Origin: Polymyxa betae A26-41
Taxonomy: Eukaryota; Protista; Endomyxa: Phytomyxea
Assembly (NCBI GenBank): GCA_003693705.1
Contig: RBZT01000269.1
Span: forward strand, 1-44,089
Length of the DNA stretch: 44,089 bases
Direction: 5' to 3'
In this document: in pieces, positions 1 to 44,089 of the stretch
How the letters are laid out: each line of letters opens with the position of its first letter
How positions within the stretch are numbered: the stretch's first letter is position 1
The notes under the pieces: model-generated
Database searches by the model: none
Told to the model about the DNA's origin: nothing
The model's input: only the letters and a program-made list of their open reading frames with translations
Translations under genes and position numbers: made by a program

Positions 1-420
1 CTCAAAACAGATGAAGAGGCTACTCCGGCGCAACCCGCCCGGGAGGCCGCTCCTTCCAAGACAGCTGCTTTGACCAGCAGCGGTCCAGCACGTCCTGTAC
101 GCTAACCCTAAAACCCTAAACCCTAAAAACCCTAAACCCTAACCCTAAACCCTAAACCCTAAACCCTAAACCCTAACCCTAACCCTAACCCTACTAAAAA
201 CCCTAAACCCTAACCCTAACCCTAAACCCTAAACCCAAACCCTAACCCTAACCCCTACCATAACCCTAAACCCTAACCCTAAACCCTAACCCTAAACCCT
301 AAACCCTAACCCTAACCCTAGTGGATGAAGCGCCTGAGCGTGAACGCGGGAGGGAAGTTGGTGAATGTCTTCGACCTGAGCGCGGCTCTCGTTCGGGCGC
401 GAGCCGCTTCTCTGCAATAA
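1..420 (+). CDS. 3' end of an unknown spliced gene (exon <1-96, intron 97-321, last exon 322-420)
   Basis: Frame 1 is open from base 1 (LKTDEEATPAQPAREAAPSKTAALTSSGPARP), then a GTACGC donor at 97 and a CTAG acceptor ending at 321. Frame continues WMKRLSVNAGGKLVNVFDLSAALVRARAASLQ to TAA at 418-420. AATAAA follows near 428-433. Confidence 0.7.
102..320 (+). repeat. Interstitial degenerate telomeric array (CCCTAA/CCCTAAA/CCCTAAAA) filling an intron
   Basis: About 30 tandem C-rich units with 2-5 A's, flanked on both sides by unique coding-like sequence, so it is not a contig-end telomere. Confidence 0.95.
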
Positions 421-443
421 GTTTACAAAATAAACAGTTTATC

Positions 444-1338
444 AACCCTAAACCCTAACCCGCGACTTAACCCTGTCATCAAAAAAAAAACCCTATCTGT
501 GATGGTACAACCCACCCTCTCACAGTAATTGCTACGGTACGCGATGGGTTAATCCCTTAGCAACACCGTAGAACCGTACCTTCCTGACCAAGTAACCCAC
601 TTGGTTGCATAGGGCCAACTGACTTAAAGACTATGGATCCACCCGCATGTTAGCCTAAAGTACAGTTGGGCATGGTACTGTCAGTACCCAAGGTTAAGTC
701 AAAGGTCCCATAAATGGTTTATGGGATTCTGAAGGTTAGGTATATATACCTTCCCGAAGATTATCCTTTTAGCCTCGAACTGTTGTATGTCTTCGGACAC
801 TAGTGCTGGCTATCAGGATAACCGCGACTTAACCCTGTCATCTAAAAAAAAAACCCTAACCCTAACCCACGGGCCTCATCATCTATCAGGAAGGTGGCGA
901 GTTCAACTCTCCATAATAACCCTAGGATTTTTCGGCTCAGTTGTGCCTCCGGACATAATGTTCGAAGGCCGCAGTAAGTCATTATGACTTGCGGGATAAT
1001 CCCGTATGCCAGATGCCGAATTTCTATACCGGCTTACAGTTTCCCTTCGGGGTCTCTCTACAGTCCGATGACGCCTCTAGCGCAACCCTTAGTTGGGTCC
1101 ATGAGGGCTCACAGGCTATTTATAGCACTGTGAGGCATGGTACTGTCCAGACCAAAATCCTTGAACTCCCACAATAGACAGGGCTTACCCCCCTAGGCTA
1201 TACTTCCTTTTAGATGTGTGCCGATGTATGTCAGTTGACACGGGCCTCATCATCTATCAGGAAGGTGGCGAGTTCAACTCTCCATACTAACCCTGTCATC
1301 TAAAAAAAAAACCCTAACCCTAAAAACCCTAACCCTAA
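444..1338 (+). mobile_element. Tandem chain of structured, oligo(A)-tailed non-coding units separated by telomeric repeats (putative non-autonomous retroelement family)
   Basis: TAACCCTGTCATC(T)-A10-CCCT occurs three times (ending near 494, 857, 1315). 868-915 is repeated at 1239-1286. The two unit bodies share collinear motifs and are dense in hairpins. Confidence 0.55.
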
Positions 1339-2924
1339 TACTTTATCACATTTTGAAAGAGGCCCCTCTGCTTGTCTGTTCCCTGTGGAGATTTTACGCC
1401 AATATGATGAGGGCGGCGATGACGACGACGGTCTCTTCATCGGCGTCGACCCGACGGCCCTTCCTCGGATCGGTGTCCAGCTATATCGGGCGTGTTATTC
1501 ACATCGCTGCTAACCGGAGTTAGGCTCGCCCATCGCATCATGAATGGTGAGCAGGCCTGTCTTCGTTCTTGATATCTGGAGAGACAAAGAGCAATTTTGC
1601 TTTTTTTTAAATGGACTTTGAACATTGTCCTTTTGACATCTTCAAGAACATCGGCTGATGGGATGAGTACGATTTTAATGATTAAACGACATTGTAACGG
1701 ATGCTACCCACTTGTGATCAACATATAGTACGAAAGGGTTAGGGTTTAGGGTTTTCGGCATGTGCAGCTCCCAGTCTGTCGAGGACTCATTGCTCATGGT
1801 CATTCAGATCGCCTTTCTGAATCACAATAGCAGCCTGCTTGTTCTAAAAGACGTCATCATCATCCACCTGCTTGAGATTTAGTGAGATAATCCACTGTGC
1901 AAAAAACCGAGGAGAAACATTACTGGCGTTGTTTCCCAATCGCGCATCTAGCGTTTTATATTGGATATTTGATTATTTTGAGAGACTCTCCTGTTTGAGA
2001 ACGAGCTCGAAATCACCCTCTTCTGACAAAAATCAGGCTTTGAAAGAGCAGTCAGGCAAATCCGCACATATTCCCAAGCAAACTAGAAACATTGAAACTT
2101 TTCTCATTGAATCTTCACCATCAAAATGTAAAATCATGTGGGCGGCCCCGCTCCATCTGGTCCACGAATTGGGGTTGTCTCTACGAAATTCTCACCTTCT
2201 GCAATCTACTATCGCTGAATTACATCCGTTGAAGACGCTTGAGGTTTCGTTTATCAAGGAACAATTCAGCGACCCCCCTTTCCCAATAATGTTTGATCGG
2301 AAAACAGTAGAGTCAGAAACAGAGCCGCAAAGGCAAACCGAGGAATAATACAGCTGAAATAGACAGTGTCGCCGAATGAGAAATAGCTTCGTGAAACTTC
2401 GAAGTTAGTTTAGACAGCAACGCAAGCAAAATTTTGATTACAAAGTCTAAGAACATGAAATTTCTCAAAGCAATGAAAGTTTGGGAATCTGGGCTGAGTC
2501 AACCGGGCGTTTCAGATTCATCTGTCCATGCCTGTCATCGCTCATTTAGCTGGCTTCCATAATCTCGGTCGTATTCATGTTTTTTTTTAAGCTCTGGCGA
2601 GCACTGCGACTTTCAATCATTTCCAGGTAATACCACCCTCTGATTTTGCATTTGTCTTAACCATCATGCCCAGTTTCCAGATTCTCATTGCTCTCATTGT
2701 GGCAATAGCATTTCTTAAGTCTTATAAAGTATCAAAAAGCAGCATATCGTTCCAAATTATTTGTTAAGCATTGAACTTTTAGGGTTAGGGTTTGTGATAT
2801 AGTGAATGCTAGAATGTAACAATACGATCATACGGATGATGTCCTCTGATTCTAAGAATGATAGATTGATGATGTCATGAAATTGTATTGTTATAGACTG
2901 TTAGGTCATCCCGATCCGGTCTCT

Positions 2925-3290
2925 TTATAACCGCCCATATTGAAACCTGTCGAAGACGCCTTTACCAAACGAATGTCTTGAATGCCCGAATGGCCTTCGC
3001 CTGTGCGGAAGCGCCGCCGCCCCGAAATGGTCTGGGCCCAGAGGCGTTCGAAAGTATTCGAGACCGCCAGGCCCCGGCCCTATCCCGATTGAGACGCCGC
3101 TGAAGTCGACGCCGATGTCAGTCTTGAGCATGCTGTCCTGCATGGCGACCGTCTTGGCGTCTGAACCGAAATGGGACCCGAACGACGACATCATGCCCGG
3201 CAGTTCTGGGAGGCCGTCTGCTGGTCCTGGTTGGGCCTTGATGTTGGCGCTGAGGATCGCCAGAGAGACGATTGTTACGAAATGCATCAT
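2925..3290 (-). CDS. Small Gly/Pro-rich secreted protein (121 aa), effector candidate
   Basis: Single-exon ORF with a signal-peptide-like N-terminus (MMHFVTIVSLAILSANIKA-QP). GC-richer than its flanks. No recognisable domain. Confidence 0.7.
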   Translation of the reverse strand: MMHFVTIVSLAILSANIKAQPGPADGLPELPGMMSSFGSHFGSDAKTVAMQDSMLKTDIGVDFSGVSIGIGPGPGGLEYFRTPLGPDHFGAAALPHRRRPFGHSRHSFGKGVFDRFQYGRL

Positions 3291-6227
3291 GATGAGAATG
3301 ACGAATGAGAGTGGGGTGATGGGGCCATGGGGTCACCTTCGTTCGATTCTGTTCATCAATCAATATATGGCTATGATGAATTCGGTCGAATGGCAGGACC
3401 GATGATCTAAGATGCTAACCTCGTGGTCATAAGATTGGCCGACTTTGAGCGCTCCTCTATTGCAGCTAGTCGGTTAACCCCAATGACAGATCCGAACGGA
3501 ATCTGGACCGTCTTTTACAACACTTTCTGAAAGAAAATGCCATTAGCACTATTGTATTTGACCGAATATCAGAATCTACTATTATGCAGGTCGGTTTTAT
3601 ATAATACAAACATAATTTGACAATTGTGGATTCAATGCATAGCTGCTGTAGTTGCCTCAGGAGCTTTGACTGTCTTTTGTGTCTCATGAAGCGGTCTCAG
3701 ATTCAGATAAGAAGCGCAATCAGCTGAGCATTGTTTCAATACGCGTCGCCATGGCTTCTTCTGTCTCCCTATTTGACTTTTGTGGTTTTGTGGATTCCCA
3801 AGTTGCGAACAGCCTGACGATTCGCTTCATGGATCTTTGCAGATTGCAATATTTTCAGTCGCGCACAATTGGAAAAATGTCTCTCAAAATGTTAATTGCG
3901 GATGGGTTTCTAAACCCTAATCATTTGGGTTGATTGTTAGTTGAATGCTTTTCTGTTTTGTTTTTTCAATCAATTACTGTGTACTCATTGGTTCTTAGTG
4001 CAGGGCCCTCTGCTATATGTGTAACGATTTCAAGTGATTTAGTTAGGGCTTAGGGTTTGTGGTTGCTGCTGAGTTGAGATAGGAACTTATATGCGAGATA
4101 CTTTCCTGTGCCCTGTCATTGCTGGGTTTATATCGCTACAAAGGAAAGCTAAGAGATATGACAGACGAGGATGTTGCTGCAGATTGCCTACTCCCTGACT
4201 ACAATTATTCACAGTTTCCCTACATAGTTAGTTGCTCTTAGAGGCTGGTGGACGGGCAACGCCTACGTATAGGTTGCCGCGGATGGGTGAAATTCTGATA
4301 CGTCCTGATTCTCAGATAGCTCTGAGACCTCGGGATTCTCAAGGATTCTTCGGACTCAGGACGCTGCGCGACGGGAAAGAGCGGCGCCCTGGTGTTGCGT
4401 CACAAATGAATCCAATCCAATCCATCAACATTCACTAGCTATAAATGCCGACAATTAGACGATTTCAGCTTTCAAGTTCCTGAATTTCGGCTTTGAATCA
4501 GAATGCTTTCAAACTGTTCTGCACAATGTCCATAAAATGGCAATTCTGTTATCATTAAAAAACCTTCTCTGAGCTACAATTCAACTTCAGCTATGTGCGC
4601 TTCCAGATCGCGATCCCCAAACGCCAATCTGCATCTCCATTCGGACTCTTCAACCGAGCTGAAGAATGCATCCGCGCATCCCGTCGTCGTACTGGGCCCA
4701 TCCGCTGATGACGATCTGTCTCGATTCTGTCTGGTCGCCTTTTATGAGCGTATTGCTCGCACAATCGATTGACGTGTATTGTTTCAGAGGCGGCCTTTGC
4801 CGGAGAGGGATCTGGGGCCAGTACCGGCCCCAGCTGCTGTTGTTGTTGGCCATCGATATAGCGGACTGATAATGTGGTCGTTGTTGATATCAACGATTAT
4901 CCTGACTGCTCAAATTATGTTCAAGAAATAGATCAAACGGCTTCTGTATAAGGAGCCGGAAATCACCGATACTGATCGTGCGTTATCGCTTTCTACTCTG
5001 AATTCTCTCGATACCTATTTTAGTCCAGTAATGATGAATGCGGTATCTGCCGAATACCAATAACCGAGGACCCATTAGCAGATCAACTCTCGATAAGAAT
5101 CTTTATAATAACTCTGAAACTTTATCGAATGGGTCCTTGTTCGACTCTGTCTGAATTTTAACAGTTGATGGTATTTGGACGACTCGATATTGTAGAAAGA
5201 ATGTTTACAATCACGGAAGCAACATTGTAATTGACTCATGCAGGATGATGGGAAATGGAGTGGTTGATCGTACAATTCACACACAAATGACAGCAAAATG
5301 GGAGGTGACGCAATATGAAACTGGATCGGATGAACCCCATCAAGCCTTCTAGTGACATGCATAACGAAACAGAGTTGTGGTTCATTAATATTCCACATTG
5401 TCACAAAATAGAACCATGAGGTGGTCAATTTTGTAACTAGATATCGAGAGATTTCAGGCAGTCATTGAATTCTGCGACAGCACAATCAATTTCTGCCTAT
5501 TATGGTGATATTTGTACAGCGACACGACCAGGCATTAATCATTGGACCAGATACTGATTACGCGAATGGTACTCCTGAACTTTCGTGGAATAAAATTCGG
5601 GATAGCATTATCGACTAAACTGTTGAAGAAACAGGTTCTATTTGATGGTCTCGAGAAACAACCTCCCTTGAGATTGGCCTGGATCATTGAGCAAGACAGA
5701 TAGGACACGATTTAGAGACACACGAATGGAGGAATCAAGGCCATGACGCTATAATAAGGTCAGACAGCCTTTCCTGGAATGGAAAAGACCGGATAATTAT
5801 CATTTTTGCAAGAGTGATGGTTCAATAATCCAGCCTGCCTATGTTATGAAGGTCATGCTGGAACATTGTGTTTGGATCCAACCTCTAACTTTTGAGCTTT
5901 AACCTTTAACCTGATTCTCTTAGTTTGCGTGTTTAGGGCTGTTGGATCGGGCCAACCAGTGGCTGTCTTCACTGTCAACGTATTCTCATTATCTACACGT
6001 CTACGACCGTCACCGCACACTTAGCAGAATTTGCATTGGTTCGGTTATTGTTGGTCTCAGCAAATCTTCAGCGCTACCGATGAAGAAAGGTGGCGTGGTG
6101 CCGGGAGGCTGTGCCACTTTGGCACAACGCACCTGAGTTGGTGATCCTATCAAAATGTAACATGATCGTGCGATTGCCATCGATTCTGTCAGGCGACGTT
6201 CGCGACATGGAACTGAAACAAAAAGGA

Positions 6228-6300
6228 CTCCGGAACGGGGAATTGAACCCCGGTCTCACCCGTGACAGGGGCGAATACTAAACCACTATACTATTCCGGA
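6228..6300 (-). tRNA. tRNA-Asp (GTC)
   Basis: Reverse complement TCCGGAATAGTATAGTGGTTTAGTATTCGCCCCTGTCACGGGTGAGACCGGGGTTCAATTCCCCGTTCCGGAG folds as a cloverleaf with a GTC anticodon. A T-run terminator follows. Confidence 0.96.
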
Positions 6301-6673
6301 CCTGTTTTTGATTCTGTGATTCGGTCACCCTCTAGGACTTCATTAACGACCGACGATTACGAGAAAATCTTTCTATAAAGTACCCCTTCAGGTTTCTATT
6401 GGAGGGCTGCAATGAATACGTCGCTGTAATGGATTTGTTGGGTGACGTCGCGAGATCTGACATCAGCCTTAAGTGTCAGATACGTTCTTCTGAAGGAAGA
6501 CATTGGTCGAGAAATCTCATGATCAATCCGACAACCAATTTCGGAAGGTTGATTCAGCACAAACTTCCGATGGATCCACAAGACGTTCGAAGGGATCCAA
6601 CCCAACTTCTGGACTGTTTCTTTCGTTCACTAAGCTATCTAATCAATATATTCAAACTAGCTGAGTTAACGCT

Positions 6674-8096
6674 ATGTTCGCGATCTTGTCCCTCCTTCTT
6701 TCTGCTACGTTGATCTCGTCTCATAGATTGCCTAATAAGATCGAGTAACACAGCTTCTCGTCTGATCCATAGTTTTTTACACATTGCAGATCCAATGATG
6801 CCCTGGATGCCGCCTACGACCTCGTAGCACCGATGCCCGTCCGGCATGTAGAGCGGTTTGATGATGATTACGAAATTATGGAAAAAATCGGTTAGTTTGG
6901 AGTCGCTTTTGATACATTCAGCGTGTCCATATTTTTATGACACGAATTTTGCGAAGAAGAAGGCAACATCTCAGTTTTTTCTCGTTTGGACTTTCTATCA
7001 CTGATTGACTGGATGTCTCAGGAAAGGGGTATTTCGGGACGGTAGTCCGAGCTCGAAGCCGAGAGCATCCGGAGTTGGGTGAGGTCGCCATAAAAATGCA
7101 AAGATCCGAGAAACTCGAAACCAAAAAAGAGATCGCGTTCATGTCACAGTTCTGTCAGGGAAAGAAAATCCCCGGGGTAGTACGTCTCCTGGACCTGTTC
7201 GAGTGCGACGGTTGGACCTATTTCGTGATGGAGCGCGTTCAGGGTCATACGATCAAGAGCTGGGTCGTACCGTCCGACGAGGCTGAGGCCGCCACCCAGC
7301 TGACCTGGATCACGTATCAGATGTTGGCCGTCCTGCATCGCCTTCACCAACAAGGATGGGAGCACCGAGATAATCATCTGAACAATGGTGCGTACAACTT
7401 CGCAGCTTTTTCAGAAATATCCGTCCATTTTTTGGCGCAGAATATAAACGCAAAACTTTCCCGCACCGTTTTTTAACTCTATTCGCATTTATTACAGAAA
7501 AGTGCGCTCCAGTATTCTTTCCATTTTCCTAGTTTTGCCATTTAAAGCAAGCAGTTTAACTTCGCTAAACTGTGCCATGCTCTCGTGTCACTAATCTCAT
7601 GTTTACAGTCATGATCGATGTATCAAGCAGGCAACTTGTGCAAAGTGACAATCCCTGTTCAATCGATATGAGGAGTTTCTACGCCGGTATCACAGAACTG
7701 ATCACCAAGATCAAGACGTCCTTAAATCTGCCATTGAATCACCGAAGCCCAGGCCCGCTCGGCCACTTTGAAGAGAGGTTTGCTGAATGGCCGTACAAGT
7801 TCCCGACCTGTGGCGACCTTCTCAATGAGGAAATCTTCAAAAGCAGTGTTGTCGAACAACCCGTCTACTCTGGCACGTTCATAAAACCGACGAAAATGGC
7901 GACTTGGATTGGTAAGAAGCGAAATCTAGGGTTTGGTTAGGGTTTAATGGTTCTGCTAGTTGTCATTATCTGTATTTCGGTAGCAGTCGTTTGCGTCTTG
8001 CTCATCATTGCCTCCGTCTATACGTACCTTAGATGTAGGCAATCAAAGCGGGCGAAATCGGCCATTGGGATATTACCGGTCTCGGCGATGCCTTAA
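6674..8096 (+). CDS. Signal peptide + protein-kinase-like domain + C-terminal transmembrane helix (~325 aa). Exons 6674-6744, 6790-6890, 7022-7387, 7609-7911, 7960-8096
   Basis: All four GT-AG introns preserve frame. Motifs: MFAILSLLLSATLISS (signal), YEIMEKIGKGYFGTV (Gly loop), VAIK, KKEIAFM (alphaC Glu), HRDNHLNNVM (catalytic loop), IDMRSF (subdomain IX-like), then hydrophobic VVIICISVAVVCVLLIIASVYTYL followed by RCRQSKRAK. Confidence 0.8.
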
Positions 8097-9129
8097 GTCG
8101 CTTTCTGGACTATCTCGCTGTTCAATTCTATAAATACAAACACGCTCTGAAGCTGTTAAACCGAGAGATGCGATACCAATCGTAGATGTCCCTGCAAATT
8201 TTGCTATTTTTGCTGATCTGATCTGTTAGAAAGTCCATGAAAGTCCATGATTGAATAATCTCAGTTACTATCGATGTATTACCGATTGAAATCTGGGACA
8301 ATCTTGCAGAAAGTCAACCCAGTCGCTGTGAAACTATTTCATTATTGCTTACGATCGGCTATCTGCTCTGGGCGTAGCTAAATGAAGATATGTTTTGTAA
8401 CCGCTTCGAAATCCCATCTAAATACGTCAACACTTGGTGTTTGATTTCAAAATCGACTGACTTCAATATCGGACGGCAAGAAAGCCGCGTTCGCCACAAA
8501 TTTTAAGCACTGAAAAAACTGCAAAACTCAACTCAAAAGCTTAAATCAACCTGCTAATCCCTGCTGGTCCCCCTTAAGCCCGCCCAGGACCGCTTGGCTT
8601 CGGAATTCGGAATGAGATGCGTCAGTTTCGATCAAGTATGTATCAACGCCACCTGAATTCAAAATCCTCCAACCCTGCAGTTTCCTAGCTGTGGTCAATC
8701 TAACAATATTGGATATTGTCTCCTTCCTATTCGTCTATCGCTGATTTCATTAGCGTCATTAACATGATCCAGAGAATTGTAGGTGTCTTGATGCCTAGTT
8801 CCATGCCTTTTGTCACGGGTCAAGATCTTGCAGCATCTGTCACTCATTCTCCCATTCATCGATAAAATTACGCTGGTCTTGCCAGTATTTTGCTCTGGAT
8901 TCTGCATTCAATTTCGGTGCCATGTCGTTAGGGTCACTAAAGGCTTTATGAGAAAACGCAATGGTGAAGGCGCGCAGTTTGTGAAAAGTTGCGTTTTTGG
9001 ATTTATTGCGCAGAAAAAAACAGCAACAAAAAACAAAAAAACTTGAGGTGTGGATGGAGAGCCGTCGCAGCGCATGCCGCCACGGACTTGGCAAGGCCCT
9101 TCCTTTCTCTAGAAAATCGTTTGGACTCG

Positions 9130-12100
9130 ATGGAAGGTCTGACTCCCAGCCAGGTCCAGCAAGCCGTCCGGGCGGCCGTCCAAGGGCTGTCGGCGGCCAC
9201 GAAACTCCAGGCCGAGATCGTGACCGTCATCTCAGACCTGCTCCCGGCCATGGAGCCCGACATGCATAACGACAATGGAGAGATGCTTCGCGATCTCGTT
9301 GCTGATACCCTCGCGGGTGAAATGAGCGACAATCAGGTGAGAACGCGCTCTGCTTTGCCCGAACTTCGGCCTTTTGTTTGATCCGATGTTTTTGATGTTA
9401 CTTCTAACTTCTCTGTCTCCACTTTTCGAGAATTTGGACCCAAATGATAAATTTTATTGCAATTTTTTACCCATTCGCCGTTTAATGAAATCTGTTTTTT
9501 TTTTCTAGCGGCATTTTTGTGATATTTGCTGTGAAAAGCTCCAGTTAGTTCTCGTAGATTCTGATCATCATCGTTTAGGTCCTGAGCCTCTGCAAAGACA
9601 TCTCCAGGGAGCTCAGCCGAGCTCTTTCTGGTGACGACGCCGAAGAGGACGATGGAGCCAGCGAGCCCGCTGTTGTCGAAGACAAGAAATTCACCAAAAA
9701 CGCCAAGAAAGGGGGCAAGAAGGCCGCCAAAGCGCCCAAGTCCAAGGTCAAGGTCAAGGGAGCCAGTACGGCGGCCAGCGCCGACACACCCAAGCCTGGT
9801 GTTGATCAAGATGGCACGCCGGCCTGGCTGTCGATGGACAAGAAGAAGCAGCACGGCAAGGACGTCAACATCCATATTCGAATGTCGAATATGGGCGGTG
9901 GTACGAACTTGATTGATGGCGCCGATCTGATTCTCACCTGTGGACGTAAATACGGTCTCATCGGTATGTCGCTGCTTTTGCCAAAAAACAAACAATTTTC
10001 CTTCGTGCTGGTCTTCTTTTTGTATGTTTTCTGAGCTGCTTCTGCTATGTATTGAGGTTTATATTTGATGTTCTGTTAATGCTTTGCGGTTCTTTCTTTA
10101 AAGCTTTATGCCAATGGTGTTTGTCTCTATCTCGATTTTAGCTTCGTTATTCAGTTTTGATATTCCATTTCCTTCTACGAAGCTCAGATTTGATGTACCT
10201 TTTTGTCTCTGAAGTTTTCTTTTATATGTTTGTATTGCTCTCTCTGTATGTTATTGCTGTTTGCTTTCTTTCTATGAAGCTTTTTTGGTCTTACCACATC
10301 AAGCTTTATGCTCATTATGGTTGCTTTCTCTTACATGAGGTTTTATGTTATTGTGTTTGCATTCTTGTGAATTTGCTGCTTTTTATTTGAGCCCAAATTT
10401 CTGCTGTACGAATACTGACCTGCGTTAGGTCTGAACGGTATCGGAAAATCGACCTTGCTGCACCATATTTCGGGCTATCTGTTCCCCGATTTCCCTCGTC
10501 ACCTGCACGTTATGCACGTCGAGCAAGAGATCAAAGGCGACGACACCAAAGTCATCGACTTCGTCATCCGCTCCGACCAGGAGCTGCAGATGCTTCTGAC
10601 CCGCCAGAAGCGTCTCGAAGACATTCGTGATAACGACCCCGAGAACTTCACCGCTAATCAAGATCATGAGCTTGAAGAGACGTATTCTCGTCTTAAACAG
10701 GTATTCATCTTTTCATTCTTTCTTTTTCGTGAAAGCTTTGCGCTTTATCTTCCTCTCTTTTGGTTTGCATTTGATCGCTTTCTTCTCACTATTATGTTTA
10801 TTTTTGCTCATTAATGTTTTCAGGTCGATTCTGATACGGCAGCTTCGCGAGCCGCCATGATTCTGGCGGGTCTGGGTTTCACCCAGGAAATGCAGCAGAC
10901 CGAGACGAAGAGCCTTTCTGGTGGCTGGCGTATGCGTGTTGCTATCTCTTGCGCTTTGTTCGTCACTCCTGATATTCTTCTGCTGGATGAACCTACGAAC
11001 CACTTGGACTTCCCTACCGTCTTGTGGCTTGAAAAGTACTTACAAGGTAAACTCTCTCTTTCGCATCAACAATTGATTTTTGCTTTGCATATTATTCTCT
11101 TTGTTTGTATCGAGTTCTTCACATTAATTTATGAATGTCTTCAGGATATGAGAAGACTTTGTTGCTGGTTTCTCACGATCGTAAATTCCTCAACAATGTC
11201 ATCACGGATGTGATCCATCTCGCCTACAAGACGCTGACCTACTATCGCGGTGATTACGAGACCTTCGAGAAGGTCCGAGGCGAGCAGCTTCGATGTGCCT
11301 GGAAGGCGTACGAACAGCAGCAGGAGAAGATCAAACACGCGACCGAGTTTATCAACAAGTTCAGGGCGAACAAGAAACTCGCCGCTATGGTCCAGTCTCG
11401 TATTAAGGAACTTGAAAAGATGCCGAAGCTCGAGAAGCCGCCGACCGACTTCAAATTCCGATTCCGTTTCCCGAGTATGTATTCTGTTTGCAATGCTTTT
11501 TTGTAATTTTGCTCTCATGGTTTTGCTAAGATTTTTCTGTAATGATCTGATTTGCTAATGGAGTGTTTAGAGCCAGATACTTTAGCGAAACCACAGATCT
11601 ACGATGTCACGGATCTGACCTTCGGCTACAACAGAGAGAAACCGCCGCTGTTCAAGAACGTCAACCTTTCTGTCCACCTCGACAGGTATTGGAATCTTTT
11701 CTCGTAGAGAGAAAAACTGATTTCCTGCTGCGTAGTCGTATTGGTATTCTTGGAGCGAATGGTGCTGGAAAGTCGACCTTGATTCAGCTGCTGTTGGAGA
11801 AGATGGATCCCTGGAACGGCCTCATCTCTCGTAACGGCCAGGCCGTCATTGGTTACTTCGCTCAGCATCACACCGATATCCTTGACCCGTCTAAAACGCC
11901 CATTGTATGTCCGTTTTCCAATTCTGTTCGTTACGAATCCTTTCGTCGTTTTTCTATTGAACGCATCTGCCTACAATCATCTGCTGCTATTTGTGGTTGC
12001 TTCCTATCTCTGACTTTCTTCTTCAGACGATGCTTCGTGACATGTTCCCTACTGCCACCCAGGAGCAGATTTATTCGCAGCTGTCGCATTTCGGTATCAA

Positions 12101-12490
12101 AGGCAAGGTCTGCCATCAGACCATCAAGGACTTATCGGGAGGACAGAAATCGCGAATGTCGTTCGCTCTCCTCACCTGGAAGCACCCTCACTGCATTGTT
12201 ATGGACGAACCTACCAATCACTGCGGTATGTTGCTTCTGCTTTTTGACGTTGAATTCTGTTGAATGCTTACTTATGGATGTCCTCAGATTTGGATACTAT
12301 TGATGGCTTGATTGAGGCCATTGAACACTATGAGGGAGCCATCGTGGTCGTATCGCACGACAGGTTCTTCCTGGAGAAGGTCTGCAATGAATACTGGTCG
12401 GTCGGCAAGCAGCGCATCCGGTCGTTCTACGAATTCGAGCAGGCCTCGCAGTATTCGTACGAAATCGGCAACATTAAACTTGGAAAGTAA
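9130..12490 (+). CDS. ABC-F family ATPase (ABCF3/GCN20-like). Exons 9130-9336, 9579-9963, 10429-10700, 10824-11046, 11145-11474, 11571-11685, 11736-11904, 12027-12225, 12288-12490
   Basis: Two ABC domains and no TM segments: [35 protein letters not shown]; then [32 protein letters not shown]. Typical YYRGDYETF linker. Introns are in phase. Confidence 0.93.
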
Positions 12491-12945
12491 ATTTCAGGCT
12501 ATTTCTAAAATAAAAGCTTCAGATTTTGTCTTGTTCTCCTTGGCCCAAATCTTCTGGACCGAGATCTGTCACTGATAGTCGTTTCCTTATTTGCTTTCAA
12601 TCCGTTTATCTTTTGGCTTGTCCAAAACAGTTTGTGAAATACTAGCACTATATAGGTGGCTCTTGGTTTTAGTAGGATTATCTTGAATGTGTTCTACTCG
12701 AAAGGGGACGATATTTAAATCTGAATGGTTCCCCAATCTTTGGAAAGTGCCGCCTTAGAAGTATTACTCAGACACGGCGAGAGGAGGACTTTTCCGCCCT
12801 GCATCATTGTCGAATTCCAGTCGACCTTCAAACAGAATGTTATTGTTTTTGAACAAAAGTGAAAATAACAAATCACTCAACTTTCTCAGAACTCTTGGAA
12901 ATTTATTCATATTACAGAGTGAAGGAGAAACCAAACGAAGACAGC

Positions 12946-14284
12946 TCAATGATCGTAATGGATCCAGTCTACCGGTTGCTCTTTATACCAAAACAAACCA
13001 GACTGAGCGCCGGGACCCAATTCACACAGTTTCAATGGCGTGATGGCCCCCTCGTCAGGGGTTAGCGTAGCATGAGGACCGGTCATGTCGGTTTTCACCC
13101 AGCCTGTACAAAGCATCAAGATTCGAGAAGAATAACGGCAGCTAATTAGCCATGCCTGGACAGCAGCAATTGATGATAAGATCCGGGTTATCGCGAGCCA
13201 CAATACGAGTAAGCATTTGCTAAAGGGAATTACAGCGTGAGAGAGGAAGAGAACATGTAAGCAATGTCTTTACCACTCCGGCTTTACTGACACCGTAAGA
13301 ATTCGCAGGCCAGCCACGCTGCTGATAATCGCCAGTGTGCACATCCGCAATAAACTCTTCCATTAGCTTGCTAAGCCTAACGCAAGCAAATTACTTTCAA
13401 ACACAAGTAAATCACAGAAATGGAGACACTGCGAGATGAACAAACGATTAAGTAGAGGAAACTCAAACATGGTAAGCATAGCAATTAAAGAGATAAATTA
13501 ACAAATGAAAGGATACCGCAATTCATAAAAAAAACGAAGTTATGAGACCATGAGAAGACTACTAATAAAAAAACAAAATGTAAACTGTACTGTCGTACTC
13601 ATCGATATTGAGAGCTGGATCAAGTAACTGCTTCTGTTGGGATTCTGACATGAAAGCTAACGCCCGGGACCCCATGGTGGAAGCAATGTTCACGATGCAG
13701 CCATGAGCTAAACGGATCAGCGGTAGGAAGGCATTCGTCACGTTTAGGACGCCGTAGTAGTTGGTGGCGATCGTACGCCGAGCGATATCAACATTGAGGT
13801 CTTTCCCATGAGATGCGACTCCGGCGTTATTCACCAGAATGCTCAGCGCTAACAATCACGAATTAGCAAGCTCGAAAAATGCAAATTGTAAAAAACGACA
13901 ATGACAAGCAGCAGCATAATACAGGAGTCGCATGACTATAATGAAGGGAACCGCTAAGCGTGAATCAAAGTTCAAAGAATGAAGAAAAAAACATAAAAAA
14001 CACGAATGAAAACACTTAATCATTTTCTTACCTCCATATTCTTTCTGGACAAGCGAAGCGGCGTTCGAAATCGATTGCGGATCGGTGACATCAATCTCAA
14101 TCAGGCGAACATTATCCAATCCTTCGGAGCGAAGCAATTCCAAGGTTTGCAGGCCGCGGTCTCGATCACGAGACCCAAGCAATGTGATACGAGTCGGATC
14201 CCGCCGGGCCAGGCCCCGGGCGATGGCCAGTCCCAAGCCCTTATTGCCGCCCGTCACCAACGCCACTGATGCTCGCGCGTTCAT
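12946..14284 (-). CDS. Short-chain dehydrogenase/reductase, carbonyl reductase (CBR1-like). Exons 14284-14032, 13848-13599, 13376-13274, 13219-13156, 13103-12946
   Basis: Motifs VALVTGGNKGLG, ILVNNAG, TNYYG, GWPANSYGVSK (YxxxK) and NCCCPG|WVKTDM. The last intron needs a GC donor. Confidence 0.92.
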
Positions 14285-14887
14285 CTAATATCAAATTCAA
14301 ATGAACATGATAACACCATGTGTCACTTCGAAGGCGCTTCAAAATGTGCGCAGTCGCGCACAATATTTTTTCAAGGGATTATTTTCCAGTTTCCACAAAG
14401 AGCTCTAAGGTATCTTTTGTCAAAGAAAACCTTGAAATTCTCAATGTCGTTATTAGAGTGAACCATTGAAATCGATGCAATTAAAAAACGTGGGTCCGCC
14501 CAGATCCCTCTAGGTTCAGAGAGCGGTCCCGACCCACTCAATCAACCGCGATTACTTTGGGTCAAAAATCTGGGGGAATAGAAGGCAACGGAAGTTAATT
14601 GGATTGTCGGCCCTGCGTTCATAAGTTTTCTGGATCCACCTCTATCAGCATTTCGACGCACTTTCTTTCAAAGTAGGAGTATTTCTTAGTTTTTGATCGG
14701 GGTCAACACCCTTCGTCTAAGTCAAGGACTTCTATACAGTAATACATTGTGCGTATACAGTACAAAAACCCCAAAAATGCATAGGTATAACACGAGAGGC
14801 AGGGAAACTGGAAGCTCCCGCCATTTGAGGTAGAAAACGCTGTAATCTTGAACTCAGCTGTAGAGCAGCCAATAGGCTGCAATCAGT

Positions 14888-15005
14888 GATACCTTCAAGA
14901 CGATTTTAGTTCATGGTGCCATAGATACTCTCTAGACCATTGTAGCACTGGTTCATGGTGCCGTTGAGAACCTTCTCGACGATTATAGCACTTGTTCATG
15001 GTGCC
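14888..15005. repeat. Degenerate ~42-bp tandem repeat, 3 copies
   Basis: GTTCATGGTGCC at 14909, 14951 and 14994, with similar intervening sequence. Confidence 0.75.
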
Positions 15006-15831
15006 TTCCAGATTGTGAAACATGTCGCTTGATCACGACGTAAAGATTAAAAATCAGGATAAACTGTTTTAATTTTGACTCTGGAGTTCAGAATCATGTT
15101 CGTCTCGATCTGCAAAACATCGCAGCAGCAAATCTCGATATGCTGTAAGATCATGCGATCTGAGCGATTGTCTGACACCATCATTGTGTTATCATTGCAA
15201 ACTTTGCAAGGTTGACCAGGACGACACACTGATATAAAATTCTCATGTCTGCTCCTGTACATAGCATCGAGTCCATGCTCGAGTGCTAGTGATAAACTTA
15301 CCAATTTTACTGATGTTGATCTCAGAGAGCCATGGGGTTGTCGACCGTTCATGTCGGAGGTAGCTGGTGAGAATGTCCAGTGGCACATGAATCCACTTCG
15401 TCACGAGTTCCATCGCCTGCACCTGCAATGTTAATTGGCTTTATTGGGAGATATGAAACGTCGCCATGGGGTGAGATGCTTGAGCTCTGCCTTGTAGGCT
15501 CGTCAGCGTTCACCATATTTCAAGGTCTACAATCGATAGACAAGCTATAATAACTACGAAAAAAGAACTATTGGCATTACATAGTCAGACATAGTATTGA
15601 ATGTGCCGCCGAACTTGTACGGATTGGGAAAAGTTTTCATCCGTACAAGTTCAATCGCGATTATGCGAATCCATTATCGGAGGATTTGTACTTCTTCGGA
15701 TTGAGAAAGGTATTCATCTGCACAAGCTCAATCGCGATCCGATCAGTCGGAGCCGAATCTTGTCTGGAAGCACAGCGTTGTTGCTACCTTCTTAAACGCT
15801 GCCAACTTTCTTTTCGAATGATAACAAACTC

Positions 15832-16215
15832 GTTTGCAAAGATTGGCGATTTTACTCGATTCGATTCGAGAGTTGAGTTTGGGATCGGTCTATTGCCACG
15901 TTAGAAATTTTCTAGGCGAAAAGAATCAAAAGCTCATGTCGGAACTTTTTCAATTAGAGGTAGATGATAAACACTTTGCAAAGATTGGCGACTTTATTGA
16001 ACGATTTCAAAGAGTTAGGGTGGAATCACCAACATCCCGAACACTTGGGGAAAATTCCATAACATCCCCGCTGTTTTAGAACTTGAAAAATACAATCGTC
16101 CCCTGTATCGCAAGGCTTAGCTCTAATTGAAACAAGATCCAACAGAAACTTTTCGCCTGAAATTTCCTAAAGTGGCAATCGACCGATCCCAAAATTTCTC
16201 GAATTGATTCGAATA
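15832..16215. repeat. Diverged ~100-bp inverted repeat with an internal direct repeat (old foldback/MITE-like element)
   Basis: 15855-15959 (TTTGGGATCGGTCTATTGCCAC...AGGCGAAAAG...TTTCAATTAGAG) matches the reverse complement of 16121-16215. TTTGCAAAGATTGGCGA occurs near 15833 and 15974. Confidence 0.7.
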
Positions 16216-17079
16216 GATTTTCCAAATGTTTGGATTTGAAGCTCTTTTTCTCTTTTGTTTTTGGCATTTACTGTGTCTCTGTTGCTCCGTATCAGATATC
16301 CTCCGATATCCGATAATCAGTAAGTCCAGTGAATTGTAAAAGAGAAACTGAGTGACTGTAGAGTTTTGCAAGCACAAGTGACCATCCCTGTCTGATCAAA
16401 ATTTGCGCTGTCGCGCAAAACGTTTTCCACAGTGCTTTTATTAACGCCGTTTCTCCTCAAAGCCAAAACGACTCCTATCATGTGAAAACGCTTGGAATTT
16501 GTAGGAGAAGAAACCCCAATTGACCGCACTAAGCCTATATCTATCACATATAGAGTCGTTCCGCCTATGGGCCATCTTCGCCTCCTATCAAGCAGAGATT
16601 TACTTATACGCCAGATTTGGCTCGCGGATGGCCAGTACGACCCAAAACGCCCCGCCATCGCTCATATCAATCGTCGTTGGATGGCCCTGGGATATCGGCT
16701 GTCGTCGTCGGCAACCTGCTGTCCTTCCTATCCCAGCCTGGAATGCCGCCTTCCAGTTCTTTGATGGAAAGCTTCTGCGGTTTCTGCTTATTAATTTGAT
16801 ATGCAGATTAGGGTGGCAGAGCGATTGATCCGAGGAGATGGTCTGAGATCAAGGTACGACTCTTCCAAACTCTGTAAATTTCTTGAAATTGCTGCACATT
16901 TTCTCAATTTTCTCTCTTCGCTTTCGCGCTTCAATTAGGCCAGTACGCCAACGTGCTTAGTCAGAAGGATCTGTTTGCTTGAAAAGTACAATCCTAATCA
17001 ATATTCCTTTGGCTTAGGACTTCAAATCTTGTAATACCATTCCCAGGTTCAGCAATTCGCCTATCATTCAAGAGCTCCT

Positions 17080-17714
17080 CACTAAGGTAGGCTTTGCTGA
17101 TGCTGTAGTATTATTATTGCTATAACTCAGCCAGATACCTGATATCTCGTTTCGTTATTCCTCATTCTTCTTGGCGATCATTCAATCCCAACCCATTCGT
17201 AAAATTATCAAAAATCCAATCTGTCGGTCTTTATTCTGTCTAACGTTGGTTCTGATGTGTGCCTAGAAAGCTCTCCTTTTTTGCCTTTCCGCCCTTTGGC
17301 GGACTGGACGACAAATTTTCCCTCGCTTAGTTTGCGAAAACCCAACCTCACGTACCTCAAACTTTTCTAAACACCTCGCTGGAGCATTCGCCGTGCAGTT
17401 TATACACCGGATGGACCTGTAATTTATTGTTCGGCGCAATGTCGCCGGCAAACATCTGTTGTGATATCATTTTCGCTGTCGGTTTTCAAACATCAGTGGG
17501 CGGAACCGGTTCTCAAGACCCTTTCTCGCGGTATCCGATAGCACAGCGCTGTCCTTGATGACATCCAATGCCTTGTAAGACATTGGAGTCGGAAAAATCC
17601 TTCCTTCTCATACGAAGACGAGTAGGATTTTCTAACACCCGTATGACCAGAAGAATCGTAGGTTTTTTTGAGACTCGGATAATCCATAGGTCCTTTCATA
17701 CGGGGCTCATACAA
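17080..17714 (-). mobile_element. Possible heavily decayed Ty3/gypsy integrase fragment
   Basis: YDSSGHTGVRKS resembles the integrase zinc-finger H..GH.G..KT motif. The rest is too degraded to align by eye. Confidence 0.25.
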
Positions 17715-19820
17715 TGATGAACTTTTGTTTAATGAGTTTCTTGATAGCTAAACCATAAACCATGAATTTCTCAAACTTGAATTTGTCTATCCAAGTGAAT
17801 ACTAACAGAAACGTGGTTTGCTGGGGCTGCTCTAAATTCATGTTAACAGGTGTCTCAAAGATTCATCAATTCAGTATAATACATCAATCATTCAACTTCG
17901 AGCTGATTTGGAATAGTATTCAAAAGTTGAATTGTTCTGCAGTACAGACTGGAACAGTTCATTCAAAGAGCGTTTGTTCCTTTTAATCACTCTCTATAAT
18001 TAGCTACTGACAATCTACATTAGCCTTCGCTGAGGACTCCTACTTCCGTCGTTGTACTGGGCAACCCGAACGAGAACTTGTATCTGTAACAGAGATGCGC
18101 TGGGGTGGCTGGACCCCTGCTCTGCGTCGGCTCCATGCCTGGCGTTGGATGAGGTGTTAGCGGTCATACTTTCTACGATCAAGATGCAGACGATAAGAGT
18201 CAAGTGATCAATTTATTCAGGACACAAGATGGTTCGTAGCAATCATAATTCCCAGCGTGGTCGCTGCCTTAACAGGATCAAGCTTGATTTAGAAACGAAA
18301 CTCTATAAGCGGATCATAGAATCTCTACAATATCACCATGCGGTCAGGGTTTAGGGTTCTGCAGACAGGGCATGGACTTCGGAACAGAGCCATTCGATGC
18401 GTCTTTTTCGAATGTACTTTGTGGCAAGATCGATGGAGTCCAGAGCTGTCGGGCAGTACAAGACCGTTCGTTGCTGTCATCATGATGGCCACAATTGCGA
18501 AGCCAGAATGGTCAGCAGGCCATCATTCTATGGACTGTTTTGCAGCTGCTATTTGCTAAAAGTTCAATGTTGTTTTTGGCGAGACGCAATCCTGTAGGAA
18601 GATCACTCAGAGAGCTAATTTAGATAGTACAATACAAACACGAGTTTCAGAACCGGTGTTAATTTATCCATAACGTGCAATGTTAGTAACGGGTTGGTAC
18701 AAAAAAATCAGGTCTCCAAGTTTCAATGCGCCGTCTCAGCAGACACAAACCCTAGCCTATCATGCATAACGGCGCAACGAAAAGTCGTTGGGATTTTTGC
18801 ATAGCTTCAGCACACGTGTTATGTAAATGTTAAAAGGTTTCGCATTGTCTGGTTGCCGCTTCAGATACAAACCCTTGATAAGGGCGGTCACTTAACAGTC
18901 AGATTCTGCCGGTTTAGAGGAACCGCACCACCTTGAGCTCCAAATAAAGTCCTCAGCGTGCTTGATTGCTGTTATGCGAAGACTCCGCAAAACAGGAAAC
19001 TGCGTGGGTCTAGTTGAAGGATTCAGTCGTCTCTCTCTCTCACATAAGTCGCCTAGCCTTCCATCTGCTGCAACATTCACCAACCATACTTTAACTATGA
19101 GCCGTCGATCACCGCCCAGGTACAGCGAAATCGGTTCCAACGCTGTGACGGACACCGGCGAAGTTCGTGTAGCGATTGCTGATCATGTCGCGGGCGGTGA
19201 AATGACCGATTCGGAGCTGTCCTTCCGAACGCTGAGCGCTACTGAAGATGAACCCGAATTGAACCCAGCTATCCCGTCCCGAACCGTACTTCATCATCTG
19301 CTCCGAAACCAGCAAGCCTTCGCAGAGGCATTGCGGAATGATGCTTCCAGGCAACATTCTAAAACAGTGCCTGCAAATTATGTTCGGATAGTAATGTCAA
19401 TTAAGAAGTTGTCCTTATGAGGAAGCCGAACGCATCTGAAACTATTTCTTCTTCGTTAAATCCGACCCTATATTGGGTCGGGGACAAAATTAGGCTGGAT
19501 ACTTTGGCGACTAAGCTGAAAGTTTCTGACAATTTGCTGAACTCTGATCAAAAAGTCAAGAAAAATGCCAGGTTCAGAGAAAATTAAAAACATTACTGAA
19601 TGCCAAGGTCATGAAAAGAAACAGGATGCAAACTCAGCCATTTTGTTCTTCAAAATTGCCACAGCTCTGAGTGCAGATTTAGATGCCGAAGGACCGAGAC
19701 GTTTCATGCTACGCGGTATGATGGCATATAGCGAATCTGACAACATAATTCATTCGAAGTACATCATGCCTGGCAACTGAGTTGAAATCGCTCCTGACGA
19801 TGCTCGAAGACGAGCTCTTG

Positions 19821-20182
19821 TAGGGGCGTAGGGCTCCGATCGGGTCGATTCGGGTAGTACCCGAAGCAGTTCTAACACTCTTTTCTGTAAAAGCTAAGAT
19901 CTATTTAATGATAGATCTAATGACTGTTTTTTAGGGCACTTCTTCCAAACATCAACGCACTCAACGTCTCTGGGGCATAGAGTGCCGTCGAAATCAAATT
20001 CAATACCTTTTGGTATTGAAAACTGGGAATGACAATGGGGAGAGCCACAATCCGTTCTGGCTTCTGAAAATGTTTATTAGTTTTCGGGTTTTCGGGTCGG
20101 GTACAGCCTTCAACCCGAACGCGAACCCGACCCAGCCCGAACTCGGGATTTTTAGTTTTACCCGAACCCGATCGGAGCCCTA
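19821..20182. mobile_element. Non-autonomous hAT-type MITE (~360 bp)
   Basis: 17-bp TIR TAGGGCTCCGATCGGGT (19829) / ACCCGATCGGAGCCCTA (ends 20182), many subterminal ACCCG/CGGGT motifs, and a near-perfect 8-bp TSD AGCTCTTG (19813-19820) / AGCTCTGG (20183-20190). A related end is near 21933. Confidence 0.85.
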
Positions 20183-20599
20183 AGCTCTGGTACAAAGGCT
20201 CTCGTTGTAATCAGATTTCGGGAACCTTGTTCTCTTGCAAATGCCCAACGCTGCTGCTGACACCATGCCGCTTCAAACTCCGCTATCTGAAACAGGAAAA
20301 GGGCTCGGAGATGTTTTCTGGTATCTACAAATATCCGAGAGCTCGACAATATGCTTTTGGTTATAAGAAATCGTCAAAATTCCTGAAATTGCTTGTCTGG
20401 TGAAGGCTCAGCCCCAACTCCACCCCGTCGCAAGCGCAGTTCCAAAAGCATTGCAACTGAACCTCATGCAAGCAGCCAGATTCGTCGAGTGCAACAATCG
20501 GAAAGTAGCATTACTGGACAGTTGTCGAATTACGACAAATATTTTTGGAAATTTCGGGGATTGGTGACACGCAATGATGGAGAATGGAAAGCTGCTGGA

Positions 20600-20950
20600 T
20601 CATTAACAGTTCACGACGGTATCAGGACCACCAGTCCACGATTGCTCTAGCGGAGAACGGGCGTTTATCGCGGCGCTCAAAGCATGTCGAAGTTCGCTAC
20701 CAATTCACTACGGGCCTGTTATCCCGGCTAACTTCAAAACAGAGGAGCTATCTAGAGGGGCTATTGCAGTTTGTTGAATGGCTACAACGCCAGGGCGGGT
20801 GCTATCAAGCTTGTTTACTGCTCAACTAAGGAGATGATTGCGGACATGATGACAAAGGAGCTGCCGCCGGAAGTCTACTGTCGTTTTCGCACCAAGTTGC
20901 TTCGTTCCGATTCCAACATGGGGAGTTCTGGCGGGAGTGTTGAGATTGGT
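20600..20950 (+). mobile_element. Ty1/copia remnant: RNase H C-terminus, polypurine tract and start of the 3' LTR
   Basis: YQDHQSTIALAENGRLSRRSKHVEVRYQF and IKLVYCSTKEMIADMMTKEL match copia RNase HI motifs. GGCGGGAG precedes TGTTG at 20938. Confidence 0.85.
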
Positions 20951-20974
20951 GGGAAGCGTGTGACCTCCCAATGA

Positions 20975-21558
20975 AGTGTCTTATTCGGTGGCAAAGAAGG
21001 GGTTGCTAATTACATCCATCCAGTCGGGCCGCCGCTTGAACGTCTCCAAATAAATCCAGGCGACTGGATTCATTTCGAAGTCACAGCGCAGCCGTCCAAT
21101 TTCCCTCGAAAACTGTTCCAGCTGGAACATTTCCTGTGTATACGGGATCTGATTCCCGCCGATAAAGACCCGGTTGCTATCGGGTTATTCGTCGACGAGG
21201 ATTTAGAAAATTTCGAGGACGCCATCAAAAAAGTCGTACGTGCTGTCGTAGACTACCAAGCGAAGAGACAAATTTATCCAATTCTCAAAATATTCCAAAA
21301 CAACCTCTATATAATTCATATACCAACAGTCAAGCCCTTTCTCGAACTGAGGCACATCAATGTCAAATTAAACTGAACGAAATTGACGAAACGGTGGTCA
21401 AGCTTTACGAAAAGGTGGTCAAGCTTGACGAAAAATTGGCTAAGCTTAATAAGAATATTTCTAAGCGTACAAAATCCGTCAAATTATTAGTTTCGAAATT
21501 ACCTAAAAACAAAATTGAATACAGTATTCAATTTGCTCGGTGTTTGGACGGTTCATAA
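20975..21558 (+). pseudogene. 5'-truncated gene fragment: possible PD-(D/E)xK nuclease-like domain plus a frameshifted coiled-coil tail
   Basis: About 133 stop-free codons (20975-21376), absent from the ORF track for lack of a start codon, containing WIHFEVTAQPSNFPRKLFQLEHFL. 21-bp repeats then encode DETVVKLYEKVVKLDEKLAKL in another frame. Confidence 0.45.
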
Positions 21559-22088
21559 TCGCGCATGTCGGTGCCTCATATTCGTAGATCGTCAGTCATA
21601 AAATCAGCCAAGCTCCAATATTTTATCGTAGACTGAGGCCTTGTACGGCAGCTCGGAAGGAATCCGACCAACGTTTCGGAATCATGATTATTGCGTTCAT
21701 CAGCAGGAAAGTCGTCTTCGGGAACCTCACGAGATGCATAGGCAAGAAGATTCCAAAATGTCCAAGTTTGAAGGGGATCAGTCAATTGTCCCGATCAATG
21801 TAATCGAGCTGAGGATAACGGCGCAATTCGTTGAAGTTGTGGGCATGCGCGCGCATTGGATATCTTAGCTGATGCAAATGCCTTTGGCAGTGAATATTTT
21901 AGACAAAGCTCCGCGCCTTATCCTGAATAGTCTAGGGCTCCGAGCGGATACTTACGGGTCGGATAGCGCCTTACTACCGGGATCAGCTATCAGAAACCTA
22001 AAAACATGATATTAACGGCAAAATCAACGCAAACAATTTTTTTTTCAAAGCGGATTTGGAACACTTCAACGCACTGAGAGTATCTGAC

Positions 22089-24366
22089 TCAAAGAGCGTC
22101 GGCGAAGCCCGGTGCGGACCCAGGGCGTGACCGGCCCTGGAATACTTCACGATCTATGTTACTAAAATCACTTTGATTTTGGCCACTAATCGTAGGCGAC
22201 GGAGTTCTGAGTAGTTGGATGGCGAATATTCGTCCTATAATCTCAGTTTCGTAGCTAGATACAGCGTCCTTGAGGTTGATGGCAACTTTAATTGGTTGTT
22301 TGATCGTCATCTTCACAGCTGGAGACAGGTACGATCGCAGCTGAAGGAGATATTCCAATTACTATGAGCATGAAGGCAGCTCTGTATGGATCAAAGTATC
22401 AGTTATCTCGAGAGTAAACTGCAGGAACAATTCACCGATTTTAGAGGAACTTGATCTCGAAATACAATGTAAAAACATCTTCGACATATTCTGAGATCCG
22501 ATTCTCGGACAGACTGAATTTCACAAAAGCCATCGCCTATTGCAATCGGCGTTTTAAAACCACAAAATAACCAGTCTATGATTCTGCGGGAATATTTTTC
22601 TGGGAATCAAAAATGTGGAAATTGGCTTCGACATCGAACCTGAAAAATTCCAGCTCTTTCTGTCAGCTGATAGAAATACAGTATAGAATCGAAACATGCC
22701 CAGAAACAGCCAATATTTTTCCCTAAGTTCTCCAGAGCCTCTTTTATAAGCGACTGATCAGAATTCCGCTTCTTCATAGAACTCTTAGCCTAATAATTCT
22801 CAATTTTTCGGTCAGCACCACCTGACACTTTTAACATAGTAATCAATGGGATCATTAAGAGCGTCGATCATCCTCAGATACGGTTGGTGAGGAACTCGAA
22901 TTCTTCCGCTTTACGCTATTCGCTCAAAAGCCATTTGACGAAACCAGATGGAGAGCGACACCGAAACCAACCACAAGAGCCTTTTGTAGTCCGTGCTATC
23001 GTTACAAATCTCCCAAAATAGTTTCGTCTTTCTAACAAGGCAGGTTGGCGGCGATTCTGTGTGATAGAAACATTCCTATCAGTTTATGTAGATGTAACAA
23101 AACGTTTGGATGTTCGTATGCGCTTCCGCATCTGTCGCTCTCCGCAGAGATCTCCGGAGCATCGGGAACTGAACTGCGAGTGCGGAAACGGGTTCCCCCA
23201 ACGGTCTTGGAACCGCTTTAGATCGTTTGAGCAACATTTTACGAGACAGCGTAATACTGGCCGACACACTGCATTCCGCCAGTCTGTCAAACAGCGCCGG
23301 ACGGTAGCATCGGCGTCAAATCTGAACGGGAGTAACAGAAGTTTCCGATACAAATTCGCGATTAAGATGAGTTTTTGTAACGTGCTCGCAGCCAGTCCGA
23401 TTTCGGTGATTTCAGACAGGACGATTTTCGTCTCATTCAGCATCACAAAAGCAGGCTCCGTGGCTCTGTTATGATAATCCTTAATCTGACAGAACGTTTT
23501 CTGAGACAGAACGTGCAGCTCTTCGTTATTCGGCGCTTTGTTCTAAGACGGCGTATTCAACAAACGCCGCGTACTGAGAATTATGTTACCAGAAATTGAC
23601 AGAGACTATTGTAGCATGTAACGTCATCAGCCGTATGATTGAGCAGATTATCGAGCGGGTAATACCGACATGATCCTTGACGACGACCTCGTTTTCTATT
23701 CGCTTTTTTGTCTGTTACTGCTGTGTTATAGAAACCCTAAACAGAAGCGATCAGTGAGGAATCCGCTGTGATCAGTGATGGATGACAATATAGGTCTCAT
23801 TCGGCAGACAGGATTCCTGAGCCGCGGACGCATTCGAAGCAAAAATTTCTCCCGGAATCGGATCTGTAAAAGGCTGTTCTTCCGTAGCAAATAGCGATGA
23901 CGTCTGAATAGAATCGCCCAATAATGATGGAATCTGATTGAAGTCATCCTATACAGAAATGAAACTCTTGAAAGAAAAACGAATTGAATTTCCATCATAC
24001 AGCAGATAACGTCTCATGGACCTCCTATAGAGTATATTTAACCGGAGATCTCAGCAGCATACAGCCGGACTTACATTGAAATCTTGCTGCGATGAAGTTC
24101 CGCCCTCAATTCTCTCCCTGCAGGCTTGATCGCTCTGAAAATTTGGCACGGATAAGAACATGAAAGAATCTTGAACAGGTCGAATATCAGTATCAATCAA
24201 CAGCTGGAAGAACGGATAAGGAATGGGGCCAGTATTGCAGCTGATAGAGCATTACCTCGGACTGATGGGCCAGCGGCAAGTCCGCCGATAGCGACATCTT
24301 GGTCGCAGCAGGGTCCACGGCCTCGCATACGGCCAATACGACGAGCACGATCGAGAACGCCGCCAT
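22089..24366 (-). pseudogene. Possible decayed secreted-protein gene
   Basis: Signal-peptide-like start MAAFSIVLVVLAVCEA at 24366, followed by broken same-strand ORF fragments (23084-23446, 22089-22358). Linkage of the fragments is unproven. Confidence 0.25.
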
Positions 24367-26048
24367 CTCAGCAATGCCAAGCGATTCGACGAATCGTCCA
24401 GAGCGGGAAGTCAGTCCGACCAATCCAGGCCGTCGTACACGCAGTTTCTTGTATGACTCATATCTTCTCGTAAACCCTAAACCCTAAGAAGAGCGGCATT
24501 CAGGTCATGGGTGGATGATTCTCTCATTCAATAATATTCCAGCTGCTTCTCTAAGGTGCCTATAGTGCTTCGCATTCGTGGCTTTTTATGTTCTAGAGGA
24601 TTGCTGCTCTGCTCTTGATTTGCATCTTTCAATGGATTCCGAGCTATAAGGATTCTGTCGTCTGAACCTTTATTATGGCTCTCCTGCTCAACAGATGTCA
24701 GGTCCTTAACCGTATTTGAAACAGTGCTGAAGGTAGCGGAACAAAGAACTTTGCATAAAGCGCAGTTGCCATTAGCGAAGAGCCTTCCTTGTCGGAAATG
24801 CTCCAAATCATGACGGACGAAACCGTTTCAACAGAACCCTAACCCTAACAATGGGTTGAAGAGATATATTGGGCAAGATTCTTGATTGTTATAAAGTATC
24901 CTACAAATAATAAGACAACAAACAATTCCGTGCCAGATCCTTCTACGACAAGAACAGGAAAACTTCGAAATCGAATGCGGACTGACATTTGACAGCGAAT
25001 CGGTGATTTGGCGAATATCTGTGATTAACCGAGAACGTAATATCGGGGTCCGAAACTCGCAATAATGGAAGGCTTGATCCCTTACGAAGGAATGTACTTG
25101 CATACAGAGTAAGATCTTTCAGAGCGTTATTGATTATTGGTCGTGATTACAATTCTGCATTTTGCTGTCGATTTTAGCCTTGAAGTTTATATGCAGTGCT
25201 GTTTTCTCTCGTTCGAATCCATTAAAAATTTCAATCCTGCGGCTGTTGCCATTTATTCTCCATCATTGAAATTCTCCATCATTGAAAACTGCTCTGTAGA
25301 CGCATCCAGATTTTCAATTGAGCCAACTCCGCAGAAGTTCCGCAGGGCCAATTCTAACGAGTGCAGAGGCAAAACCCTAAGCAGGTTTGCTCCGACTGTG
25401 ATTCGGAATTTGGCCAACAACGGTCCACCTACTCTACCGATTCAATAATGCGCAAAACAATTCTACATGCCGTAGAGAGTGCATCAATACGATTCCAACT
25501 GCTGATTTGCGACAAGACAGCCAGCGTCATATTCCATGATTATCGACGGCTGTCAAGAGAGTCAGCGGCAAACCGAACCTAGAAGATCCGATTAGCTTAG
25601 AAAGGTCCGGTCTCGCTAGGTACAGTGAAGTGTAGAGGCGCAGCATTCAAACCGTAATGAGGCTACTTTTTTCAAAGAAAATTCATAAAAATAAGGAAAC
25701 ATAAAAACTTAAGTTGATAAAAAGTGTTATTTTTGTTTAAATGTCCAAGTCTGCAGACAAACGAATCCCTTTTTCAGCAACACGCACCATGAACTGGAAT
25801 AGACAATTTCCCTCTCGGTTCGGTGATTCGTTTGAAACACGAATTTCACGATGGGAGCTCTAACAACAGATTGCCCCCAACAGAATTTTAAACAGAACAC
25901 CTTCTATGGGCGCTTTTATTCATGGTTTGTCCTACTGCGACGTTTTCTTGCAGAAACTATTTTATGACTTTTTATAACAAGTTTTCTTGCAAAAACTAAC
26001 AGTTGTAGGGCGTTGGATTTTAATATTGTTTTGGTCGCCCATTTGTAT

Positions 26049-26327
26049 TCAGGGCGAATATCGCGCCAGATTCGTCAGACGCCAATGCAGATTCTTGGTG
26101 ATCGCCATCCTGGCCATCGCCGACATCAGCCTGGCGATCTGCCGCGCCTTTCGTAATCCCATCTGCTTCATGAACTGGGCCAGGCCCTGGAACCGCCCGT
26201 TCATATCGTCGCGCAAGCCCAGCACGACCCAGCCGGCGTGCCGCGGGTAGACCCGATACAGGTGGGCGGCGCCCGTCGTACTGGACCTGGCGGCCAGCCG
26301 GTCGGCATGCAAGCCCATTAGCGTCAT
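26049..26327 (-). CDS. Hypothetical small basic protein (92 aa)
   Basis: ATG-initiated ORF that coincides with a GC-rich island in AT-rich flanks. No motif recognised. Confidence 0.4.
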   Translation of the reverse strand: MTLMGLHADRLAARSSTTGAAHLYRVYPRHAGWVVLGLRDDMNGRFQGLAQFMKQMGLRKARQIARLMSAMARMAITKNLHWRLTNLARYSP

Positions 26328-26535
26328 GATCTATTCAATTGTAATCTCGATTTAGCCCGATTTTCGACAAAATTGATGAATTTTTTTAAATTTGTTTCTA
26401 AAGTTTTGATAAAAATATAAAAAGCTCGAAAACGGTCTATGGGAAACTATTGCGATTTTTCGGAGATGAATGCCAATTCCGGCCGTTTTTTTTGGAGATA
26501 ATGAGAGCTGATGCAAAACCCTAAACCCTACTAGA

Positions 26536-26796
26536 ATGTCAGTTGATGATGGCCGACCTCCTCCGATACGAATTCATCAGAACATGTTGGAAAATGCGGC
26601 GGCGATCAGGCGGCGTCGGACGCTGACCGCATGCACCCTGCTCCTCTGCATCATCGTCGTGATCGCCCTGATCGGCGCCAGCCTGGCCGCCCCGAATCCC
26701 GAAGGGCGCTGGGTGATGGCCGCCCTGGCCGCCGCCTATAGCTCCTACACCATCCTAACCGTCGTTGCCATCCTTCGGAAAGCCTTCTCTACCTAG
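26536..26796 (+). CDS. Hypothetical small two-TM membrane protein (86 aa)
   Basis: GC-rich ORF: RRRR followed by two hydrophobic helices separated by PNPEGR. Confidence 0.55.
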   Translation: MSVDDGRPPPIRIHQNMLENAAAIRRRRTLTACTLLLCIIVVIALIGASLAAPNPEGRWVMAALAAAYSSYTILTVVAILRKAFST

Positions 26797-27761
26797 GCGC
26801 CGCAATCCGGTGTTATACTGGCCCTCGGCATGATGTTTCTGCATTCAGCAGGGTTACGTTCGGCATCAGAGACTTTAGAACGTAATCAATGGCTTGGAGA
26901 AAGCGCCAACAGCTCCCGCCGATCCGGGGAAAGGGGCAAAACTTGAAGATATGAATGTGTATCTTACAGAATCAGAAGATTAGCGGGTGGTTAGGATTAG
27001 GGTTTGGTTGCAGTGTGATTCAAAAGAAACAAACGGATATAATCGGATACCGTCGTTTGTGAAACTCTGTTTGCGGATTCGCCACAATGTGCAAAGTGAA
27101 TATTTCTGCTAAATTTATTAAGTTCGCCTTTTGTATAACTAAGCATTGTGGATTAGAATGGTTTGGTGCCTGAAAAGGAGACAACATGTTGACTTCTTGT
27201 GAATAATTCAAGAAATTACAGTGGAGCGTCTTTGATATGAACATAAAGAATCGCAGCTAATGAACGTTTGTTGATGAAGCTGTTGATGGGGATCTAGTGT
27301 CGTTTAATCTGGCTATGCCGAATGTTTCCTATAGCTCATTCTCATAATTGTCTCCATTACATCATTTGCGTTATAATCAGGCCATGCTGGACACTGTTTT
27401 TCAGTGAGAAATGGGGATTTTGTTGCCATGAAACGACATTGATAAGGCACATATTTTGAACTCTTTTGGAAAGAAGGATCCTTCTGCGAAACGAGCAATG
27501 CTTGAATGGAAAATGGCTCTTGTGGTCTTTTCGGTGTTTCTTTAGTATTAGGTATAGCAAAATAACAACCTAAATTATCTTCCAGTTCAAAAAGGCCTAC
27601 GATTTCTCTCAATATCTAAGACTGATTTATCGCAGATTCAAATCGTCGACATGGTTTTATGAAAATGCGAGCAAATTTGCGGAGTTTCTTTGACAGCGCA
27701 TTTTTTGTTTTCATCCAAGATTTGTCGCAGTTTCGTATCAAGGCTGGGCTTGACGTCGACG

Positions 27762-29476
<1,715 letters not shown>

Positions 29477-30505
29477 ATCTCTTACTTTTCGTATGTTTCT
29501 TCATTCTCTCAATTATTTCTCCTGTCAGAAAGCACACTTTCTTTCTGGCTGGATTGGATTCGTGTAGTTTTTGTTGGTAACAACGGGCGTTGCTGTATCC
29601 ATTGCACAAGGCCCAAGGTATGCCGATTGCTTAGCATTTAAATCCTCAGGAACTCCTATTTATATTTAGGTGCTAACAGTATTTCACCCATCAATGAAAC
29701 TGTTCTCTTGCTGGGCCCTCTCAATAGGACCTAGAAGAGTCTCGGAAATGGCGAAGCTGCGATTAAAAAACTTTAAATAAACAGGCATACGCCTGGACAT
29801 TGACATGGAGGTTCAGCCACCAAAACAAGCTGCTGAATTTCCAATTGTTATAGAGTACTCTGTACTAAAATATTTACGCTGTGCAAGCTTTTATTGAAAT
29901 TTAGGTGAAAATTACTGTAGGCTCCAGAAAGCCGTGTCGCGACCAACGGACCTTCGTAAGCTGTTCGGACACAGAGGCAAGCAAATCCTCTCCAGCCAGA
30001 AAGAAATCTCCTCCTGCTTCGACATCACCGAATGCAATACATCGCGGAAGCCAAACCGAACAGCTCAACAGTCCGATAACAGCACGCCATGTGGTCCATC
30101 AAACGTTCGGGGGCCAGCACCACTACACACGCTATCGGGAGCATGCTTCGTGTCAGCGTGGCCAGTCATTAATGGACAGCTGCATGGCGGCTACGAACTT
30201 TGCGTGGAACAGATCGTGCTGCAAGAACTCCGAAGTGAGCACGGGGCGTCGTTGAGGTGGAACCGAGCTTTGGAAGAGCGTTACGCGGGTTTGCGCCTGA
30301 CGGCGGAAGCCGCGTCGAGAACACCTGAAGACGTAACTTAATAACTCTTACGGGATAAGATATCTTTGAGGCGGCACCTTTCCCTTGATCAGATCACGGC
30401 GATGGGTCGATGACGGCTTTGTTAAAAGCATCGACGGCCTCGGCGCCTGGAGGTCGATTAAGGAGATCGGGAAGTAAATGCTTTGGTGTATAGCTCGAAC
30501 ATTGT

Positions 30506-30647
30506 TCAGTGGTAGTGAGAGATATGGTTGAGGATTTCCTGAAGGGCGACGTCAGGAAGATGGTCAAAACCAGGCTTTGGATCAGTGAGGTTAACGGCAA
30601 GGGCCACTACGATGAGAATCAGCAGGATTTGTAAGATTCGCGCTCAT
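30506..30647 (-). pseudogene. 5' end of a pseudogenised signal peptide + F-box-like gene (decayed sequence probably continues toward ~29900)
   Basis: ATG at 30647, then after a one-base shift ARILQILLILIVVALA-VNLTDPKPG-FDHLPDVALQEILNHIS and a premature stop. Confidence 0.5.
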
Positions 30648-30689
30648 TTCGAAGATAAAAAATCTTGAAATACATACGAACAAAAGATA

Positions 30690-30763
30690 TGTCCCGACCC
30701 AGACTCGAACTGGAGACCTCCTGTGTGTTAGACAGGTGTGATAACCAACTACACCATCCGGAC
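30690..30763 (-). tRNA. tRNA-Val (AAC)
   Basis: Reverse complement GTCCGGATGGTGTAGTTGGTTATCACACCTGTCTAACACACAGGAGGTCTCCAGTTCGAGTCTGGGTCGGGACA; cloverleaf with AAC anticodon. Confidence 0.96.
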
Positions 30764-30819
30764 ATTAACTGCATTTTATTCTTCGTTTCGCACTTCAGGT
30801 TTGTCTTGCGGCATCAATT

Positions 30820-31681
30820 TCACACTTTTTTAATCGATTTTCTAACAGTTGGCTGCAGAATTAGTATCGTCCACACTAATGAGGGTGCGACAACGAAAAT
30901 AAAACTTATTCTGGTGGCGGTTTCCTTGGTAGGCCACCAGTATCCGATCTGGCGCCCGGTCTTGGGATTGACAGCCTGCCATCCTTGCTCAAGTAGCTTC
31001 TTGGTGCGCCGCCGTCGAACGCAGAGATGGATGTCAATCAGATTCAACTCCTCGGCCATCAGATCTTCGTCGCTGATCTCGACGTCGCTAGCTAGAACTT
31101 CACCGCGGTTATCCTGGATCTCGACCAGCATCTCGTTCACTATATCAGTGGCGGGTTTGAACTCGTCCAAGGTGTGGTGCCACCCCCAGTACTTGTCGAT
31201 CTTCGCCGGAGTGATATGTCTCTTCGTCCAGGGCCCCCAGTAGCCGAACATGTTCATGACTTGAATGTAGGCCGAATTGTGATCGTTGTTGCAGGGCGAG
31301 TTGTCACGAACACGTAGTGCACACTGAAAGAGCCGTGCGTTGAACATAGCCATCATCTGGCTGAGGGTTGGGAAGAAGAGCATGGCGTAATCGTGGCGCT
31401 CGAACTGCATGCTGGATTCGGATGTTGCGCTCGATGCCCGCAGTCTTAAGAAGGTCCTTGCCTTGAACGTACTGGACAAAGCGCCAGATCTTGCCGTGAG
31501 TGTCCGCAGTGATCTCCCACCTTGTAGCAAAGACTTTCCGGACCAGGTTCGCTGGGCTGTATAAGTTCCATTCGTCGTAGCGATGTCTCGACGTTGCTCC
31601 GAGACCATTCGTTCCGACTTTGTGTGCTTTTGATGATAAAGCAAAGGGATTTGTGTTTTCCAAATATTCAAAAGCAGTCAT
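30820..31681 (-). pseudogene. Intronless unknown gene split over two overlapping frames (frameshift near 31410-31430)
   Basis: ORF 31304-31681 looks protein-like in its first ~90 aa. ORF 30820-31671 looks protein-like from QFERHDYAMLFFP onward. No family recognised. Confidence 0.45.
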
Positions 31682-32771
31682 CGCAACATTCTGAATTCAA
31701 TAAAGCACAAATTAAGGAAGGATTTCAATAGAAAGAGCTCACCACCTCCAGAGCACAAAAAATCGGGAAAAAAAGAGCCTCTTGTGGTGAGATGATTTCG
31801 GGCAATCACGTGTTTCGGCTTATGTAGATGCTGAGCCTTTGATCATATCAAAGACTTCGATCAAGAGACGATCAACAGCATCAAAATTCAATCAGGAAAT
31901 CGAATACACAACTTTAATGCATTCGCGTATTTCAGCCTCCAATGATGAATGCAAAGATCCTTGTATTCTTCTTATGTCTCAATACACCGACTGGCCAAGG
32001 GTAATGCAGTTCGCTGTGTAAATGGGCCCCGAAATCCGTTCAGCATCTGTAACTTTCTGTTTCCGATAATTGGATTGGAGTTTTATACCATCACATTCAC
32101 GACGAATGCAGATTTCGACATCAATTCGTGCCGATTCCTGCATTTACGCAAACCAGCGCCCTGATTCTTCGATTGCATTTGGATTAATAGACCATGTTGG
32201 CTATATTCCACCAGTCCTGTGATAGGGTTCATTGCGGGAGATTTCAATCTGATGAGAGATTCCGGTATTGATAGAATCAAGATGATGAGAACGCTTATGC
32301 CATTTAGTTGCTCGGGAATTATCGCCTGATTAATGGTTGAGCAAGTGAGGAACATCATAGTAGATGTTCTGTTTCTACCGACGAAACAATAATGCCTCTT
32401 ATTGTAGAAGTTTTCGCATCCAAAGCTGGCAGCCGTTTAGTCCTCGACGGAGCTATTCAATTTAATCAGAAGCTGAGTCTACACAGCGTCATGTCACTAG
32501 AGAGAATATCCGAGTTTCAACAATGAGCTAACAAGGTTTATGGAATTAACCTGACCGCGCTGTTGGTGAAAACAATCCCTATCTTGACTATTTTTATTGC
32601 TTCGGTTTTGATATGATTTTGGTCTCTGAGCAGCATCCACTCGGCTTGTATTTACAGATCGGTTTCCGCATTTGAATCTTACGATATCCATAGGCATCAT
32701 TTCCGATGTTCCAAACCCATCTTTATGGAAAAGTTCCAACAAATGATAGAACAACAAAAGCCAAAAAAGTA

Positions 32772-32844
32772 AGGCCCTGCGCAGACTCGAACTGCGGTTG
32801 CAGGAATCAGAACCCTGCGTGATAACCACCTACACTACAGAGCC
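32772..32844 (-). tRNA. tRNA-Gln (CTG), copy 1
   Basis: Reverse complement GGCTCTGTAGTGTAGGTGGTTATCACGCAGGGTTCTGATTCCTGCAACCGCAGTTCGAGTCTGCGCAGGGCCT; T-run downstream. Confidence 0.95.
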
Positions 32845-33269
32845 ATATTTCCAATCCGTTCATGAGAACGCACTCAGAGCAACAAGCTGACCTTTCTCTT
32901 CGTTATGCAGGGACTCCGCCGAATTGTGCCAACATGTTCCATCCAATATCCAAAAGGAAGGAGAGCTGGGTAACAATTAGGGGTGTATTGAGGGCTTACG
33001 GTTCATGGGCTCGAGTCAAATAAATGGCTTAGACGGGTGCCTATAATACTTCATTCAGGAATCCTGAAGTCAGGAAGATAGATGGCCGAACAGCTTAATC
33101 CTCTAAAAAATGGGTGAAATAAATCAAATAATTTCCGCTCTTAAACTCAAAAGTAAGAGCTTCTAAAGTGACCTTTGTGCTCTCTACGCTGTTTGATGAA
33201 ATTTAACGAATTTGTCAAATCCAATCCATTGACACTCTTTTGCCTCATCCTGGTTCATGCCTGATTACT

Positions 33270-33495
33270 ACAAAGCGCATTGTACTGAATGAGGTGGGAT
33301 TCAATATCGAGCCGCCGACTGTTCTGCATCAGGACATTCAAGCTTCAATAGACTTCAGATCCAGTGAAAATCAATCACTTCAAAAGCAAATAGCTTTGAG
33401 AAAGAGATGTGTTCGCGAAATATTGCGGAAGGGAGGATTGGTCTCCTGTTTTGTTAATATCAGATATATCAGCCGATGCCTTTGTCATCAAACCA
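33270..33495 (+). mobile_element. Decayed Ty1/copia RNase H fragment
   Basis: LNEVGFNIEPPTVLHQDIQASI...KQIALRKRCVRE..KG, and shifted DISADAFVIKP, resemble copia L.ELG....PT.LYQDNQ.AI...KHI..R..FVRE and ADxxTKP. Confidence 0.6.
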
Positions 33496-33808
33496 TTCAT
33501 GTTCAACATCGCAATTGATACAAATTCCGTTCTTCTCGAAATTGTAGTTTTTCATAAATTCGTCAAATTACAATATATCATTATACCCAGAGCGCATTGA
33601 ATACAACTCGGTCGTACTGTTGTAATAAAAACCTCCATTCGAAAATGTGAAACTGGCCCAAAGGGCAACAGAATTTCATGGCTCCAGATTAATTATCGTG
33701 ATCAATCCGTGATCAATCATTGGATTGGTCCGAGACCTGCACGTTTAATGACCGCAATTATGATTTCCGGGTGTCTCTCAGATCCACATTCCTCCATATT
33801 CTGGCCCG

Positions 33809-35327
33809 ATGATTCGAATCTCCATATTCGGACTGATCGCCGTGGCCGCTGGTTTCGGCGCCGTCCGGGCCCTGGCGGGCGACAAACGATCCAAGGCTGG
33901 AGGCGTCGAGCTGGACCGCTACGACAATCCCTCCCGATTGTTCCCCAATGATGTCCTGGCCTTGATCGCGAATCGCCTCGATTATAGATCCGCCGCCATC
34001 ATGTCCACGGCCTCTACACAGATGCAGGCGGTGAGCGTTCCCGTCCTGAGCTTTCATCAGCTCTGCGATACGGCCGTCCCGGACGCCGAACTCGAACGTC
34101 GAATCCGCGCCTTCGTCCAGCCCGGCGTCCGTATCCAGCAGTTCACCCCCGAACAGTGCGTGGGCGTGTACGACCGCGTCGTGGAGAGCGGCCTGACCAA
34201 CGACGTCAAACTCGACCTGATCCAGACCCTGATCGAGGCCGTCGACGGATTCGTCGACATTGCGTGGTCGCTGCCGCTCCCGGAAGGCGTCGACGCGATC
34301 CTGAAGCGGATTGCGGACGACCAGCTGCGCGATACGCACACGCAACTGGTCGTTCGGGCTGCTGTCGTTGCCGTTACCCGCAGTCCCCGCGGCCGCCGGG
34401 GCCAGCATTCCCGCCTCGGTCATCGCCTCCGTGGAGGCCGCCGTTGCGAGTTGTCAGAGCACCATGCCGCACTGGCCCACGAAGCCTGTTTCCGCCGAGT
34501 TTCTGTCTCGATATTCGGCTCCGTGGAATCAGATCTGGGACTATCAGGAGAGAATCGCGGCGATTGTTTTGGACAAGAATAAGAGCGTGGTCGCTGATCG
34601 TGATCTCCTGCTGGCTTTGGCCCGATTCGGGATGCGATTCGATCTGATGGCGTATTTATCGGTGGTGACGCCGCCGGAGACGGAGTTGCCGCAGCTCTAT
34701 CCGTTCTTACGCAAGAATAAGTTCGACATCTTGGTAGGGGAGCTCGCTTCGCTGCCGCTGCGATATCACGAGGCGCTGATGAAGATTCCGGACTTTCTGT
34801 CTCGTATGAAGAGCAATCCGTATTATATCGCCCTCTATCTCCATCGAATGCAACATTCTCACAAAACCGACATTATTCAGAACATTCTGAAATTATTCAC
34901 CATCGATAATCGGACTTTGAACGCGGCTTTTGCCGTCCACAGATTAAATTCTCGTATCGGCGAATATCTATTAACTTTACCCTATTTCGATTTGTATAAG
35001 CCAGCTCCTGTAGTAATCGATGGGCAAGATCATAATGTTTGTCCTCTGGATTTGTTACTCTCAAGATTTAGTCGATCTGGAATATCCAGTAAGAATTTCC
35101 TGCTTTTGGTGGAACAAAATGTGGAGAAATTTGTTGATTATTGCTGTTCTGCTATGGAAGATCGAGGAATGCAGTCAATCTATGGATTGATAGTGGCAAT
35201 TCCTCATCTATGGAACCTATGTAAGGGAGTTAAATCATCTCGTGGTCATACTCTTGGACATTGTTACAGCCACAATCATGCCATGAAGGAATTTTCAGAC
35301 ATGAAGATTGTGTATCAGAATCCGTAA
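33809..35327 (+). CDS. Secreted protein with an N-terminal F-box-like motif; frame discontinuity near 34310-34380; paralog of the gene at 43177-44089
   Basis: Signal peptide MIRISIFGLIAVAAGFGAVRALA, then LFPNDVLALIANRLDYRSAAIMSTASTQMQAV. The second ORF (34311-35327) aligns along its length with ORF 43177-44049. AATAAA follows the stop. Confidence 0.7.
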
Positions 35328-35450
35328 CAATGTTACAATGTTTTATCTCAAATCAATAAAATTTTGTTCATAATTTACTCTGCGAGCTCTCTTCCACCTG
35401 ATGTTAATAAATCACCGATCTGTGATAACCCACATATAGAGAGTGATATC

Positions 35451-36080
35451 CAGTCCTCCCTCTCTATAACGACAGTCTTTATATCGACATCTCTATAGAA
35501 GCCCGATAATGTTACATTGTGCGGATATTGTTCTATGGATTCTCTACAGCGTCATCAATGACATGGCGACGCGGCCCCTGTCTGTCAGTATGGGGCTCTT
35601 TGATTCTCATCTCGATCCTTAGCAAGACAAACTTGGTTTTCTACGATTGCCTCGTCACCCTTAGACTAGCCAGCTGGGAGGGTTAACATTGCGTCAGGCG
35701 CTCAGACCCCTTTATTTATCACATGGTCCCTACTCCTTCGAGAAAGAGTCGTTCGGGATAGCCGAGAAACAGCAGATTTGCCGAGTATACAATGATAGCA
35801 CTACAGAGACAAAAACTACAATCGAAGAGCTGGTTTATGAAAGATTGGGTTATCAGGCTCGACTATTTCTGGCATTAAAAAAAACGAGAATCAAGTGAGC
35901 AAGCTGCCGTTAACGACCACAAAACGACGCGCATCGATTGTTAAGCACTTTTCGGGATAACACCCAAGTACTGCGAGGATAACTTCTTGAAGTTTGTAAA
36001 GCTTTAATTTTGTATCTATTCGAGAAATAAACAAAAAAAAAACATAACCCCGCCAGTGTCGTTATAGAGAGGGAGGACTG
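35451..36080. mobile_element. Tc1/mariner-pogo (Tigger-like) MITE, 630 bp
   Basis: Perfect 24-bp TIR CAGTCCTCCCTCTCTATAACGACA (35451-35474; reverse complement at 36057-36080). TA on the right flank, TC on the left. Confidence 0.85.
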
Positions 36081-37074
36081 TACCGGATTCCGCTATATAC
36101 GGTTAATACTCTCTTTTGATGGGTCACATTGGCGTCTACCTGGTCGTCGCCGTTGACGAACTACTCCGCGCGTTAGGCGCCAGCTCGACACCGTTGTGGA
36201 CGTCGCATTTAACCGATGATCGCACAGCGTAGGAGCTGCGTCGTCAGATGTCGCATCACGAGCAATACTGGCCCAGCGCGACCTCCTGACCGACCGGCTC
36301 ATGGACCTGGTTGTGTGGATTAACATTGCCGTCACCTGATACATGGACGCTTCATAGAGCGGAGGATGATGCCCAATCAAATCTTAAGTAAAGATGGCCA
36401 TTGAGGGATCCGCTCTGCGTTCCCGCAAAGTCAGACTCCTACCAGCTATTTGGCGAATCGATAATTTTGACCTTCGGAACGAATGTATGTATGGTGACCC
36501 AAGTTAATAGGTAGTCGGCAAATTGATCGTTAAAAAACCGACATCGAGACTTAAAAACAACGTTTCCCTGCATTTCGTTATCTTCTTCAATATCTCACGG
36601 TATTCGTTTCTCTTCAACGTCTTCTTGCTGTGCAAACGTTATACAACCACGCATACAAATTCAAAGAATTGTTTACCAGATACCAACAAAGGCTATAATA
36701 GTAGATGTTGTAGGCCATGTGCTTAGGAGAGAGCACCGCCTGTTGATACTTGATGAAAATCCAATCCAAACAGATCGTCGAAACTCGAACCCATCATCCT
36801 GCTACTTTTACTGAAAACGTTTCCGACAGCAGCGAATCAGCTAGTCGTCTAATACCGGCTGATAATGAAGGCGACTGACTGAAGAACAGCTGATGTTCTT
36901 TGAGCGAAGTTCTGGAGGATGTTACGAAAGCCTATGATTTCCTCTTCTGCCGTCATGGCAGCAGTTACTGCGGCAGGCGACGTTACGACAAGCAGAGCCA
37001 TTTCTTCCGATGCTCCAAACCCATCCCTTATGAGAAATCTGCATTAAATGTGAGATCGAAAAAGCAAAAAAGAA

Positions 37075-37147
37075 AGGCCCTGCGCAGACTCGAACTGCGG
37101 TTGCAGGAATCAGAACCCTGCGTGCTAACCACCTACACTACAGAGCC
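37075..37147 (-). tRNA. tRNA-Gln (CTG), copy 2
   Basis: Identical to copy 1 except one D-arm base (TTAGCAC vs TTATCAC). Confidence 0.95.
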
Positions 37148-38028
37148 ATCTTGCGATTCCTAATGCTAACATGCTCAGAAGAGCGCTTCAGTGGTACAAA
37201 ATCCGCCCTTTCTCTTCATTATGCAGGACCTCCGCTGATTCGTGCCAACAAGTTCCATCCCAACACCAATATATGGAGGAATAGTAAATAAGAAGAAAGT
37301 TGTAAGCACGGATGTAAATTTGTCATGCATGGCTTGAAGACAGCTCACTTTCTCACAATTTATGATTTCTCCATCTCCCACTTATGATGTTGGGATGGAG
37401 CCTGCTGACAAAAATCAGTGGAAAGCTGCAGGAGTCAATATCAGCGTATGAAGAGAGACCTTGGTGATTCAGATTCACAGAAAACCACCATATTGGGGAG
37501 GCCATAACACCACGGCGATAACTCCCAGGCTTTACCCCATCAATAGATGGGGCGATGCGGAATTTCGCCGTCGGGCGTCGCAATACTCTGCCAAGTACCC
37601 CCGCTTGTCATAGGCCGTCATGTCTCTTACGGCCTTTAATCGTAAAACCCTAACCAATAATGGTGATGCGCAGCCTTGTTTCAGTCGCAAATTCCCCTAA
37701 AAGTGCTTCAAAGAAAAAAAACCTGCTAAGATTAACTGCAGAGTTTTACCAACTGCATAGCGATCAATTTTCTATACAAAGCCCTAATTCAAAATCCTAA
37801 GCGAAAGGTCCTTTCCTTTGCATCGTGCTCAACGTCACCTCTAACGAACTGGAAAGCTTGGATTCTATCCTGCAGCGATCGCCAAAGTTGCTACGGCATC
37901 AGGAGATCAGGACACGCCTAAAATTGGCAAAGTCCGTAGTGCCAGGCCTGATGGAAATTAACAGAAATAGAATCTGCAAAGAATGCGTAGTGTCCGTAGT
38001 CACAATACAGATGGTTATTGCAGACTCC

Positions 38029-39366
38029 ATGCTGCCAATCGTCACAATCGTTCTGGCTGCGTCAGCCCTGCTCCATCTAGGTCATGGGGCAGCCGATCTA
38101 CCCCCTCGCCCCAAACCCCTGACACCAGATAAGGATTCCCGGAGCAGCTCCAGCTCCGGCCGTTCCACCCCCGGCCTACATTATCCCCCTATCATTCAAA
38201 TGCCGGCAGATATCAAGCGCACTGCCACGGCCTTCGCTGTTCTAGTCCGCCATCTACAGGAGCTGAGTCCCGAGGGCGTTTTGGCCGTCGGGTGGGATTT
38301 GGGCATTGCCAAGTCGGAGTTACCGAACTATCAGTCGTTATGTGGAGGCCGCACTAGTCGGACCATCGCGTCTCACGAAGCCTTCACGAAAATCTATCGA
38401 TTATCATCCATGTATATACGGGTGGATTCCAAGCGGGGAATGCGCCCGAATCTATTGGCCGCCGCACTCCACTACGTCGTACACGACCACCATAACAACG
38501 CGGACCTCCTGGCCCTGTTGTTGCAGATGCGCCCCGATAAAGCCGACTATTTCCGCACCCAGTTTCAGCTGTTCCTGGGACGCGGTAAGTTCCAGTACGC
38601 CGCCCAGCTCGCCAAATACGTCGACCGCGTCGTACTGGCCGACGCGCTGCGGTCGGTCGCGGCCGTGGGCCTGTACGAATTCACGCTGTTCGCGGCCGCG
38701 ATTCCGCCCCCGGACGAGGACCTCAGTGCCATGATCGACACGCTCCGCCACGACTGTATGGTTGCGGCCACCACGCGGCTGAAACGTTACCTGCCGCCGA
38801 GTCCGCACCCGCACGCCGTACTGGCCCTGGAGCTGGCTCTGCAGCTGGTCATGGCCCTGGCGCATCTCATGGGGGCCGATCGGGCCGTGACCCGTCAGAA
38901 GATCTCGGAGAGAGTGCGGTCGTACCGGACCCAGCCCGACATCATGGACGACCTGTGGACGATCTTCACCGACCCGCGCGTCCTGTTCCAGTACGACCCG
39001 AAGTCGGCGCTGTTCGCGATGTATCCGGCGCGGGACGCGCGTTTCAAGGACCTGTTCCTGCGGTTGGCGCTGCGCGACGACCTGGGCCGGTACGGCGCGC
39101 ATCATACGGCCGTGTTCCGTCCGCTGATGTTCCAGATCGACCCGCACGACGACCTCGTGCGGCAGGCGGTCCGGATCGCCGCCGGGCGGCTCGGTTCGTC
39201 GGGGTTCGTGTCCGCGTTTCTGGAGCGGTTCCGCAACGTCGTGCCGCAGAGGTTCGTGTACGACCTGCATCGGGCCGGGTACCAACCCTGCATGATAACT
39301 ATGTTACCGTCCGGATCGCATTTTAAACACTATCCGTGTATGGACCATATTCCGGACTGGCTCTAA
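38029..39366 (+). CDS. Intronless secreted protein (~445 aa), helical-looking, effector candidate
   Basis: Long ORF. The likely start at 38029 gives signal peptide MLPIVTIVLAASALLHLGHG followed by a Pro/Ser linker. Strong GC3 bias in the 3' part. Confidence 0.8.
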   Translation: MLPIVTIVLAASALLHLGHGAADLPPRPKPLTPDKDSRSSSSSGRSTPGLHYPPIIQMPADIKRTATAFAVLVRHLQELSPEGVLAVGWDLGIAKSELPNYQSLCGGRTSRTIASHEAFTKIYRLSSMYIRVDSKRGMRPNLLAAALHYVVHDHHNNADLLALLLQMRPDKADYFRTQFQLFLGRGKFQYAAQLAKYVDRVVLADALRSVAAVGLYEFTLFAAAIPPPDEDLSAMIDTLRHDCMVAATTRLKRYLPPSPHPHAVLALELALQLVMALAHLMGADRAVTRQKISERVRSYRTQPDIMDDLWTIFTDPRVLFQYDPKSALFAMYPARDARFKDLFLRLALRDDLGRYGAHHTAVFRPLMFQIDPHDDLVRQAVRIAAGRLGSSGFVSAFLERFRNVVPQRFVYDLHRAGYQPCMITMLPSGSHFKHYPCMDHIPDWL

Positions 39367-40184
39367 TGTAGTTACTGGTCCGTCTGCTTCGTTCTGTATC
39401 ACCATTCGTTGTAGTGATAATCGCTATGTAAAATGAGATCGTTCTGTCGATTTGCGATGTTTTTGATGATAGAATTATTGGGGTGCTGGGTTTTTTGGGT
39501 TTTTTTGTCTTTATTTAACCCAGGGTCTAAAACGTCATGTCACAAGGAGCCTCACCTTGTTCAATCGCAAATGAGCCGGTTTTGTTCCATGATTCCAGGG
39601 CCATATCGCCTTCTAGCTCGGCTCAAGGGGGAGATCGATTCGAAACTGATTGCACGATAGCAATTGCAATGATAATAACAAAACCCTCCATCGTCGTCAA
39701 GCGCTCGTAATGTGTTGCTCCCAGGGCCATTCTTCTCAGGCTGTTGCCACACTGCTGATGATATGAAAATTTAGTGTGATTCAAATCCATCGAGCTTGAT
39801 CAAATTTTATCGGCTTTAGTACTTATCAGCTGGAATTTTTTTTTCAACCGTTTAATATGTTATATCTGTGAACCAAACATGTGATAAACACATTCAGACT
39901 GATCTACAAGATTTATCACGCTGCAATTACCTTGGCATCTAGAAAAAAAGGAATGTCGCCAACTGCACTCGAACACAACACCTTGGGTTTTTCAATACTT
40001 TTGTGTGATTTTCTTTCGAATATTTCTTGCCCTCCTTCTTTCAATAGGGCGACGCTGACATCGTTCCCGGCCGAATGACTCAATCAAAATGAATCATTGT
40101 GGACGTGACTCAGGCCGTCGTGTCATGCCGCCGATATTTTCTGGGTCCCTGCTGGCCCACACGATCTAATTCCGAAACTTGGCG

Positions 40185-41505
40185 ATGAATCGCGAAGCGG
40201 TGATCTGTCTGTTGTCGGCTCTGATGCTGGTGTCGGACCTGACATTGGCCGACTCCCATCACGACCATGATGATCATGGTGACGATCACGACCATGACGA
40301 CCATCATGATCACGACCATGATGACGGGTACGACCGACTTCTTTCGTTTATTTGCTTCTACAGACGACTCAGTTAAATTGTTGCCTGGTGCTGAAATTTT
40401 CAACTTTTTTTGCTCATTTGGCTGTGTTTCGATTTGAATGGTTTTACTGATGATGGCTGCTCTCAGGCATGAGCACGATCATGGTGATCACAGCGATCGT
40501 AAGTAGCGCCATACCCTCTCTATCTATCTTGCTAATTTGTATCATAGATCATGACGATCACTTCCACGGTAACATTACATTGCTCAAGTTTTCACTCTCA
40601 TTTGCTCCATCATTGAATGTTTTTTTTTTCATTTTTCGTTCATTTCCCATTTCAACTGTATCAATTTGTTCATCTTTCACACGCACTTTCGTAAAACTTA
40701 ATCAATAATCTGCTGTAGACAAAGGCGATCACAACGACGACGACGCTTCCAGTAAGTCCAGATGCGGTGATTGAACATTCACCTGCTAACCGATATGCCG
40801 TAGCGGACGCCGGGAATGATGCGGACCAACACGCGCACACCGACCAGGAGCAGGACGCCAACTTCGATATGCACGCCACACCAATGAGTTTCGGATGGGA
40901 TTTTCACTCATCGGTCACCACCGATACCGACACCGGTAACGCGCTACCCGTATGGGTTTGCTGGCGGCCGTACTGACCCACACCCCCTTGTCAGATATGA
41001 GCAACTATGAATGGCAGGATGCTCATAACGAACATGAGACCGACCATCATGACGATCATGGACACCATAGTGGACATGAACGCGATCATCATGATGATGA
41101 CGACGACCATCATCATCACGGTATGGAAACCCTAAAACCCTAACCACATTGCTGACATTTCTAATCCCCATGTTTTGTATATTTATTGCAACAATCGTCT
41201 GAAATTTTTTTCCTAAAAACCGTTTGTTGAAAAAGTTTCATTTTTGTTACAGCTGTTTAGTTGAAACGTCTCATCCCATTTTATCTTGATTTTCATTGAA
41301 TTGTTAGACTTTTTTCGCAAATTTTGTTGATAATCGCATTTGTTCTCTTGTCGGTTTTTGATAAAAATTATAATTTTCTGCTATAATTTGTGGTTGCATT
41401 TCCTGTTGAATTCGTTGGTGACGGAGCTGAATTTCAGGTGATGATGAGGGTCATCACCATTCTGATCATCACCATGACGACGATGACCACGATGATGATG
41501 ATTGA
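40185..41505 (+). CDS. Secreted His/Asp-rich protein (~184 aa). Exons 40185-40327, 40467-40498, 40548-40568, 40719-40751, 40804-40935, 40995-41120, 41438-41505
   Basis: Signal peptide MNREAVICLLSALMLVSDLTLA-DSHH. Six GT-AG introns join H/D-rich exons in frame to TGA at 41503-41505. Confidence 0.85.
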
Positions 41506-41877
41506 CGGCCTGGTTCATGATCGAGAACTTAACAATTTTCATAACCGCCTCGGCGATTTTGAGCTGGCACTGATCCGGCTCGATGACCGATGGCACCAGC
41601 CCGGGAAACGGATTCGCTCTCGGTGCGATCCGAACTGCAACAACGATTCAAATCGCATTCATTGGGCGTCAACTCCATCTGCAACTTCGACGAATTGCTT
41701 TCAACTCAAGATAGCTCAGATTCCACTGTTGTGTTGAGTTTGCGAATTCTGTAGTTCGTGTTTTGGATTGAAATAATAAACGCGAAAAGATATTCGTATC
41801 ACTTTCCTCGCAAATGTCGTTTCGACCGCAAAAAGTCAGGAGTTCAGAATGCCGTTGAAAAATACAGACAAAAATAG

Positions 41878-41970
41878 AGCCCACGGCGGGGCTCGAACCC
41901 GCAGCCTTGGGATGAACCCTACAACTGTAAGAGTAAGAGTCCCACGCTCTACCGATTGAGCTACGCGGGC
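41878..41970 (-). tRNA. tRNA-Lys (CTT) with a 20-nt intron (41914-41933)
   Basis: GCCCGCGTAGCTCAATCGGTAGAGCGTGGGACTCTTA[intron]ATCCCAAGGCTGCGGGTTCGAGCCCCGCCGTGGGCT; intron at the canonical 37/38 position. Confidence 0.94.
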
Positions 41971-42906
41971 AAATCTTGTGAATAATCCAGAAGGGCCTTT
42001 TGGCACCGCGCCGCTGTTCTCACGAATTTGACATCAATTACAATGAGTGAATATGCTATCAGCTCCCTACAATCTGGTACTGTACGACTAATAATATTCC
42101 ACTTCTTTACTGATAACTAATGATCTCATATCACTCCTCTCTGCTAGAACACTCTCGTCGCCAAATATTGTGAATCTTCAAAGCACAGAAGTTTGAACTA
42201 TGCACTACACCTAGATCTTCGGGTTTTGCCATTAGCGTGACTGATCATATTCATAGCGTACCAGATTTTCACTAATGCATTCCTGAGAGGAACCGCGAAA
42301 GTTGAATTCCACCAACAGGTTTCTTGTCGAAGCCCCTAAAGTCCTCAGCAGGGCTGAGCTGCGTTGTAATCATCAGGGCTGAATTGTGTCCGAAATGCTT
42401 AAGTAAGAGAACCTGGAGTTCGGTTCATGACAAGCTCTGTGGCCCATCCTGCCGAAAGGAGTGTACAAAGAATGCTATCCAATTCAATCCGATCCAATTC
42501 ATTCCCTTGCTATCATTCGGAAGTCTTCTGTTCCAATCTTGCTCTTAGATACGCTATAAGACAAGATTGCTCTACCAGGAGCGAGATTGGCCATTGTCGC
42601 TCTTCGTCAAACAGCACTTTGACCATCATATCACGGCATCTGAACAACAAACTACGAAGAAACTTTCTTGCCTGTAGGATTCTCAGTGTTGGTCGTTGGA
42701 AATGTTTGGATCTAACACAGATTATCCGCTGGCCATGATGAGTCGTACTTTCCCAGCTGCTGCAGCAGAGTATCGGTATGCATGGATAGCACTGAGATGT
42801 AGCGATGACGCCTCACTATGCCTGAAAGCCACATGAACGCCTTCAACAGATTCTGCCGCAGTTGGACAGATCCTGTGAGCGATTAACGTTACAATTGACA
42901 TGGTCA

Positions 42907-42992
42907 GCCCGCGTAGCTCAATCGGTAGAGCGTGGGACTCTTATAATGAAGGGTTCATCCCAAGGCTGCGGGTTCGAGCCCCGCCGTGGGTT
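42907..42992 (+). tRNA. tRNA-Lys (CTT) with a 13-nt intron (42944-42956)
   Basis: Same exons as the other copy except a G1:U72 pair. A long T-run terminator follows. Confidence 0.94.
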
Positions 42993-43176
42993 CTGTTTTT
43001 TTTTTGTTTTTGATGTGATGTTGCTAGACGTATTGGAACAGTCCCGATGATCACAATAGCTGAATAGCACAGGAATTGTAGAAGGATAAAGAATCGATAA
43101 ATGAATGTGATTTTTTTTTTAAATATGGAAGATCTCTGGTTGTAGGAAATGCCGCATTGATCACTGACTACATAGT

Positions 43177-44089
43177 CTATGAGAAAGACATGTTGTGACA
43201 TCTGCCAAGATTATGACCCCGATAAGATTTCACACCTCTGCACAATTCACGAAGTTTCGGAACCCCCATAATAAGCCCATAAATGTTATCATTGCCATCC
43301 TCTATGTCATCACAGCAACAGTCCACGAATCCCTGCACATTGTTTCCCACCAAATTTGCAAATAGTTCGCTGTTAACAACGAAATTTCGGCTGTTTTTCT
43401 CCAAGATAAGTCCCAGAGGGCTTCTCACCCGAATATCAGGACGATTTTTTTCGCTTGGAACCGGAGCTTCCACATACATATTGAACATGGGTAATCCCAA
43501 TAGATATTGAGTAGCGCTGTTATTATTTGCAACAATAGCAGCGTTCAGAACCTGATTATCAATCTTCAGCATATTGATGACATTCTCCATTTCGACTTTA
43601 TCGAGATGCTGGTTCATCTTGAAGAGATAGAGAGCGGTGTGGTATGGATTGCTCTTTATGAAAGCGAAGAAGTGCGGAATCTGCATTAACTGTTCGTGAT
43701 ATTGCAGAGGCACGATGTCAATTCGTTTCAACAAATCCAGGAAATCGTGTTTGCGTAAGAACGGATACAACTCCGGCAGCGATTCCACCGGAATCGGGAC
43801 CTTCGCTAGAAAGTTGGGCAGATCGAATCGCATTCCGAACTTTGCCAGTTCCAACAGCCCATCTCGGGTAGAGAGAAACTCCGAGTTCTCAGGATCAAAT
43901 AAAACGCGATCCTCAATCGGACTGTGATGCGCCCAGATCCGATTAAACGGCGCTGGAAATCTTCGCACAAACTGCCCCGAAATGGGGTGTTGGGGCCAGT
44001 CGGCCCAAACCTGGTATCTGGTGATAGCTTTCTCCACGGACTCGATCACAGATCTGGGAATACTGGTCCCGGGCGTGACTGCGGGTATG
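43177..44089 (-). CDS. C-terminal part of a paralog of the 33809-35327 gene (5' end outside the window)
   Basis: Shared blocks: LLALARFGMRFDL/LLELAKFGMRFDL, LPQLYPFLRK/LPELYPFLRK, KSNPYYIALYL/KSNPYHTALYL, LCKGVKSSRGHTLGHC/LCRGVKSYRGHNLGRC. Confidence 0.85.
   Translation of the reverse strand, partial: IPAVTPGTSIPRSVIESVEKAITRYQVWADWPQHPISGQFVRRFPAPFNRIWAHHSPIEDRVLFDPENSEFLSTRDGLLELAKFGMRFDLPNFLAKVPIPVESLPELYPFLRKHDFLDLLKRIDIVPLQYHEQLMQIPHFFAFIKSNPYHTALYLFKMNQHLDKVEMENVINMLKIDNQVLNAAIVANNNSATQYLLGLPMFNMYVEAPVPSEKNRPDIRVRSPLGLILEKNSRNFVVNSELFANLVGNNVQGFVDCCCDDIEDGNDNIYGLIMGVPKLRELCRGVKSYRGHNLGRCHNMSFS

Follow-up and report, generated by a model that had tools for sequence, protein, structure and literature searches.

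The first 1,338 positions of the window (the whole stretch of 44,089 nucleotides analysed here, from contig RBZT01000269.1 of the beet-root parasite Polymyxa betae A26-41) consist of telomere repeats that alternate with other units, namely a gypsy piece, one copy of a unit A and two copies each of units B and C, all in the same orientation. The 3' ends of all these units are on the centromere side, and C-strand repeats come after each of them. We tentatively take the start of the window to be the inner portion of a P. betae chromosome end, with the C-rich strand as the + strand and the end itself to the left.

Layout of the chain

The outermost unit is a piece of gypsy pol (1-103, + strand), within which the contig begins. 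It is the 3'-truncated C-terminal coding end of a Ty3/gypsy chromovirus and joins telomere repeats at GTACGC, a point through which the others of the 15 copies found genome-wide run on to the pol stop codon and the 3' region (a full pol has 1212 aa, with RT, RNase H, integrase and chromo domains). There follows an irregular C-strand telomere tract of 217 bp (104-320, +), made of CCCT(A)2-5 and a few variant repeats. Read in the G-strand sense, the telomere repeats have the form T2-6AG3, the series decaying as 56:29:6:2:1. An intron at 104-320 was considered and rejected, since its left flank is gypsy pol, matching other copies 6 nt beyond the supposed GT, and its right flank belongs to repeat A, as a 5'-truncated copy. 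This copy, unit A (320-443, +), is a 3' end with AATAAA-like signals, whose terminus (...CAGTTTATC) is followed by AACCC at a fixed phase.

After a short telomere tract (444-461, +), a 5'-truncated copy of B (460-490, +; 31 nt, 97% identical to the 3' end of B) consists of the last ~20 nt of B plus A10, with one T absent, and a CCCTA joint (491-495, +) connects it to unit B, the full copy of structured RNA B (495-853, +; A10 at 844-853). Another short tract (854-868, +) leads to a 5'-truncated copy of C (868-922, +), which ends at an internal TAACCCT, lacks GTCATCT-A10 and has one base unlike C (56 nt at 868-923, 98% identical to the 3' end of C). Unit C, the full copy of structured RNA C (923-1311, +; A10 at 1302-1311), closes the chain, and a telomere tract of 27 bp (1312-1338, +) stands between it and low-copy chromosome-internal DNA. 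The short copies of A, B and C are all 3'-terminal pieces with telomere repeats on their 5' side.

The sequence-only reading had described a same-orientation chain with 5'-truncated copies, stitched together by C-strand telomere repeats, in which each unit comes after a short copy of its own 3' end and each tail runs into CCCTAA repeats. All of this holds, the tails being A10 and then CCCTA each time, and B, C and all six of their listed motifs lie exactly where they had been placed; the chain is longer than had been supposed, and takes in unit A, the 217-bp tract and the gypsy piece as well. Its pattern is the one expected when telomerase and reverse transcription take turns in extending a G-strand end, and supports that view. 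In particular, a truncated C starting at an internal, telomere-complementary TAACCCT is what one would expect if the G-strand end had primed there.

The locus comes from a short-read assembly of 27 Mb (Illumina 2x250 bp, CLC, then binned from a metagenome-like sample), and the joins over the 217-bp tract, which is near the read length, and perhaps over the 27-bp tract, could be mis-assembled. That the chain as such is an artefact, in which short reads merged unrelated telomere-adjacent pieces via their common telomere repeats, seems to us very improbable: the joints between A, B and C contain only 5-18 nt of telomere sequence, far below the read length, with unique flanks, and B and C each occur a single time, which leaves nothing to collapse or to swap.

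Relatedness, tail and structure of units B and C

B and C have in common GGCATGGTACTGTC (at 669 in B and 1134 in C), TCCTTTTAG (764 and 1205), TGTATGTC (784 and 1225), CTATCAGGA (810 and 1254) and TAACCCTGTCATCT (830 and 1288). Their kinship is above chance (local alignment z = 10.5, global z = 7.2), the significant similarity being confined to the 3' ~190-240 nt, and identity in the aligned 3' domain is 54%; the first ~85 nt of B do not align with the first ~145 nt of C (z = 1.6). Neither unit has an ORF of more than 66 aa, and both contain many stops. Their termini share 14 identical nt and a run of exactly A10, with CCCTA next. The tail motif has three occurrences in the window (shuffles lead one to expect 0), and in all three the A-run is exactly 10 long, with CCCTA next to it at a constant phase, which indicates that the A-run was templated and was not a poly(A) tail of variable length.

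Both units fold far better than their shuffles (z = -4.25 for B, -4.02 for C), and the motifs that they share turn out to be the two strands of conserved helices. The conserved 3' domain, on the + strand, spans 615-843 in B and 1108-1301 in C and comprises P0 (615-624/659-669 in B; 1108-1117/1124-1134 in C), P1 (670-676/832-838; 1135-1141/1290-1296), P2 (764-774/808-818; 1205-1215/1252-1262) and P3 (788-791/796-799; 1229-1232/1237-1240). In an unsupervised alignment 36/36 pairs are kept, 11 of them by compensatory double changes, against 0-1 in slid controls, while a hand-anchored alignment gives 13/38 compensatory pairs and an alifold z of -10 versus column shuffles. G-U pairs in P1 agree with the + strand being the RNA sense. 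P1 is invariant between B and C and has CUGUCA at its 3' base, 3 nt before the A-run, and the 3' end of the RNA reads helix-CUGUCA-UCU-A10-CCCUAA.

The retention of every pair, with 11 compensatory changes, leads us to conclude that B and C are, as judged from sequence comparison, DNA copies of two diverged, functional structured non-coding RNAs, and the earlier description of the units as structured RNAs is borne out. It also bears on the idea that there was no RNA intermediate, and that recombination or break-induced replication between interstitial telomere tracts duplicated and shuffled B and C, the two being either ncRNA genes in situ or subtelomeric DNA repeats of some age. Subtelomeric repeats parted by telomere tracts are common, for example the yeast Y' elements. 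The joint between the C fragment and C could reflect the loss of sequence from between two TAACCCT words, and MoTeR arrays grow and shrink via break-induced replication (PMC7367193). Neutral DNA duplicates, however, would not retain all their pairs in this way; every short copy is 3'-terminal; cDNA is suggested by the A10 tail and by the shared orientation of the units; and if B and C were genes in situ, the truncated copies would still require a retro or an erosion step. We therefore consider this explanation improbable.

Searches for further copies and known families

BLAST, pattern and covariance-model searches of the 27-Mb assembly returned no further copy of B or C and no longer copy carrying an RT ORF, and the tail motif is nowhere else in it, be it on an autonomous element or on a partner LINE. 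Four other telomere-bearing contig ends contain no B/C-like sequence, and no contigs were found that encode the two ORFs spanning B/C. The predicted family thus did not grow beyond two copies, nor did longer members with an RT ORF and the same 3' end come to light in this assembly. The sequence-only reading had named a lack of other copies as a ground for refutation, and judged in that way its claim of a family fails. The missing copies are weak evidence, because the assembly, although ~91% complete for core genes and holding ~92% of the estimated genome, dropped contigs of <1 kb and those of high coverage (even rDNA is missing). Two copies at a single locus in 27 Mb do speak against a telomere-restricted family, though the two are deeply diverged, for more would be expected to remain if the family were active. 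The four telomere-bearing ends with no B/C-like sequence and the lack of an autonomous element with this tail speak against it as well.

Rfam gave no family match for B or C, telomerase-RNA models included. The suggestion of a SINE/retrozyme-like family did not hold: ribozyme families, the hammerhead among them, gave no match in B or C at E<=10, ARAGORN found no tRNA, and neither unit has an internal Pol III promoter or a tRNA-, 7SL- or 5S-derived head, as would be looked for in a SINE, which two copies at one locus do not make either. A few resemblances were rejected one after the other. Rfam matches to archaeal C/D-box RNA are sub-threshold, on the minus strand of C, and not conserved in B. 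CUGAAGG...CGAAG in B, picked out by eye, is not a valid hammerhead core and is absent from C. A retrozyme, or rolling-circle copy of a circular RNA, fails because A10-CCCTA is present in the B joint but GTCATCT-A10 is left out of the C joint, and no single circle fits both. With the BNYVV 'coremin' motif B shares only a GUC-tetraloop-GAC hairpin, in the opposite sense. Finally, the similarity of B and C to repeat A, to a further family D and to the end piece of contig C371 is not significant.

B and C might also be RNAs from outside the assembled nuclear chromosomes, a single capture of which at a deprotected chromosome end would be due to LINE-type reverse transcription that needed no endonuclease. 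They could belong to an RNA replicon, as two of its segments or as satellites, and share a 3' structure conserved for replication, or they could have been transcribed from DNA that was filtered out, such as rDNA spacers. Their absence from an assembly in which rDNA is missing would then be expected, LINE-type RTs are present in the genome, and multipartite RNA replicons typically combine different 5' parts with a conserved, covarying 3' structure and the same termini; moreover, P. betae is a vector of polyadenylated benyviruses (PMC6328671). However, IMG/VR gave nothing above chance for two motifs and one gapped motif, JGI metagenome contigs gave a single chance match to the tail, in an AT-rich bacterial gene, and 14-mers of B and C had no match in the literature searched; the viral option of the sequence-only reading accordingly found no counterpart in these viral and metagenome contigs. 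The tail in phase with CCCTA, together with two further telomere-complementary motifs, looks telomere-adapted and not accidental, and rDNA spacers are homogenised within a genome, so that two diverged variants would be unexpected. We regard a capture from outside as unlikely.

Telomerase, telomere retroelements and the origin of the chain

The layout of the chain recurs elsewhere in the genome in at least two other families. Repeat A has four other copies, 98-100% identical, every one of them at a contig end and running into an AACCC(TAA..) stub, beyond which the DNA is unique; the body of the repeat runs off the contig end in every copy. Families A and D, which are unrelated, both show this arrangement of a 3' end with a fixed-phase telomere stub, at 5 sites each, and a short copy of D on contig C238 has the same 3'-terminal, telomere-capped form. 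The ends of contigs C125 and C371 carry non-telomeric DNA distal to a telomere tract. The genome encodes TERT and LINE-type RTs; the RT-only elements sampled are LINE-1/R2-like, with no telomere repeats at the sampled LINE loci, and no PLE-type RT was identified in it. Hundreds of short telomere-like stubs are also present in the genome and may belong to the same picture as the layout of A and D.

By its motif and geometry, the 3' end of B and C resembles the template, with its boundary element, in telomerase RNAs of ciliates and kinetoplastids, where the template is immediately preceded on its 5' side by a helix that carries C[U/C]GUCA at its 3' base. The template boundary element of ciliates is CUGUCA at the 3' base of helix II, next to the template, and Leishmania telomerase RNA has a C[U/C]GUCA form (PMC4229120, PMC3424564); outside vertebrates a template-adjacent helix is the common boundary element (PMC4993307). 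The putative boundary helix of B and C would be P1, with its terminal CUGUCA. The A10-CCCTAA after each unit, where one would look for a single-stranded template complementary to ~1.5 telomere repeats, is indistinguishable from telomere DNA in a telomere-embedded copy. P1 does not close a simple hairpin but a ~160-nt multi-hairpin arm. The yeast arrangement is closer to this large closed arm. Of the three options offered for the origin of the units, a telomerase-associated RNA is the one that gains most, through this module of helix, CUGUCA, A-run and CCCUAA.

The main rival to our preferred explanation is that B and C are the 5' parts, from 5' end to template, of genuine P. betae telomerase RNA(s). 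Telomerase would have passed the template boundary and copied on, across A-run and boundary helix, until it reached the 5' end of the RNA that it carries; after a new alignment on the template it would have done so a second time. CUGUCA stands where this would require, 3 nt before an A-run and CCCUAA, but it was noticed post hoc, with a probability of ~0.2-0.4% of falling by chance within a few nt of the A-run. An A10 in the template would account for the irregular T2-6AG3 telomere, and the decaying series reported above would be expected from copying that reaches to a variable extent into an A-run 5' of CCCUAA. The telomere repeat of Plasmodiophora brassicae is TTTTAGGG. The use of the same RNA twice running, once in full and once truncated, fits an RNA stably bound to the enzyme. 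There is also a vertebrate precedent, the TERC-ITS (telomere repeats with retrotranscribed telomerase RNA at their flank). In those of type B, a segment from just upstream of the template and the telomere repeats lie side by side and run the same way (PMC8537989). These insertions are identical in geometry to T10 plus antisense B/C on the G strand, and the P. betae units would be their full-length version; TERC-ITS fragments, though, are short, lie at internal break sites and match a known TERC gene, whereas B and C are 350-390 nt long, lie at a chromosome end and come in two forms, and their source gene was not found. B and C are nowhere else in an assembly that holds most core genes, and the proposal would need two very different RNAs to be telomerase RNAs, with neither of them present in the rest of the assembly. 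The pseudoknot, the stem-terminus element and other 3' domains would be absent from B and C, since read-through cDNA begins at the template; and the gypsy, A and D copies in a like chain are left unexplained. The pattern CTGTCA..AACCCTAA, used in the search for a telomerase-RNA gene, has 17 other sites in the genome, and some of the eight inspected resemble intron starts (GTAAA-CCCTAA) or telobox stubs. Taken together, these points make a genuine telomerase RNA doubtful.

A broader proposition, that B and C were copied by telomerase itself, appears possible, if still short of an even chance. They might be near-full-length boundary read-through copies of the first telomerase RNA(s) seen in Rhizaria, or else parasitic RNAs that imitate the boundary helix, CUGUCA and the template, and that TERT would copy whole onto chromosome ends.

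Known telomere retroelements offer other comparisons. Endonuclease-deficient Penelope-like elements reportedly make chains in which 5'-truncated copies follow one another head to tail, with telomere repeats in between (Gladyshev and Arkhipova 2007). The terminal, same-orientation and 5'-truncated B and C units, with telomere repeats between them, have this chain feature of Athena/Coprina. Such elements also lie at chromosome ends and have short reverse-complement telomere repeats at the 3' end of their RNA, tags by which they attach to G-overhangs (PMC8557442); the UAACCCU and the A10 with in-phase CCCTA are the telomere-complementary tag of B and C, which have no adjacent hammerhead and, unlike Athena/Coprina, no ORF and no RT but a fixed A10. 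MoTeR1/MoTeR2 of Magnaporthe and FoTeR of Fusarium are similar in having tracts of half a repeat to many and 5'-truncated copies re-capped by telomerase. MoTeR arrays are head-to-tail with telomere tracts between and truncated copies; they include MoTeR2, which lacks an RT and depends on MoTeR1, and internalised 'relics' that resemble families A and D of P. betae (PMC7367193). MoTeR2 shares both termini with its autonomous partner, unlike B and C, for which no partner was seen, and MoTeRs have telomere-like repeats at the 5' end, are 1.7-5 kb long and are not known as compact covarying RNAs. B and C have neither the RT ORF (with endonuclease) nor the shared termini that mark TRAS/SART and MoTeR/FoTeR. 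LINE-1 is said to insert independently of its endonuclease at dysfunctional telomeres (Morrish et al. 2007). There a telomeric 3' end primes on A-tailed RNA and gives a similar (TTAGGG)n-poly(T)-cDNA joint, but LINE-1 poly(A) lengths vary, whereas B and C have exactly A10 three times, running in phase into telomere sequence.

We think that the locus is best explained by telomere-primed reverse transcription of a telomere-restricted family of ~350-380-nt non-coding RNAs, to which we give a probability of roughly 0.4. The G-rich strand would have been lengthened in turn by telomerase repeats and by reverse transcription of RNA, B and C being cDNAs of two diverged members of one family, defined by the conserved 3' domain (P0 to P3, closed by P1) that ends in CUGUCA-UCU-A10 and C-strand telomere. 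We infer an RNA intermediate, a priming step, an enzyme acting in trans and further copies of the family. The RNA would bear a genetically fixed A10-CCCUAA tail and the internal UAACCCU; these would anneal to the 3' end of the telomeric G strand, which then serves as cDNA primer. An RT would recognise the conserved 3' domain in trans (this could be telomerase itself, an RT of LINE type or one from an unassembled telomere element), synthesis would continue to the 5' end of the RNA or stop early, and telomerase would re-cap the end before the cycle repeats. Master copies are assumed to reside in the telomeres, which the assembly lacks.

Rotifers, fungi and insects are known to have telomere-associated retro-arrays, and vertebrates to have telomerase-RNA-derived insertions. 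To our knowledge neither has been described in Rhizaria, and we know of none that is a compact non-coding RNA under clear structural selection, nor of a telomerase RNA for this lineage. If B and C are telomerase RNAs, they would provide a candidate sequence for the lineage and a natural case of complete boundary bypass. If they are mimics, they would be a retroelement without an enzyme of its own, living on telomerase, and telomerase could then be parasitised as a retrotransposition engine, which would bear on its kinship with Penelope-like elements. Whichever reading holds, the layout of families A and D hints that RNA-templated repair of ends or breaks has widely shaped this genome.

The chain and its units

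The sequence-only reading described two structured-RNA-like units, B (495-853) and C (923-1311), within a telomere-joined chain at 444-1338; the layout is present, but the real chain is longer than described. From the chromosome interior outward it comprises low-copy DNA (from 1339 inward, with partial matches to a few other contigs), 27 nt of telomere sequence, C, a truncated copy of C, 15 nt of telomere sequence, B, a CCCTA joint, a truncated copy of B, a telomere tract of 18 nt, a 5'-truncated copy of a repeat called A (320-443), an irregular telomere tract of 217 bp and, outermost, a fragment from the C-terminal end of the coding region of a Ty3/gypsy chromovirus pol gene (1-103), which meets telomere sequence where the 14 other genomic copies run on. 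Orientation is identical throughout, the sense strand being the C-rich one. On the G-rich strand the order is telomere repeats, T10, antisense RNA, the product expected of a telomeric 3' end priming reverse transcription.

The motifs and coordinates proposed for B and C were all correct on re-check. Three instances of the tail, TAACCCTGTCATCT-A(n), are present in the window and none in shuffles, and at all three sites the A-run is exactly ten long and CCCTA comes next. That three identical A10 runs each pass in phase into CCCTA argues that the A-run belongs to the template RNA and is not a variable poly(A) tail; this RNA would reach into, or stop at, C-strand telomere sequence. The own-end copies were likewise recovered, 31 nt at 460-490 ahead of B and 56 nt at 868-923 ahead of C, the latter ending at an internal TAACCCT that is followed directly by the 5' end of C. 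Kinship between B and C is far above chance (local z = 10.5, global z = 7.2) and confined to the 3' ~190-240 nt, the 5' parts giving no alignment (z = 1.6). Both fold far better than their shuffles (z = -4.25 for B, -4.02 for C).

Some observations concern the surroundings. The Ty3/gypsy family that supplied 1-103 (L014-L023, e.g. L014:1440-1500; full pol at L033:6197-9835, minus strand) has a conserved telomere-like tract of ~24 nt, AAAACCCTAAACCCTAAAACCCTA, inside the pol frame (..KTLNPKTLP..), ~60 nt upstream of the point at which the window starts in the element. A diverged low-copy repeat occupies window 1912-2270, with 69-71% identity to sites on contigs C850 and C591, and G-strand-oriented telomere stubs lie at 1735-1755 and 2777-2790, on the chromosome-internal side of the chain and 400 and 1440 nt from it. 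Older insertions, in either orientation, may make up the subtelomere as a patchwork.

A conserved fold in the 3' domain

RNAalifold, applied to an unsupervised MAFFT alignment of B 615-853 and C 1108-1311, bore out the claim of structured units: it gave 36 pairs, with 72 of 72 cells standard and 11 pairs compensated on both sides. Sliding the 3' partners by 1-3 columns left only 32-44% of cells paired and 0-1 pairs compensated, and none of 500 partner shuffles matched the observed values; two sequences limit the power of a covariation test, yet the slid controls are clear. A hand-anchored alignment gave 38 pairs, 13 of them compensated, and an alifold energy of z = -10 against column shuffles; it is biased toward structure, and we rely on the MAFFT result instead.

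Each motif listed in the sequence-only reading is one strand of a conserved helix. P0 consists of 10 pairs directly 5' of GGCAUGG, 4 of them compensated, with the same bulged A in both units. P1, invariant between B and C, pairs GGCAUGGU with the ACC(C)UGUC of the terminal motif. P2 pairs UCCUUUUAG-NN with NN-CUAUCAGGA, where NN/NN is CC/GG in B and AU/AU in C, with further compensation in an outer extension. In P3, UGUC pairs with GACA around a loop that is UUCG in B and AGUU in C. The G-U pairs, in P1 and elsewhere, are consistent with the plus strand being the RNA. B and C are therefore snapshots of two diverged RNAs, each selected for the same fold, because neutral decay of duplicated DNA would not give such pairing. 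An origin by DNA-level repeat shuffling, or as genes in situ, is possible at lower odds, and we hold it to be distinctly unlikely.

The same layout elsewhere, and the search for copies

Repeat A exists as five copies, 98-100% identical, of a 3' end with AATAAA-like signals (window 320-443; L009:1-181; L010:1501-1613, minus strand; L011:1-102; L012:1-85). The four copies on other contigs all continue off the contig end, each reading ...TTTATC, then an in-phase AACCC(TAA..) stub, then unique DNA. The body of A is missing from the assembly; the repeat may form the 3' terminus of the autonomous telomere element. Another family, D, ends ...GCGTATCTCC (also given as ...CCGCAGCGTATCTCC) followed by CCCTA(A..) in fixed phase, and is found at the end of contig C125 (L139), distal to the telomere tract, and internally on C74, C238, C875 and C964 (L143-L146). 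One internal copy resembles an internalised relic: it is a 3' fragment of 32 nt that has a telomere stub on either side. At the ends of contigs C125 and C371, a telomere tract of 120-180 bp has non-telomeric DNA on its distal side; C97 and C355 end in plain telomeres. A, D and B/C show no significant similarity when compared, and what recurs across the families is the pattern: the 5'-truncated 3' end of an RNA that has telomere repeats before it and a C-strand tag, in phase, after it. The joins over the 217-bp tract of our chain, and possibly over its 27-bp tract, depend on short-read assembly; that the chain is a mis-assembly artefact is conceivable, and very improbable in our judgement.

On C371, a single-copy 133-nt non-telomeric piece ending ...TTATCTCCTACTCT (12166-12298, minus strand; L142) lies distal to a 180-bp telomere tract and is a further candidate retro-unit. 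Stubs of two to three telomere-like units are very common (163 three-unit matches genome-wide; in the window at 24475, 24837, 26519, 41130 and, on the minus strand, 1739 and 2777), several right at intron starts, e.g. GTATGGAAACCCTAAAACCCTAA at 41120-41145. Such stubs could serve in regulation as telobox-type elements, or could be scars left by telomerase-assisted repair.

The expectation of a wider family was not borne out in this assembly. BLAST-type whole-genome searches with B and C returned only themselves and their two truncated copies, the tail pattern with one mismatch allowed only the three window sites, and at E<=10 a covariance model built on the 3' domain retrieved nothing beyond B and C. 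Rfam, on both strands, gave nothing near threshold (no hammerhead, telomerase-RNA family or SINE head), ARAGORN found no tRNA, scans of IMG/VR and JGI metagenomes with motifs of B and C yielded chance-level matches only, and the motifs were not found in the searched literature. Capture of a foreign (exogenous) RNA, or of one filtered out of or missing from the assembly, is another possible source, again at lower odds, and we think it quite improbable.

The draft of this plasmodiophorid (Rhizaria) holds 1,001 contigs and 27,085,946 bp from 2x250 Illumina reads; contigs of at least 1 kb were kept and a subset then picked by coverage, GC and composition (PMC6328671). A eukaryotic SSU rRNA model run against the whole assembly found only one sub-threshold 44-bit fragment (C853:63313-63588), and the rDNA unit and like high-coverage sequence were apparently filtered out, so that absence from the assembly is weak evidence for anything high-copy.

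Possible readings: telomerase RNA or a telomere-restricted retro-RNA

The conserved end of B and C runs P1 helix-CUGUCA-UCU-A10-CCCUAA. The template boundary element of Tetrahymena, which also binds TERT, is a CUGUCA located immediately 5' of the template, where helix II has its 3' base; the telomerase RNA of Leishmania carries C[U/C]GUCA in the corresponding position, and outside vertebrates the usual boundary element is a template-adjacent helix (PMC4229120, PMC3424564, PMC4993307). The motif was spotted post hoc, with a chance of ~0.2-0.4% of falling within a few nt of the A-run. Telomere tracts of P. betae are CCCT(A)n (T2-6AG3), with n = 2, 3, 4, 5 and 6 seen 56, 29, 6, 2 and 1 times and n = 1 once (window 104-320 and L138-L141); a uniform TTTTAGGG is reported for the sister genus, in Plasmodiophora brassicae (PMC11191646). 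A template with an A-run 5' of CCCUAA would yield such a decaying series, and rare full read-through exactly T10 plus antisense B/C; vertebrate TERC-ITS type B loci have the same geometry at small scale (PMC8537989). In the long tract, a variant repeat at 250-266, CCCCTACCATAACCC, contains CCATAACCCT, which resembles the CCATA(A/C)TAACCCT found in C, as would be left if copying of a C-like RNA had gone a few nt beyond its internal TAACCCT; this single case could be chance.

That B and C are read-through copies of genuine telomerase RNA would cover the tail, the helix that resembles a boundary element, the heterogeneous repeats and the use of one RNA twice in succession. It requires, however, a gene, and none is present in the assembly, as well as two telomerase RNAs that differ greatly from each other, and the A, D and gypsy copies would still need another process; we regard it as doubtful.

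In architecture the chain matches EN-minus Penelope-like elements, which attach to overhangs via reverse-complement telomere tags (PMC8557442), TERC-ITS, and MoTeR arrays, in which head-to-tail units are spaced by telomere tracts of at least half a repeat, copies occur truncated and re-capped, MoTeR2 lacks an RT and relics are found internally (PMC7367193). Unlike Penelope-like elements, B and C have neither RT ORF nor hammerhead; unlike MoTeR and SINEs, they have no autonomous partner with the same termini that we could find; and, unlike TERC-ITS, no known telomerase-RNA gene stands behind them. The locus works like these systems and, because the defining tests of each fail, cannot be filed under any. 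TERT is present in the genome, as are >150 RT matches, mostly Ty3/gypsy with a few LINE-1/R2-like elements that are not close to telomere repeats; no Penelope-like RT was recognised among the subset of matches classified.

We tentatively favour, at roughly two chances in five, a telomere-restricted, non-autonomous retro-RNA family. Its support comes from one locus only, and the missing copies plausibly sit in an unassembled or filtered telomeric fraction. Such a family would explain more than telomerase RNA does: it would account for two diverged subfamilies, for absence from internal DNA, for kinship of layout with A and D, and for the selected 3' domain as a module for enzyme recognition and annealing. 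It also takes in the possibility that these RNAs use TERT by mimicking telomerase RNA.
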